Positions 1 through 64,000 of a DNA stretch of 64,000 bases are shown in pieces. Origin of the DNA: a virus (lineage: Duplodnaviria; Caudoviricetes). Below the pieces are notes generated by a model. The model did no database searches and was not told where the DNA came from. It saw only the letters and a list, made by a program, of their open reading frames with translations. The position numbers were made by a program, and so were the translations under genes. The stretch is taken from IMG/VR virus record IMGVR_UViG_2558860250_000001, positions 41,266 to 105,265 of that record. The stretch is one strand, 5' to 3'. Each line of letters begins with the position of its first letter. Position 1 is the first letter of the stretch.

Positions 1-602
1 GAGTGCCTTTGCTTTACGTGTCTCCATCGCACCTTTAACGATGATGCCCATAAGTCCCATTTTATTGACCTCCAATCGCAGTTAAAAACATATCGATTAC
101 GTCTTGTATATTGAGTTGTGTCGGCAAGTCCGATGGATTGACTTTGGCTAACCATTGCATTGCTTTAATCCACAGCACGCAACTTCACCTCTTTAGAGTA
201 TTGAACCAATGGGCATACATGTTGCGGTTGCTTACGACGTTGCAATACGGCATATCCAACGCCCCAAATTGCGATAGGATAGGTGGCTGACAATATTGCG
301 CATACACTTGCAGCACCAACAAATGTTGTAAAAACAATTACACCTTTAATTTTAGGCGACATCGAATATTCACCTCTTTCTGCGGACACACTACCCTCAA
401 CAAATAAACCAATTGGAGTGATCAATATGTTCGCGGAACCTTTGTACCTTTTCATCGGCGGCGCAATTGGAGCTGTGCTAAACGTGTTGGCCGGAGTGTG
501 GCATTTTTAATGGGATATATCATTGGAACCATTACGCTATTGGGTATAACAATTTGGACTGCACACGATTGGGTGCATTTGGCACATGTACTGCACCCGT
601 AA

Positions 603-860
603 TTAAATTAATCCATCCAGTATATCGTCGTCTGATATGGGGACATTATCCATGACGGATGATTTGATAGTGGGTGCAGGCGGTGTGGTTGCTTGCGCCC
701 CATTTTGCATCATCAACCGAACACGTCTCACACACTCGCGTATACGACCAGCACGATTGGGCGCGGAATATATCCATTCTAAATCTGCGCGTTGTTCAGA
801 ATCGAGCACATTCCATCCGGTTGACATAGTGACAATTTCACACTTATCGCTGCGTCTGTA
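603..860 (-). CDS. Putative ParR-like adaptor downstream of the actin-like ATPase (start uncertain)
   Basis: Small ORF right after the ParM-like gene, with a basic helix (RAGRIRECVRR) and an acidic tail (DDDILDGLI). Confidence 0.4.
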   Translation of the reverse strand, partial: YRRSDKCEIVTMSTGWNVLDSEQRADLEWIYSAPNRAGRIRECVRRVRLMMQNGAQATTPPAPTIKSSVMDNVPISDDDILDGLI

Positions 861-1663
861 ACTTTTTACTGAGTAACCGGCCAACTGTATAGTATGACTT
901 TGCATTCGCGTACACTCCTTCTTCGATGGACACAACATCTTTCAATCCATATTCGCGTAACGCAACTGCTAGTATTTCGGCGGTACCGCCCATCGTGTAC
1001 ACTGGTCCATTGAATCCCCACATGTGTTTCATCAAATCGAACGCAATCAATCGCGCTAAATCGTGAAACTCCATTTCCTTATTTAACACTCCGTATGGCA
1101 ACGTACCCGACCGCAAATCCATCCATTTTCCATTTTCCCACGTTACATAATTTGTTGTCGCGCCACCCAAGTCGATCCCATGTACTATGCCCGATTTAGA
1201 CGGAAGTAGATACACACAACTCGCACACTCCGGCACCACATCCACTCGTTCAATTGTGATTTGTTTGACACGACCATCAACTTCAATAGCGTGTTGCCCC
1301 CAACATCAACCGTTTCATCCGTTCCTTTTCATCCGGTACATGGTTGGTAATAGGGTGACCGATGACTAAGTGTACCGGTTCCTCATGCGCAGCCAATCGC
1401 GATATCGCAACTAATCCCAATATGCGTGTATCGTCGATAGCCTTCGTCGCCATAAAGTTGCGGCGTCCGTCCCGTGACTCGTTCGCTATGTTTCCGACGT
1501 AATACCGTTTGCCGATATGTTCAACCTCCATATCATCTGGCGTGCGCTGATATTCTAGTTTGAGTGGGCGATATGTCCCTATGATGGCTGGAAACATCGC
1601 ACATTTATCGTCGGTGTACGCTTTGACACTGTGACGCCCGACATCCAATCCGATTACCTTCAA
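844..1663 (-). pseudogene. ParM/StbA-family actin-like ATPase split by a +1 frameshift (or sequencing error)
   Basis: Phosphate-1 motif IGLDVGRHSVK, phosphate-2 motif GIDLGGATTN, adenosine motif MGGTAE. Removing one C from the C5 run at 1297-1301 fuses the two ORFs (LMLGQHAIEVDGRVKQITIERVDVVPE). Confidence 0.8.
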
Positions 1664-1808
1664 TGCGATTTCCTCCTTCGTGATTACCTAGTTCATACCT
1701 ATACAGAGGACAAAATCGCAATACATTGTCCTTGTGTGATGCGCAAAATTATTTTTGCGCGGACATCCAATAAAGGTGCGTACAAGTTTCGCGTCGAAAT
1801 AAGCCCTT

Positions 1809-2033
1809 ATGGATACGATAACTCCACTTAAACGAATGTTAATGGAACGCGGATTGAAGAATAGATGGCTGGCCACGCAGATAGGGATGGATGAATCCAG
1901 CTTGAGTCTCATCGTTAATGGCAAACGCAAACCAACAATCGATACCGCCATACGCATCGCACGCGCACTCGACACAACGGTCGAAGATTTATGGTATTGG
2001 ACGATAAGTAACGGCGGAGATACAGATTCGTAA
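1809..2033 (+). CDS. XRE/Cro-like HTH regulator
   Basis: WLATQIGMDESSLSLIVNGKRKPTIDTAIRIARAL. Confidence 0.85.
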   Translation: MDTITPLKRMLMERGLKNRWLATQIGMDESSLSLIVNGKRKPTIDTAIRIARALDTTVEDLWYWTISNGGDTDS

Positions 2034-2225
2034 TCAACCAGTTAACAACGGGGAGAAGGATAAACAAAAACCCACCTAGATACGTTGTCCAGGTGGGTGT
2101 ATACACTATTGCCACATCGCCGGTCGGCACAAGTGCTCGACACAGCGTATGCGAGAGGGTGGGTGAATGTTGCATGTACACGATTGTACAGATGAAATTT
2201 TATAAGCAAAATGTTTCAAGTATAA

Positions 2226-2684
2226 TCAAATATCCATACGCATCGTCCTTCGGTGGTGCTTTTTATGCTTGTTTACCGGTTTAAGCAATTTATCTTCAGG
2301 CCACCCTTTGCGAGTTCTATAAAAAAGCACATTAGTCGGTATCCCAGTAATTTCTGACCATTCCCCTATAGACTTAGTTTCAGAGTTAATGGTCAAATAA
2401 ATGGTTTTTCTCTTATTCCAATGTTGTTCTTTACGAGTTATCCATCTACAGTTACTTGGTTCGTAGTTACCGTTCACGTCTATTCTGTCGAGCGTTAAAT
2501 TATCGGCATACCCATTGTTGAGCGCCCAATCAACGAACGAATCTATGTTCTCCATCCAATCGTTACATACGCGTATTCCTCTTCCACCATAGTCGGCAAA
2601 ATCTTTGTCGTTTGGGTTTAAACAACGCCTCTTAGCCATATACAAAATGTTTACAAGTCGCTCCCTTCTCTTGTCTAAATACAT
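2226..2684 (-). CDS. HNH-type free-standing homing endonuclease
   Basis: YGGRGIRVC...LTLDRIDVNGNYEPSNCRW motif; ATG at 2684 behind a GGAGG at the thyX end. Confidence 0.8.
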   Translation of the reverse strand: MYLDKRRERLVNILYMAKRRCLNPNDKDFADYGGRGIRVCNDWMENIDSFVDWALNNGYADNLTLDRIDVNGNYEPSNCRWITRKEQHWNKRKTIYLTINSETKSIGEWSEITGIPTNVLFYRTRKGWPEDKLLKPVNKHKKHHRRTMRMDI

Positions 2685-2685
2685 A

Positions 2686-3449
2686 TTACATTCCTCCGAA
2701 AAAAGCATCTGTCCATGGTTCAACCTCAACCACACATTCACGCAACCGTTCGGCCAGTTCAGTGATTTCGTGTTGTGCACCTCGACCTTTTCGACGTTTG
2801 CTATAAAAATCGAGCAAAGCGCGTAGATTAGCAGTCATCGTCAAGTTTGTTGCGGTTGCGTTGGGCAATATTGCGCGTGCATCTTCTGATGGAATGCCGT
2901 AATGCCGTAACATATCGTACACTTGCTGCAACCTTTTCATTGTTTCAACGAATATGTCGAGAGCCGCAGAATTGTTGATGGTTTCCGGCACAACATAATC
3001 GAATCCACCTGACTTATCACCGCTACCCAATTTCACGTACCGTTGCGACTGTACACTGAAACTAAATCCGACACGATGACGCGTAAGTTGGGCGAGTAGG
3101 GCACGTGATACACCTTCTACGGCAAATGTGAAGGTAATATGCTCCATGGTGGAAGTGTGTTTAGATGCAACAATTTGACGAAATAGCCGATCTGCATCCG
3201 TACCCGTACCACCATCAGTTGCTTGTTTGCCGAAATATTTATCACCTTCAACCTCTACAATTTCAGATGGTTTGAGTGGGGAATAGCATGTACGAATAGC
3301 TGATAATGCAACCGCCTGTCCATGTGTTGCATCAATTGGTGGTGCAACATATGCATCGAATGGTTCGTCACACATAAACAATTTATCCCGCATTTGTTCA
3401 GTCAATTGCGTATGTGCTAATAGCGTAACCGACATCGTTGTTTCAGCCA

Positions 3450-3450
<1 letters not shown>
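2686..3450 (-). CDS. thyX: FAD-dependent thymidylate synthase
   Basis: HTSTMEH, RHRxxxSFSVQSQRY ThyX motif, EDARAILP, AQHEI. Confidence 0.95.
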
Positions 3451-5168
<1,718 letters not shown>

Positions 5169-5176
<8 letters not shown>

Positions 5177-5528
5177 GCAAGTCACCACCATTCGGTTTAT
5201 AAATGTCAACTGGTTTGCCGCATTTCCGTGCAATATCAATCGTATGTTTAGTTCCCTTGCTTTTACCGTCCCAAAATGCAACAACCTTGTCTGCGTAGTT
5301 CACAATATCTACATTTCTTCGATACCCAGCCGATTTTCCGTATTTATCCCAATCGGCGTGGAATACCTTGACTGTCATCCCGCGTTGACGCGCAAACGTT
5401 TCAGCGTATGAATCAACTCCTCGTGCGCCACCTGATACAACAACGTCTTCAATGGGGAGTGAATTAATGTACCAAAAAATATCATCTTGGTTAGGATAGT
5501 TTCGCGAACCGACAATGGCGATATTCAT
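5169..5528 (-). CDS. SLOG/YspA-related (DUF2493) protein
   Basis: IAIVGSR, VSGGARGVDS, AGYRRN, AFWDGKSKGT. Confidence 0.85.
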
Positions 5529-5854
5529 TCAACCACACCATCCCATCGTTCAAATTGTGTGATGCCATCGTTGTGTGCTTGTTGGGAACGTAATTGATTG
5601 ACCATCATTTGCTCATATCCACGCACTGCTAACTTTGCAAACTCGACGTATCGACCAGTCCATTCATTGCGCTTATCCCATCCAGTATGCGTCCTATATA
5701 CCAACTTCCATTTTAGGAATCGAGAATTACGCTTGACGTAGACACGTGCGACAAGGTTGTAGAGTCTGGCGGTAACATACTTGTCTTCCAGGTCTACGTA
5801 ATACTCACCAACAATGGTGGTAACAGGATACTTGGATAACTTAACGGGTTCCAT
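5525..5854 (-). CDS. Hypothetical protein, paralog of 22658-23014
   Basis: Shared LSKYPVTT N-terminus and F.EWDG/FERWDG C-terminus. Confidence 0.6.
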   Translation of the reverse strand: MEPVKLSKYPVTTIVGEYYVDLEDKYVTARLYNLVARVYVKRNSRFLKWKLVYRTHTGWDKRNEWTGRYVEFAKLAVRGYEQMMVNQLRSQQAHNDGITQFERWDGVVE

Positions 5855-5877
5855 TATTATCACCGTCGCTTCCTTGG

Positions 5878-6255
5878 TTATAATTTGTGCGATTTTCGGA
5901 TCAATGCGCAATCTATACACACACCGTTATGTACGATGGTTTTTTCGCCACATTTGCAACATGCAGTAGTTGATGTCTGTTCGCCACCGTCCACATCACC
6001 ATCAAGTCTGACCAATTGCAATGCCCATTCGTCGGCGGAGTAGATGGTGTATTCATAATCATACTCACTCCACAATTTAACTATTTCATCAAATGAATCC
6101 CACTCAGATCTAAGCGTGCCATCGCGTAAGAATAACAAGCCTTTTGTGCCGCGTTTTGTCGATATGCACATAATTGGCTCGCCAGTAAACCATACAATTA
6201 CATCACCAGCACGGAGCGTGCGATTCAGCGATTGGTTAGGTGTGATTAGTTGCAT
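5878..6255 (-). CDS. Hypothetical protein with C-terminal CxxC..CxxC
   Basis: ORF coupled to its neighbours. Confidence 0.5.
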   Translation of the reverse strand: MQLITPNQSLNRTLRAGDVIVWFTGEPIMCISTKRGTKGLLFLRDGTLRSEWDSFDEIVKLWSEYDYEYTIYSADEWALQLVRLDGDVDGGEQTSTTACCKCGEKTIVHNGVCIDCALIRKSHKL

Positions 6256-7005
6256 TGATTATTCATCCCCTTTGCGGTATAGGCTTCGGCATATGATAGG
6301 AAGATGTCATATGATCCATATATGCGTTCGCCAATTACATATACCAGTATGTCGTCGTCGGGAATATTGGCTACGCGGTCAATTATGACTTCGACAACTT
6401 CGCCAGAATCAATGGTATAAACTTTGTCACCAATTTCAAACATTATTCACGGCCTCCATATAATCTATTGAGGTAACATCAATTGATATATGTACCACGT
6501 TGGATTGTGCAATTCTTGATAAATATTGATTCCGTTGATTATCAACACCACAGCGCCAGCAAACGCAAATAACAATAACACGCCATGGTATACTTGGCGA
6601 CAATCGAATCAATGATGGAGATATTCATGTGATTACTCATTAGTCAATTCAGATTCCAGATATGCTATGGTGCTTTCGATATTATCCAAATTATCCATTG
6701 CCTGTTTCAAATCGCGACGCAATAGTTCAGCACGTGTACGATAAATCATTTCAGAGGTCACATAATATTCTCCATCATCAGTAGAAATCCCATATTCGTA
6801 ATATCTATTGAATTTATCAATCAGATTCTTTACGGTGACAGTTCCGTACAATTTAATTTCATAGTCGTCGTCCAAACGGAACACAAACCATACTGTTTCG
6901 CCTAATTGTGGTTTATACAAGTGGGCACCTCCTATGTGATACAATACCATAATTATACTGATAACCATCCGATCACAGTGAACGCAACAGCCACAGCCAA
7001 CCAAA

Positions 7006-7509
7006 TCAATATGCCGAGGATAGTGGTCCCTCCTTTAACAACTGTACATAATACCCGTAATCTCCATCATGTGTAGTGGAGTATGTACATGCGTCCAGAC
7101 GGATATGGTCGGTTGAAACAAACCGCTTGAAATAATCCAACTTACGCAGCGACGCATCTGATAACTCGGCATAACACTGCGCAAAGTAATCACGGCAATT
7201 GTGTGCGCGTACATATGCGTAAATTTCGCGACCGAACCAATGTCGATTAAGCACGTATTCAATCCACACTAGCCCTTGGTACACGGAACGTGGAGTGGAT
7301 TTGTTTGCGCCGTAATCGTGAACAATACAGTGATAACCGAGTGCAAGGGACATGAGGAAATTATAGTCCAGTTCGCGAATAATATAGTCCCATCGATGTT
7401 GTTCGCAAGCTGTCGACTGGATACGGATAAACGCATAGTCGGAGTTGAGCGATGGGATAGCTTCGATCCCATTGGTGAGATTGATAAAGTGCTTATCCAG
7501 TTCAATCAC
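7006..7509 (-). CDS. Hypothetical protein of unknown function
   Basis: 167-aa ORF with its own promoter motif (7521-7538) and RBS. Confidence 0.7.
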   Translation of the reverse strand: MIELDKHFINLTNGIEAIPSLNSDYAFIRIQSTACEQHRWDYIIRELDYNFLMSLALGYHCIVHDYGANKSTPRSVYQGLVWIEYVLNRHWFGREIYAYVRAHNCRDYFAQCYAELSDASLRKLDYFKRFVSTDHIRLDACTYSTTHDGDYGYYVQLLKEGPLSSAY

Positions 7510-7544
7510 CCCCTTTCAACTTTATATCAATTATATCATATAAA

Positions 7545-9044
7545 TCACATATACGGTTGAATGTATGTAGTATTTTCATTAGCCAATGATTGATATGTAT
7601 TAGTCTCTTCAAGCATATGTACCAGTTCTCGTCCAATGGCCTCAATCACAGGAACAGTTACCGCATTTCCTGCTAACTTATACAATTGTGTATCGCTAAT
7701 GCCATCCGACTTCAATTTATAATAGTAGTCATCAGGGAACCCTTGTAGACGAAAACATTCAAGTGGTGTCAGTTTACGGATGCGATATGTAGGCTTAATA
7801 ACCAACCATTGTTCAACCGTTTGTGTCGATGTCAATGTATTCGCCACCTCATCATCTCTTTCAACCAATTCTTTACCACGACGAGGAGAAAAGTCACGTC
7901 CATATTTTTCACGATACTCACGCCGAATTTGTTTTGCTTCATCGGTACGACGTTCGGTTAATGCGCGCACCTCAATTACTGCGTTCTGCATCTGATTTCG
8001 ATTCAGACCACGCCAATCCGATGCGTTAAGTGTGTGTGCCACATCAAGTTCTTTACCGATGCCAGTTTGCCGACTATATTCGACGACCGCTGTTCGTGCG
8101 CCATGATTATCGATACCCTTATGATAGTTGGCGTCAACACATGTCGATAACCCATCCATACGTTCGCGTAATTCACCATGATCTTGAACTACAATCTTCG
8201 GCTCCCGATTACCACCGCCCATCGTGGTTAATGTGAGGGAAATGCCTAGGGATGAATAGACTCGACGCGTACAATCTGCACCTTTGACATCAAGCATACC
8301 AACCATTTGCATATCACTTTGTTGATAATATGTATCGTTCAACTGCTCTAACAACTTCGCTGCTTTCTCATCGCTTATGTAATATTTCTCGTCAACGTTA
8401 TCTTCGAGTATATCGAGTAGGCGAGTGGTTACAATGTTGTTAGTGGGATATGGGAAGTTGAACGTTCGTAACCCCATATCAGCCAATTTACGTTTAGCCT
8501 TAGTTACGACATCATTACCAGGTGGAATATCCCACGGCACATGTTCATCAGTTCGTTTGCCAATGATAAAAATACGTTCGCGATTCTGTGGCACACCGAA
8601 GTATTTGCTATTCAACACGGCGAAATCCACAGCATACCCGATGTCGTTGAGCACGAACAACATAGTCTCCAACGTTTTACCTTTATCATGTGAGATTAAA
8701 CCTTTCACATTTTCCATGAACACGAATGACGGTTGCTTGACTGATGCGATACGCGCTGCTTCGAAAAACAGTGTACCACGTGCATCATCAAATCCAAGAC
8801 GCTTACCGGCGACGGAGAATGATTGACAGGGAAAACCTCCCACAAGTATGTCGTGGTCAGGTACGAGTGATGCATCAATTTGTGTGACATCACCAGCCGT
8901 TTCGTGACCATACAACAACTTATACGCACGATTAGCATACTTGTCGATTTCCGATGCAAGCACACATTCGCCACCGAGACGATTAAGTGCTGTCTCGAAA
9001 CCGCCGATGCCACTGAACAGTGACACATATTTAAACTTGGGCAA
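7545..9044 (-). CDS. DNA (cytosine-5) methyltransferase with a long variable region
   Basis: LFSGIGG (I), GFPCQ (IV), ENVKG (VI), QNRERIF (VIII), RLQGFP (IX), GNAV (X). Confidence 0.95.
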   Translation of the reverse strand: MPKFKYVSLFSGIGGFETALNRLGGECVLASEIDKYANRAYKLLYGHETAGDVTQIDASLVPDHDILVGGFPCQSFSVAGKRLGFDDARGTLFFEAARIASVKQPSFVFMENVKGLISHDKGKTLETMLFVLNDIGYAVDFAVLNSKYFGVPQNRERIFIIGKRTDEHVPWDIPPGNDVVTKAKRKLADMGLRTFNFPYPTNNIVTTRLLDILEDNVDEKYYISDEKAAKLLEQLNDTYYQQSDMQMVGMLDVKGADCTRRVYSSLGISLTLTTMGGGNREPKIVVQDHGELRERMDGLSTCVDANYHKGIDNHGARTAVVEYSRQTGIGKELDVAHTLNASDWRGLNRNQMQNAVIEVRALTERRTDEAKQIRREYREKYGRDFSPRRGKELVERDDEVANTLTSTQTVEQWLVIKPTYRIRKLTPLECFRLQGFPDDYYYKLKSDGISDTQLYKLAGNAVTVPVIEAIGRELVHMLEETNTYQSLANENTTYIQPYM

Positions 9045-9872
9045 TACTATAACACCTCCTATGTGTTTATATCAATTGTATGATATAAAGTTGGGTGCGT
9101 CAATAGTATAAAGCGAGGTTTCCGAAAAAATATTATAATAAAAATTTGGACGGTGAATAATCAACCGAGGTTGGTGATGAGAGGCGCGTATAAGTTTGAC
9201 GTGCTTTAGTATGCTAAAGCGATGTTTTCCAAAATACATATTATCGAGCTTTTAGGCTTGTCTGCGAAATTTAAACGAAATAACAATTATTACCAGAAGT
9301 TTGACCCCCACTACACTAAATGTGAGTAACTATAACGAACGTATGTTCTGTTGGACACACTTTTTGTCGCACTTATATAGGAAGAAACTCGTCATTTTTC
9401 GCATCGAGACCCCTGAATATGTCCACTTTTGTACGGCTTTTCTACTTCGTTAAAATACGATACAGCGAAGTTGGTGCCATTTCTCACTTTTTACTTGACA
9501 AATGTACGCACGTATGCTGCCTTGTATGTGTACGATGCCGGTGTGGTTGACTATTACACATTGCTATCCCATTGCGGTGTGGTGCGAGGTTTTGACGAAA
9601 CGAGGGCTGGCGCGCGCGGGAGCTAGACTTTTTTCACCTTTTACACACTCATCATCACACTATGATTTACGCCACATACACTATACACAGGGTGAATGAG
9701 GCCATAGAGGGGGATACCTTGACGCCTGGTAAGCGTGAGGATTCGTGGCGGGGTAGGGGGTGATATACGCAACAAAAAAACCACTGGCTATTGTACCAGC
9801 GGTATTGATTAAAAATCAGTCACCCATGTGTATTTCTTCTTGAGTGAATTTCATCAACAATTCGCCAGCCTG

Positions 9873-10040
9873 TTACTCCAACGCTCTAATCATGCGTATT
9901 GCCATTTGTTCGACTGTCAATTTTGTATCGTCACGGTCGAATAATTCGAGATACTCGATTTTCAGGTTTTCTGCGTTCATCTCGTACGGATACGCCGAAT
10001 TAAGTTTCAATAGTGCGCGTTCGATTAATTGTTGTTCCAT
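9873..10040 (-). CDS. 55-aa hypothetical protein (not in the ORF track)
   Basis: GGAGG RBS, MEQQLIERALLKL..., own promoter at 10068-10085. Confidence 0.55.
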   Translation of the reverse strand: MEQQLIERALLKLNSAYPYEMNAENLKIEYLELFDRDDTKLTVEQMAIRMIRALE

Positions 10041-10153
10041 CGTTCATCGCCTCCATTTGTTGTTACCATTGTATCAATTATATCAGCATCTGTCAACATT
10101 TTATATCATACAAAAGGCCACCAGCCGTAGCCGGTGACCGTATAGGTATCGTC

Positions 10154-10633
10154 TTATTGTATCTGTGGCAATTTAGCCATGCCACACAGTGTATCCATAT
10201 CCACTCGTTCCAACGCTGCATCCATCGTCATGTTCCGTTTAGCCAGCCACTTGTTTAACTCGCCCGTAATATCGTCGTTACTCATATACTCTACCTGCAT
10301 CGCCTCTAGTTGTTCCCATACTTTACTGTACCGTGTGATATCACCAGCTGCATAATATACGCCATTTCCTACACTTTCGCCTTCCCATACGATATCGCCA
10401 GGTAGTGGACGTTGCGCACATACAACTGTATAGGCGTCTTTTGCCACACCTTCGGGACGGCTGCTCTCGTGTGCTCGAACTGTCTCCATCGATGTTACTT
10501 GTTCGATTACATCTTCTTCAAACGGTACGATCATATCGTGGAAATCGAAGTCAACCATGTCGCAGTATGCCATTGCCTCTTCGTATGTCTCGAATGCTCG
10601 GTTGCCAACTGTGTATTTCATCATGTTTATCAT
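10154..10633 (-). CDS. Acidic hypothetical protein (single-gene cassette)
   Basis: GGAGG RBS, own promoter and downstream hairpin. Confidence 0.7.
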   Translation of the reverse strand: MINMMKYTVGNRAFETYEEAMAYCDMVDFDFHDMIVPFEEDVIEQVTSMETVRAHESSRPEGVAKDAYTVVCAQRPLPGDIVWEGESVGNGVYYAAGDITRYSKVWEQLEAMQVEYMSNDDITGELNKWLAKRNMTMDAALERVDMDTLCGMAKLPQIQ

Positions 10634-10772
10634 CCTCCGTGTCTGTTGCTCTTTCTGTGTTCATTATATCAATTCAACTATACAGTATCAATGGTTTATA
10701 CAATATAAAACACGGCAAATAGGCCATCGATTTTACCCGATGACCGTTGTATCATCATATACGCGTTGTACA

Positions 10773-11135
10773 TTACATCACAGCCACAATTGTCTTAAAT
10801 CCGCGTTCGATAGCAGCCACAACAGCCTCATCACGTGTATCGCGTACCGTATCAGCATATGCGCCGTTGCTATCAAAGAAGGATACCTGCCATACACCAA
10901 TTGTTTTACTGCAACGGTGTACGATAGCCATACGTCCTTTTGCATCAACTAATTGAAGCGACTCAGCATCGGAAGGTAACGCGGCCACGAACAACTTAAT
11001 TGCGTCTGTCTCGTACATAAATTTTTTCCCATCCGAGGTGTACATTTCACTTTCGTCGAGTAGAAACATGAAGCAGTCGCCATATTCGGCGATCATTTGT
11101 TGTTCATGTGTTAACTCTTCGAGTGTCATATACAT
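10773..11135 (-). CDS. Hypothetical protein (single-gene cassette)
   Basis: GGAGG RBS, own promoter. Confidence 0.7.
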   Translation of the reverse strand: MYMTLEELTHEQQMIAEYGDCFMFLLDESEMYTSDGKKFMYETDAIKLFVAALPSDAESLQLVDAKGRMAIVHRCSKTIGVWQVSFFDSNGAYADTVRDTRDEAVVAAIERGFKTIVAVM

Positions 11136-11266
11136 TCGCGTCGCCTCCGTGTTTTGCTTTCTGATAATACTATATCACATATACAATCACATACGCAACA
11201 ACAAATGTATATAAATGATATACACAACAAAACCACCTACCGAAGCAGGTGGCTGTTATATCGTTT

Positions 11267-11476
11267 TTATCGTTCTAGCGTCAAACCATTATATGTGATT
11301 TCTATGAACAATGTTTTTACATATTCTTTAGCCATTTGGCCGATTGTCATAGCGTCCAACATCGGGAATTTTTCAGCCATAAGCGGTGCGATTTTGTTTG
11401 TCATATCTTGAGCTAATTCGGTGATGTTACCACCTGCTTGAATGTACTGTGCTAACGTTTCCTTGTTGATCTTCAT
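11267..11476 (-). CDS. Hypothetical protein (single-gene cassette)
   Basis: GGAGG RBS, promoter 11516-11533, terminator about 11232-11251. Confidence 0.7.
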   Translation of the reverse strand: MKINKETLAQYIQAGGNITELAQDMTNKIAPLMAEKFPMLDAMTIGQMAKEYVKTLFIEITYNGLTLER

Positions 11477-11572
11477 CTTCCATCAACCTCCGCTTGTGTT
11501 GTTCTTCATGTATTTATTATATCATCTATATCATCGAGTATGCAATATCGAATTTAAATAAATGATATACAC

Positions 11573-11603
11573 AACAAAAACCACCTATCACTATGATAGG
11601 TGG
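11573..11603 (-). terminator. Intrinsic terminator
   Basis: 10-bp perfect stem followed by a T-tract on the minus strand. Confidence 0.8.
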
Positions 11604-11630
11604 CGGATTACCGTGTATTATCGATGCGGA

Positions 11631-11906
11631 TCAGAATGTGTACACCAATTCGCCTTGTATTTGCTGTAAAACCGGCTGATACGATTCATACATCAATTGC
11701 TCATTAACACCTGTGTCTACCCAACCTTTGTAAATTTTCAACTCGCTATCCTTGTCATATGTGTGCTTAAATCCACTGCGTTTTCCTTTCGGTTTGTGGA
11801 TGACAATAACACGATCATGTTCCTCTGTAACGCTAATAATATTCGTTTTCATTTCGTACATAATACCCACCGAGTTGAACGCTACAATTGTGTATTTACC
11901 TGTCAT
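11631..11906 (-). CDS. Hypothetical protein (single-gene cassette)
   Basis: RBS, promoter 11937-11954, terminator CCACCTATCA-CTA-TGATAGGTGG at 11581-11603. Confidence 0.7.
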   Translation of the reverse strand: MTGKYTIVAFNSVGIMYEMKTNIISVTEEHDRVIVIHKPKGKRSGFKHTYDKDSELKIYKGWVDTGVNEQLMYESYQPVLQQIQGELVYTF

Positions 11907-12000
11907 CCCTCATCGCTCCTCGTTCCTTTTGATACGATTATATCATCTATACCATGTACGTCAAGCGGTTTACATGATATAATTTAATCAAAGAGGAGGT

Positions 12001-13242
12001 ATGCATATGACAACTATACGCGTAGTTGACGCTTTGCCAGGTGCAGGTAAGACATCGGCAGCCATCAACATGATCAACGAAGATATGGATGAATTCGGTG
12101 ATAGTGCCAACAATTATGTGTACATAACGCCGTATCTTGATGAAGTTGATCGCATCAAACAATCTACCCACCGTAAATTTTACTCGCCAACGTTCCAAAC
12201 TGTAAAAGGTGAGACATTCACCAAATTCGACTCATTTCATGCTCTATTGGCAGACGGTAAGTGTATCGCATCAACACACGCACTGTTTCAGCGCGCGAAT
12301 GACGAAACAAGGGAACTGATTCAGAATGGAAATTACGTTCTGATATTAGATGAAGTTATGGATGTAATTGAACAGTTGGAGGTGAAAAAGAACGACATCG
12401 ATTTATTATTCGAAAACGGTCTAATCAGTGTTGATGATGATGGATTTATCACTTGGAATAAAGACAAAATGAACTACGAAACGCGTTACGATGACATACG
12501 CGATATGGCACTTAATCACACATTGATTTACTACCGTGACACTATACTGGTATGGGCATTCCCAGCAGACATATTCCGTGCCTTCAAACAAGTATACATA
12601 TTGACATACCGATTCAGTGGACAAATTCAAGCATATTATTATGACTTGTTCAATGTTTCTTATGAAATGTGGCACGCCGAAATAGTCAATGGTCGTTATT
12701 CATTCGTTCCTGGCCCCGCCGATGAGTCACATACGCGTGCGAAGCTACAACAATTAATCAACATATATGATGGTAAATTGAACGATATAGGCGACGCAGA
12801 TTACAGCTTATCGAGCACGTGGTATGATAAACGCAGCGCACTAGTAATCCGTCAACTTAAAAATAACATCAGCAACTACCTGCGCAATATTGTTAAATCC
12901 AAATCATCCGATGCCATGTGGACAACATTTATCAAGCATCGTAATAAGTTAAAAGGGGAAGGATTTGCCCGTGCGTTTGTTCCATGTACAGCACGTGCTA
13001 CAAATGACTATCGAGATCGTTCAAATGTCGTATATGCTGTAAATCGCTACGTTAACCCAATTGTATATGGCTTCTTCCATGACAAGGGTATAACGGTTGA
13101 CCAGGATGAATATTTTTTGGCGGAAATGATACAGTGGTTATTCCGTTCAGCAATACGCGACGGCAAGCCGATTAATTTATACATACCATCGAAACGCGCT
13201 CGCACATTGTTGGTGAATTGGTTATCAGATCATACCCGATAA
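12001..13242 (+). CDS. SF2-like helicase-fold protein (origin-binding/replication candidate)
   Basis: Walker A PGAGKTS, YITP, Walker B LILDEV, C-terminal QWLFRSAIR. Confidence 0.7.
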   Translation: MHMTTIRVVDALPGAGKTSAAINMINEDMDEFGDSANNYVYITPYLDEVDRIKQSTHRKFYSPTFQTVKGETFTKFDSFHALLADGKCIASTHALFQRANDETRELIQNGNYVLILDEVMDVIEQLEVKKNDIDLLFENGLISVDDDGFITWNKDKMNYETRYDDIRDMALNHTLIYYRDTILVWAFPADIFRAFKQVYILTYRFSGQIQAYYYDLFNVSYEMWHAEIVNGRYSFVPGPADESHTRAKLQQLINIYDGKLNDIGDADYSLSSTWYDKRSALVIRQLKNNISNYLRNIVKSKSSDAMWTTFIKHRNKLKGEGFARAFVPCTARATNDYRDRSNVVYAVNRYVNPIVYGFFHDKGITVDQDEYFLAEMIQWLFRSAIRDGKPINLYIPSKRARTLLVNWLSDHTR

Positions 13243-13366
13243 AATTGCGTAAAAATGGCTCAACCACGCGGTTTATAGGGTGTTACCCTTAAAGAGAGAC
13301 TATATTATATAAAAGTGTTGATCCGCGTTGATACAATTGATATAATACAAACGGGAGGCGGTAACA

Positions 13367-14089
13367 ATGGAACGTACAGTAATCGACGCTATCAATGCTT
13401 ATCCATGTCACGCACAGGAAGCACTCGCTAATGTTTATCGCAGCAAAGTGTTTGTTGTATCAATGGCAAATGGTGCAATCGTTAAATTTGCCAAGACTCG
13501 TCGTGGTGCAGAAGGGTACGTAAAACGTCACAGCACAGCATACTATGACGAGTACACGCAATCCATGGTTTCGACCAGTTACGATATCACCGAAGTGGCT
13601 GCCAGTGAAATTGTTGATCCGACCACATCAATCAGCGTATGGTATAACTGGCTGAAGGATGTAAATGGTCACGATTACATGTACAACAATGTACTAGCGA
13701 CAGCGAAACACATAGGTGTAAGCGAAGCAGTTATGGCATATGTGGCCAACACAATCAACGAAATGAAACGTGGCGAATGGTTGACCGTTATCGACGCATA
13801 CGAATCCGCATTGGTTGTTGAGAAGCCATCTCTAGACGTTGCCGAAGTAACCGCACCAACACACGACGTTACATATACGCCAGTATCCAACGTCATCGAC
13901 TTCACAGCACGAAAACGACAACGTGAACAGGACGCCGAGCACAACGCATATATCGACTATTTTATCAACGTCATCCTGCCGAAATTAGACTTTAACGACT
14001 TGCAACGGTTGATTGCATCTGATGGCGACATGGGCAACGAGTTGATGCGGATTATGTTGGCTAAGTCGCTGGAGGAGATGAGGAGGTGA
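13367..14089 (+). CDS. Hypothetical protein
   Basis: GGGAGG RBS; promoter motif 13329-13346. Confidence 0.7.
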   Translation: MERTVIDAINAYPCHAQEALANVYRSKVFVVSMANGAIVKFAKTRRGAEGYVKRHSTAYYDEYTQSMVSTSYDITEVAASEIVDPTTSISVWYNWLKDVNGHDYMYNNVLATAKHIGVSEAVMAYVANTINEMKRGEWLTVIDAYESALVVEKPSLDVAEVTAPTHDVTYTPVSNVIDFTARKRQREQDAEHNAYIDYFINVILPKLDFNDLQRLIASDGDMGNELMRIMLAKSLEEMRR

Positions 14090-14322
14090 CGCATATGTCC
14101 ACCGTACCACCGTTTGAAGAGTGTCAACGCCGTTTTGTATTGTATTGCATCGCGCATGGTTTACAGCCTGGTGACGAGTGGAAACCATATAAATACATGG
14201 CATGGATATGCAAAATGGAAAGAGAATATAAAATCTCACGTGGTATACAAGGTAGATGGACACCAATCGATGATCAAGATGATTTTACGCTGTATATCGA
14301 GCAACATGTCCGCCAAAATTGA
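14086..14322 (+). CDS. Hypothetical protein
   Basis: Coupled ORF with RBS. Confidence 0.55.
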   Translation: MTHMSTVPPFEECQRRFVLYCIAHGLQPGDEWKPYKYMAWICKMEREYKISRGIQGRWTPIDDQDDFTLYIEQHVRQN

Positions 14323-14804
14323 TTGTATGGAGTGAATAAGTCTGTGCGGAAATTGTATGTCATTTACAGGGAATATGGGAAAGTGTGGTTTTTAACTGAA
14401 AGCGAATCATGGCACGAGGAACTAGCATACGCAAAACTTTATGAAAATATCACCGAAGCTTTACAGGATAGTGGGGAAATCGAAGATAGTAGAGTAGGAG
14501 AAGTGACGATGACATTTCACTTAACCCCATCACCAATGCACATACACGTATAGATGTGTTGTCATGGGATATTGTATCAATTAAGGAGGTGCGGTAGATG
14601 CGACTGATAGTGAACGTACTATATGACAATGGCATAGAACGTGAATATGAAAATTTAGTAGACAAAGCATTTAGAGAAAATATACACGCTTCAATCACTA
14701 TACACGACTCTCACCATTGTCGAGTGATAAACGTATCCAAGGTGTCCGACATCCACTTTTATAAAACGATATAGCTGCTACGGCATTTTATATCAACAAT
14801 CATA

Positions 14805-14833
14805 TTGACTTCGTTCGTTTTATATAATATAAT
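14805..14833 (+). promoter_or_regulatory. sigmaA-type promoter
   Basis: TTGACT-17bp-TATAAT. Confidence 0.7.
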
Positions 14834-15355
14834 CATATCAACAAATCACACCGATGACGCCGATTGGCTGAGGTAACAACGGGAGGTACATATTATACAC
14901 ACACATCCGGCTATCACAATGGTCGCACTGGTGCAATTGTGCACATCGATGGCCACGAGTACGCGTTTGAACGTGGTGAGTATACGCTGTCACCGGTGAA
15001 TATGTCAAACAATGGAAAATAGATTACGGAAACGGGTATCACGGATACTTAAACGTGAAGGTGTTTGCGGAAAACTAATCTCGGCGGGAACATTTAGGCG
15101 TCATGATGATTATGGATATTGGTTTGTAATGGATGACGGCAAGCGTGGCGAAATCATGATTAGCGATAGATGTGCAATTGTATTTAATTAAGGAGGTGTC
15201 GTGCTGATGTATGGTAAAAATGTCACACTAAAATGTGATTCATTTACGATTACTGTTTTCGTTTTGTGCAGTCCTTATGACACTAATGAGGATGTGATTG
15301 AACGCGCAAAACTTATTGTGGAGAATAGAATACGAACGACGGAAGGAAGCGTGTT

Positions 15356-18300
15356 ATGATTTCATTCATCGTCAACGCAGCCATTAACATTTACGCAGCT
15401 GTATACAACGCATTATCGTCGCTCCTATGGCCACTTAATTGGCGTATTTGGTGGGCAATTGCGGCTCACACACATCAACGTACTGATTTGGTCGAATCTG
15501 CATATAATATTGTGTTGTGGGAAATGTGCGCTATTGTCGTATTGATTGCATTGGCCGCATACATTGTGGTTCGACGGGTAAGGTGATTCAAATTAATGAC
15601 GTGGCGGAATTTTATGTCGGTAAGGATAAAGTAGTCTTATGTGCCAATTGTCGCATGAAATTTTTCGGTAAGAAAAGTAAGTAGAATTCGAGTTTATGGA
15701 AAGGCGATGACGTGTGAAGAATAAGAAGTATTACAATGCAGGCGGTGCGTTAGGTGTTATAGGAGTAGAAACAGCACACACCGATGGTGACTATACATTT
15801 TTGCCAGACCATGTAATGTCTAATCCTTGGATACGAACAGAAGATTTATACGACACCTACGAAGAAGCAAAGAACAATCCAGTAGCAAGGTTCTCAGAAT
15901 GAAATGCAAGTTCCATGCGAGGGGAAATGTAAATGAAAACATATATAGTTGAAATCCCATTAACGGGATATGTATCAGTAGAGGTTGAAGCAGAATCAGA
16001 ACAAGAAGCGATTGATCGAGCGTTTGAAGAGGCACAATTAGAGCATATCGAAGAATGGGATCTACATCGTCAAATAGTTAGAGGAAATGTGTTTAGCGGT
16101 TTGCGAAATGAAATTCATGTTGAAGAAATTGATGATGACGACGAAGATTGAACGAAACGAGACTTTCGTAGGAGTGATGCCGTTGGTAACGATTATAGTA
16201 CCAAAGACGGTTTCCTTTAGTGAATGTTATGAACCTACATTATATGAAAAATTAAAAAGGAGAAGGGAAGGCATTAAACAGATTGTCAAATATTTAAGAG
16301 AACGAAAAAGTTCTCATGGTGACGTGTCTTTTACGCAAACAAAAGAGGAATTAAAGGTCTCAATATACCATAATGAGACTTGTGAACAAGCAAAAGAAAT
16401 CCGTTCGAATATTCTTAGAATCAAATTTAAATATTGGCAATTAAGGCAAAACTTCATATAGGAGTGATGGATATGGATGAGATAGATCTGAACAAAGTTG
16501 AAGGTTTAATTGAAGAGCTATATTCCAAGAATCATCATGACGCACAGCTTAGTTACGAGGATGCACAGCGTATTTTGAGTTCGGCTTCACAATTAGTTAA
16601 AAAAATTAAAGAACTAAGAGAAAAAATAAACAAAAACATAGGAGGTTAAATAATGAACGATAAAGAAAAGACGTTGTTGCTAGAATTGATTCTGAGAGAC
16701 ATTAGAGCGAATTGGGCATTTGACCTAGAAAAACGTGTGAACGTTGCGTTGAATTTAGCAACAGAGTTGAAGCTAGAAAAACACATTGAACTGATTGCTG
16801 ATTTCCAACAGACGATGGGTTCCAACTGGTGCGATGGGCGTCATTTTAGAACAAGCGTTGAATACGGTGGCTATGAAGGCATGAGTTCTATGCATAACTT
16901 GGAGTACACCTACAATGACAAAAGTGAAGAATTTAAAGCTATGGCATATGAGTATATTACTTACCCTGAGTACGCATTTGAAGATTGGGAACAAATACAA
17001 AACACACTTTTATAAGAAGTGATGGGCATCATGAGAAAATATTGGAGGTAGATTAAATTGACAGAGGTTTATATGTCGCCAGAAACCTATTTAATTTATT
17101 TGCAGGAAGGTTGGTGGATTATTACAGCAAGTAAATACCCTTGTGGGGAAACTATTGTCCCCGTTGCAATAGATGATGAAAAACTTGAAGATGTTTCGTT
17201 TGGGCAAGATTTGGTGGCGGTATTTAAAGACTTGAAATACTATTCACCTTCAGCGTTCAAGGAATAAAACAAGATTTGATATGGGGTGACAGTATGGCTA
17301 AAAAGTCGAAGAATCACGACAATGCAGTTAAAAATGCTTATACTTTTCGAAAGCTATTAGAAGAAGAGAGGAACGCAGAATTAGCGTCCAAAGTTGAGGA
17401 AACGTACAAAGAACTATGGTGTGAGTGTCTTAATGAGAAAGCGCCTTGGACTTGAATAAAATCAAGAGTCTCATTGGAGGTTTGTAAAAAATGAATGCAA
17501 AACAGTTTTATGAACTAGTTCAATCTGGAACACGCCCAGTGATTGAAATTACGCAGGAATATGATGAGGGTGCAGACATTGGAATGCGTATGAGAGCATT
17601 ATCGATCTCAATAGACGACCCCGAAAGTCAATACGCTTGCTACATTATAAAATGCGATTTAAAAGAATTTGAGAATTACAACGAACCATTTGAAAAGGCA
17701 AACTGGTATGACAAGAACGGACAACCAACGTTAAAATGGAGAGAAACGGGTTTTTATCCTCGAGATGGAATTACAGAGTTGTATCTTAATGTGAATGATG
17801 TTGATGATATTGAAAGTGCATTATTTAAAGTGGTTGAAGAAAATACAATTTACAACGAATATGTACAGAGTGAAAGCAAATTGCCGTATGTTGTGTGGTT
17901 AGAGGATAGAGTGAAGTTGTTACAATTTTGTTGTAGAGAATTGGAACATAAGCAATTAAAAACAAAGGTTCTTTAAGGAGGCTAACAAAATGATTAATCC
18001 GTCCGAATGTAGTAAGCATATTATACTATTGTGCAAGGGGCACCATAAATTCGAGGATAATTTAACTGCGGTCAAGCACTTTATTGCTGAATGGTGCGAT
18101 TTAGAAGTTAGTCAAGTATGTAGTTCGACTGTATATGAACTTGTATTAGACGCGATGTGTGAAATTGTTGATAAACAAAAGATTAAGCATTTCATCAGAG
18201 ATATTTTCAGGTTTCAAGAAAGTGTTCATTGCGAAGACGTAATTAGGCATATGATGGCTGTGATTGCAACTACGAAAGTTAAAGACGAACAGAAAATATT

Positions 18301-19630
18301 GATTAACCTGGATGTTGACGATAAAATTGTCCAGCGTATGTTGGAGAGAGCAATGAAATCACAGCAGACCCTCAGTTTAGAACCAACTGAAGGACAAAAA
18401 CAATGGATGAGATTGATGAGTAAGTGAGTATTGATTCCCCTTCCGACAAGTGGTAAATTACGCTTGCAACTAATACTAAGGGTGATGATATGAGCAATCT
18501 TCAATCAGAAATAGAAGCATTGAAAGATGAGATAGCCGAACTCAAAAAGAGTGATAGACGTAAGAATAAAAGTATCATGGAGAGTACGGCTTTGGGTACA
18601 ATCTTTGTCATCGTATTGGCGTTAATTATTGGTTGTGCTGGTGGATATGCCATTGGTAAAGACGTGAATCAACAACGCTCGGTCACTTTAAACTTGCAAT
18701 GAGATATTTGCCTCCGGCCACCATCAACACAGGTGGCTATATTTGCGTCCACATTTTCGTCACAAATTTTATATTATAAACCGTCTTTGTATGATATATA
18801 ATAAGAGTGTACAATACGAAACAAAGGGTGATTGATATGACATACGTCGAACGTTGGTATGCAACGCTAACTCCGCAGGCTAAACTAAAATTTGCAGCTT
18901 TGACCGCACTATACGGTCAGGAACGGATTGCCGATGCATTGTGCGACATCAATGACATTGATCAATTGTTCGATCTAATTGCACAACGTGTGTATGGAGC
19001 AAATTGATAATTTAACGTATGCGCAAAGTTTTTACATATCATAGTTGATTTATATAATATAGTGTAGTATAATGATCCGTGTTGAGGCGATGACGTACGA
19101 TTCGTACAGAGTCACAACAAATAACTTGAAAGGTGGCAATGATCATGGAGCAGGTAACGAATCGTTTCAATGCACGCGAAGCATCCCGCGCTATGGGAGC
19201 CGCAAGTGTAGAAAAGGTTATGTGGGGACACGATGAAATTTCGCATGTCTGTTTTACAGGCGGTACACGAGCACGAATGGCCATGATACATCTACATAAA
19301 CACGATGATGGAACAATGTATGGTATGTGTCCTGATTGCAAACGTTTTGTGTATGCAAATCCACGTAAGATGGTCGGTAAAGGGTATAAATCATTTGATA
19401 CACGCACACAACAGCAGCCACAACGCCGATATGCGATGGCACAGTGAGGAGGATGTATTGTGACAATGGCACCAGAGGAATTTAAAAATAAAATGCAGGA
19501 AATCGCCGATATCATGGATGAAGAAATATCACATCCTCAAGCAGACGATTTGATGTGCGAAGTGTTGGATTCATTGGGATATGGAGAGGGTATAAGTATA
19601 TTTGTGAAGATGCCGAAATGGTACAAATAA
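15356..19630 (+). CDS. Run of small hypothetical ORFs (15356-15586, 15714-15902, 15933-16151 very acidic, 16653-17015, 17058-17267, 17491-17976, 17990-18427, 18490-18702, 18837-19007, 19133-19447, 19460-19630)
   Basis: Co-oriented ORFs with Firmicute RBSs and no recognisable family motifs. Confidence 0.6.
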
Positions 19631-19664
19631 ATAGTCGACACACCCGCATCAATGACGCACACAC

Positions 19665-19689
19665 GGCACCTGGTTACGGGTGCTTTTTT
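19665..19689 (+). terminator. Intrinsic terminator
   Basis: GCACC..GGTGC stem followed by TTTTTT. Confidence 0.7.
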
Positions 19690-19765
19690 ATTTTCATCTT
19701 GAAAAGTGTATTGCATAATTATTTTGATAAATGTTATACTTAAATCAAGAAAGGAGAGGGTTCTG

Positions 19766-20428
19766 ATGGTACAAAGCGCATTCGAACTTGGAAACGTAAA
19801 GTTGGAGGTGTTCGGGTTTGACACAAGGAATGAGGAAATAATCGATATCGCCAACATTGAAGAATTGGTGGAGAACGTGTTTGTGTCCGTCCGCGTAGAT
19901 GGTGATTGGATTGATGCGGGTACACTGGATTGCTTCGACACGGACAACATGACATCGGATGAAGTTGTGGCACTCGAAAACTCTGACCTAGGCATACAGT
20001 CTTGGTTGGAATCCTTGATGAGTACAATCGAAGACTTGCGTAAAGAGCGTGATGAGCAGGAAGCACTACAGGAGTTGTATCAAGATGAGGCTGAAGAATC
20101 CTTTGACCGTGAGGACGCCCGTATTCATGCGCTAAATACCTACAAGACAATCTCGTGGGAGTTATTAGCCCAACGACACTATCCCAAGTGTCAAAACATT
20201 GAGGTTTTAGTGGATATCATGCAAGATAACTATCTCGACGGTGGTATCCTTTATCGAGACGGCATATCGGCAGACAACATTTACGCTGCGGTTGTCGCTC
20301 ATTATCGACACAACCACACAGATTACGATGATGAGTTCATTTTGCGGGAGGATCGTCCCGATATACGCCGTGAATTTAATTCGGTAGTCCGTAACGAAGT
20401 ACGTCAATTTTTGGGGATGGAAGCATGA
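19766..20428 (+). CDS. Highly acidic hypothetical protein (220 aa)
   Basis: AAGGAG RBS, promoter TTGCAT..TGnTATACT at about 19710-19740, D/E-rich. Confidence 0.75.
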   Translation: MVQSAFELGNVKLEVFGFDTRNEEIIDIANIEELVENVFVSVRVDGDWIDAGTLDCFDTDNMTSDEVVALENSDLGIQSWLESLMSTIEDLRKERDEQEALQELYQDEAEESFDREDARIHALNTYKTISWELLAQRHYPKCQNIEVLVDIMQDNYLDGGILYRDGISADNIYAAVVAHYRHNHTDYDDEFILREDRPDIRREFNSVVRNEVRQFLGMEA

Positions 20429-20908
20429 GTAATCAGCATGGAGGTAAACGTCCAGGGGCAGGAAGGCCAGCCACAGGTAGAAAGCCAACAAGGTCAATAC
20501 GAATGACGGATAAAGAGTATGAACTTGTCAAGAAATTTTTGGCTGAATTGCGGTCAAATAATGATACAGTAATTTCGATCAGTCTTTCTGACGAAGAAAA
20601 TGAACAATTATGTGCAAGTGCAGAACGTCTTGGTGAAACAGTTGATGAACGAGCTAAAATGATCATATCAGCCTATCTGTCGGGGATCAGGAAGAAAAAA
20701 AACACGGCGTCGTTTCCCAGAAGGCAGCAAACTAAGAAGGCTACGGAATAACGCTAATTTGTCACTTTCAGATGTGGCTCAAAAAATCGGAATACTGGGA
20801 AGTTCTCTTGGCGATATCGAGCTTGGCAAAAAGAGACCATCTGTACAGACGCTAAAAAAGTTATGCGAATTTTACGGTGTTAGTATGGAAGAAATCATGG
20901 ATAACTAG
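20425..20908 (+). CDS. DNA-binding protein: GGKRPGAGR/RHH-like N-terminus plus a C-terminal XRE HTH beyond an A8 frameshift
   Basis: The +1 frame after A8 (20695-20702) reads FPEGSKLRRLRNNANLSLSDVAQKIGILGSSLGDIELGKKRPSVQTLKKLCEFYGVS, stop at 20908. Confidence 0.75.
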
Positions 20909-21137
20909 TTGCATAATTCCCGTTATCCTATAAGATATACCTTGCGATGGTGCCATTCCGTTCACTCCTGCTGGTTAGTGGGAGTTTTTACGTCCTCTAC
21001 GCGACAATCCAGATATGCACACAACCGGTCGCATCAACCCCATCCAATATCGGACGGGGCTTTGCTGTGCTTTCGATTGCGTTGGAGTGGTCGTTTTCAA
21101 TGACGATGTACGGAAGTTATGCGAAATTGTAGGCGGA

Positions 21138-21365
21138 TCAAATGTCATTTGAATTGAGCGCGTCATCCTCGTACCATTCAACGTGGTCTGGATTATTGCG
21201 GTCGAGTAATATTGTACCGTCGTCCTCGCGTTCAGTTGGCCATATATCCGTATACTTCAACTTGCTAATACCGCGCGTAAGTGTGGTTTGTTCATTCCAC
21301 TCGCGTATGTCCTCCGGCGTCATATTCACCAATTTAGATTTGCGTCGTTTACGATTAATATCCAT
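21138..21365 (-). CDS. Hypothetical protein
   Basis: RBS GGAGGTG; 75 aa. Confidence 0.55.
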   Translation of the reverse strand: MDINRKRRKSKLVNMTPEDIREWNEQTTLTRGISKLKYTDIWPTEREDDGTILLDRNNPDHVEWYEDDALNSNDI

Positions 21366-21629
21366 CTCCGTTCACCTCCAAATATCTCACATACGCGTCA
21401 CGTTGCCGTATATCCTTCGCGTTGGGTCTCGTTGCACCGTGTACGTTTGCCATTGGCGTGTCATTTAGCATTACCTCTTTGCTTATCTATCCTGGGCACA
21501 CGATTACTCAATATCTGCCGCAGCCTATCAGTTTTCTCTTGTGTAGATGGTTGACGCATTTCCTTGGCTATCTTGCGTGCTTGTTTGCCTGTTACAACAA
21601 TAGGACGTGTGCGGAAAGGGATATTGTTG

Positions 21630-22028
21630 TTATTCATTGCTCACCTCATTCACACTAACAGTGATTACACCCTTATATTTCACATCAACGTATTCGCCGC
21701 GCTTAAAAGTTGTATACTGCGTCTCGTCAATGTCATATGTGTTGCCGTCATCCAATGTTAATGTGTATGTAGGCGGATTCCACACTACGGTTGATGTTTT
21801 TCCACTCGATACGTATGAATAAGAGCCAGGTATCATATCCATTGATTTAATGGTGCCAACATCATCTCTAACTGGCTGGAAGAATGACCAAACCCATGCT
21901 CCAATATATACGACAACTAATAAAATGGTAGCACCTATTATTGCCCAAATTAGAGTGTCAAGTATTTTGGAAAAATAATCACGAAATGAATATTTCCTAT
22001 TGTATCGTATCATCAGTATACATCCCAC
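21630..22028 (-). CDS. Membrane-anchored hypothetical protein
   Basis: One transmembrane segment followed by a beta-rich domain. Confidence 0.6.
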   Translation of the reverse strand: MGCILMIRYNRKYSFRDYFSKILDTLIWAIIGATILLVVVYIGAWVWSFFQPVRDDVGTIKSMDMIPGSYSYVSSGKTSTVVWNPPTYTLTLDDGNTYDIDETQYTTFKRGEYVDVKYKGVITVSVNEVSNE

Positions 22029-22657
22029 ACTTTCATGCGCTCAATATCGCCATCCTTTGGCAACTCAACCATACTCAGTTTGCCACGGAACACGCAGCCA
22101 GTGTCGACATATAGTTGATCGTGTACTAGTATCACGCCATCCACTGGTGTATGCCCGTGTACGTTAACCTTGTCAACACCAACAGGGAGTTCGTGGCGAC
22201 CCCATAGCAAATCATCACGTGTTTGTTCTGACACGGGTGTATTTGGCGCCATGTGCGCGTGCGTGAATATGTAATGGTCGGTTTCGTGATATAGTGGCAA
22301 TGTTTTAAACCACGCGACATACCTGTCCAACTCGTACATATACCCTTCAAACGCGTCCAATGTCGACCATCCGCCGTTCTGAACCCACAATTGCATGTCT
22401 AAGTATCCATCGAGTTGATTACGTGGTGATAGGGCATTGATACACATGTCCTCGTGATTACCAGGGAGACAAATGGCACCATCCTTCTTTAGTTGTACGA
22501 CACGCTGCAAGACATCGCGCACACGTGGCCCACGGTCAATGTAATCGCCAAGGAGAACCAATTGGTCGCAATCTGGATTGTAATTTGATTCGAGCAATAT
22601 GGCGTCAAATTGGTCATAACATCCGTGTATATCCGATAGAGCGAGTAGTCGTCCCAT
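22013..22657 (-). CDS. Ser/Thr protein phosphatase-family metallophosphoesterase
   Basis: SDIHG, GDYIDRG, GNHE, HGHTP, DTG motifs. Confidence 0.92.
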   Translation of the reverse strand: MGRLLALSDIHGCYDQFDAILLESNYNPDCDQLVLLGDYIDRGPRVRDVLQRVVQLKKDGAICLPGNHEDMCINALSPRNQLDGYLDMQLWVQNGGWSTLDAFEGYMYELDRYVAWFKTLPLYHETDHYIFTHAHMAPNTPVSEQTRDDLLWGRHELPVGVDKVNVHGHTPVDGVILVHDQLYVDTGCVFRGKLSMVELPKDGDIERMKVWDVY

Positions 22658-23014
22658 TTATTCATCTCCTTTTGAATGTTTGATCGTCCCATCCCATTCA
22701 TTAAATTTGCGCTTAGAAAAGTTGATTAAATTGTCATGATATATATGCTCAGATAATTGTTCCTCGTAATCTAATACAGCATCAATCGCCACTTTCTTGT
22801 AATCTATCTGATGTTCTTCCATACCATCGAAATACTTAACATATGCCGGACGAGAAAATCGACTATTGCTGGTATGTACTTCAACGCCCAATGAACGGTA
22901 AGTAAATGTGTCGCCACAATATGAATTTTTACGCTTGATGTATCCAACAACAACTTTATATGTACCGTTGGGAGTGGTCACTGGATATTTAGACAAACTG
23001 TGTTTATTCCGCAT
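22658..23014 (-). CDS. Hypothetical protein, paralog of 5525-5854
   Basis: LSKYPVTT...FNEWDG. Confidence 0.6.
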   Translation of the reverse strand: MRNKHSLSKYPVTTPNGTYKVVVGYIKRKNSYCGDTFTYRSLGVEVHTSNSRFSRPAYVKYFDGMEEHQIDYKKVAIDAVLDYEEQLSEHIYHDNLINFSKRKFNEWDGTIKHSKGDE

Positions 23015-23258
23015 TAATATCATCGCCATCCTTTGACACACCGTATTCAACTTCAGGAAGGCCATTTGCAATAGCATATCGCGCATCGTTCCTAGATACT
23101 TTCACCGTGTTATAATCCCACCACACGCCGTAGTCGGGGTCGTTGCATCGTGTACACACGTCTAGCGGCACATTGCGTACGGTAACAACTTTCTTGCCGA
23201 TACGGATTAATTCGTCACGATATTGTGTTTCGCAATCTCCGCCACACATACACTTCAC
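23004..23258 (-). CDS. YgiT-type zinc finger protein
   Basis: MKCMCGG...VRNVP..VCTRC. Confidence 0.7.
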   Translation of the reverse strand: MKCMCGGDCETQYRDELIRIGKKVVTVRNVPLDVCTRCNDPDYGVWWDYNTVKVSRNDARYAIANGLPEVEYGVSKDGDDINAE

Positions 23259-23842
23259 TTATCATCACGTCCTTCTAATATCGTACCCGCAACACATATG
23301 TACACTGCAACTCCAGCTAACATATACGGCCAACTGTGGAAATGTACAGTCGCGTCTGCGAAGATTATTAGCAATGTAAGTAACAAAATCCATCCGACGA
23401 GTATTAAATCCATTACACTGGCACGTTTAATGCGTCGAATTAACGTTTGCATTCAATCGCCTCCACGTCGATTTTTATGTACTCCACTGGGTCATCGAAC
23501 ACAAATGCAACACCGCACACGAGTCCATACGTATCACTCTTTCATATGATAAATTGTATATACGGTATATATAGCCATCAAAATTTCAATCACAATCAAA
23601 ATGGCTCAATTATACCAATGCGAAAGTGAGCACACCCATATCAGTAATCCCATTAAAAAGACTGTCCATATAGCGAGTATCCATTGATGCTTGTCCACAC
23701 AATCGCCTCCTGGCACGAAATAGTGTCATCAATAGACATTTATATCACTCCTTTAAAACGCGCTATTGTTACCGAGTTTAGTATTAAACGCACTACCGCA
23801 GCCGATGAAATTTAACATTGTGTAATCACTCCTTGCAATTTG

Positions 23843-25003
23843 TTATTTATCGTCGATTAAGCCACGCGCCATACACATTCCCCATGCTGCACGACCATCT
23901 TCGAATCCTTGTTTGTAATCGTCTGGTATTGCCGTTGGAGGTGAACTCCACTCCGTATATATAGAACCACATTCATGACCATAGAAACCATCGAAATGTC
24001 CGTCGGTATAATGCAAACTTAGTGCCATGTACTTTTCGCCATACAAATGTTCAAGTACATATCCACGGCGATCATTGTAACCGTATTTAGCATACACGAC
24101 CGCCAACGTTGGTGGACAATATACTCCATCATATACTCCTTTCCGCGACGGTTTTAGACCAGTTACTTCATAGGCATTGAGAATATCTTCCGGCAGTATG
24201 CGATTCATTAATTCATTCCTCCTTGTTAATTACACTCGCTACACGTTCACCCTCGAGTGTCAACCATCCTAAATCTAACGTCACGCCATACTCATACCAG
24301 CCCTTATTCACCCATTTCTGCAACAGATAATGTGCGCGTTTATAGTGAATAGGGAAGGTAGGTTGATTGATAATGTCACGCGGTGTTATAACTGATACAG
24401 CAACTCTTTTTCATCCTGTTTCACACAATCACTCCTCGAATTTTGGCAGTTGTGCGATTAATCGTTGCATGTCATTTAGTGACGGTACTTCTTCATACAG
24501 AACCTCGTAGTCCGATTCTAACGTATCATCAACTATCACTTCTAACCCATACAAATCGCGCACTGGAAACGCAATGATTGAATCACTTGTTATGCGAACC
24601 TGCGCCACATCTTTAATGACAGTGTTGATGAATTGACTTTTACATTTTATAGCAACTGGTAATTGCATCCTTCTCACTCCTCCACACGTCGATGTTCCCA
24701 ATTTTGCAATTCCCAGCCCTTCGTCAAATGGCCATTGCAATCGACAGAGGCCACTGCGTAATCCTTAGTCACCAGCACACCGTAATCATCTCCATCGGGT
24801 TTATTAAAACGTATAACTAATACAATCGTGTTGCCGATCCGCGATGTCCAAGACAGTTGATCGGGAAATCTGTTCATGTTGCGCAGACACCATTGAATTT
24901 CATGGTTAATTATCTCATCGTCCACATCCCATAAATGGTTACAATTTGTGAAGTCGGATGGATATTTGATATTAAACTTAGTCATATATATCACTCCTCG
25001 CAC
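23843..25003 (-). CDS. Small hypothetical ORFs (23843-24208, 24429-24669, 24674-24985)
   Basis: RBS-preceded co-oriented ORFs. Confidence 0.5.
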
Positions 25004-25339
25004 ACTGGTTGAATAATTCTGTCGGACACATTTCCTCGCGCATCAATCAATCCAAGCTCAATCAACATCCCACCTTTATCCGTTGTTTGTGTTCGATTTC
25101 GTCGTATCGCACAGTCTTCAGAAGTTCTCTGGTTTCGCGGTCATAGATTTGAACAGTCTCGCCATGTTTAACATTAATCATGTGGGTAGCGCCAGCGTCG
25201 ATATACACTTTACGAATCATATCATCACTCCGTGACGTCCATTTTTATAGATAGTATAAAAACTTTTTACAGTATCAAATTTCGAGTTTTCCGTGTCATA
25301 TCAACGCTTATAGGACTTTTTTAATGTACGTGGGTACTA

Positions 25340-25852
25340 TTACTTTATACTATTGTACCGTTTAACTACTTCAGCATAATCAATGGAATATCCACGATAT
25401 ACAATTTGCGGATTCAACATCACATAACAATTTGTACCGTGTTTAACACGTTTCAGATATTCCTTATCAGCCAACTCAGATAGCACTTTTGTAAATGTAG
25501 GACGACTCCAATCCATCAAATTCTGGATGTCTGTCAAATTCAGCGTCACCCCACGATATGTAGGTATGCAGTCGTAATTTATGTATGATTGTAATGTCCA
25601 CATCAACGAACGCGCATTGTGTGATAACTTATGCGGATTTGGTTTACCGCTATACAGTGTATCTCGTGTATCACGTTGACAAGCATCTACACTTATCATC
25701 GTGAACGCGCTCATCAATTTCCTGAACAGTCTAGGTGTCCGTTTCTTTTCCTTGATGGTTTCATAATCAACCACCAACATTTTGTCTGGAAAAGTGGACG
25801 GCATATCATACGCTTCACCAGTCACCTTATTGACTAAAGCCCAATCACCCAA
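25340..25852 (-). CDS. RepL-like winged-helix replication/maintenance protein
   Basis: HTH (DIQNLMDWSRPTFTKVLSELADKEYL) followed by YVMLNPQIVYRG. Confidence 0.6.
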   Translation of the reverse strand: MGDWALVNKVTGEAYDMPSTFPDKMLVVDYETIKEKKRTPRLFRKLMSAFTMISVDACQRDTRDTLYSGKPNPHKLSHNARSLMWTLQSYINYDCIPTYRGVTLNLTDIQNLMDWSRPTFTKVLSELADKEYLKRVKHGTNCYVMLNPQIVYRGYSIDYAEVVKRYNSIK

Positions 25853-26125
25853 TCACATCACCTCGAATTGAATATTTATACCATTTCACTGTTGAATATG
25901 TATAATTATTTCCCACGTTTTCTGCGTTGTTTGTCTGCCGTTGTCCATGATTTACACCACGTATGTTGGAGCAAATATGTAGCCCCGTACTGGTCACGTA
26001 TCCAATAGCCAAGATCGCGTATATCCAATACTACAGCGCGCACACCATCATCACGTACAATGGGAGTACCATTTTGCCATGTCATCCATATCACCACCTT
26101 TAATTAAATTATATCATATAAAACA

Positions 26126-26154
26126 TTGACAATCCATAGTATAATTGATATAGT
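26126..26154 (+). promoter_or_regulatory. sigmaA promoter at the divergence point driving the long rightward operon
   Basis: TTGACA-17bp-TATAGT with extended -10 TG. Confidence 0.75.
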
Positions 26155-26171
26155 TGTGATAAAATATTGTT

Positions 26172-27462
26172 GTGGAGGTGAATCCGATGAAACGTAAACT
26201 TGTCGATATCGCTTTGTGGACAGGGATTTACATTACGGCATGGGCTGCAATGGTCACGGCGTACTACATAATCAAGTATAACGGTGTGTGGGATACGTTA
26301 TTTGGTTTCATTCTTGTTGGTGTTGCATTAGGGGCATTCCCTCGGCTACGTAAATGGATAAGCGGGAGGTGAACATGTGGTTCCTGTATTTGTAAAGCAC
26401 GTAGATGATACGAAAGATGTGTATGAATTTGCTGCACGTGAAAATGTGCATGTTCGCAATATTCTTTGTCGTAAAGCTGGCTATGACGTTGTGTATACGT
26501 TACGCGGTGTAGGTACATATGCGAATATACCAGTCGGTCATGAGTTATATAAAGGTCAGGAGGCGTAGATGATGTCTGTTTGGGGTAACACGCCTATCGC
26601 GGCTACTGAAATATGTGATGCGTTTTGTCTATGCGGTGATTGTTGGAGTTACCGTTCGCTAGTTACAATCAAGCAATTGTCAAGTTTATTATACGAGTCA
26701 TTGAGTGATGAACAGCGCGACAAACTGCCAGAGTGGACGCAATCATGGATGATATATGCAATGTATCAAAACGAGAGGATATGATGCTATGTTGCCGTGG
26801 CTGAAATTGTGAGCGTGGACTATGTTTGTATATTGGGGCGAAACGGGAGGAGAAGTGATGGAGTACACATTTGCAGGTTGGCTACATGTGCGTGATTACG
26901 GAGAAGCAATGGATGTTCTAATGTTGGATACTGGACATCGGGATTACTATAATGGCGATCCGCTTGCTAAACGGTTGCAGGATGAATTAGATTTGCCATG
27001 TACGGCATCCGTACGATACTACATTACCAAGTCATCTATGACACTGGAGCAGGCGCAGGAGGCATATATTCGCCAGTATTACCGATACGGGGATGTTGAT
27101 GCCAAATATATCGACCGTTACAGCGAAATCACAGGGTATTTGTGGACGGATGAGGAGTTAAACGTTGGTGGACATGACTTACTTAGTGAACTGCGTACGT
27201 ATGGGGGCAAATACCTAATATTAGTCGTTGAGGTAGGTGATACACAATGACCAATCACAATCCCATCATCGAACAATGCTTCAACTATCTATGCGGCCGT
27301 GGTGCTGTGACACGTGAGAGCTATGAGGATGTGTACAAGGTGTTGCAGTGGGCATATGGTCGCGGCGTGTCGGATGGCAAGCTATATAAAGTAGTGACAT
27401 GGATAACTGAAAAAACACCAAATGGTAATACAACATATACGCTGAAGGAGTTGGATAATTAA
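26172..27462 (+). CDS. Small hypothetical ORFs (26187-26372 membrane, 26377-26568, 26569-26784, 26858-27250, 27247-27462)
   Basis: Coupled ORFs with RBSs. Confidence 0.55.
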
Positions 27463-27890
27463 TGCACGGATACTGCAATATGTGCGGAAAATGTTGCGAG
27501 GCAATACGTGTCAATGTGTCTCCAGAGGAGAAGGAACACAATAAATACGTCAATAGCCGTGATTGGTCATTTATCGGCGAACACTGGCGAAATATTAGCG
27601 AGGACGAAGCATTTCATATAAATCCACTATTGCGATTGCAAAAAGAAGTGGGATTGATTGACCATGACGTATGGTATTACGCGTGTGACATGTACGACAA
27701 ATCGACTCACAAGTGTATGGCACATGATGATAGACCGCCCGTGTGCAGTGAGTATCCATATTATGGACGTATTAAGCCGACGGAAACCATGACATGGTAT
27801 AGCGCGACGTGTGGATACATAAACGACGAAACAGTTAGCCCAGGTGAGCGACAATTGATGATAGCGTTGGCAGAGGAGATACTGCGATGA
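27462..27890 (+). CDS. YkgJ-family cysteine-cluster (CxxCxxCC) protein
   Basis: CNMCGKCC...C...CMAHDDRPPVCSEYP. Confidence 0.85.
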   Translation: MHGYCNMCGKCCEAIRVNVSPEEKEHNKYVNSRDWSFIGEHWRNISEDEAFHINPLLRLQKEVGLIDHDVWYYACDMYDKSTHKCMAHDDRPPVCSEYPYYGRIKPTETMTWYSATCGYINDETVSPGERQLMIALAEEILR

Positions 27891-28288
27891 AATGGTTTAA
27901 AAGGTGCGACCACGAATATTATAAGGTGCTTGAGGTCGATGTGTACGATGGATATGCTAATCATGTACGTACTGACTATTACATATATTGTCCAAAGTGT
28001 GATAAACGACGTAAGGTTAAACCGTATCAATGGGAGGTGATTGAGCGGGAACAGAAAATCAAATCTGATTATATCAACAATAGACATTAACTATATGATA
28101 TAGTTAATATAAAGTTAATTGTAAAGGAGGGTGAGGAAAATGATATTACAACAGATGATACATGACTTCACTTATTGCTGGTCGCACTGGTCATATCCTA
28201 CGAATCTATACAAGATGACGATGATTGCGTGGGTAGGTGCAATGGCATGGCTGGTACGCAGCAGAAAAACAACGAGGGGGAATGTATA

Positions 28289-29047
28289 ATGGCTGAAAAT
28301 ATCACAATGCACGCGGGTAAACTCTATCAGGAATCGGGACCGATTGATATGGGCAACTTGGTCGAACTTCGCCAAATGGTAATTGACTTGACACGTCGTG
28401 TAGAGGCATTGGAGAGTAAGCATCTATCAATTGAACAAATAAAAGCGTTATATGGAATGGGAAAAATTCCTTTGTTTGATAATGAAGCAGATGAACTGCG
28501 AGTTCGATCAGAGTTTGCGGCAACGCAGCAGCAGTACACGCGCGAACAGGTGATTGAAATGGCTAAACGTGATGTGGATGAGTTGATGATGACACAACAC
28601 TTACACTTTCTACGTGATGGTATCACTATCACTCTTTCATACGAAGATAAAATTGACTTTGTTGTTAATCGTGATAAACGTACTGTAGTAGCATTGATTA
28701 AGTCGTCAGGTAAAGTGTGGGCACGTGGAATTGCGAAATGTCAACCAGATGATTGTTTCAATGTACATATCGGTAAGGCGATTGCGTTATATCGCGCGTT
28801 GGGATTGATGGTGCTGAATATGTACTTGAACGCACCACAACCGACGGAAGCGCAGGTAGGAGATGTAATTAAGTGGCCAACTACATCAGCTACATACGTA
28901 GTGAAAACTAAATATGCAAGTTCCGCAAATATCGAATGTTTGTCTAGTGATAGATTTGTTTTTAGGGGCAAACGATACTACGGGCGTGATATCAGTGAAG
29001 CGGTTATCATTGACGACTCACACGATTTCGGTGGCGAGGTGATGTAA
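28289..29047 (+). CDS. Phage hypothetical protein
   Basis: ARGIAKCQPDDCFNVHIGKAIALYRAL motif common in Bacillus phage proteins; start refined from the RBS. Confidence 0.7.
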   Translation: MAENITMHAGKLYQESGPIDMGNLVELRQMVIDLTRRVEALESKHLSIEQIKALYGMGKIPLFDNEADELRVRSEFAATQQQYTREQVIEMAKRDVDELMMTQHLHFLRDGITITLSYEDKIDFVVNRDKRTVVALIKSSGKVWARGIAKCQPDDCFNVHIGKAIALYRALGLMVLNMYLNAPQPTEAQVGDVIKWPTTSATYVVKTKYASSANIECLSSDRFVFRGKRYYGRDISEAVIIDDSHDFGGEVM

Positions 29048-29048
29048 T

Positions 29049-29609
29049 GTGTGCAAAATATCATCGCATTCGGTAATGCGCGCGAAGCAACGTTGGAATT
29101 TAGAGAAGGCGCGACACCCCGAGTCAATCATTGCTGATACATTTGCTGCGTCGGAACTGATTGGCGATTTCATCGGTGACCGTGGTGAAATTTTGCAAAT
29201 TTTATTAGAGAAGCGCAAACAACGGGCGCTCGTATACGATCCTTTATCAGATACCGTGGTCACAGTCTACAGCACAAAGGGATCGCCACTGGCACCAACG
29301 CTATACGATTCGGTTATAACGTTACATAAGAAACAAATTGGCAAATTGGAACGTCGATATAAGTCTATATTCAAACGGTACAATTCTGAACGTGAAAAGT
29401 TGGATGACGAACGACGCCGCATTGACGAAGAGATACGTAGGTTAAAGATGGAGCGCGACCACATTACGGCTATATTGGACAACTATCAAATTGATTTGTC
29501 GCGCATCAACAGTGAGAAGAAGTCGATTATTAAGTCGATGGCACATTACATGTCCAGTCCTGGCAACATGGATATGGAAGTCGAGTCAACTATTGCGGAG
29601 GTGAACTAA
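29049..29609 (+). CDS. Hypothetical protein with a coiled coil
   Basis: SSHSVMRAKQR...VVTVY N-terminal domain followed by heptad repeats. Confidence 0.6.
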   Translation: MCKISSHSVMRAKQRWNLEKARHPESIIADTFAASELIGDFIGDRGEILQILLEKRKQRALVYDPLSDTVVTVYSTKGSPLAPTLYDSVITLHKKQIGKLERRYKSIFKRYNSEREKLDDERRRIDEEIRRLKMERDHITAILDNYQIDLSRINSEKKSIIKSMAHYMSSPGNMDMEVESTIAEVN

Positions 29610-30157
29610 TGCAAGGTCAAGATGTGCTGTTTTCGTCAGCAAGCATTGAATGGGGGACGCCGCAGCATATATTCGATGCGTTGGACGCGGAATTCCATTT
29701 CACATTGGACGCAGCCGCTAATGTACATAATCACAAGTGCGATAAGTGGTATGGTACGCAATCTGACGGGACATTTATTGATGGGTTGGCGCAGGATTGG
29801 AGTGGGGAAACAATATGGCTTAATCCACCTTATCAGCGCAATGTAATCGATAAATGGGCACACAAAGCATATACCAGCGCACGAGACAATGGCACGACGG
29901 TTGTATTGTTGTTGCCAGCCCGACTCGACGTGAAGTGGTGGAACAAATACTGTGTGTATGCCCCTGAAATTAGATTTGTCGAGGGCAGGATCAGGTTCGA
30001 ACAAGAGGGAAAGTATAACTCGGCGACGTTTCCATCTGCAATCGTGATATTTAGAGGTGGCGTAAGCGATGTGCCATATCAATGTGTGAAACTGTGGAAG
30101 CAACCTAAATATACATGCGTGACGCAATGGAAACAGCCGAAGGGGATGATGGTATGA
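29609..30157 (+). CDS. Phage N6-adenine DNA methyltransferase (Dam-like)
   Basis: EWGTP, FTLDAAA, DGLAQDW, WLNPPY, LLPAR, GRIRF, FPSAIVIF. Confidence 0.92.
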   Translation: MQGQDVLFSSASIEWGTPQHIFDALDAEFHFTLDAAANVHNHKCDKWYGTQSDGTFIDGLAQDWSGETIWLNPPYQRNVIDKWAHKAYTSARDNGTTVVLLLPARLDVKWWNKYCVYAPEIRFVEGRIRFEQEGKYNSATFPSAIVIFRGGVSDVPYQCVKLWKQPKYTCVTQWKQPKGMMV

Positions 30158-31008
30158 ACGAGTTAGCGTTGGTGGAAAGTCGCGATGTACGCGAGCGGTA
30201 CATGGAACGAGTTGATGTGTTGGACAAGGTTAAGGCGTTGACGATGTTACCGGATGATATGCATGTGGCGGCGAAAATGGTCGCGGATTACTACGAAGTG
30301 GACTACAACAACGTCATTAAGCCAGTAATCCACCGTCACCGTGAAGAACTTGATTCAGACGGCATGGTGGTACTACGTGGCGAGGAGTTAAAGAGATATA
30401 AAACAGAGTGGCAAAATGCCACCCTAACTGCAAGGTCGAATCTTACGCTTCTCCCTCGTCGAGCAGTCCTGAGAATCGGTATGTTGCTGCGTGATTCGGA
30501 AGTAGCCAAACAGGTTCGTACATATTTACTCAACGTTGAAGAGTTGGCGGCACCGGAACATAAGCAAGAAGCAGTGGATATGATGGAAGTGCCGAAGACG
30601 TTCCTTGAAGCACTAAAATTGGCGGTGTATTTAGAAGAAAAGCGCCAGGAACTATTGCTTGAGAATGGCGAGTTGAAAAATACAATATCTGAGATGCAGC
30701 CGAAAGTTGATGTATATGAGGATTTGGTTAGCGCAGAAAATTACATGACCATCGCTACAGTTGCTAAGTCGATGGGATGGGGACGAAATAAATTGTTCGC
30801 ACTTTTACGAGACAAGAATATTCTGCGACGAGATAACACTCCATATCAACGGTATATAGACAATGGATATTTTAGCATACGCATGGTGCCTAAACGCGTA
30901 GGTGATAAAATAGAAAACTTTCCACAGACAATTGTGAGTGCGAGAGGGCATGAGTTTATATACAACATCGTGTGTAAGCATAACGTATTTTATTTGAATA
31001 AGGAATAA
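30154..31008 (+). CDS. Phage antirepressor (KilA-C domain)
   Basis: RAVLRIGMLLRDSEVAKQVRTYLL; PKTFLEAL; GRNKLF..LR; PYQRYIDNGYF. Confidence 0.88.
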   Translation: MNELALVESRDVRERYMERVDVLDKVKALTMLPDDMHVAAKMVADYYEVDYNNVIKPVIHRHREELDSDGMVVLRGEELKRYKTEWQNATLTARSNLTLLPRRAVLRIGMLLRDSEVAKQVRTYLLNVEELAAPEHKQEAVDMMEVPKTFLEALKLAVYLEEKRQELLLENGELKNTISEMQPKVDVYEDLVSAENYMTIATVAKSMGWGRNKLFALLRDKNILRRDNTPYQRYIDNGYFSIRMVPKRVGDKIENFPQTIVSARGHEFIYNIVCKHNVFYLNKE

Positions 31009-31026
31009 AATTTACATTATAATATC

Positions 31027-31056
31027 TTGACATTCATATAGTATATATAATATAAT
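31027..31056 (+). promoter_or_regulatory. sigmaA promoter of the tracr/CRISPR/cas12f locus
   Basis: TTGACA (31027) -18bp- TATAAT (31051). Confidence 0.75.
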
Positions 31057-31088
31057 TAATATAGAAGGAGGGTGGAGAACAATAAATA

Positions 31089-31244
31089 GGGTGACTGGAC
31101 ACCCTTGAGCCGAGATTACAGTGGTGCGAATACATAGGTCAACGATAATATCAACGCACAATACACTCGGCAAGGTGAAATATCACCATCGTTTCGCGCG
31201 AAATGTGCGGAACCGACACATACAAATACATATGATACGGCAAC
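31089..31244 (+). ncRNA. Cas12f tracrRNA A
   Basis: Stems GGGTG/CACCC, GCCGAG/CTCGGC, GGTG/CACC and GTTTCGCGC/GTGCGGAAC; 31214-31244 is complementary to repeat A. Confidence 0.8.
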
Positions 31245-31245
31245 A

Positions 31246-31393
31246 GTTGCAACGTATAAATGTAGCATGTATGTGTTGCAGGTACGCACAATAATCAACG
31301 CTCCAACAGTCGGGATCGTTGTTGCAACGTATAAATGTAGTATGTATATGTTGCAGGTGAACGTATATATGCGACACACGTAATAAACACAAA
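31246..31393 (+). CRISPR. Mini-array A: two 37-nt repeats GTTGCAACGTATAAATGTAGYATGTATRTGTTGCAGG, one bounded spacer and one trailing spacer-length segment
   Basis: Repeats at 31246-31282 and 31321-31357 (2 mismatches); 38-nt spacer 31283-31320; 36-nt segment 31358-31393 before tracr B. Confidence 0.85.
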
Positions 31394-31549
31394 CGGTCAG
31401 CCGGGATGAGCCGAAGCCGAGAAGTGACGCTAGTACATAATGGTTGGTAAGTTAAATAAAGCGTCAACACTACAGGCAAGGTGCTATAGGCACCACCGTT
31501 CGCGCAAAATAGGCGTGAACCACTGTCATACATGTCACCGTAATTGTAC
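31394..31549 (+). ncRNA. Cas12f tracrRNA B
   Basis: Homologous to tracr A (AGCCGAGA, GGCAAGGTG, CACCA.CGTT.CGCGC); covarying stems TGACGCT/AGCGTCA, GGTGC/GCACC and GTTCGCGC/GCGTGAAC; 31521-31549 is complementary to repeat B. Confidence 0.8.
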
Positions 31550-31550
31550 A

Positions 31551-31721
31551 GTTGCAATGTATATGATGACTGTATGATTAGTGCGGAAACTCGTTCGATT
31601 CTTGTCGTCACTGCCACACACCTAGTTGCAATGTATATGATGACTGTATGATTAGTGCGGAAAAATAGACCTAGGAATTTTTTTCGTTTCCTTTGTTGTT
31701 GCAATGTATATGATGACTGTA
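31551..31721 (+). CRISPR. Mini-array B: repeat GTTGCAATGTATATGATGACTGTATGATTAGTGCGGAAA twice, plus a truncated third copy and two spacers
   Basis: Identical 39-nt repeats at 31551 and 31625; 24-nt partial copy at 31698; spacers 31590-31624 (35 nt) and 31664-31697 (34 nt). Confidence 0.9.
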
Positions 31722-31785
31722 GCGCGAACCATAAGTGATTGCAAAATGCCCACACTTTCGCGCCGAATAGGGAGAGTATAAATAA

Positions 31786-33129
31786 ATGATTGTTAAAACG
31801 ATGCCATATGAAATTATAAAGCCGTTGTCGTGTGATTGGGCTGTATTCGGGGAAATGCTTCGTAGACTAAGAGATGAGTCATTTAGAATAAAAAATTCTG
31901 CGATACAATATTTTTACGAAGATGATATTAAAAGACGGGAATTTAAAAAGAATAATGGTAGATTCCCTAAAAAAGGTGAATTCTATGGTTCTTCAGTATC
32001 CGTATATAATTATGTGCGCCCTGATGTAAAATATTCGGCGATGGGAAACGTTACCTTGATAAACCAATTAGTCAAAAGTGTATGGATTAAATATAAAGAT
32101 GATGTTGTAAAAAGAAATATGTCTATACCTAGTTACAGACCAAATAATCCGATTGAAATTAATGTTCAGTCCTTCAATTCGTTCGATTTTGGGCAAGCAT
32201 GTGTTAACTTGTTGTCAAGAAAGGGAGTTGAAGAACTCAAAAAGAAATTGTCGGAGGTAAAAAAGAAAAAGAATAAAACAGGTGGTGACGATAATCTAAA
32301 ATTTACGCAAGAACAATTGAATGGCATATCAACATCTGTCACATTTGCATTCAACCCTGGGAAAAACAATGCAAAACAAGTTTTAAATCGCATTATATCG
32401 GGCGAGTATAAATTATCATCGAGTAAAATCATATACAATGAGCGTAAAAATAAATGGATGTTGGCGGTCGCTTATAAATTTGAACCTAAAACAATCGAGT
32501 TAGACAAAAATCGCGTACTAGGCATTGATATGGGAGTTGTATATCCAGCTTATATGGCAGTGAACTACGATAAATACTGGAGAGATAGCATTGACGGGGG
32601 ACAGATAGAACAATATCGTAAAACTGTGGAGGCGCGCAGAAGAAGGCTGCAACGTCAAGCTGCTGTATGTGGCAATGGGCGTATTGGACATGGACGCAAG
32701 AAGCGAATGCAACCATTGGAGAAAATAAGCGATAAGGTGGCAAATTTCCGCAACACCGTAAATCATACATATGCGAAAAAGATTGTACAGAATGCCGTTA
32801 AATTGGGATGCGGTACGATACAAATGGAGGAACTGTCTGGTATAAATGAAAAAGAGACATTTCTAAAGAGGTGGACATATTTCGATCTGCAAAAGAAAAT
32901 TGAGTATCGTGCAAAGGAATATGGCATAGATGTTATAAAAATAAATCCCAAATATACATCACAACGTTGCAGTGAGTGTGGATACATAGATGAGCGAAAT
33001 AGACCAAAGGTACCCGACCAATCGAAATTCAAGTGTTTGTCGTGCGGATACGAAACGAACGCCGACTTCAATGCGGCGCGTAACATAGCGACACCATATA
33101 TTGATAAGATTATATCATTGAACAGTTGA
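31786..33129 (+). CDS. cas12f: Type V-F miniature CRISPR effector (AsCas12f1-like, 447 aa)
   Basis: RuvC-I LGIDMG, RuvC-II IQMEEL, RuvC-III NADFNAARNIA, zinc finger CSECG/CLSCG. YEIIKPL..DW..FG..LR, MSIPSY and GHGR.KR match AsCas12f1 as recalled. CRISPR and tracr are adjacent. Confidence 0.9.
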   Translation: MIVKTMPYEIIKPLSCDWAVFGEMLRRLRDESFRIKNSAIQYFYEDDIKRREFKKNNGRFPKKGEFYGSSVSVYNYVRPDVKYSAMGNVTLINQLVKSVWIKYKDDVVKRNMSIPSYRPNNPIEINVQSFNSFDFGQACVNLLSRKGVEELKKKLSEVKKKKNKTGGDDNLKFTQEQLNGISTSVTFAFNPGKNNAKQVLNRIISGEYKLSSSKIIYNERKNKWMLAVAYKFEPKTIELDKNRVLGIDMGVVYPAYMAVNYDKYWRDSIDGGQIEQYRKTVEARRRRLQRQAAVCGNGRIGHGRKKRMQPLEKISDKVANFRNTVNHTYAKKIVQNAVKLGCGTIQMEELSGINEKETFLKRWTYFDLQKKIEYRAKEYGIDVIKINPKYTSQRCSECGYIDERNRPKVPDQSKFKCLSCGYETNADFNAARNIATPYIDKIISLNS

Positions 33130-33313
33130 TTTTATATAATATAATTGATATAATTAAATTATAGGGAAGTGATACATATGGAACGCGATGCGCTACTTCG
33201 CATATTAGGCGATTTGCTGTTTGCGCTAGATGATGCTGACACGAGGTATGTTGGCTACATCAACTCACTAATTGTCGAAACGAAGAAAGCAATTTATTTG
33301 ATGGACACGGAGA

Positions 33314-34507
33314 GTGGTGCGATTGAGTCTGGAACGCAAACCGGATGAATCGGTGTTTGAGTACAAACTGCGCATATGTCGCGAGTTAGACGGAGTGAAA
33401 ACGTGGCAGGAGATAGCCGATATTGTCAACGATGAATTGGGTACGGAGTTTGGAGAGTCAGCCATACGCAAATGGTACGTGCCGATTAGACAGTACATGG
33501 ATTATCAACGTGACCATGGCAGCACAGACAATGAGTTGTTGCAACAGATTAAGGATGAACAGTTGCGACTGGAAAAGTTAAAAGTACAGGTGGCGGATGA
33601 ACGTCGTGCATATAAGGCAATAGTTCGTGAGTCGGCCAGGTTTGATAATATCATCGACAAGTTGAAATCGTCATTTGATGAGTTGGCGACACTTAAGCCG
33701 TTGGAGTGGTCGAAGCCACAAACGTACATATCGAATACAGATGGCGTGGTGCTATGGTCGGATTGGCACTACGGAGCATTCGCGGACAACTATTTCAACC
33801 AGTTTAACAATGATGTATTCAAGCGACGGTTGGATAAGTTGATATCTAAGACGATACAGTATGGCACGTTTAATGGGATCGAGACGCTACATGTGATGAA
33901 CCTCGGTGACAGTATAAGCGGCCACATTCACGTATCAACACGTATTCAGTCAACGGAAAACGTGATTAGTCAGACACAGCATGTGAGCGAGTACATAAGT
34001 GAAGCGTTAGTTGAGTTATGTAGACACTTTGGCAATGTAAAATATTATCATGTTCGTGGAAATCATGACAGAGTTAACCATTTATCTAAGGATACCAACA
34101 TTAGCGCAGAGTCATTTTCGGATTTGATTCCGTGGTATGTGTCGGCACGTACAGGACATGTACGCAACTTGGAAATCATGGAGAACCCATACGATGATGA
34201 GATTGCAGTTGCTGATGTACAGGGTCATATTTGTTTAGGAATCCACGGGCACAAAGATAAGTTGAACAATGTGGCGGCTGATTTAACGTTGATGTTAGGT
34301 GTGAAACCAGCGTCGATATTCTTAGGACATTACCATCACAGCGCTGAACGTGAATCAACTGGCGGAATTGATGTAATACAAAATCCATCGTACATAGGAA
34401 CCGACGAATACTCGCGCAACATACGCAAGACAAGTAAACCGGCACAAAAGATGCTGATATACTCACGCGATGAAGGCAGGATTTGCACATATAACATCGG
34501 GCTGTAA
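33314..34507 (+). CDS. Calcineurin-like metallophosphoesterase with N-terminal HTH/coiled coil
   Basis: SDWHYG, LGD, GNHDR, HGH, GHYHH. Confidence 0.85.
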   Translation: MVRLSLERKPDESVFEYKLRICRELDGVKTWQEIADIVNDELGTEFGESAIRKWYVPIRQYMDYQRDHGSTDNELLQQIKDEQLRLEKLKVQVADERRAYKAIVRESARFDNIIDKLKSSFDELATLKPLEWSKPQTYISNTDGVVLWSDWHYGAFADNYFNQFNNDVFKRRLDKLISKTIQYGTFNGIETLHVMNLGDSISGHIHVSTRIQSTENVISQTQHVSEYISEALVELCRHFGNVKYYHVRGNHDRVNHLSKDTNISAESFSDLIPWYVSARTGHVRNLEIMENPYDDEIAVADVQGHICLGIHGHKDKLNNVAADLTLMLGVKPASIFLGHYHHSAERESTGGIDVIQNPSYIGTDEYSRNIRKTSKPAQKMLIYSRDEGRICTYNIGL

Positions 34508-34544
34508 AGTAGGTGATCTCCGTTGTTATTAGACACTCATATAA

Positions 34545-34860
34545 GCGTAAAATGGAACAGTTCTACTCGCTCGTGGTATCAAAGCAAAGGCTATACATTC
34601 ACTAATTATGGAGAAGAATATCGCCGATTTAACTCCTAGCAGCAATCAAAGGATTAAGTTAGTATGTGATTATTGCGGGAAACAATACGACAAAAAATAC
34701 TGCGATTACACCAAACAAAAACAAGTGTGTATTGTTGAATCTGATTCGTGTGTTAAAGAAACTATTAATAAAAAGTACGGATGCGACAATGTGTTTCAAC
34801 TTGATCGTCGAAATACCGAGATATAAGGAAAATAAAACGAGAAGACATCATTTGAGGTGA
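34545..34860 (+). pseudogene. Fragmented zinc-ribbon homing-endonuclease-like remnant
   Basis: Pieces WYQSKGYTFT, CDYCGK and KKYGCDNVFQ lie in different frames. Confidence 0.45.
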
Positions 34861-35014
34861 AGACGTGTTTCAACGACAGTATTCAATGGTTGTACTGTTC
34901 GGGCTGGTGATTGACACAACGATACATAATTGGTGGCTGCAATTGTTAGTTTTTATCGCAATTATATTGGCAGATGAAATAGGGTATCGATTAACGCGGA
35001 GGAGATAACATGTC

Positions 35015-35287
35015 ATGACTTACAACTTTGATGACGACTACAAGACGGCAATACATCAATTTCAACAGTACGTGGACGCAATTATCAATAATATAAATTT
35101 AGCACGTAAGAGTGGCACACCGATACCATTAGAAGAACGTTTGCGTCGAGTAGGTGAATTAACTGATGCGTGGATGGAACACAGTGTAAGTACATATGGG
35201 CCAGATGTGACAGATGAGCATCAACGTTTTACATATACGCCACCAACATACCAATTAGACCGATTGGCGAGTGTGATATTGCAATGA
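35015..35287 (+). CDS. Hypothetical phage protein
   Basis: GGAGGAG RBS; 90 aa. Confidence 0.55.
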   Translation: MTYNFDDDYKTAIHQFQQYVDAIINNINLARKSGTPIPLEERLRRVGELTDAWMEHSVSTYGPDVTDEHQRFTYTPPTYQLDRLASVILQ

Positions 35288-35442
35288 TGACGATAGGTGA
35301 ACTGCGTGACCGTACCCGTGACATTTTAGTGATGGAAATTTCGAGTGGAAGGCCTGTAATTGATAATATGCACAAGTATTTTTCGCTATATTACGTATCA
35401 TGTAGTCTACCAGGCACCCGCGAATACTTACAGCGATGAGGG

Positions 35443-36234
35443 ATGATGATGCAACTTCGCCAAAAGGGGTATCAAATTGTTGATGATGAATCATACGCAG
35501 CATATCTCCAAGGTGAACGATTGGATGAGTTGGTAAATAATGAATACATAATCAACAATGACAAGGCGATGCGGTTCGACGGTGAAAACTTAATCAATCT
35601 GACATGGCCGACATTCAAGGATAAATTCAAACCGCGCAACCTGTTGCAGCAATGTGCGTTCGATTTGATGAACAACTTCGATATTCCCGTGAAAGTGTTG
35701 TGTGGATTGGCTGGCGGTGGAAAGACGAAAATTGGACTTAAATTTGCGATGGAACATTTGCGTACGAATAAAGTTGATAAGGTGGTAATTGTACGCAATA
35801 ACACGTCGATGGGAGAGGATTTGGGGGCGTTCAAAGGTAATAAAGACGCGAAGGTATTCAATTGGATGAAGCCGATTCGTGATGTTGCTCCCGATATGTT
35901 CCAATTCGATTACGAGAAGCCAACGTTTGATATTGAGTTCGAAGTCCCAGGGATGCTAATGGGAAGAGATTTCCAACGTACCGCAGTGTTGGTTGATGAT
36001 GCACAACTGCTTACCACTGAGATGGTGAAAATGTGTGGAGAACGCATTGGCGAAGGTTCATATATAGTATTCTTGGGCGATTACAACCAAGCGTACAAGG
36101 CGAAGTTTAAAAAGGATAATGGCTTAGTTGCGATGATTGAACAATTTTATCCACATAAGTTATTCGGCATGGTCGAGTTCAATAAGTCCGAACGTGGTGC
36201 CGTGGCAGAATTGTTTGCAACGATGGAGGTGTGA
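35443..36234 (+). CDS. phoH: PhoH-family ATPase
   Basis: PRNLLQ, GLAGGGKT, GRDF, DDAQ, RIGEGS, GDYNQ, SERG. Confidence 0.88.
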   Translation: MMMQLRQKGYQIVDDESYAAYLQGERLDELVNNEYIINNDKAMRFDGENLINLTWPTFKDKFKPRNLLQQCAFDLMNNFDIPVKVLCGLAGGGKTKIGLKFAMEHLRTNKVDKVVIVRNNTSMGEDLGAFKGNKDAKVFNWMKPIRDVAPDMFQFDYEKPTFDIEFEVPGMLMGRDFQRTAVLVDDAQLLTTEMVKMCGERIGEGSYIVFLGDYNQAYKAKFKKDNGLVAMIEQFYPHKLFGMVEFNKSERGAVAELFATMEV

Positions 36235-36240
36235 TGCGGA

Positions 36241-36924
36241 TTGAGTGAGATGTTGGGCGGCGTGATGCTAAATCGGATATATCAAATTCCGTGCGAAGAT
36301 GGATTGAAATTGTTACCGGATGAAAGTGTTGATTTGGTGATCGCCGATCCTCCGTACGGTATTAAATTCAGAAGCAACATACGCAAGGTACGATTCGATG
36401 CAATCGATAACGATGATACATTCAATTTCGATTGGATTGACGAAGCGTATCGTGTTCTCAAAGTTGGGGGGGCAATATACTGCTACACAAGATGGGATGT
36501 TTACCCACAATGGTTCGATAAAATCACCGATAAATTCAAGGTAAAAAACACTATTGTATGGTACAAAAAGGGTGGCGGCCTTGGTGATTTACGTGGCGCG
36601 TACATGTTTAATCACGAATTTATCATATATGGTGTAAAGGGTCGGCACGTGTTAAATGGCAAGCGTACAAATGATGTGTGGGAGATACAAAAGGATAGTG
36701 TCAATTCATATGAACACCCGACGCAGAAGCCGTTGGCATTGAGTCAACGCATAATCGAGAAGTCGTCCAACGAAGGTGACATAGTATTGATACCATTTTG
36801 CGGAAGTGGTAGCGAGTGTGTATCTGCTACGACATTGAAACGTAACTTTGTATCATTTGAGACAAATCCACAATACATAGAAATTGCCAATAAACGGTTA
36901 GACAACATTGAGGAGGCGACTTAA
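36241..36924 (+). CDS. N4/N6 DNA methyltransferase (beta class)
   Basis: DPPY, HPTQKP, PFCGSG. Confidence 0.92.
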   Translation: MSEMLGGVMLNRIYQIPCEDGLKLLPDESVDLVIADPPYGIKFRSNIRKVRFDAIDNDDTFNFDWIDEAYRVLKVGGAIYCYTRWDVYPQWFDKITDKFKVKNTIVWYKKGGGLGDLRGAYMFNHEFIIYGVKGRHVLNGKRTNDVWEIQKDSVNSYEHPTQKPLALSQRIIEKSSNEGDIVLIPFCGSGSECVSATTLKRNFVSFETNPQYIEIANKRLDNIEEAT

Positions 36925-37713
36925 TGGACGATGACAACAAGTATCTACTGTCCGAGATATACATGAGTCGAATCAATAGCATTTTGTCATCGGTTAACAA
37001 TGCAACTGAAGCGGTGAGTAATGCAATGGTAGCACTCACACAGGCGATGCATAATGTGCACGTTGCTGTAGGATTGATGGATGCCGAATTGTCGGCTATT
37101 GAAGCAGAACGTACGACATGGGAAATAGAGTTTGGCGATGATGGCAGTGGAGGGATGATTAATTAGTGCGTGATGCTATGGGTGGATAGGGTGGGAACAT
37201 GGATGAGGAGGTGATAGAGTGAATATTTTGGATCGTATCAACGAATTAGCAGACGGTACTGAACGTCCAATTATTGTGCTGACGCAGAATGAATATGATA
37301 TGTTGGTTAAATATTGTAGTACGGACGATTCGGGAACGTGGAACATAACTTCTATAGTATTGAAAGACGGGAGAATTGCAGACATCAAAATAATGGGAGG
37401 AGATGGATCAATGAATAACGCTAAAGCATATCGACCATTGGGTGATGAGGTATTGAAGTATCACGTACCCACGGAATCATCCGGAAAGATTATCGACACT
37501 GTGGACAACATTTTAAATCTGGTATGGGATTTAGATAGAGAAACATGGAGATTGAACGGTAGCGTTTATGGAGGATCTGTCAATTTTGATGGAGATAGTG
37601 GAAGTGGATTTCCAGTATCATTGCAAGATAAATTGTTATGTATCGAACGTGCGCTAAAGGAGACACGCAATACACTTGTAAATCTAGCTGACCAATTCGA
37701 TGCAAGGGGATGA
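36924..37713 (+). CDS. Two hypothetical proteins (36924-37166, 37219-37713)
   Basis: Coupled ORFs with RBSs. Confidence 0.55.
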
Positions 37714-40489
37714 TAGTGTGGCATATACATTTAAAAGTGACGTTAAATTTACACCAGGTGGATTGGATGAATTATTGGCGTTGGATAGGTATGTAGTATC
37801 TACTAACAACTCTAATGTTATTGATGTCGATGACACAGTAGTTGTTTTGGTGGATAAACAAAAAGACATACGCAAAGTTGGCACGGTTGTACATAAAGGT
37901 ACGAATACCTTCACAATTGAATCGCGAGAAGGTGATACATACACGGTTGATGCGGAAATGGTATCTAAGCCTCTTGAGCATACACCTCAAGAATTATGGG
38001 AACGATGGTCATACGGGGCGGCAAGTGTAGAAACTGATGAAAAAGTTAGGATGGTAATGTTAGATCGCTATCGTAAATTGTTAGACGGATTCGGATATAG
38101 TCCAGGTGGTCGAATCCAATTGATGTTGGGGCAGGAATTACGAACAGGTGTTAAGGCGAATTTGACGGGGTACAATTGTTTCGTGTTAGGTACACCACAA
38201 CCGTCAAATGTAGCGGTTGACCAATTCATCAATGTTTTGAAGGCTGCACATGAAGAAGCTATGACGATGCGCGTCGGCGGTGGCGTTGGGTTTAACATCA
38301 GCGAAATTCAAACGATATCCGGCGCAGGAGATATCAAAATCGAATTTAATCTCCCTGTAGACCATAAGGATTACGACGAGTTACAGGATAAGATTAAAAT
38401 TGGTAAGTTTGCACATGTACATATCAATGATGAGAAGTATGGCGATTTTTATAGTTCATTGAAATATATTGTGGATGATAGCATCGAAGGGCTATTCACA
38501 GCGATGATCGATATGGTTAAATATGCGTATGAACGTCCATCTAAACCAATTACATTAGATTTTTCGCGTGTACGCCATCGTCGTGCTATCGTCAAAGGTG
38601 TAAATGGTAGGTCTTCTGGTGCAGTATCGTGGATGGAATTGTTTGACTTGATTGTATCGTTACTGAAACAAGATGAGATTGATGCGGTTGATTTTGCTGA
38701 AGTATTTAGTACCGTAACCAATTTAATTGAACAAGGCGGTTCGCGTCGTGGTGCGCTGATGCTTATCCTCGAAATGAGGCGTCGTGGCATTGTGCGTAAG
38801 TTTATTACGCGTAAACGTACAGTTGGCAAACTGACTGGTGCGAACATTAGTGTTGGTATTGACGATGCGTTTATGGATCAACTGGACGCAGGTGACGAAG
38901 ATGCAACAGAATTGTGGAATCTAATTACGGAATCCGCATGGTCATCTGCTGAACCAGGGATTGTATGGTTAGAACGGTGCAATGCAGAATCGAATAGTTG
39001 GTATTTCAATCCGCTCGTAGCAACAAATCCATGTGGTGAACAACCACTTCCACAATACGGTGTGTGTAATTTGGGGCATATTGTATTACCGCGTTACGCA
39101 AAGGGAGAACGAATTGGCCAATACAAAATGGACTGGGATGCACTCGAATATGCAGCACGCACCGGATTGCGTTTCCAAGATGCAGTGATTGATTATACTG
39201 ACTATTTCTTGCCACAGAATCGAGATGTGCAATTATCCGAACGACGTGTTGGCATGGGTACGATGGGACTCGGTACGTTGTTAATTCTACTCGGTATTAA
39301 ATACGGCTCACCTGAATCTGTCGAGTTTATTGATGAATTGTATAGCAAAATTGCATATTGGGCGTATGATGAGTCAATCAAATTGGCAAGTGAAAAAGGT
39401 TCGTTTGCCAAGTTTGAATATGAGAAATTTATCCAATCAGGTTTTATGAAGCGGTTAACTAAGCGCTATCCTGATTTGTTGCCCAAATTAAAAGAACACG
39501 GGATTCGCAACGTTACCATTTTAACCCAAGCGCCTACCGGCAGTACGGGTACGATGATTGATAATTTACAAGGGTATGACACATCGACAGGCATTGAGCC
39601 ATATTTCAGTTGGTCGTATTGGCGGGCTAGTCGCGGTGGTGGCGTGACGGAACAAGCGGTAGAATTGGTGGCTAAATATCGTGCCGAAAATGGCTTGAGT
39701 GATACCGATCCGTTGCCAGACTACTTTGTGACGGCGATGGAGTTGACACCGGAAGAACATGTGCGCGTACAGGCTGCATGTCAGAAGTGGGTGGACAGCG
39801 CGATTAGTAAAACGGCAAACGCTCCATCCGATTATACAGTTGAAGATGTCGATAAATTGTATAGGCTTGGTTACAAATTAGGTTTGAAAGGAATCACAAT
39901 TTATCGCGACGGATCAAGGCAAGCTCAAGTGTTAGCAACCAATGAGGAGGACGCGAAGTTAGAATCGCATATTGAGGCTGAGAAGATTGAAGAGGCTAAA
40001 TCAGGGGCAAGTGCTGACGATACACCACAACCGAAAATTACAAAGCGTCCAGCACGGCTATTCGGATTTACCGAGAAGGTACGTGTACCACTTAATAGTG
40101 ACGGCAAATTCGGAAAGGTGTACATCACAATAAATGTGGATGCGGACAATGGATTGCCGGTTGAAGTGTTTGTTAATGCAAATGATGCCGAATTAAGGTC
40201 GACTGGTGCAGCGTTAGGGCGTATGACAACACAATTCCTGCGATTCGGATGTACCCAGGATAACGTTGAACAAGCCGTCAAACATTTGCGCAAAGGCGAA
40301 CACATGGGTACATTGCCATTTGTTATTGCGTCGTTACTTGAGCGTGTAGCATATGGCAAGATTGCATTCCCTGGTGTGCCGCAGCAGAAGCCAAAGTTGG
40401 CGTTGCGTGAATGTCCAAAGTGTAACGAGAACACATACGACAAAGGTTCATGCGTGTGTGTATCATGTGGTTATAGCAGTTGTAATTAA
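37700..40489 (+). CDS. nrdJ: Class II (adenosylcobalamin-dependent) ribonucleotide reductase
   Basis: PGGRI, NCFV, GGSRRGA, TNPCGEQ, CNLG, APTGS, VDSAISKT, KGITIYRDGSR, C-terminal zinc ribbon. Confidence 0.93.
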   Translation: MQGDDSVAYTFKSDVKFTPGGLDELLALDRYVVSTNNSNVIDVDDTVVVLVDKQKDIRKVGTVVHKGTNTFTIESREGDTYTVDAEMVSKPLEHTPQELWERWSYGAASVETDEKVRMVMLDRYRKLLDGFGYSPGGRIQLMLGQELRTGVKANLTGYNCFVLGTPQPSNVAVDQFINVLKAAHEEAMTMRVGGGVGFNISEIQTISGAGDIKIEFNLPVDHKDYDELQDKIKIGKFAHVHINDEKYGDFYSSLKYIVDDSIEGLFTAMIDMVKYAYERPSKPITLDFSRVRHRRAIVKGVNGRSSGAVSWMELFDLIVSLLKQDEIDAVDFAEVFSTVTNLIEQGGSRRGALMLILEMRRRGIVRKFITRKRTVGKLTGANISVGIDDAFMDQLDAGDEDATELWNLITESAWSSAEPGIVWLERCNAESNSWYFNPLVATNPCGEQPLPQYGVCNLGHIVLPRYAKGERIGQYKMDWDALEYAARTGLRFQDAVIDYTDYFLPQNRDVQLSERRVGMGTMGLGTLLILLGIKYGSPESVEFIDELYSKIAYWAYDESIKLASEKGSFAKFEYEKFIQSGFMKRLTKRYPDLLPKLKEHGIRNVTILTQAPTGSTGTMIDNLQGYDTSTGIEPYFSWSYWRASRGGGVTEQAVELVAKYRAENGLSDTDPLPDYFVTAMELTPEEHVRVQAACQKWVDSAISKTANAPSDYTVEDVDKLYRLGYKLGLKGITIYRDGSRQAQVLATNEEDAKLESHIEAEKIEEAKSGASADDTPQPKITKRPARLFGFTEKVRVPLNSDGKFGKVYITINVDADNGLPVEVFVNANDAELRSTGAALGRMTTQFLRFGCTQDNVEQAVKHLRKGEHMGTLPFVIASLLERVAYGKIAFPGVPQQKPKLALRECPKCNENTYDKGSCVCVSCGYSSCN

Positions 40490-40509
40490 AACAATATATT
40501 ACACTCTTG

Positions 40510-40536
40510 GGTACGTCGGTGATGGCGTACCTTTTA
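40510..40536 (+). terminator. Intrinsic terminator after nrdJ
   Basis: GGTACGTC..GGCGTACC stem followed by TTTT. Confidence 0.7.
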
Positions 40537-40612
40537 TATTATATAATGATTGCAATTGTATGATACAGTTGATATAATGAGTGTAGGAACAAATTACATA
40601 TTGAAAGGGTGA

Positions 40613-40972
40613 GATGAGATTAAGTTTCGCGCGTGGGATGTCCTCGACAAGCGGATGTTGGAGTGGGGTGATATATTCCACCTGCCTGCATGGGAAATCT
40701 TCCCTGGCACTCCAGAGCAACGGGCGTTTGAAATCATGCAATATACGGGTTTGCGCGACAAGTACGGAAAGGATATTTACGAGGGAGATATTATTCGTAG
40801 TTACGACGAATTTGGTAAGCCGTTTCCTTGGTTGAGTGTGGTTTCGTATAGTACACAACAGGCGCGTTTCATGGGAATAGCCCCAGACTATATCAATCTA
40901 CAAGAAGTCATCGGCAACATCTACGAGAACCCAGACCTGTTGAGGAGTGAGGAAAATGAGAGTAACAGATGA
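40613..40972 (+). CDS. YopX-family protein (start region out of frame)
   Basis: EIKFRAWD...MQYTGLRDKYGKDIYEGDII...EVIGNIYENPDLL; in-frame TGA at 40610 and out-of-frame ATG at 40614. Confidence 0.85.
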   Translation, partial: DEIKFRAWDVLDKRMLEWGDIFHLPAWEIFPGTPEQRAFEIMQYTGLRDKYGKDIYEGDIIRSYDEFGKPFPWLSVVSYSTQQARFMGIAPDYINLQEVIGNIYENPDLLRSEENESNR

Positions 40973-41131
40973 ACGACTAGCGGAAATTCAATCGTTACCA
41001 CTTGTGCCGTTTGGCAAAGAAATATTAGACATCATAGCAGACCTACAAGATGCCAGGGCGGAGATAGCGCGGTTGAAACGCATCGCGGATGGTGGTCAGT
41101 TACCAGATTTCGCCTGGGAGGATGAATTCTG

Positions 41132-41530
41132 ATGCCACAGTACGATTGGGAGACAATGACTTTTGAAGAAAAACACCACCTTCTAGCGGAAAAAGTGATG
41201 GAGTGGACAGTTGGAGAGCACCCTGAATTGCATGGAACTGGACAGATGATGGTGGAGTATGAGGAGCCTGTGTACTTCCGACAGGATGGAACATTCCTCT
41301 GCGAATGTGAATGGTATCCGACGGAAGACATATCCGCAGCGTGGGAAGTGGTGGAGAAGATGAAACAGGACGGATGGTTGCCAAGTATTGAATACTTCGA
41401 AAAGGCGATTAGAAAAGGGTACGAAGTTACGATGGGCCACATGTCAGAGGACGCTCAATGGGCTATATCTGAAACGGCACCCGAAGCCATTTGTCTCGCT
41501 GCCCTGCGTGCAAAAGGAGTAGATGTGTGA
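41132..41530 (+). CDS. Phage ABA-sandwich (BC1872-like) protein
   Basis: PTEDISAAWEVVEKM...TAPEAICLAAL. Confidence 0.8.
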   Translation: MPQYDWETMTFEEKHHLLAEKVMEWTVGEHPELHGTGQMMVEYEEPVYFRQDGTFLCECEWYPTEDISAAWEVVEKMKQDGWLPSIEYFEKAIRKGYEVTMGHMSEDAQWAISETAPEAICLAALRAKGVDV

Positions 41531-41649
41531 TGGCTAAACGCAAGGTCAGACAGCAACGTCGATTTTGGGAATGGCAATGGGTGTATCCAGAGCATGGCCC
41601 ACGTTACATGATGCCGACATGGCAAGTTAAACGGAATGGACGGTGACAA

Positions 41650-44600
41650 GTGATGGCACTTACACGAGAACAGGTGGAAGCCATAGTCACTATTGGAGAA
41701 AAGACAGGGTACGAGGACTTGGTTGAGGTAGCGCGGGATTGGTTGCAAAAGGACGAGCAGAATCGGCGGATGCGTGCGGCGCTGGAACAAATATCGATAA
41801 CTACGGATGAGATATACGGGGTCGAATTTGCATCCGCGTCATCCATAATCGCACGCAAAGCACTCGCAGACATAGATGCAGACGTATGTACAGTGTGTAG
41901 CGGTACAAGGTTAGTCGAAGTTACGACGCGTGAAGGTCAAAAAGAACACGGTGAAATCATTCGCGTTCAAGTACCGTGTGCCAAGTGTAGCGGAGCAGAC
42001 GCAGAAGATGGTGGTGTGGAATGAGTCATTTCCTGTACGAAGCAGGCTTATGGATACTCGTTATCGTTGAATGCTTCTTTGCATTGATTATGCTGGCATT
42101 CTTCATATTCGGCGGACGGATTAGGTGGTCGATTGAACTAAACGGGCCAATGCGATTTATGTCTGCCAAGAACCACGAGGACGATACAGAAGGGAAGCGG
42201 TCAGAGTGATTACATCTGACGGAAAGACGCAGGAAACAGTTGTATATCGGCATTACAAAGGCAATCGGTACGTTGTAATTGCTGAAGCTCCTCACACTGA
42301 AACAGGCGAATTGTTTGTCATATATCACCGCGAAGATGGAACTCCTGGTGTTTGGGCTAGACCATACGAAATGTTTCATGGATACACGGAATCGGGCATA
42401 AAACGATTCGAACGGATTTATGAGAGTGCGACAGGCGTGCCGTTGTGTCCTAAGTGCTGGAAACCAACTGTTACAAATGGTCAATATTGCTCTGTGGAAT
42501 GCGCAACGGGCGGTGATTCGGAGTGACCGACGCACAGCGGTTGGAAGAGATACGTGGAAGACATGGAATACACGCGAAATACCACGATACCGCACGTTGC
42601 AACCAGTGTTTCCTTCTATCGCAACTCGACGAAGCCAATCAGACGATAGCAGACTTACGCGAGAGCCGACAAGCTATTTATGACCGAGCTATCCAGCATG
42701 AGAACACGATAGCGGAGAAAGACGCCGAGAATCGTAGGTTGCGCGAGGCGTTGGAGTTAGCAGAGACAGCTATTCGAAACGGAGACCATCCAGAGCTTGT
42801 ATTAGTACACATCCAGCAAGCGCTCGAAGACATAGACGCAGGTAGATATGCAACGCCTCAACAATCGCTTGAGGATTCTTTGAAGCAAATGAAGAAAATT
42901 CGAAACGGTGAGTTGCCTAAGACGACATGGCACGAGTTTAAACGTGAGTTAGACGCAGAGGATGGTGATTCAGATTGACGTAATACAGACTGGAATTATC
43001 GTCAAAACGTGAATATTACATAGCGGTGAATGCTGTCAACGAGTATCGTCGACTTATATGGCAACGTGAACAGATTACTAAATTTCTTGAAAGCAAACAG
43101 TTCCACATGGGCGATTATGTCATCAAGAAAGGAACGTCGTACTTTGATGGCGTGTTCGGAACTGGTGAAGGCGAGATCGGAAAGATCGTTGGCTGGGACT
43201 TCGAGAACAATTACTACAGGGTGTATTACAGCGAGCAAAACCCATATATCGGCGTTAGAGAAGAGAATCTGGAATTGTATGAAAGCGAAGTCCCGGAGCA
43301 TTTGCAACGTTGTAAGCCATTTGACCCAGAACGGATTTGGGTGAAAGTGTGTGATTCAGACGGATGCAGAGTCGGTATATAACGAACGAAAGTTAGCTGA
43401 AATTCGAGACAGACACGATGAATGGAGGGCGAACCATTACTACCTAGATATCGGGTTCCTTCTCGCTCAACTCGACAAAGCCAATCAGACGATAGCTCGC
43501 TTTGAAGCGGACGATGAGCGCTTGCAGGCTATGCATACCGAGTCAGAAGCAAGGTTGCGGCAATTGTTGGCGGAGAAGGACGCTGAGATAGAGCGGTTGA
43601 ACGATGTGATTCGGACGTTAGGGCTGGCGCTGAATTCCGCAGTCAAACCTCGAAATCCAGAACATCTTACTATCAAACTGTCTGATCACAGTGAGCCAGA
43701 AGGAAGTAGGTGACAACGTATGACGGATGCACAGCGATTGGAAGAGATACGTGAGCATTTACATCACAATCGAGTTTTGCATGAAAGTGACGCGCAGTTC
43801 CTTCTCTCGAAACTCGACGCAGCCAATCGGATGCTAGCGAAGAAAAATATGGAAATAAAACGGCTGCGCAAAGAACTAGAATGGATTCGCGATCATGTAC
43901 TATGGGGAAATGCTGACATTACCTGTATAAAGGTGCATGACAGGGCTATTCTGGCACTCTTTGAGGCTAGCAGAACATATGCAGAGGATGGTGAAGTAGA
44001 TGGGGAAACGGAGTAATCCAGAGGAATTTTGGCGACACATAAAAACCAAAGGAGCGGCCAGAATGACGGACGCAGAATTGCGTAGGTTCATCGACGATAA
44101 TGATGGCCTTGGGCCAGCAATGGCGCACAAGCTCATGGATAAACTTGACGAAGCCAATCGGACGATAGCGGAACTAGAGAAACGGGCGCGAGAAAGCTAT
44201 GCGGACGGATACCAACAAGGCCGTTTTGACGAAGATATGGCATGGTTGTATGAGGGGAAACGCGACAAGACGATAGCGGAGTTACGCGAGAGCCGACAAG
44301 TGATTTACGACCGAGCTATCCAACATGAGAACACGATAGCGAAGAAAGACGCAGAAATCGAGCGGTTGCGCGAGGCGTTGGAAGCATTGGACAGACGTGG
44401 AGGACTAGGATACGAGTGGCATTACATGATAAGCCAAGCCCTTGCAGGCATAGAAGCAGGTAGCGGAGCAGACAAGGGGGAAGGGTGATGTGTAATGGGA
44501 CTACAAAATGAGTTGCCCACGAAACTTGACTATGAAACAGAACGCTCAATCCCAGTCGGACTACACAATGTACTCGACTTCCAGCGACTTAGCGTGCGTT

Positions 44601-45141
44601 TGTGGAATCAGCCTAACCACACTGCTAGGGAGCGAAGACTGTTCGAAAAGTTGATGCAGTGGAACAACGTTTTGGTGGCACGAAAGAGTGGATACGTATG
44701 GTGTGGTTGGTGCAAGGATCGAGGGTATCGGTACCTACCTCGCGGTATCGTCACGTGTGAATGTGCTGCCACAGGTCACGCAGAGATGCGACGTCTAAAG
44801 TTCAGGGTTTTAGGCAGGAGAGCATACGTAAAGGACGGTGACAAAGCATGACCGACGGGCGGGTGTTGAGCAAACAAAGCATTCGTCAACGCGAGAAGGA
44901 TGCAATATTGTGGCTCGAATGCAATCCAGATGACTTGAAAACGAAGCGAGAGTTAGATTTATTCGCCACCATCCGTGACCTTCAATGCCAGTTGTCGGAG
45001 TTAAAGGACACAAATGAAATATTACGCGATAACATGCACCAAGCATTCGGTTACATGGCACAGTGTCCCCAATGTCGCGGTATCTTGCCGGATCATGCAG
45101 ATGGCTGCGCGTTATACGAGGCGATGGAGGCAACCAAATGA
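41650..45141 (+). CDS. Cluster of small mosaic paralogous coiled-coil proteins and other hypotheticals
   Basis: Recurrent MTDAQRLEEIR, FLLSQLDEANQTIA and EKDAEIERLR blocks. Confidence 0.65.
42206..42526 (+). CDS. DUF1653 protein
   Basis: YRHYKGNRYVV..A.HTETGE..V.Y...WARPYEMF...RF. Confidence 0.85.
   Translation: MITSDGKTQETVVYRHYKGNRYVVIAEAPHTETGELFVIYHREDGTPGVWARPYEMFHGYTESGIKRFERIYESATGVPLCPKCWKPTVTNGQYCSVECATGGDSE
42643..44380 (+). repeat. About 110-bp near-identical intragenic direct repeat (about 42643-42750 and 44268-44380)
   Basis: TTACGCGAGAGCCGACAAG..ATTTA.GACCGAGCTATCCA.CATGAGAACACGATAGCG.AGAAAGACGC in both copies. Confidence 0.8.
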
Positions 45142-45193
45142 ACGGTGGACCCGCAGAATTATTTATTGACGGTAATAGGATTGGTGAAGTCGC

Positions 45194-47398
45194 ATGATCA
45201 ATTTACATAATCATAGTTATTATTCGCCACTTGACGGTTTTAATAGTCCAGAACAAATTGTGGAAACGGCCAAAGCATTGAACCAATCGCATATTTCGTT
45301 GACGGATCATGGTCAGGTATCAGGGTTATACGACTTTTGGACTGCAGCACGTAAACATGGTATTGTGCCCATTCTTGGTGACGAGGTATATTTCGTGCCC
45401 GACGCTACGATAAAAGGTGATGATGTAGATAAGAAACGTTCATTAGCTGAGGAAGAATATGACGAGGTTGATGAGTCGAACACGAGACGCAAAAAGAAAT
45501 CGCGACCGAATCGGCACCTAATATTGTTGGCGAAGAATTACACGGGTTATCAAAACTTGTTGCGACTACATACCGAATCAAATCGGCCAGAGAATTACTA
45601 TTACACTAATCGTGTCGATTTCAATTTGCTCGAACAGTACAGTGACGGATTGATATGTACAAGTAGCTGTGTCGGTGGCCCCATTAGTCGTGCCATATTG
45701 GATGATAGATGGGAACTGGTTCATGAATACACGCAACGGTTGTTCAATATTTTCGGAGATGATTTTTACCTGGAGATTCAACCGCATATCGTCGATAAGG
45801 ATGGCGTCAACATCCAGCTGGTAGTGAACAATGGTATTGTCAATTTGTCACGCGAGTATGGTATACCAATAATCGCAACGTGTGATAGTCACTATGCGCG
45901 TCCCGAACATCGACAATTTCAAGACGCGGTATTCTGTATCGGACAATCAAAGGGTAATCGACGTGTGACGATATACGACGAGAATCGATTGCGATACGGT
46001 GACAGTCAATTCATCATGAGCGCCGACGAGTGTATATCATATTTCGAGCGACAGGGATTTGATTTGACGATTGCACGTGAAGCGATTGAACGTACGCATG
46101 AGGTGGCCGCAAAGGTTGAATCGTATGACTTGCCAAGTGGATTGCCATTGATGCCGAAATTCGATACAGGTGGTGTCGATACAGAAGAATATATACGCGA
46201 ACAGATTAATGTCGGATACCAACGTAACATCGCACCGTATATTTCACCAGAACAACGTGCGCAATATCTCGCACGCATACGCGATGAGTATGAAGTTATC
46301 CGAACAGGTATGAACAATCAATCGTTCAGTGATTACTTTCTTGTCGTGGCTGATATGATTCGTGCTGCAGAGGAACGTGGCGTACAAACTGGTGCTGGTC
46401 GTGGCAGTGTAGGCGGATCACTCATTGCACGTGCGCTCGGCATGACGAAGATTGATCCGATTGAGCATGGACTATACTTCGAACGGTTTTTGAACAAAGA
46501 CCGCATCGGCCCACCAGATGTTGATTCCGATTTTGCCGAGCAGTTACCAGTAATTCGTTACTTGCAACAGAAGTATGGGTTTGACCATGTTGCACGTGTT
46601 AAGACGTATGTGTATTTGCAGCCTAAATCGGCTGTATTGATGGCACAGAAGGCGTTGGGATTACCATATAACGAGATATCGAACGTCACAAAGTACATGA
46701 GCAATGACGATTTGGATATGCAATACAAGAACAATCCAGAATTTCATAAGCTGTGTGATACGTATCCCGAACTGTTGCCACTAGCCAAGGGATTAGTCGG
46801 TGTAATCGAACACAGCGGGTTGCATGCTTGTGCCGTGGTTGTGTCGCCTGAACCTTTGACGTTGCACACCGGACTCGACTACAACAAAGAGGATAATGTA
46901 TGGGTAGCGGAATACGAGTACAAAACACTTGAACACATTGGTTTGCAGAAGATTGATGTGCTCGGACTCAATACGCTGTCCATCATGCGTGAGACGTTGA
47001 ATCTGATTCGCGAACACGAAGGTATTGAGATTGATTTGCAACGCATACCGACGGATGATATAAAGACGTTTGAGTTGTTTGGGGAGGGCAGAACTTCCGC
47101 TATCTTCCAATTTGAGGAAAGTTGGCAGCAACAATATCTACAACAACTCAAGCCGCACAGTATTGGCGAATTGTCATTTTTGACTGCGCTCGGTCGTCCT
47201 GGTGCCATGCAGTATATTGATGTGGCGATTCGACGCAAAAGAGGTCAGGAACCGATTGAGTATTATCATCCAGACTTTGAGCCGATTTTGCGTGATACGT
47301 ATGGCATTATCGCGTATCAAGAGCAAACGATGCGCATTGCACGAGATATTTGTGGATTTACTATGGGTGAGGCAGATATCCTACGCAAAGCAATTGGT
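45194..47398 (+). CDS. dnaE: DNA polymerase III alpha subunit, exon 1
   Basis: PHP motifs HNHS/TDHG/CDSHY, GRGSVGGS, FERFLN, PDVDSD, KIDVLGL; ends LRKAIG. Confidence 0.95.
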
Positions 47399-48617
47399 TG
47401 ATTCTGGCCGTCCTATAGGGAAACTTATAGGATTATCAGCGGGCAAAATCGGTGAACGCTAAGTTATCTCCAATGAAAATAGGTGGCATCGGAAAGGAGG
47501 TGTAATCATGGGCGGAAAGCCATTCACAGAACAAGAAATTAACTATATCATCGATCTTCATCTACAAGGCTATTCAACTGTCGAAATTGAAAGATTGACA
47601 GGACGCAACAATACATCTATCGGACGTTTGTTAGAACGAAACGGATATAAACGTTGGAACAAAAAACGGCATATTCTCTTGAATGATATACAAACGATCA
47701 TCGAAATGTATGCAGGAGGTCAATCGACAAAACAAATCGGATCGCAATTTAATATTACCGGAAATACAGTCGCATCGATTCTTCGCGAAAATGGGATTGC
47801 CGTTAGACCGAGAGGTCAAGCGTGTCAAATCGAAAACGAACATTTCTTTGATACTATTTGTTCTGAAGCACAGGCATATTTCTTGGGGTTGATAATAACA
47901 GATGGTAGCATTGTTGCGGACAGTAAAGGGCGAAAAACATTATCAATTATGTTAAAGGAGGAAGATGGGTACATACTTAATGAATTTGCTCGCCATCTTG
48001 GATTGCCGAAAGATCGTGTTAAAATTAGTAACCGTAATGAGGCGTATGTGCGTACCAGTTCTGCACATTTAATTGATTCGCTAGCGCAATATGGCGTAAT
48101 TCCACGCAAGACATTCTCAACATATCTGCCAATGCTCTATGACACATGGATGCCTCATTTGATTCGTGGTATATTCGATGGCGACGGAAGTGTATTTACA
48201 ACGGGCGGGCGTATAAAGGTCGCTCAGTATGGAACACACAGATTGTGCGATGAAATACAACAATACTTAAATATACATGCTAGTACATCTGTACGGAATG
48301 TGTTTGATAAGCCGACTGTGAGTTTTATCCAGTATACCACACGTTCCGATATAGCAAATTTCTACAAATACATTTATTCCGATGCCACCATATTCCTAAC
48401 ACGTAAGAAAGAAAAATTTGGGGATGATATGCCAACACCGAGGTAACTGGATTATCGTCCAGTACCGTAACGCATAGGCGGTGAGCGTTAATGAGAGCAA
48501 TAATCCGCCCACGAGTGTCCGCCACCGTAACGTTACAGTCGACGGTGAAAATGTATGCTGAGCTTACGGGAAACCGTAAGAAGTAGAGGATAAAAAGCCT
48601 TTACGATAACATAACTG
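47399..48617 (+). ncRNA. Group I intron in dnaE
   Basis: 5' exon ends in U and the intron ends in G; splicing restores RKAIG|KKQ in frame. P3 GCGGGCA/TGTCCGC, P4 TCGGTG/CACCGA, P7 GCATA/TATGC, P9 CTTACGG-GAAA-CCGTAAG. Confidence 0.9.
47508..48446 (+). CDS. Intron-encoded LAGLIDADG homing endonuclease
   Basis: AYFLGLIITDG and HLIRGIFDGDG motifs; N-terminal HTH repeats. Confidence 0.9.
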   Translation: MGGKPFTEQEINYIIDLHLQGYSTVEIERLTGRNNTSIGRLLERNGYKRWNKKRHILLNDIQTIIEMYAGGQSTKQIGSQFNITGNTVASILRENGIAVRPRGQACQIENEHFFDTICSEAQAYFLGLIITDGSIVADSKGRKTLSIMLKEEDGYILNEFARHLGLPKDRVKISNRNEAYVRTSSAHLIDSLAQYGVIPRKTFSTYLPMLYDTWMPHLIRGIFDGDGSVFTTGGRIKVAQYGTHRLCDEIQQYLNIHASTSVRNVFDKPTVSFIQYTTRSDIANFYKYIYSDATIFLTRKKEKFGDDMPTPR

Positions 48618-49556
48618 AAGAAACAAGCCGACCTATTAGCCAAGCAACGTGACAAATTTATTGAAGGTGGTATTCGTAATGGATATGACCGCGCTATGTT
48701 GGAACGTGTGTGGGATGACATAAGCAAATCAGCGGACTATTCGTTTAACGCATCGCACTCTGTTGCTTATGCGACACTTGCTTATTGGTGTGGATACCTG
48801 AAAGCACATTATCCCGTTTACTACATGACGGCGGTATTTAACAACACGGACAAGCCGGATAAATTGGTGAAGTATATGGACGATGCGCGTGCTATGGGTA
48901 TTCGTATTCTACCCCCTCACATCAACAAGTCGGGTAAGAAATTTACCGTTGATAAAGACGGCATACGTTTCGGTCTGTCGTCGATTAAGTTTGTGGGCGA
49001 TAAGGCTGTTGACGAGATATTGGAATTGCGACCGTTCACATCATACCTGAACTTCGAGGAACGTGTATCGAGTAAGGTGAACAGTCGTATGCGTGAGTCG
49101 TTGCGTGCCAGTGGTGCGTTTAGCGAGCTGGATGGTACAAAGGTCGATCCAAATGCACAGCAGCAAGTAACAGGAATGTACATAAGTGAATCACCTTTTA
49201 CATTGTATAGGGACATTGTTAACCGTTTCAGTATGGATTGGGAAGCAGTACGCAATGCTCAGCCGAACGCAACGATTAAATTTTGTGCAACTATTGGCGC
49301 GGTGAAGAAGTCTAAGGTAAAGAAGAAAACATCAAAACAATATGGCCGTGCAATGGCCTTTATGAGTGTACGGATGGAAAACGCCGATGAACCGATAAGG
49401 TGTACTTTATTCCCTAACACATATGATAAAGTGAAGGACGTAGTAAAAGAGGGAGTGGCGGTGTATATTGTTGCTACTGTACAGAAACCGTTGGATGTAT
49501 TAGTGCAGAATGTAATGCCATTAGAACAAATGAAAGACATGTTGACTATGATATAA
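48618..49556 (+). CDS. dnaE: DNA polymerase III alpha subunit, exon 2
   Basis: KKQADLL...YSFNASHSVAY..YLKAHYP, PPHINKS, IRFGLSSIKFVG, C-terminal OB fold. Confidence 0.93.
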   Translation, partial: KKQADLLAKQRDKFIEGGIRNGYDRAMLERVWDDISKSADYSFNASHSVAYATLAYWCGYLKAHYPVYYMTAVFNNTDKPDKLVKYMDDARAMGIRILPPHINKSGKKFTVDKDGIRFGLSSIKFVGDKAVDEILELRPFTSYLNFEERVSSKVNSRMRESLRASGAFSELDGTKVDPNAQQQVTGMYISESPFTLYRDIVNRFSMDWEAVRNAQPNATIKFCATIGAVKKSKVKKKTSKQYGRAMAFMSVRMENADEPIRCTLFPNTYDKVKDVVKEGVAVYIVATVQKPLDVLVQNVMPLEQMKDMLTMI

Positions 49557-49599
49557 AACGATAGTATAATTGATATAAAGATAACGAGGAGGTTTTCGC

Positions 49600-50103
49600 A
49601 TGGAAGTGAAGGTTAAACGTCTGCATCCGGACGCGGTAATACCACAATATGCACACGAATCTGGTGATAGTGGATTCGATTTATATGCGCTAGAAGATGT
49701 AATTATTGAGCCTGGACAAACGGTGAAGGTGCGAACCGGATTGGTGTTTGAAATTCCAGAGGGGTATGAACTTCAGATCCGTCCTCGTTCCGGCGTTAGC
49801 GCGAAGACGAAGTTGCGCGTGAGTAATACACCAGGCACTGTAGATGCGAGTTTCCGCGGAGAAGTTATGGTCTTAGTGGACAACATTAAACCATGTGTTC
49901 AATCTGGACTACAATACAATATTAAAGAAGAAGTGGTTAATTGGGATGACAATTACGCACCTGATTCGTACATCATCCGCAAGGGTGATCGCATTGCCCA
50001 AGCCGTAATTGTACCGGTCATCCGCGCCGAACTGGTTGAAGTGGATGAATTGGGAACGACTGAACGTGGCGAAGGTGGGTTTGGAAGCAGTGGCACACGG
50101 TAA
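49600..50103 (+). CDS. dut: dUTPase (trimeric)
   Basis: SGFDL, RPRSG, GTVDASFRGE, RIAQ, RGEGGFGSSG. Confidence 0.95.
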   Translation: MEVKVKRLHPDAVIPQYAHESGDSGFDLYALEDVIIEPGQTVKVRTGLVFEIPEGYELQIRPRSGVSAKTKLRVSNTPGTVDASFRGEVMVLVDNIKPCVQSGLQYNIKEEVVNWDDNYAPDSYIIRKGDRIAQAVIVPVIRAELVEVDELGTTERGEGGFGSSGTR

Positions 50104-50305
50104 GCGTATATATGGAGTTGTAATCAATGGTGTGCCGATGGTACGCATCGATGAGTTTAAATTTATCACATTGTATGATTATATCATGTCCGCTGATATA
50201 AAGTTGTCGCAAATCGCATCGTAGTTGAATATATTCCTGTATGTATGATATAATGGATGATGTGGCTTTGATTTACGGACATTATTGATACAGGAGATGA
50301 TATAA

Positions 50306-50983
50306 ATGCGTGGAGTTACACCTGATTGGACCGAAGAAGAAATTAGAGATTTAGCCATGACCGCAATCAACGTATTGGCTAACGGTGGTAATATATCAGA
50401 TGGGTTACGCGAGTTTGTGGCACACTCGGAATATCGAAACTTGGGCAGCGCGAGATTGAAATGGCAGACGCATATTAAAAATCAATATGCAGATGCAATT
50501 GAACATGCTCAACGGGCTGGTAGGGGTAAAAAGTACATCCCATCTGATGAAGCGCGGGAACAATTCCCCGAGGTGTATGGCGAGAAAGAAAGTGTAGCAT
50601 CAAAACAAAGTACATTGCTATTAGATGACGATGACATCGAGAAACCGATTAAGGATAATGTTGTAAAGAAAAGCGATGTTATCAAGCACATCAAGAGTTA
50701 TTTAGAGAGTGTCACTATCCAAGACGACGAGGATTACGAAGAAATCATTGCACAGTTGCGGCATGAAAATGCTATGGCGGCGAAACGTATCGCACAACTG
50801 AAAAAGGAAAACGAACAAGTCCATTTGTGGAAGAGGAAGTACGAAGAAGTCAAAGAAGAGTACGATGTGTTGTTGCAAGCGATGAATGTTGCACGACGCC
50901 ACGCTGCAAATATAGATGATGTGCCGACGAATGTACGTGTAGTGACGAACAATCGCGGTGAAGTGGAACGGGTGGAGCGTTAA
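50306..50983 (+). CDS. RsfA-family (prespore) transcriptional regulator homolog
   Basis: WTEEE..LA...I...GG...RN..SA..KW...IK.QY..AI..A N-terminus, coiled coil, C-terminal MNVARR...NNRGEVERV. Confidence 0.7.
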   Translation: MRGVTPDWTEEEIRDLAMTAINVLANGGNISDGLREFVAHSEYRNLGSARLKWQTHIKNQYADAIEHAQRAGRGKKYIPSDEAREQFPEVYGEKESVASKQSTLLLDDDDIEKPIKDNVVKKSDVIKHIKSYLESVTIQDDEDYEEIIAQLRHENAMAAKRIAQLKKENEQVHLWKRKYEEVKEEYDVLLQAMNVARRHAANIDDVPTNVRVVTNNRGEVERVER

Positions 50984-51484
50984 TCGTACCACTCGTACCC
51001 ACACCGAACCAGATCTAATTTCATGCGAGGCGCCTCTGCCTCTGCTTTACATATTTAGTGCCTCCACTTCACTTTTGAATTGTGTTAGATATTTTTACGC
51101 CGTACTTATCCGTTCCGGACATTCCTTACAGCGAGTGATTTGTTGAATAATTCAATGAATTAACACTTTGACGCCGTAAAATAATGATTGCGATTACAGA
51201 TCAAGGAGAGTAGAATGGTGGTAAATCACATACGAACACATGTTCCCGTGAAAGGAGAACGAGCAGATGTCAGATATGAAACAGTACCCAGAGGGCCATG
51301 TATTCAAACGTTGGACCGAACAGGTGTTGGATTATCGCACAGGAAAAATGACGACGGCTCACTGCGAGCAAGTATGGAGATTTGGAAAGGTTGTGACGAT
51401 AAAAGAAATATTCGGCGATAAAACGCTTGATGAGTGTTTAAAACATATCTTGTAGGTGGTATACTTAGCGCAGGAGGTATATCG

Positions 51485-52591
51485 ATGCCTGTTTGCGCTA
51501 TATTTGGAAAAGATGATTATGAATTGCAGTATGCGGGGTTGTTCGCAGAACATATTCTGGATAATTCGATACCCATAGATAAGTACCGAGAATATAACAG
51601 AGATGTTGCGGTCAGGTATAATTTAGTTGTTGCTAAGTGTATGAGTCGTTACGTTGTAAATATGCGCGACGAAGTTACTTACCTAGAGTCACATAATGTA
51701 CGCGTTATTAGTATCGATGATAGCTACGACACACGGCAATCCAACGCGCCGACACAAGACGTTTATCGTTCCTATTTGGCGCAATTTAACGCAGCTAAAT
51801 CATCAACCGTTATCCGTTCGGGGCTTTTACAGACAATAAAGCAGGGGAAGAGACCAGGGCGGACACCATTCGGATATAAGTTAAATGATGCTGGGCAACT
51901 TGAAATTGATCCAACCGGCGCCGAAATAGTTAGAGAGATATACCGACTATATATCGAGAATGATGGGGGTATGAAGGCTGTTGCAGATATCCTTAATGAA
52001 CATGGATACAAAACAAAAACGAATCGTCGATGGTCTCCTTCTACTATACGTGAAATATTGACCAATCCTGTATTTATCGGCGTGTTGACATTAGGGGAAA
52101 ATTTGCGAATCGAACACGCTCACGAACCGATAGTCGATTATGACACGTGGGAAAAGGTGCAGAAGTTAATTTACGCTAAGCGAAGAAACACAACGAAAAG
52201 AGTTAGCCGTAAATTACTTGACGATATTTTATGGTGCGGAGTATGCGGTAACGAAATGGCATCCGAAGAAGACAAATACGTATGTACCAATATTAAGTGT
52301 CCCAATATAGGCATCGACCGGCCTGAATTGGAATGGCTAGTCGTCGAAAGGGTGAAGGGGTATCTCGCTCGTAAGTACAATAAGTTGTCATTGCAAAGTT
52401 ATATGCGTAAAGTGACCGACGAAGAAACGGTAAAGTATATTACTAAAGTCACCGAGAAATTGTATGTTATCGAGCGTTACAGCGCGATCAATCGGTACCG
52501 AAAAGAATTGCATGCTGTTGTCGAGAGAATTGAGTTCACGCCATACGGGAATACATGGGAAATGCAAATATGCTATAAATTCGGTATTTGA
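51485..52591 (+). CDS. Large serine recombinase-like protein lacking the catalytic YxRxS motif
   Basis: PFGY, AEIVREIYRLY, WSPSTIREILTNPVFIG, HEPIVD..TWEKVQ, CGVCG zinc ribbon; degenerate N-terminus. Confidence 0.75.
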   Translation: MPVCAIFGKDDYELQYAGLFAEHILDNSIPIDKYREYNRDVAVRYNLVVAKCMSRYVVNMRDEVTYLESHNVRVISIDDSYDTRQSNAPTQDVYRSYLAQFNAAKSSTVIRSGLLQTIKQGKRPGRTPFGYKLNDAGQLEIDPTGAEIVREIYRLYIENDGGMKAVADILNEHGYKTKTNRRWSPSTIREILTNPVFIGVLTLGENLRIEHAHEPIVDYDTWEKVQKLIYAKRRNTTKRVSRKLLDDILWCGVCGNEMASEEDKYVCTNIKCPNIGIDRPELEWLVVERVKGYLARKYNKLSLQSYMRKVTDEETVKYITKVTEKLYVIERYSAINRYRKELHAVVERIEFTPYGNTWEMQICYKFGI

Positions 52592-52616
52592 CAGATATGC
52601 ACGTATAGGTTATAAT
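52588..52616 (+). promoter_or_regulatory. Consensus sigmaA promoter for the replication operon
   Basis: TTGACA-17bp-TATAAT. Confidence 0.85.
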
Positions 52617-52910
52617 ATTACCATGAAGGGAATATATTCATGCATTTCCTTTATGGTAAGTTGTTCAGTAAACACTGGTTGTTGAACAAAAAGTGAGGGT
52701 GGTCGTATGGAAGGACAAAAGATACCGTATCCGATAATCCGCAAGATGTTAAAGGTCTGTTTCGAGGAGACAAGAACATTTGAGGCGGAGGATGATTCTG
52801 GTTTAACTGTTGAGGAGGTGAAGTCCTGGCTTAACGATCACGTAGACGACACGTTTGATTGGTTGGTGTAACAACGATATAGTACATATGAAAAAGGGGA
52901 ACGATATAAT

Positions 52911-53747
52911 ATGGCATTTAGAAACGACTACAAGTATTTCAATAAGTGGTTTGTTGTTGGTACCGTCACAAATATTGACAACCAGACGCGCAACGCGGAC
53001 GGTTCAAGCTACGGTGGGCAATTAACAATCAACACGGGTTCTCCAAGTGGACTAGCCCGTGTTCGTATTCCTAACAATCGTAACGTGCCAATGGCATACG
53101 ACGCTTTGGTTAATATGTTTGACATTGGTTCGCGTGTAAAGGTTGGATTCACGGGACAATGGTTGCGTTTGGATGAACGAGAATCGAACGGGCGAACATA
53201 TCGCAATTTCACGCAATTTCATTTACCTGAGTTGGCCGAGCAGAATGACCATAATCGTATAGCTGGCAAGGTCACCGGAGAACTTATCTCAAAAGACATC
53301 ATCGATGACTATCTGCGTATCACGGTCGAACAATACGAAACGGATAAAGATGGGAATGAAATACTGCGAAACGGACGATCTGAACCTCACTACTTTACGT
53401 TCGTTGTACGCGAACATAAAGAGGCTGTATATGATATCCCACTTGGTACGAATATTGAAGTATCAGCGCGCTTCTATAATGATGTAGTACGTGATGATTT
53501 TGGCGATATTGTAAATAGTTTTAATGAGGTGCGTCTTGAGAAGTTTGTTGTACATAGTCAGCCGCAGGTGCAGCAACAACAACAAACGGTGCAATTGCCG
53601 CCGCAGTACACACAACCAGTACCAGCGCAATCACAACCCGCATTCGTACCACATCAACAGTCGAGTAATCCGTTTGCGTTTCCGCCACAACAACAGGCAA
53701 GCGTACCGTTTCCAGGCGTAGGCAACGATCCGTTTGCCGATCAATAA
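52911..53747 (+). CDS. Putative single-stranded DNA-binding protein
   Basis: Beta-rich OB-like domains, Q/P-rich linker, C-terminal DPF, next to a Sak4-like gene. Confidence 0.6.
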   Translation: MAFRNDYKYFNKWFVVGTVTNIDNQTRNADGSSYGGQLTINTGSPSGLARVRIPNNRNVPMAYDALVNMFDIGSRVKVGFTGQWLRLDERESNGRTYRNFTQFHLPELAEQNDHNRIAGKVTGELISKDIIDDYLRITVEQYETDKDGNEILRNGRSEPHYFTFVVREHKEAVYDIPLGTNIEVSARFYNDVVRDDFGDIVNSFNEVRLEKFVVHSQPQVQQQQQTVQLPPQYTQPVPAQSQPAFVPHQQSSNPFAFPPQQQASVPFPGVGNDPFADQ

Positions 53748-53806
53748 CTTTATATGATATAATGATGATATAGATGATATAAAGTTTGAAATGGAGGAAA
53801 TACATA

Positions 53807-54679
53807 ATGGCAGGTTTTAAGAAGGCGACGAAACAACAATCTCGTTTGCGTATGGGGCTTATTGCACCAGCAGGAGCAGGCAAGACGTATACCGCGTTAT
53901 CTATCGGGACTAATCTTGGTAATCGCGTGGCTGTAATTGATACAGAACGAGGTAGTGCATCAAAGTATGCAGGTAAATTTGATTTTGATGTGCTCGAATT
54001 AGACACCTATAGTCCACAAAACTATATCGACGCGATTCATTTGGCTGAAGCCAATGGATATGAGGTATTAATCATCGACTCTTTGTCTCACGCATGGATG
54101 GGCAAGGGTGGCGCTTTGGAAATGGTGGACAAGGCAGCGACGCGTTCACAGAGTCGTAATACCTATTTTGCATGGAGGGATGTAACACCACTGCATAACG
54201 CACTGATTGACGCTATTCTTCAAAGTCCCATGCATATCATTGCGACGATGCGCGCTAAGACCGAATATGTTATTGAAAATATCAACGGTAAACAAGTACC
54301 TAAGAAAATTGGACTAGCACCAATTCAACGTGACGGTATGGAATTTGAGTTTGATATTGTCGCTGATATTGACACTGATCACAATATGATTGTGACAAAA
54401 ACGCGTTGTGATGAATTGGCTGACGCTGTAATCAATAAGCCTGGCAAAGATGTGGTCGATACCATTAGAAATTGGTTGTCGGATGGCGTGGAAAATGAGT
54501 TGTCTTATGATGAATTGCTGCAACGGGCATTAAACAATGTATATGCAAAAGGTTGGGCACAAGATGTGATTCTGACTAAATTCCAAGAGACAACGGGATA
54601 TGCAGACCCGAACCAATTAAAAACCGACCCAGATGCGATCAATAAAGTGAAATTGTTCTTGGCTGCATCTCAACAATAA
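53807..54679 (+). CDS. Sak4/AAA_24-like ATPase (ssDNA annealing)
   Basis: PAGAGKT, IDTERGS, IIDSLSHAW, EFEFD. Confidence 0.85.
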   Translation: MAGFKKATKQQSRLRMGLIAPAGAGKTYTALSIGTNLGNRVAVIDTERGSASKYAGKFDFDVLELDTYSPQNYIDAIHLAEANGYEVLIIDSLSHAWMGKGGALEMVDKAATRSQSRNTYFAWRDVTPLHNALIDAILQSPMHIIATMRAKTEYVIENINGKQVPKKIGLAPIQRDGMEFEFDIVADIDTDHNMIVTKTRCDELADAVINKPGKDVVDTIRNWLSDGVENELSYDELLQRALNNVYAKGWAQDVILTKFQETTGYADPNQLKTDPDAINKVKLFLAASQQ

Positions 54680-54744
54680 GATTTTACATCAACGTATCGC
54701 GTCGGGATGGGGTTAATCCTGTCCCGACAGAAAGGAGATTGTGC

Positions 54745-55917
54745 ATGGCACGATCGATACGGATAACACACGACAGATTTGTTGAGATGGTTAGAGAAAA
54801 ACACAATGAGAAAATTGAAGTGCTTGGCGAGTACATCACCTCGAATCATCGTATCCAACTAAGGTGTAAAGTGTGCGAACACGTTTGGAGTCCGATAGCG
54901 AATGAAGTTGTTCGCAAAGACCGACCGTCCGGTTGTCCGAAATGCGCTAGACGTTCCCGTAGACTTTCATTTGATGAATTCGTGAGTCGTGTCCGTAAAA
55001 TACACGGCGATAAAATTGCTATCATCGGGAACTACACATGTCTAAGCGAGCGGGTAGATGTGAAATGCACGAAACCAGAATGTGGTTGGGAATGGAGTCC
55101 GTTTGCACGAGCAATTGTGCATGAACCGATAACTGGGTGCCCTAAATGTGTGGGGAAAATTCCTTGCACGCATGATGAATATGTCGCGAAAGTAAAGAAA
55201 ATCCACGGTGATAAGATATCGATTGTTGGAAGGTACAAAGGAAATAGCAAACGCATTGCATTGCGTTGTAACGTAGATGGTTGTAATAATCAATGGGAAA
55301 CAGTTGCGTGGAACCTTATAAAGACCAATCCGACAGGTTGTCGTGTGTGTGCGGATAGAAAAGCGGCACTAGAGCGCACATTAACGCAAGATGAATTCGA
55401 ATCAAATTTGTACTCGGCGCATGGCGGGAAAGTTATTGCACTTGAACCTTATAAAACTGCAAACACTCGGATTTTATTCAAAGATATTGAATGTGGGCAT
55501 GAGTGGATGTGCACACCTAATAATATAACTAAAACGGGATGTCCGATATGTAATATTTCGAGAGGGGAAAGATTGATTAAACGCCTGTTGGATGAACGTG
55601 GTGTTGATTATAAACAGCAATTTAAATTTGATGATTGCAAAAATGTACGCGCGTTACCGTTCGATTTTGCTATATTCAACGATGGCGAGTTATATACATT
55701 GATTGAATGGCAAGGACGGCAACATTTTGAACCAGTCGAGACGTTCGGTGGTGATGAATCTTTCGAACAAACTCGTTTACGCGACTATATTAAATGGGAT
55801 TATTGCGTATCGAATAACATTCGGATTGCGTATATCCCATATTACACACGAGAAGATGACCTGCCTGAAATTCTAGATGGTATATTGCCACCGAAGGAGG
55901 TGATTGTATCGGTTTGA
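54745..55917 (+). CDS. Zinc-ribbon-repeat PD-(D/E)xK homing endonuclease
   Basis: Four C..C.W...GCP.C repeats plus SRGE..I, LPFDF, IEWQGRQHF, D.IK. Confidence 0.8.
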   Translation: MARSIRITHDRFVEMVREKHNEKIEVLGEYITSNHRIQLRCKVCEHVWSPIANEVVRKDRPSGCPKCARRSRRLSFDEFVSRVRKIHGDKIAIIGNYTCLSERVDVKCTKPECGWEWSPFARAIVHEPITGCPKCVGKIPCTHDEYVAKVKKIHGDKISIVGRYKGNSKRIALRCNVDGCNNQWETVAWNLIKTNPTGCRVCADRKAALERTLTQDEFESNLYSAHGGKVIALEPYKTANTRILFKDIECGHEWMCTPNNITKTGCPICNISRGERLIKRLLDERGVDYKQQFKFDDCKNVRALPFDFAIFNDGELYTLIEWQGRQHFEPVETFGGDESFEQTRLRDYIKWDYCVSNNIRIAYIPYYTREDDLPEILDGILPPKEVIVSV

Positions 55918-56411
55918 AGTGGACTAAACTTGTTGGTACGCTAGTAATGGTAGGTGCGGTAGCGGGAATATTAATACCTCCTGCTCCGCAACCTCCCGTT
56001 ACACCAACTATATCAGATGATACGGTTAGTATAATTGATACGTATAAGGCACCCACACATACAAAACGCAAACGTAAACGAAAGTCACACAAACATGCGA
56101 GTAAGCCACGATGGGTAACGTATATTGCTACCGCGTATAGTCCGTATGAACCTGGTCAGGGCACCATTACTGCATCAGGCAAGCCAGTTGAACAGGGTAC
56201 GACTATAGCAGTTGACCCAAATATCATCCCACTTGGCAGCACTGTAGAGGTCGAGTTTGCGGATGGTACGACGCACACATATATTGGCGAGGATACGGGC
56301 GGCGCTATCAAAGGAAATCATATCGACATTTTCTTTTGGAGTCAGCAACAGTGTATTAATTTTGGTCGACAATACGTGAAGGTGAGGATATTACATTATG
56401 ACTGGACGTAA
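55914..56411 (+). CDS. Secreted 3D-domain cell-wall protein
   Basis: Signal peptide; ATAY, TASG, IAVDP..IPLGS, EDTGGAIKGNHIDIF. Confidence 0.9.
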   Translation: MKWTKLVGTLVMVGAVAGILIPPAPQPPVTPTISDDTVSIIDTYKAPTHTKRKRKRKSHKHASKPRWVTYIATAYSPYEPGQGTITASGKPVEQGTTIAVDPNIIPLGSTVEVEFADGTTHTYIGEDTGGAIKGNHIDIFFWSQQQCINFGRQYVKVRILHYDWT

Positions 56412-56793
56412 ACGCAGCCAACGACAATTGGACAACGACAGAATTATCGAGGAGTTTCTATCAACATTTCCTCCGTCAGTACCGTGGAATAAAACAGTTA
56501 CGCGACAAGAGTACATAAAGCTAAATCGTGTGTTGCGCAAATTTTATTCTACGGAACAGATTATTGACGCGATACGATATGCGAAAATGCGTGGCAAACA
56601 ATACAAAACAATATCCAGCATCGCATTTGTAATTGAGGAGTCCATACAATACTGGTCACAATTGCGTGAACGCGAAGAAGAACGTCGCAAGTTGGCTGAA
56701 GAACAAGTTGTGGTCAATACACCAATCGAGACGGAACACAAACCATCCACACCATCGTGGCTAGGGAGTATTGATTTTGGGGAGGTGGAGTGA
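56398..56793 (+). CDS. Hypothetical protein (possible helicase loader/initiator domain)
   Basis: Position upstream of the kinase and DnaB genes. Confidence 0.5.
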   Translation: MTGRKRSQRQLDNDRIIEEFLSTFPPSVPWNKTVTRQEYIKLNRVLRKFYSTEQIIDAIRYAKMRGKQYKTISSIAFVIEESIQYWSQLREREEERRKLAEEQVVVNTPIETEHKPSTPSWLGSIDFGEVE

Positions 56794-57330
56794 GTGATAC
56801 CGAATATCGCGATTGTGGGTCCAGCAGGCAGCGGCAAGACGACGTTGGCTAAGTACATACAACAAGTGTTGCAATCGCACAGTGTTACGTCCGAACGCAT
56901 CGCACTGGCTGATGGTGTAAAAAAAATACAATGGGAATTGTTTCCGGATTTAACGGGCAAACCGCGCAAAGTGTATCAGCATATCGGTATGTCAATGCGT
57001 GAAATTGATGCGGATGTGTGGATTAAATACACAGATAAGCGGATTTCAGATTATCCATGTACCGTACATTTTGTGCTAGATGATATGCGCTTGCGCAACG
57101 AATACGACCACTACACGCGCAAAGGTTGGTACACGGTACGCATTGTGGCGCCAGATGATGTGCGCATCCAACGACTACGGGAACGTGACGGTGAAGTGGA
57201 TATGGACACGTTGCAACATGTAACTGAGAGCGAATTAGCTGATGTGTACACCAATGCGGTCATACATAACGATGGCGACGTAGAACAGTTGTTTATGGAC
57301 GCACAGAAACTAATTCAGTCGTTAATCTAA
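56794..57330 (+). CDS. Deoxynucleoside monophosphate kinase-like P-loop kinase
   Basis: GPAGSGKT, LADGVK, DDMRLRNE, H.TE, NDG. Confidence 0.8.
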   Translation: MIPNIAIVGPAGSGKTTLAKYIQQVLQSHSVTSERIALADGVKKIQWELFPDLTGKPRKVYQHIGMSMREIDADVWIKYTDKRISDYPCTVHFVLDDMRLRNEYDHYTRKGWYTVRIVAPDDVRIQRLRERDGEVDMDTLQHVTESELADVYTNAVIHNDGDVEQLFMDAQKLIQSLI

Positions 57331-57343
57331 GGAGTGATGCCTA

Positions 57344-58633
57344 TTGCAAGCTCAAACGCCGCCAATCAATGAGTGGATTATCATTAAGGCCATTTACACT
57401 AATCCACAACACTTGGTTAACGTGGCAGAACAAATTGACATACGAGACTTCACTTATCGTCCGTTTCGCATCATATATACTGCCATCAAACAGTTGGCGG
57501 CAAGTGGAACGGCGGTTAATAGTGAATCGATTATGGCATTGTTGCAATCAGAACAACCTGCATACTACCAAGAAATTGATGCAATAGGTGGAACCGCAAC
57601 ACTCGATACATTATACGATCCGCAGTACAGGAATATGGTTGGCCTAGACGAGCATATACGGTCGATACGAGATAGGGCTGACAATCAAAATATAATCAAC
57701 GCTGCGGATGAACTAAAACGGAGAATCGAGGACGGTGATGCGAACGAACTAGCACTTGAAGAATTCGACAAGTCAATCCAGGCGATCAAATTACGTGGTC
57801 GACAGCAGGACGTTAAACCAGTCGGGCATAGTATCGATGATTTGCTATCTCGTATTGTCAATCAGGATGAGGACATAGTTGGCGTAAATATCGGCAAAAA
57901 ATATCCGAAATTAGACCGGATGATACGACATATTCAACCGAAACGTGTAACCATATTCCTATCCAACTATAAAAGTGGGAAGAGTACAGTATTGCTTGAA
58001 CTGGCATGGTATATGGCTAGTGAATGTAATGTGCCTACACTTTTTGGGGATACAGAGTTATTTGATAGCGAAGTTCAGACGCGATTGTTGGCGAAAGTCA
58101 GCGGATTCCCTATGGAGTACATATTGTCTGGACACTGGAACACAATGGAGTCACATAGAAACATCATACTGAACGCGAAGGAAAAGATTAAACAAACGCC
58201 ATTTTACTGGCACAACACTAATCACATGTCGCGTTCCCAAATTGTATCGCTAGTTAAATTGTGTCAACTTAAATATGGCATACAGGTATTTGCGTATGAT
58301 TATATCAAGCCTGATATCGAAGATGATATAAACGCCCGTGTTGACCTGCAAATTGGCGCAAAAGTGGACATGCTCAAAGAAAGTATTGCTAAAGCATGTA
58401 ATATCGCAGTGTTGTCGGCTATCCAGATGAACGAAGATACTGGAAGGGCTGCGAACAGCAAAGAGGGAGAGCGATTAGCCGATAACGTTATCGTTCTCCG
58501 CCGCACCAAAGATGAAGATGATATGCCGTTTGCATCACATTTGTTGTGGCTGAAGACGTCTCGATACACGCAAGCTAATGTAACGGTTCCGTTGGACATT
58601 GATTTTGGTACGCAAAAGATCGAGGAGAAGTAA
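57344..58633 (+). CDS. dnaB: Replicative DnaB-like helicase
   Basis: KSGKST, DTEL, YDYIK, SAIQMN, ADNVIVL. Confidence 0.85.
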   Translation: MQAQTPPINEWIIIKAIYTNPQHLVNVAEQIDIRDFTYRPFRIIYTAIKQLAASGTAVNSESIMALLQSEQPAYYQEIDAIGGTATLDTLYDPQYRNMVGLDEHIRSIRDRADNQNIINAADELKRRIEDGDANELALEEFDKSIQAIKLRGRQQDVKPVGHSIDDLLSRIVNQDEDIVGVNIGKKYPKLDRMIRHIQPKRVTIFLSNYKSGKSTVLLELAWYMASECNVPTLFGDTELFDSEVQTRLLAKVSGFPMEYILSGHWNTMESHRNIILNAKEKIKQTPFYWHNTNHMSRSQIVSLVKLCQLKYGIQVFAYDYIKPDIEDDINARVDLQIGAKVDMLKESIAKACNIAVLSAIQMNEDTGRAANSKEGERLADNVIVLRRTKDEDDMPFASHLLWLKTSRYTQANVTVPLDIDFGTQKIEEK

Positions 58634-58668
58634 CAGTTTTATATCATATAAATGGGGGAGTGTATGAT

Positions 58669-58839
58669 ATGAATACGGGAGAACAACATAGTCACAATTG
58701 CGAGTGTTTACGTTGCAAGTGTGCTAGGGGATATGTTGCTATGGGTGAACTGAACAAGAAAATGGCGAATGAAAATTTGGTACGTGAGGTTGCACAACTA
58801 TACGAGTTGGAACGTGCGTACCAATTGGCGTGGGGATGA
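58669..58839 (+). CDS. 56-aa MazE/EndoAI-like antitoxin-mimic candidate
   Basis: GGGGGAG RBS; MNTGEQHSHNCECLRCKCARGYVAMGELNKKMANENLVREVAQLYELERAYQLAWG. Confidence 0.55.
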   Translation: MNTGEQHSHNCECLRCKCARGYVAMGELNKKMANENLVREVAQLYELERAYQLAWG

Positions 58840-58845
58840 CGAGGA

Positions 58846-59259
58846 TTGATAAAAATTACGATCCCACCAGTGGATATTGCGGTTCCATTTAATAACGCAC
58901 ATCTTATACCGAGTGTGTCTGGTATATATCACTTCATGAGTAGACAGAAAGAAAGTTTGTATATAGGAAAGTCGTTGAATTTATCGCGTCGCATTAAGTC
59001 GCATATTGCTGGCAGCACGAATACACGAGACGTTCATAAATACTTTGAATACGTAGAGTGCTATTTCATCGATGACGCATTGCAAATGGAGATATATGAG
59101 ACATACATGATCAATATATTTAAACCTAAATTTAATGTTGATAAAGTTATAACGTACAAAACACAACGATACAACGTAGATGTGAACGACGCGTACAAAA
59201 ATGAACGCTCCAATATTCAGCAACGAATTGATATGGCATTAGAAAACTTTTCGTTATGA
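58846..59259 (+). CDS. GIY-YIG nuclease
   Basis: SGIYHF...LYIGKS..L.RRI..H...E..MI...PKFN. Confidence 0.88.
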   Translation: MIKITIPPVDIAVPFNNAHLIPSVSGIYHFMSRQKESLYIGKSLNLSRRIKSHIAGSTNTRDVHKYFEYVECYFIDDALQMEIYETYMINIFKPKFNVDKVITYKTQRYNVDVNDAYKNERSNIQQRIDMALENFSL

Positions 59260-60260
59260 TAGAGGTGACAATTGATGTGGCAATCGTCAGTGAATTGGAA
59301 CAGCAACTTGACGTAATTTCGGTACTCGAACATTGGGGTATTGACACATCGTACATACGTCAAATTGGTGCGGGTGAGTATCGTAGTCCGTGTTTTATAC
59401 ATGGAGGGGATGGCCAAACAGCGTTATCTCTAAAGATGAACAATGGCCGATGGTATGTTGCCTGTTTTAGTCACGGATGTTTCAAGGGGACATTGTTCGA
59501 TTGGGCAATCACAACTGGACGTACACCTCGGCAGATACTCGACGACTACAAGATGTGTCAACTTGATACAGTGCCGCTTCATCGTCATCGGACGAGGCGT
59601 ACGCATACACAAGGTTCCCAAAAGGGGGGAGCAGTATTCCTGCCGGATAACACGATGGAACAATTTGAGATAGGAATTCATCGTGATTTGATTGATTTAG
59701 GCTATGACCGCGATATGTTAACGAACGTGTTCGATGTGCGATATTGTGCTGACGCAGAGCACGTGCTATACGGACGTATCGTATATCCAATACGAGACAA
59801 GTTGGAAAACATACGCACGATACAAGGCAGACGTACAAATGCGTTACCACACGATGCAGCAAAATATATGTTCCACCCTGGATATAACGCGAAGGATATA
59901 TTATACGGCCAATATGAAATGCGCGAGATGATACGAAAGAGTCGATACATAGTAGTGGCGGAAAGTCCTAAATCGGCGTGGCGCGGGTATCAATTGGGGA
60001 TTCCTACACTGGCGTTGATGGGGATTAGGTGGACGGACGCACAAGTGAAGCAGATTGCTGCGTATGGTAAACGTGTTGTGCTAGTTGCGGACAATGACGA
60101 TACGCACGTTGGCGTAAATGGTATGCGTGAGTTACGCGATGCGCTGAGTCGGTATGTAGCGGTGGAATTGCGCGTGTGCCCACATGTCGGTGCCGATATT
60201 AGCGATTATCGTATACGTGAGCAATGGGATTATATAATACGAAATGGAGTGGTTGGATGA
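59256..60260 (+). CDS. DNA primase (zinc finger plus TOPRIM)
   Basis: CFIH..CFSHGC, RIVYPIRD, GRR, AES, DND. Confidence 0.85.
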   Translation: MIEVTIDVAIVSELEQQLDVISVLEHWGIDTSYIRQIGAGEYRSPCFIHGGDGQTALSLKMNNGRWYVACFSHGCFKGTLFDWAITTGRTPRQILDDYKMCQLDTVPLHRHRTRRTHTQGSQKGGAVFLPDNTMEQFEIGIHRDLIDLGYDRDMLTNVFDVRYCADAEHVLYGRIVYPIRDKLENIRTIQGRRTNALPHDAAKYMFHPGYNAKDILYGQYEMREMIRKSRYIVVAESPKSAWRGYQLGIPTLALMGIRWTDAQVKQIAAYGKRVVLVADNDDTHVGVNGMRELRDALSRYVAVELRVCPHVGADISDYRIREQWDYIIRNGVVG

Positions 60261-60928
60261 TGGAATTGAATCGAATATATCAGATGGACGTATTAGATGG
60301 CGTTAAATTGGTGGCAGACAATAGTGTTGATTTAGTCGTAACTGACCCGCCATATCTAATGAATTACCGTTCGAATCGTCGTGTAGTCCGTAATAAGTTT
60401 GACTATATACATAATGACCAGAGTTCATATGATCTAATAGCAACATTTATCGACGAATGTTATCGAGTGATGAAGGATAACACGGCAATATACATGTTCT
60501 GTAGCTGGCATCACATTGACTATTTCAAGCAACAATTTGAACGTAAGTTTAAGTTGAAGAACCTAATCGTCTGGAATAAAAATAATCATGGTTCGGGTGA
60601 TTTGAAAGGGGCATATGCACCAAAGCATGAGTTGATATTGTTTGGGCATAAAGGGCGTTCATTATTACAACACAAACGTATTCCTGATGTTATTGACTGC
60701 GACAAGATACCAAGTGCAAAGTTGACGCACCCAACCGAGAAACCAGTCGAATTGTTGACTATATTCATACTCAACTCAAGTCAACCTGGTGATGTAGTAT
60801 TGGATGGATTTATTGGAACAGGTGCAACAGCGGTCGCCTGTGTAAACACTGGACGTAATTTTATCGGATTCGAAACTGAACCACAGTACATAGAGATCGC
60901 CAATAAACGGTTAGAGGGGTTGTTATAA
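60257..60928 (+). CDS. N4/N6 DNA methyltransferase (beta class)
   Basis: TDPPY, HPTEKP, DGFIGTG. Confidence 0.92.
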   Translation: MMELNRIYQMDVLDGVKLVADNSVDLVVTDPPYLMNYRSNRRVVRNKFDYIHNDQSSYDLIATFIDECYRVMKDNTAIYMFCSWHHIDYFKQQFERKFKLKNLIVWNKNNHGSGDLKGAYAPKHELILFGHKGRSLLQHKRIPDVIDCDKIPSAKLTHPTEKPVELLTIFILNSSQPGDVVLDGFIGTGATAVACVNTGRNFIGFETEPQYIEIANKRLEGLL

Positions 60929-61780
60929 ATGATCGAAATGTCACGCTTGTCATATTCCCGACTGGACTTATACAACACTTGTCCACGTGCATTCGCCATG
61001 AAATATGTGCATAAGGCTGAACCAGAAAATGATACCGCCGATTATTTTGCCGAATACGGTATAATTGCTCATGCGCTGTATGAAGAACATGCAAATGCGC
61101 GTGGGTTGATACCGAAAACTGTGCTAACCGATATGTTCCATAATGGCACTGAGACACGTGACGGTATGGTGAAGGGGTTCAATGATATAAAGTTGCCACC
61201 ATACATGGCCAACAAATACTATCAGCAAGGCTTGGATTTAATCGACCGACTCCTACATACCAGCGTTGCCAATGTAGTCGGTAGCGAAGTGAAATTCTCT
61301 ATATATATCGAAGGAATACCTGTTCCTATTGAGGGGTTCATTGACAAGGTAGAACGCGACGAACGCGGTTATATCATCACCGACTTCAAATCGGCACGTC
61401 CATACACGCAAGAGTTTTGCGACGAATCGTTGCAGATGTCCATATACGCGATGGCAGCGTTGGAGTTGTATGGAGAGCTACCGTATAAGCAAGTGTACGA
61501 GTTTTTCCGTTTCAACGAAACAGTTAAAACAGTTCGCACGATGAAGCAGTTGGAAGAGGCGAAACAGGAAATTAGGCGTCGGTGGGATTGTATCCAGCGC
61601 AAGGAATTTGATCCACAATATGACCAATTTTTTTGCAATAATTTTTGCCAGTACGCTAAATCATGTTCATTAAAACAACAAATGGACGCGGAGAAGGCAC
61701 AACGACGTATTGAACGGGCGCAACGTAAACAGGCGCGCGATGCTAAGAAAGCGGCGAAACAGCAGGAAGGTGACGTATGA
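60929..61780 (+). CDS. PD-(D/E)xK RecB/Cas4-like exonuclease
   Basis: SYS...CP, GFIDK, DFKS, QMSIY, C-terminal C..C..C cluster. Confidence 0.85.
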   Translation: MIEMSRLSYSRLDLYNTCPRAFAMKYVHKAEPENDTADYFAEYGIIAHALYEEHANARGLIPKTVLTDMFHNGTETRDGMVKGFNDIKLPPYMANKYYQQGLDLIDRLLHTSVANVVGSEVKFSIYIEGIPVPIEGFIDKVERDERGYIITDFKSARPYTQEFCDESLQMSIYAMAALELYGELPYKQVYEFFRFNETVKTVRTMKQLEEAKQEIRRRWDCIQRKEFDPQYDQFFCNNFCQYAKSCSLKQQMDAEKAQRRIERAQRKQARDAKKAAKQQEGDV

Positions 61781-62343
61781 CCGATACACAGCAACCTTAT
61801 TACATATTAGCCATTGACCCATCACTTAATCGAACTGGATATTGTTTGGCGCGTGTAACTCCGCAGCGTCATCGCAATAAAGTTGAGTTAGTTGAGATTA
61901 GTTACATACCTAATATCCAATTTGGAACAGGCGAGGAAGTATGGGGAAGGAAACTCAACCACATCGAATCGCGCCTTGTCCAATTGAGAAATACATATCG
62001 ACCGGTTGTAGTTGCAAAAGAAAATTTAGCGACTCGCTCACACGGTCAAACCGAAGTATTAGCACCTGTACACGGAATTATCCGCAAAGTTTTCGAGTCG
62101 TCATGTGAAATCGTTGGGTATAGTCCGACAAGGATTAAAAAGGACGCAAGTGTTAGTGGGAATGCCGACAAGAAACAAGTTGAACAATCAATCGCGCAAT
62201 ACATACAGGATAAGGTAATTGTCCAAGTGGATGACGATGTTGATTTGACAAAGTTTCGTTCGGACGATGAATCGGACGCGTGTGCAATATTGCTTACCTA
62301 TTTATTGGACAAAGAGATTATCGGAAAGTTGGACAAACGGTGA
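61777..62343 (+). CDS. RuvC-like Holliday junction resolvase
   Basis: AIDPSL..TGY, KE, P..IKK, G.ADK, DDESDA. Confidence 0.85.
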   Translation: MTDTQQPYYILAIDPSLNRTGYCLARVTPQRHRNKVELVEISYIPNIQFGTGEEVWGRKLNHIESRLVQLRNTYRPVVVAKENLATRSHGQTEVLAPVHGIIRKVFESSCEIVGYSPTRIKKDASVSGNADKKQVEQSIAQYIQDKVIVQVDDDVDLTKFRSDDESDACAILLTYLLDKEIIGKLDKR

Positions 62344-62374
62344 TGCGTATGTATCGACACAGGGGGTGTACACG

Positions 62375-62551
62375 GTGAATGTTAAAATTATCGATGGAGA
62401 ACTTACTGACAAGGCGTGTTCAGTCGCTTATAATGTGATCAAAGATTTGTACATGAGGGGAAGACTATTCAAGGATGATAGCTGTATACGCCAGGGTATC
62501 GACAGACGAACAAGCGAAGAACGGTTACAGCCTACAAGATCAGATTCGTGA
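62375..62551 (+). CDS. 58-aa ORF overlapping the integrase 5' end; candidate recombination directionality factor
   Basis: AGGGGG RBS with GTG start; overlaps the recombinase by 77 nt. Confidence 0.4.
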   Translation: MNVKIIDGELTDKACSVAYNVIKDLYMRGRLFKDDSCIRQGIDRRTSEERLQPTRSDS

Positions 62552-63968
62552 ATGTCGGATCAAGGCGGGTTCGGATGACATAAAAGAATACATTGATGAC
62601 GGGTTCAGCGGCGAGTTTCTCGATCGCCCTGGACTTTCTTCTTTACGGCAAGATGTACGCGATGGACTAATAACAAAAGTTGTATGTCTCGACCCCGACC
62701 GGTTATCACGTAAATTGGTCAACTCTGTAATCGTAGCTGACGAGATTGAGAAATACGCCGAATTAGTATTTGTAAACGGTGAATATCAAAACACGCCAGA
62801 GGGTCGGCTATTTTATCAGATGCGCGGTGCGGTAGCTGAGTTTGAGAAAGCCAAAATTAACGAGCGTATGTCGCGTGGCCGTAGACAGAAAGCGCGTCAA
62901 GGTAAGGTTGTAAAAAACCCGCGAGTGTATGGATACGATTATGATAAAGAAAACGGGAAACTTGTCGTCAATACCCGTGAGGCTGAAGTTGTGCGATGGA
63001 TATTCAACGTATTCACCGATCCAAACAGTAATATACGTGGACTAAACCATATTGCTGCACAACTCATTGAGCAAGGCGTACCGACGAAACGTGGAGGCAT
63101 ATGGCATCGCCAAACGGTTAAGCAGATTTTGAAAAACCGTGCCTACATTGGCGAGGTATACCAGAATCGATACAACACAGAAGGTCGTATACGAAATAAA
63201 TATGTGTCCGACCCATCCGAACGTGTGATAACGACTGAACGCCCTATGGACGAATGGATTCGCGTGGAGTGCCCTGCGATCATAGATGTTGGGCAATTTG
63301 ATTATGCACAAAAGTTGTTAGAGAAAGTTAGACGCGAAACTAATGGAAAGACAAAGCGCCAATATCTGCTTTCGGGCCTATGTCGATGTGGAGATTGCGG
63401 TATGCGTATGCATGGGCGATATGCTAAACGGTGGGACAAATGGTACAAGACGTATACAGATAGACAGAATTCGCCTGGTCGTAATCGTGGTTGCGGAAAT
63501 TGGGTACGCGGCGAGACTATAGAGGATAAGGTCTGGAAACATGTTATTGATTATGTAACATCTAAAATGAATGCCGAATCAGCACCAACAGTCGAACAAC
63601 CAAGTTACGAGCAAAGCGAACTGGCGCGTATTGATAAAGAGTTGAACCGGATAAACACGGGGAGACAAAAGTTGCTCGACCTGTTGATGGATGATGATAT
63701 CGACGATACAGATATTCGCGAACGGTTGAAAAAGTTGCAGGATCAACGTCAAAAGTTGGAAGAACGACGCAACCAATTGGAACAGGAAATGAACAATGTG
63801 AAAGCAAACGATTATGTAGTCGATATGTGGAAACAAGTTTGGGAAATGTTGAAATATGTAAAGCCGGACGAATTCGAATTCGATGCCAAACGTAACATCA
63901 TTCGCAGTCTGGTGCGCGAAATTAAAATATACAACAAAGGCGAAAACGTCGACATTTTTATGATATGA
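62475..63968 (+). CDS. Large serine recombinase/integrase, SpoIVCA(CisA)-like
   Basis: MIAVYARVSTDEQ, GFSGE.L.RP, DPDRLSRKL, FVNGEY.N.PEG.LF, WHRQ; zinc ribbon and coiled coil. Confidence 0.93.
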   Translation: MIAVYARVSTDEQAKNGYSLQDQIRECRIKAGSDDIKEYIDDGFSGEFLDRPGLSSLRQDVRDGLITKVVCLDPDRLSRKLVNSVIVADEIEKYAELVFVNGEYQNTPEGRLFYQMRGAVAEFEKAKINERMSRGRRQKARQGKVVKNPRVYGYDYDKENGKLVVNTREAEVVRWIFNVFTDPNSNIRGLNHIAAQLIEQGVPTKRGGIWHRQTVKQILKNRAYIGEVYQNRYNTEGRIRNKYVSDPSERVITTERPMDEWIRVECPAIIDVGQFDYAQKLLEKVRRETNGKTKRQYLLSGLCRCGDCGMRMHGRYAKRWDKWYKTYTDRQNSPGRNRGCGNWVRGETIEDKVWKHVIDYVTSKMNAESAPTVEQPSYEQSELARIDKELNRINTGRQKLLDLLMDDDIDDTDIRERLKKLQDQRQKLEERRNQLEQEMNNVKANDYVVDMWKQVWEMLKYVKPDEFEFDAKRNIIRSLVREIKIYNKGENVDIFMI

Positions 63969-64000
63969 CAACACGCACCCTGTAGTCAGCACGTCTGAGA

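Follow-up and report, generated by a model that had tools for sequence, protein, structure and literature searches.

Systems of the Cas12f1 branch typically lack cas1 and cas2 and usually carry their arrays downstream of the effector gene (PMC10691335). Type V-F systems are frequent on plasmids, and their targets include both phages and plasmids (Altae-Tran et al. 2023, PMC10691335). Groups related to Cas12f1 possess divergent CRISPR-like arrays that resemble omega-RNA arrays (PMC10691335), and dead Cas12f loci mix full-length guides with arrays (Hoffmann et al. 2026, PMC13472631).

The locus described here, at positions 31027-33129 of the window (the whole 64,000-nt stretch that was analysed), belongs to the same family as AsCas12f1 from Acidibacillus/Sulfoacidibacillus (type V-F1). 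The two effectors are 42-44% identical over their full length, and much more so in the RuvC half. They have the same catalytic residues and differ by a 40-residue insertion around residues 155-195 of the protein studied here. Both systems place the guide 3' of the repeat, and their tracrRNAs share the same 5' architecture. Unlike AsCas12f1, the present system is borne by a prophage, its guide RNAs lie upstream of cas12f, and it has two diverged scaffolds, each joined to its own two-spacer array.

The omega-RNA-like arrays near the Cas12f1 clade (PMC10691335, PMC13472631) are likewise built from repeated scaffold-plus-guide units without cas1, cas2 or cas4, and those loci, like the present one, lie on a continuum from a tracrRNA with an array to fused single guides. 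However, they are mostly nuclease-dead, sigma-E-linked, or have arrays that are treated in passing, whereas the nuclease here is intact. Furthermore, each unit here consists of a full tracrRNA and a small true CRISPR array, and divergence between the two units extends to the scaffolds as well as the repeats.

Other systems resemble the locus in part. Cas12j/CasPhi of huge phages and the type I-F system of ICP1 also combine a phage effector with a short array directed against competing mobile elements (PMC11656645), but Cas12j has no tracrRNA, ICP1 carries a full class 1 system, and neither has duplicated helper-RNA cassettes. Viral mini-arrays that use host Cas proteins hold one or two spacers against other viruses, as here, but employ the host repeat (PMC11656645), whereas this prophage brings its own effector and tracrRNAs. 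Second tracrRNAs proposed in some Cas9 loci similarly offer a single effector two or more tracrRNA candidates (bioRxiv 10.1101/2020.09.02.279885); these belong to another CRISPR type, are predictions only, and come without diverged arrays of their own. Our literature search found no description of an active Cas12f with two diverged tracrRNA-array cassettes. The two-cassette guide architecture is thus little described, having been touched on just in passing.

We read the locus, with a probability of roughly 0.8, as an adaptation-less type V-F1 (AsCas12f1-like) system that forms a self-contained cassette within the early part of the prophage and works through two guide cassettes. This reading draws on the anatomy of the locus, homology, RNA covariation, the match of one spacer and a layout that recurs. 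As a type V-F1 system the locus is genuine, and its guide architecture, though uncommon, recurs.

Genomic context

The genome comprises 4.35 Mb in two contigs, and the window corresponds to C1:3019842-3083841. It falls in a 43% GC island (about C1:3.020-3.124 Mb) whose flanks have a GC content of about 56%, and the element is therefore taken to be a prophage of ~104 kb. The host is Alicyclobacillus-type, and a plasmid match likewise points to Alicyclobacillus. The genes around cas12f encode an anti-repressor (Ant), Dam, an exonuclease, PhoH, a methyltransferase, a ribonucleotide reductase and a DNA polymerase. No direct-repeat attachment sites of at least 14 nt were found at the ends of the prophage, megablast against phage records returned no relatives, and a related prophage without the cassette was not present among 45 family genomes.

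No adaptation genes accompany the effector. An earlier note, made from the sequence alone, had reported that cas1 and cas2 are absent from the window; this holds for the prophage as a whole. The genomic copies are far off, in a host Cas12b locus near 100-106 kb (Cas12b, a Cas4/Cas1 fusion and Cas2) and as a lone cas2 at 3.89 Mb. The host type V-B array has six spacers of 34-38 nt and a repeat (GTCGGATCACTGAGCG...) that is presumably that of Alicyclobacillus acidoterrestris Cas12b. This repeat is unrelated to the two repeat families of the prophage locus, A and B, which occur nowhere else in the genome. We thus rejected the possibility of a viral mini-array that borrows the host CRISPR machinery.

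Organization of the locus

The locus reads, entirely on the + strand, as a promoter, two cassettes of scaffold plus mini-array, and then cas12f. The sigma-70 promoter (31027-31056; TTGACA, 18 nt, TATAAT) agrees with the consensus at 12/12 positions. It is the sole such site within 30800-33400, and a scan of that interval found no second comparable promoter between the two cassettes.

Cassette A begins with a tracrRNA-like scaffold (31084-31245), delineated by a covariance model, alignment to the AsCas12f1 scaffold and its in-cis fold. This scaffold comprises stem 1, stem 2 (GCCGAG/CTCGGC), an AAGGT motif, two hairpins and an anti-repeat (31208-31245). Repeat A1 (37 nt, 31246-31282) is fused directly onto the anti-repeat and is followed by spacer A1 (38 nt, 31283-31320), repeat A2 (31321-31357), which has 2 mismatches to A1, and spacer A2 (31358-31390), the 3' end of which is undefined and continues into scaffold B.

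Cassette B has the same plan. Its tracrRNA-like scaffold (31391-31550), also recognized by the covariance model, contains AAGCCGAGAAGTG and ends in an anti-repeat (31513-31550). Then come repeat B1 (37 nt, 31551-31587), placed by a repeat search and by the boundary of the spacer B1 match, spacer B1 (37 nt, 31588-31624), repeat B2 (31625-31661), which is identical to B1, and the AT-rich spacer B2 (36 nt, 31662-31697). A truncated third repeat (31698-31721) retains the 5' 24 nt only and misses the guide-proximal part. A junction and leader (31722-31785), with the block CGAACCA(Y)AAGTGAT and the ribosome-binding site GGGAGAG, leads into cas12f (31786-33129, 447 aa).

All parts of the proposed arrangement, two diverged tracrRNA-array modules downstream of a single consensus promoter, could therefore be located, and the promoter, both repeat families and the 447-aa reading frame are where the earlier note had placed them. 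The 3' end that it gave for repeat B, GCGGAAA, is wrong: the 37-nt target match of spacer B1 implies a repeat length of 37 nt and spacers of 36-38 nt, similar in size to the host V-B spacers, with repeat B ending in GCGGA. An Rfam search of the locus matched no family. Two antisense reading frames over the arrays (190 and 87 aa) had no family matches and were treated as spurious.

The Cas12f effector

The protein is an AsCas12f1-like Cas12f. It matched the AsCas12f1 structures 8j3r, 8j12, 7wju and 8dzj at E 4e-105 to 1e-102 and other Cas12f structures down to E 1e-30, while the match to ISDra2 TnpB reached just 1.8e-6. The Pfam domain Cas12f1-like_TNB (PF07282) was found at E 6e-24. D248, E348 and D427 of the RuvC domain and the zinc-finger CxxC pairs C395/C398 and C417/C420 are invariant in an alignment of 18 homologues. 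In the structure-hit alignment, D248/E348/D427 align with the AsCas12f1 catalytic triad, which we take to be D225/E324/D401. Taken together, the Cas12f1 homology, the RuvC residues and the zinc-finger TNB domain mark the protein as a type V-F1 effector. It is full length relative to the active AsCas12f1, with no C-terminal truncation, and judging from these sequence features the prophage Cas12f is probably nuclease-active. These results, together with the position of the gene inside a prophage, bear out the earlier proposal of a phage-borne AsCas12f1-type effector with intact RuvC D/E/D residues.

The same comparisons bear on whether the gene is instead an IS200/IS605-type TnpB with an omega RNA, and no CRISPR effector at all. 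Homologues are publicly annotated as transposases, and the NCBIfam guided_TnpB superfamily was matched at 178 bits. However, the IS200_TnpB model scored 68 bits, far under its cut-off of 425, the closest structural matches are Cas12f proteins without exception, and cas12f is single-copy in the 4.35-Mb genome. Its neighbors are phage genes, its guide RNAs are encoded upstream, in repeat-spacer units accompanied by a tracrRNA, and one of its spacers matches a foreign element. We consider a transposon-type TnpB scarcely credible.

Guide RNA scaffolds

Both scaffolds carry conserved helices. The stretches upstream of both arrays were aligned with their equivalents from eight related loci, and this alignment supports two helices, stem 1 and the GCCGAG/CTCGGC stem 2. 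Across these stems, 83% of cells are paired, compared with 64% in shuffled and 26-45% in slid controls, and 9/12 pairs show compensatory changes. The covariance model built from this alignment of Cas12f tracrRNA scaffolds matched scaffold A at 31084-31177 (73.2 bits, E 8e-16) and scaffold B at 31391-31483 (55.4 bits, E 3e-11). These are its only two matches, in the window and in the whole 4.35-Mb genome alike. In related loci, sites matching the model adjoin ~99 cas12f genes, and all but one are on the strand of the gene.

The published AsCas12f1 sgRNA scaffold aligns to both scaffolds, sharing the 13-mer AAGCCGAGAAGTG with B and CTCGG(T/C)AAGGT with A. The earlier note had ascribed both motifs to the AsCas12f1 guide scaffold, and both are indeed present there (bioRxiv 10.1101/2022.10.20.513037). 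The 3' halves are unlike that of AsCas12f1 and have different hairpins, yet two hairpins precede the anti-repeat. Scaffolds A and B are themselves ~63% identical.

For each anti-repeat, the strongest pairing is with the repeat of its own cassette. We took the last 38 nt of each scaffold as the anti-repeat and used shuffled versions of its own repeat as controls. Anti-repeat A and its repeat pair at -29.4 kcal/mol (shuffles -10.9 +/- 3.2; 0/500 as low), and anti-repeat B and its repeat at -24.7 kcal/mol (shuffles -13.5 +/- 3.3; 1/500 as low), in agreement with the earlier suggestion that each repeat family has a cognate anti-repeat. Cross-pairing energies (anti-repeat A with repeat B, -20.1 kcal/mol; anti-repeat B with repeat A, -18.6 kcal/mol) also lie well under those of shuffled repeats. 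Cross-talk between the two cassettes is thus energetically plausible, as far as predicted pairing can tell. Covariation, genome-unique model matches, alignment to AsCas12f1 and cognate pairing together mark the scaffolds as predicted type V-F1 tracrRNAs.

Since each anti-repeat abuts the first repeat, scaffold and repeat together form, at minimum energy, one long in-cis hairpin. In this predicted fold, the first guide of either cassette is a natural single guide.

Spacer targets

Spacer B1 matches a second mobile element in the same cell. All 37/37 of its bases are identical to C2:20796-20832, and this match is the sole nucleotide similarity between the prophage and C2, a co-resident contig of the same assembly (124.7 kb, 46.6% GC). 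C2 encodes terminase-like and partition proteins, a tape-measure-like domain, replication genes, helicases, RecJ and SbcC; that it is a phage-plasmid-like element is moderately supported. The target lies inside a DUF6744 gene, next to genes for a DnaN-like protein and a RavA-like ATPase. Its 5' flank is TTTC. Type V PAMs are T-rich, and the flank of this single protospacer is in keeping with that. The two repeat families, the placement of the guide 3' of the repeat and the match to a foreign element are those of type V-F1 CRISPR arrays.

Because one guide is an exact match to a second, co-resident phage-like element, the system is probably a phage-versus-phage weapon; the earlier guess of use against competing phages or plasmids thus gains support. 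The locus is a clear-cut natural example in which a temperate phage has a complete miniature CRISPR weapon and a documented target replicon. Spacers A1, A2 and B2 had no match in their own genome, 50,697 phage records, 72,556 plasmids or IMG/VR, and spacer B1 had no exact match in IMG/VR. Matches of 22 nt to Klebsiella phages (E 0.5) lie in scaffold B (31510-31531), outside the spacers, and appear fortuitous.

The presence of a perfect target in the same assembly indicates that C2 is not being eliminated by the Cas12f system. It may be that the system is silent in the lysogen or is blocked, or that TTTC does not function as a PAM. In another species of the genus (G014), an element with 98.6% identity carries TTCC and a single mismatch at the B1 site, which is too little to call escape.

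This coexistence of C2 with the matching spacer in one assembly would also be accounted for if Cas12f mainly binds its target, acting as an RNA-guided repressor or a regulator of lysogeny or superinfection and not as a cutter. Nuclease-dead or regulatory derivatives of Cas12f or TnpB are known in the wider clade (PMC10691335, PMC13472631). However, the RuvC triad and zinc finger here are intact and invariant among relatives, the C-terminus is complete, and the B1 target lies within a coding region and not at a promoter. On balance, we regard a role mainly by binding as improbable and favor a nuclease that cuts.

For that nuclease, we propose the following mechanism. The single strong promoter would yield a precursor of ~700 nt, followed by the cas12f message. 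The precursor would carry the two paralogous cassettes, each with its tracrRNA scaffold joined via the anti-repeat to the first repeat. This fusion would allow the first guide to fold in cis, in the manner of an engineered sgRNA or an omega RNA, while the second repeat-spacer unit of each cassette would rely on that anti-repeat for pairing in trans. Cas12f, by homology a dimer on one guide RNA, would bind either scaffold and cut matching double-stranded DNA beside a T-rich 5' flank. Its targets would be rival mobile elements, with guide B1 aimed at the DUF6744 gene of C2. From the locus we infer that it is transcribed as one unit, that both scaffolds are loaded and that targets are cleaved, and the PAM is likewise our inference.

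Related loci and recurrence of the layout

Relatives of this Cas12f are common on viral contigs. The homologue family comprises 660 proteins at E 1e-40 or better, and 161 IMG/VR stretches carry relatives. The majority of related loci possess one scaffold, situated immediately downstream of cas12f, which agrees with the usual position of Cas12f1 arrays (PMC10691335). Two or three cassettes occur in ~7 of the ~99 related loci, and those with distinct repeats (L014, with three cassettes, L028/L112, L165, L154 and L162) place them on the upstream side of the gene, on its downstream side or on both. A homologue from Bacillus phage Mgbh1 (40% identity) gave a scaffold model score of 12 bits, nothing convincing.

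Given that relatives are common on viral contigs, that a lack of cas1/cas2 is typical and that multi-cassette loci recur, the novelty asserted in the earlier note was overstated. As for its proposal of a compact editor, the protein is one further AsCas12f1 homologue.

The closest protein (P0002, contig L024; 61% identity) comes from a locus with the same two-cassette layout. There, a promoter is followed by a scaffold with two repeats, a scaffold with one repeat and a truncated repeat, and the gene. Despite just 61% protein identity, the truncated repeat and the block CGAACCA(Y)AAGTGAT are kept before the start codon. The downstream cassette of L024 resembles B (3' half 72% identical). Its upstream cassette has an AsCas12f-type 3' half and an anti-repeat of 8 nt only, and is therefore not clearly orthologous to A. 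Pairwise identities between the cassettes of the two loci are 49-70%, a range that does not discriminate orthology.

Recurrence helps to judge whether only one cassette is functional, with the other a decaying duplicate or recombination leftover that is transcribed yet unused. Several features would fit such decay: scaffold B scores below A (55 versus 73 bits) and its stem 1 looks weak in the sequence, the A repeats differ at two positions, array B terminates in a truncated repeat, and a target is known for a cassette B spacer only. Against this, both scaffolds have kept covarying stems and a cognate anti-repeat, the layout has been retained in the L024 lineage although the proteins are so diverged, and further loci also retain more than one cassette. 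We therefore think it unlikely that one cassette is dead, and prefer a system in which both serve the nuclease.

How such a system would renew its guides is a more tentative matter. It is possible, though doubtful, that phage Cas12f1 systems without Cas1-Cas2 do so by whole-cassette exchange, in which case co-diverged scaffold-repeat pairs would be semi-orthogonal sets served by one nuclease and one transcript, and the present locus and L024 would be snapshots of turnover. If so, the two loci would share a conserved downstream cassette, the upstream one having been replaced.

Two diverged scaffolds that serve one protein would reveal which parts of a scaffold tolerate change, knowledge of use in engineering AsCas12f-type editors and in multiplexing. 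The locus also adds a data point on the interconversion of omega RNAs, tracrRNAs and arrays.

The host Cas12b array holds a near-match to the prophage; three genetic parties can thus be studied in one strain.

Host immunity and prophage

The prophage that carries cas12f lysogenises a host whose Cas12b array holds an imperfect memory of that same phage. Spacer 1 of this array (G000:C1:106527-106561) is identical at 33 of 35 positions to a site in the cas12f-bearing prophage (C1:3109075-3109109), approximately 25 kb ahead of the start of the window. Elsewhere on the same chromosome, a cas2-like ORF stands on its own (G000:C1:3889364-3889528; 71 aa, 52.6 bits), distant from every cas1.

Diversity of related loci

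Gene order and scaffold structure vary among the loci that encode relatives of the effector. On L025, a Logan contig whose homologue (P0004) shares 48% identity with the window's protein, the gene is followed by a scaffold and then by a three-repeat array. This homologue adjoins phage tail-tube and baseplate genes, and is therefore a further phage-borne copy.

In L015 (genome G029), the homologue has 433 aa and 38% identity. A scaffold-like RNA (9165-9310, minus strand; 53 bits) comes after it, in a neighbourhood devoid of CRISPR repeats, and looks like a single guide in the style of an omega-RNA. In the second cassette of locus L154 (6797-7300), the first repeat-spacer unit is followed by a scaffold consisting only of the 3' half (hairpin, GAAAC, hairpin, and anti-repeat, in that order), which precedes a further repeat type. 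In L016 (genome G044), the scaffold-like RNA (10128-10197, minus strand) lies directly downstream of the cas12f homologue on the strand opposite to the gene, the only such case that we observed.

Sequences flanking the cassettes

Despite only 61% protein identity, the window (31722-31785) and the locus of the closest homologue, L024 (801-851), have two blocks in common, CGAACCA(Y)AAGTGAT and CGCGCCG. Both are located upstream of the start codon, in the interval that follows the truncated last repeat. The former is similar to the scaffolds' hairpin-4/GAACC portion. At the other end of the window's cassettes (31066-31089), a strong Shine-Dalgarno-like motif, AAGGAGG, directly follows the promoter; it precedes a five-codon GTG ORF immediately upstream of scaffold A.

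Protospacer variation

A copy of the region of C2, the co-resident phage-plasmid-like contig, that holds the protospacer of spacer B1 is found in another species of the genus (L188, G014:C220:4864-4900), and is 98.6% identical. Its protospacer is flanked by TTCC in place of the TTTC seen in C2, and has one internal mismatch; these changes could reflect escape or chance.

Follow-up and report, generated by a model that had tools for sequence, protein, structure and literature searches.

Type V-F1 CRISPR-Cas12f1 systems cleave double-stranded DNA in a PAM-dependent manner by means of a dimer of the effector that is bound to one guide. AsCas12f1 produced in E. coli was found to carry two separate RNA species, a 169-nt tracrRNA and crRNAs of 40-50 nt (PMC8548392). 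Engineered Cas12f sgRNAs, in which the 3' end of the tracr is connected through a tetraloop to the 5' end of the crRNA, are active (PMC8548392, PMC10090079), and in the pipelines that led to OsCas12f1 and RhCas12f1 the anti-repeat was sought between the gene and the array before tracr and crRNA were joined with GAAA (PMC10090079). At the evolutionary level, Altae-Tran 2023 proposes that half of a direct repeat was fused with the tracrRNA and that the resulting unit was then duplicated into omegaRNA arrays (PMC10691335), and Hoffmann 2025 reports the single chimeric gRNAs of dCas12f-sigmaE (PMC12259090). We found no remark in the OsCas12f1/RhCas12f1 and dCas12f papers (PMC10090079, PMC10691335, PMC12259090) that nature already joins tracr and crRNA. 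Nor did the literature searched contain an explicit statement that the Cas12f anti-repeat abuts the first repeat, which is not proof of novelty. A natural molecule containing both tracr and guide is reportedly made in the Cas9 system of Streptococcus pyogenes; this tracr-L (Workman 2021) is said to be a type II, long tracr isoform that autoregulates cas expression, rather than a tracr joined to the first repeat of an array.

The locus considered here lies in a window of 64,000 nucleotides (the whole stretch of DNA that was analysed, positions 41,266 to 105,265 of the IMG/VR virus record IMGVR_UViG_2558860250_000001). By its predicted protein, its arrays and its tracr, it is a prophage-borne type V-F1 CRISPR-Cas12f1 locus: there is a small TnpB-like effector with a D-E-D triad and a zinc ribbon, two adjacent mini-arrays (2 and 2+1 repeats) directly upstream of its gene and a long tracr with an anti-repeat. 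The cassette interval extends from an Ant-like gene (30115-31008, up to its stop codon) to a 447-aa ORF (31786-33129), and both modules lie between them on the + strand, as follows.

31027-31056, + strand: promoter-like site TTGACA-18-TATAAT, a 12/12 sigma-70 match
31087-31211, + strand: tracrRNA-like scaffold 1 (fold z -4.45; paralogous to scaffold 2), made up of stem 1, a CCGAG...CUCGG AAGGU stem and two more stem-loops
31212-31244, + strand: anti-repeat 1, which pairs with repeat 1a in the folds
31245, + strand: single A between anti-repeat 1 and repeat 1a, within a predicted 3-nt apical loop, CAG
31246-31282, + strand: repeat 1a, 37 nt, beginning GTTGCAAC...
31283-31320, + strand: spacer 1a, 38 nt; target search negative
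31321-31357, + strand: repeat 1b, with two substitutions relative to 1a
31358-31393, + strand: trailing sequence 3' of repeat 1b, with no further repeat behind it; it may be a second spacer or may connect to module 2
31394-31519, + strand: tracrRNA-like scaffold 2, from its fold and its paralogy to scaffold 1
31520-31549, + strand: anti-repeat 2, from the folds
31550, + strand: single A between anti-repeat 2 and repeat 2a, within a predicted 4-nt loop, CAGU
31551-31587, + strand: repeat 2a, 37 nt, beginning GTTGCAAT...
31588-31624, + strand: spacer 2a, 37 nt, with a 37/37 match to C2:20796-20832 and a TTTC 5' flank
31625-31661, + strand: repeat 2b, identical to 2a
31662-31697, + strand: spacer 2b, 36 nt; target search negative
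31698-31721, + strand: terminal repeat 2c, the first 24 nt alone, the spacer-proximal 3' part being missing
31722-31785, + strand: 5' UTR of cas12f; an inverted repeat, GCGCGAA...TTTCGCGC, immediately precedes the RBS
31786-33129, + strand: cas12f1 gene, 447 aa, AsCas12f clade, with the RuvC residues and the zinc-ribbon cysteines present

Each module is composed of a structured scaffold of ~125-160 nt followed by an anti-repeat, one A and the direct repeats, and the two modules are paralogous (68% column identity). There are two repeat copies of 37-38 nt, 75 nt apart, in module 1 and two identical full copies 74 nt apart in module 2; the terminal repeat 2c is without its spacer-proximal half and hence a stray crRNA cannot form from it. 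A profile made from 11 related modules matches both 31087-31282 (E 1.6e-21) and 31395-31586 (E 2.3e-19). An Rfam scan of 30000-34000 with E up to 1 matched no family, and a megablast of 29000-35000 against phage records matched nothing. The inverted repeat in the cas12f 5' UTR may be a processing or stability element of the mRNA. The motif CGAACCAYAAGTGAT from 31698-31785 is common to the window and to a related locus, L003 (793-807), in which the start of the UTR is also conserved.

The solved structures nearest to the protein are those of AsCas12f (8J3R, 8J12 and 7WJU; E ~1e-105), followed by other Cas12f1 proteins, with TnpB at just ~1e-6. The Pfam matches are Cas12f1-like_TNB (PF07282) and OrfB_IS605 (PF01385); among the NCBIfam models, the guided_TnpB subfamily model exceeds its own cutoff and Cas12f2 does not reach its cutoff, in line with the assignment to f1. 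The protein is ~43% identical to AsCas12f1, full length and with an intact catalytic site, and in an alignment of 28 sequences D248, E348 and D427, together with C395, C398, C417 and C420 of the CxxC...CxxC motif, are invariant columns; judged from its sequence, the nuclease is predicted to be active. The cas12f1 gene is single-copy in a 4.35-Mb, two-contig genome (99.5% complete) and no second copy of the scaffold was found in that genome; a mobile IS element is therefore not indicated. Around the locus are phage genes (those of the anti-repressor Ant, Dam, an exonuclease, PhoH, a DNA methyltransferase and ribonucleotide reductase), cas1, cas2 and cas4 are absent at the locus, and many Cas12f homologues are on viral contigs. 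Two other assignments were rejected: a TnpB/omegaRNA transposon of the IS200/IS605 type, by the single-copy gene, the position of the RNA upstream of it and the phage neighbours, and a dCas12f-sigmaE system, by the intact catalytic residues, the full-length protein and the neighbouring Ant, Dam and exonuclease genes.

Three lines, the promoter, the homology of the scaffolds and the flank of the protospacer, point to transcription of the arrays on the + strand. Neither between the site at 31027-31056 and the ORF nor between the modules is there a comparable + strand promoter; this sigma-70 site is likely to be the promoter of the whole guide-RNA/cas12f unit and, since no other intervenes, one precursor for everything would be the simplest reading. 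Both scaffolds share homology with the tracr region of the AsCas12f locus, in the same orientation relative to the repeats. The protospacer has a T-rich 5' flank (TTTC) when the array is read on the + strand, whereas the other strand gives GCAT; TTTC agrees with the published PAMs of Cas12f1 enzymes of V-U3 (the former name of V-F1), which are 5' and T-rich or C-rich (PMC7229846).

In three studies, RNA-seq contigs extend over the tracr/repeat junctions without a break; these are assembled contigs, which carry neither strand nor ends and do not prove a single molecule. A contig from run X5 (31096-31379) has a depth of 42.6 versus 4.7-6 for the pieces of the ORF, and one from X7 (31138-31525) bridges module 1 into scaffold 2. 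The longest, from X1, covers the locus as a single contig (30987-33016) in which the 74-nt repeat unit is collapsed, an assembly effect of the 40-nt identical repeats. No run has any depth over the Ant gene region at 30800-30973, and this speaks for expression in the lysogen and against contaminating DNA. The start of the X1 contig, at 30987, is ~40 nt upstream of the predicted -35 and inside the end of the Ant ORF; as this contig begins upstream of the predicted promoter, the start site is unsettled.

The first-pass annotation of this DNA had proposed that a single A separates the anti-repeat from the first repeat in both modules, and the coordinates are exact (31244/31245/31246 and 31549/31550/31551). 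The anti-repeat:first-repeat hairpin that it expected appears in the folds of the whole modules as well as in those of the junctions alone. Both predicted hairpins are long and imperfect, with energies of -23.9 kcal/mol for 31208-31284 (z -3.15; equalled by 1 of 200 shuffles) and -23.2 kcal/mol for 31514-31589 (z -2.67; 2 of 200). A 1-nt loop being physically impossible, the single A is not a loop by itself; the predicted apical loops, CAG (31244-31246) and CAGU (31549-31552), are formed by the 3'-terminal base of the anti-repeat, the A and one or two bases from the 5' end of the repeat.

The two anti-repeats pair better with their own repeats, with duplex energies of -29.4 and -24.7 kcal/mol versus -20.1 and -18.6 kcal/mol for the repeat of the other module, and the middle helix differs between the modules on both strands (UACAU/AUGUA versus GUCA/UGAC). 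Such differences on both strands, together with the preference for the own repeat, indicate that the pairing has been kept by compensatory change and is under selection. This preference is claimed for the two modules of the window alone: in a matrix of own-versus-other duplexes from 33 loci the diagonal was not first in most rows, because related repeats share motifs. An RNAalifold covariation count (three hairpins) was set aside, MAFFT having misaligned the anti-repeat arm. Covariation proves pairing, but it cannot separate pairing in cis from pairing in trans. In repeat 1b a G has become A, with the loss of a C-G pair with anti-repeat 1, and the repeat forms a 12-bp hairpin with itself; the first repeat, 1a, is therefore the better partner of anti-repeat 1.

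The occurrence of this abutting layout was surveyed in 160 related loci, where arrays stand beside most of the full-length homologues, and 60 arrays were scored by folding each first repeat with the 60 nt that precede it. An array was called abutting if it had >=14 cross pairs, an anti-repeat 3' end <=6 nt from the repeat and <=10 unpaired bases at the 5' end of the repeat; this junction-fold criterion and the profile replaced a global RNAduplex scan of 330 nt upstream, which was too noisy to place the anti-repeats. Abutting arrays numbered 23 of 60, versus 108 of 1200 (9%) for mononucleotide-shuffled upstream sequences, and several further arrays showed pairing with the 3' half of the repeat only. 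The trait is spread over a large Clostridia-type clade, a viral clade (L093-L098) and the clade formed by the window and L003. The Clostridia-type clade includes a locus from an Oscillibacter MAG as well as arrays of 11-18 repeats, and the abutting loci with arrays of this length are L012, L021, L028 and L032. L003 encodes a protein 61% identical to that of the window and shares with it the two modules, the A-GTTGCAAT junction and the truncated terminal repeat before the gene.

In the abutting loci the scaffold profile matches from end to end, repeat included, whereas in another group it ends ~90-155 nt before the first repeat; this split group includes the native AsCas12f locus. The split arrangement is represented by this AsCas12f-type locus, recovered as L172 (1203-1500, minus strand), with a 422-aa ORF and at least 18 repeats, whose protein is 99% identical to a Sulfoacidibacillus protein with a name that matches the PDB entry. 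Its anti-repeat is ~135 nt upstream of repeat 1, with structured sequence and a T-run between them, in keeping with the separate tracrRNA and crRNAs recovered from AsCas12f1 RNPs (PMC8548392). As the AsCas12f locus has this ~135-nt gap and separate RNAs, adjacency is not required for function. A tracr that abuts its array is a common native architecture in several Cas12f1 clades, and it is a trait of the family and not specific to this locus. It has been little noticed; what is less ordinary here are the tandem co-evolved modules ahead of a nuclease gene predicted to be active and a perfect match to a co-resident replicon.

The profile detects two modules per gene in the window, L003, L005/L007, L088 and L099/L131. 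In L005 (Alicyclobacillus macrosporangiidus) a unit at 6298-6490 begins right after the cas12f stop codon and comprises a scaffold, an anti-repeat, one repeat and ~50 nt before the next gene, without a second repeat; from this layout it is predicted to be a natural single guide, placed where an omegaRNA would be. The same gene is preceded by a three-repeat module with spacers of only ~20-25 nt. In L099 (5364-5640) a second guide cassette is found 1.6 kb downstream of cas12f and is followed by a mini-unit. The last scaffold stem of this mini-unit runs into a 5-bp remnant of the repeat:anti-repeat hairpin, and it looks like a naturally truncated sgRNA. The tracr-plus-repeat module thus appears to behave as a unit that duplicates and diverges. 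The single-repeat units, the duplicated modules and the mismatch in repeat 1b make the cis reading credible; the form of the loaded RNA is not thereby decided.

Spacer 2a is the only spacer for which the databases and the genome searched yielded a target. Read with its ambiguous flanking bases as 31588-31624, it matches 37/37 nucleotides at C2:20796-20832 (L167:8797-8833) of the same genome. C2 is the second contig or replicon, with a length of 124.7 kb and a G+C content of 46.6% versus 52.3% for the chromosome. The protospacer is inside a DUF6744 gene that is adjoined by genes for a DnaN-like clamp, MoxR and a VWA protein. The target gene has a depth of 129-348 in the same RNA-seq runs as the prophage locus, and guide and target therefore coexist in three studies; because of this coexistence, interference activity in the lysogen is unproven. 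Such a self-match might be tolerated because the PAM is non-permissive, because activity in the lysogen is low, because an inhibitor is present or because the role is a regulatory one. The same site, with one C-to-T mismatch, occurs in a second species of the genus (G014:C220). RNA-seq run X13, which bears the same species label and comes from a strain without the prophage, contains the target gene with C-to-T and the flank TTCC rather than TTTC; the C-to-T position corresponds to 31601 of the window, inside the protospacer. Comparison of spacers 1a and 2a with phage records gave chance-level matches only, the exact 20-22-nt cores of spacers 1a, 2a and 2b are absent from IMG/VR, spacer 1a is absent from the other 15 genomes of the genus, and the C2 target region had no match in a plasmid collection.

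Taken as a whole, we consider it probable that this prophage V-F1 locus produces a single + strand precursor in which junction hairpins, formed in cis, give the first guides the topology of an sgRNA. Most likely, the one sigma-70 promoter (31027-31056) drives this precursor, which would contain scaffold 1, anti-repeat 1, a repeat, a spacer and a repeat, and then, for module 2, scaffold 2, anti-repeat 2, a repeat, a spacer, a repeat, a spacer and the truncated repeat, before it continues into the cas12f mRNA. With each anti-repeat placed against the first repeat, the precursor would fold in cis into the repeat:anti-repeat hairpin and the first spacer of each module would acquire a guide with the topology of an engineered sgRNA; later repeats would borrow the tracr in trans. 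Host RNases would shorten the spacer at its 3' end, and might also cut the hairpin open into a tracr and a crRNA that remain annealed; the start site, these processing steps and the loaded form of the RNA are what we infer. The first-pass proposal that tracr, repeat 1 and spacer 1 fold in cis in the manner of an sgRNA is plausible, most likely for a precursor: the topology, the folds, the junction-crossing contigs and the single-unit relatives speak for it, and they do not extend to the loaded form. AsCas12f1, with its split locus, binds separate RNAs, and the fused form here may therefore be a precursor only.

A more tentative possibility, distinctly less probable than such a precursor, is that each module is a natural single-guide gene and that Cas12f loads the uncut tracr-repeat-spacer RNA, as TnpB does its omegaRNA. 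The downstream repeat would then only mark the 3' boundary, new guides would arise per module and not per repeat, and the locus would connect omegaRNA and CRISPR as a surviving link, whichever way the change went. The relatives offer this idea single-repeat units with no array (L005:6298-6490), the collapsed 5-bp repeat:anti-repeat hairpin of the second unit of L099 and whole-unit duplication in the window, L003, L005, L088 and L099; in the window itself, anti-repeat 1 pairs worse with repeat 1b than with 1a and the sole spacer with a target is a first spacer. Engineered sgRNAs of like topology work (PMC8548392), and the fusion of tracr and half-repeat into omegaRNA arrays has been published for the Cas12f-derived dCas12f clade (PMC10691335, PMC12259090). 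However, adjacency also occurs beside the 11-18-repeat arrays of L012, L021, L028 and L032, where most guides must depend on a trans-acting tracr; module 2 contains two full repeats of identical sequence, and the mature RNAs of AsCas12f are separate species (PMC8548392). The suggestion in the first-pass annotation that the locus is an intermediate between an omegaRNA and the split tracr/crRNA is unproven, the layout being common to many Cas12f1 loci, including those with 11-18 repeats, and a similar scenario has already been published for the transition from Cas12f to dCas12f (PMC10691335). Stated most boldly, and as tentatively, the module would be a working guide gene loaded uncut by an active Cas12f1, guides would arise by duplication and divergence of modules in which tracr and repeat co-evolve, the phage clade would stand between omegaRNA and CRISPR, and a first-position guide would be aimed at the co-resident 125-kb replicon.

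It is unlikely that the adjacency is without function, that is, a leftover of the origin of the tracrRNA as an inverted copy of the first repeat, or a result of the compaction of phage genomes, with the tracr acting strictly in trans. The AsCas12f subclade does work with a gap of ~130-155 nt, pairing in trans predicts covariation equally well, and many abutting loci are on viral contigs with tight intergenic space; but adjacency of 0-6 nt recurs in several deep clades, cellular genomes included, it leaves no room for a separate array promoter, so that co-transcription and proximity in cis are unavoidable, and single-repeat units exist. Protein coding on the minus strand, where open frames exist (31183-31755, 190 aa; 31116-31379, 87 aa), was considered and rejected, and that the region encodes such a protein or is a decayed, non-functional array is highly improbable. 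These frames cross direct repeats and the pair of paralogous structured scaffolds, dozens of cas12f-linked loci are hit by the scaffold profile, cas12f is intact, one spacer has a perfect target match and the RNA-seq contigs cover the region and not the neighbouring gene.

Should the fused precursor that we favor prove functional, the sgRNA design would already be natural for the miniature Cas12f nucleases, and matched tandem pairs of tracr and repeat would allow one small effector to serve several guide cassettes without adaptation genes. It would also bear on the transition from omegaRNA to tracr/crRNA that is debated for TnpB and Cas12, and could yield compact, naturally optimised designs for multiplex guides. 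The perfect match to a co-resident replicon supplies a concrete natural target with which to ask if prophage Cas12f systems act against other mobile elements or control them; one first-position guide directed against a co-resident 125-kb replicon would, if true, mean conflict or control between mobile elements. As the trait is widespread, its interest is at the level of the family and not at that of the locus.

Among the described systems, the AsCas12f1 clade (Acidibacillus/Sulfoacidibacillus; 8J12, 8J3R, 7WJU; PMC7229846, PMC8548392) resembles this locus in its domains and catalytic residues, in a long tracr scaffold that ends in an anti-repeat, in repeats of ~37 nt with the spacer 3' of the repeat, in a T-rich 5' protospacer flank and in having no cas1/cas2/cas4. 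Unlike AsCas12f1, the locus has its tracr and arrays upstream of the gene, two tandem modules whose distinct repeats have matching anti-repeats, one or two spacers of 36-38 nt per module and a prophage location; its anti-repeat abuts repeat 1, whereas the native L172 has a ~135-nt gap and at least 18 repeats. The engineered Cas12f sgRNAs with their GAAA loop (PMC8548392, PMC10090079, PMC8763643) have an identical topology of anti-repeat, short loop, repeat and 3' spacer, but the predicted natural guide keeps the full 37-nt repeat in its hairpin and its transcript would run on into repeats, a second module and an mRNA. The gRNAs of dCas12f-sigmaE (PMC10691335, PMC12259090) are likewise tandem scaffold-plus-guide units derived from a Cas12f1 tracr and repeat; here, in contrast, an active nuclease is predicted, the locus still has full repeats and mini-arrays, the scaffolds are ~160 nt versus 85-105 nt, and the genes examined next to cas12f include no rpoE or HTH partner. 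The omegaRNA of TnpB (IS200/IS605; PMC8612924) is similarly a single RNA with a structured scaffold and a 3' guide that serves a related nuclease, but the present locus has a single-copy gene, repeats, no identified transposon ends or tnpA, and an RNA that is encoded upstream of the gene and does not overlap the gene's 3' end.
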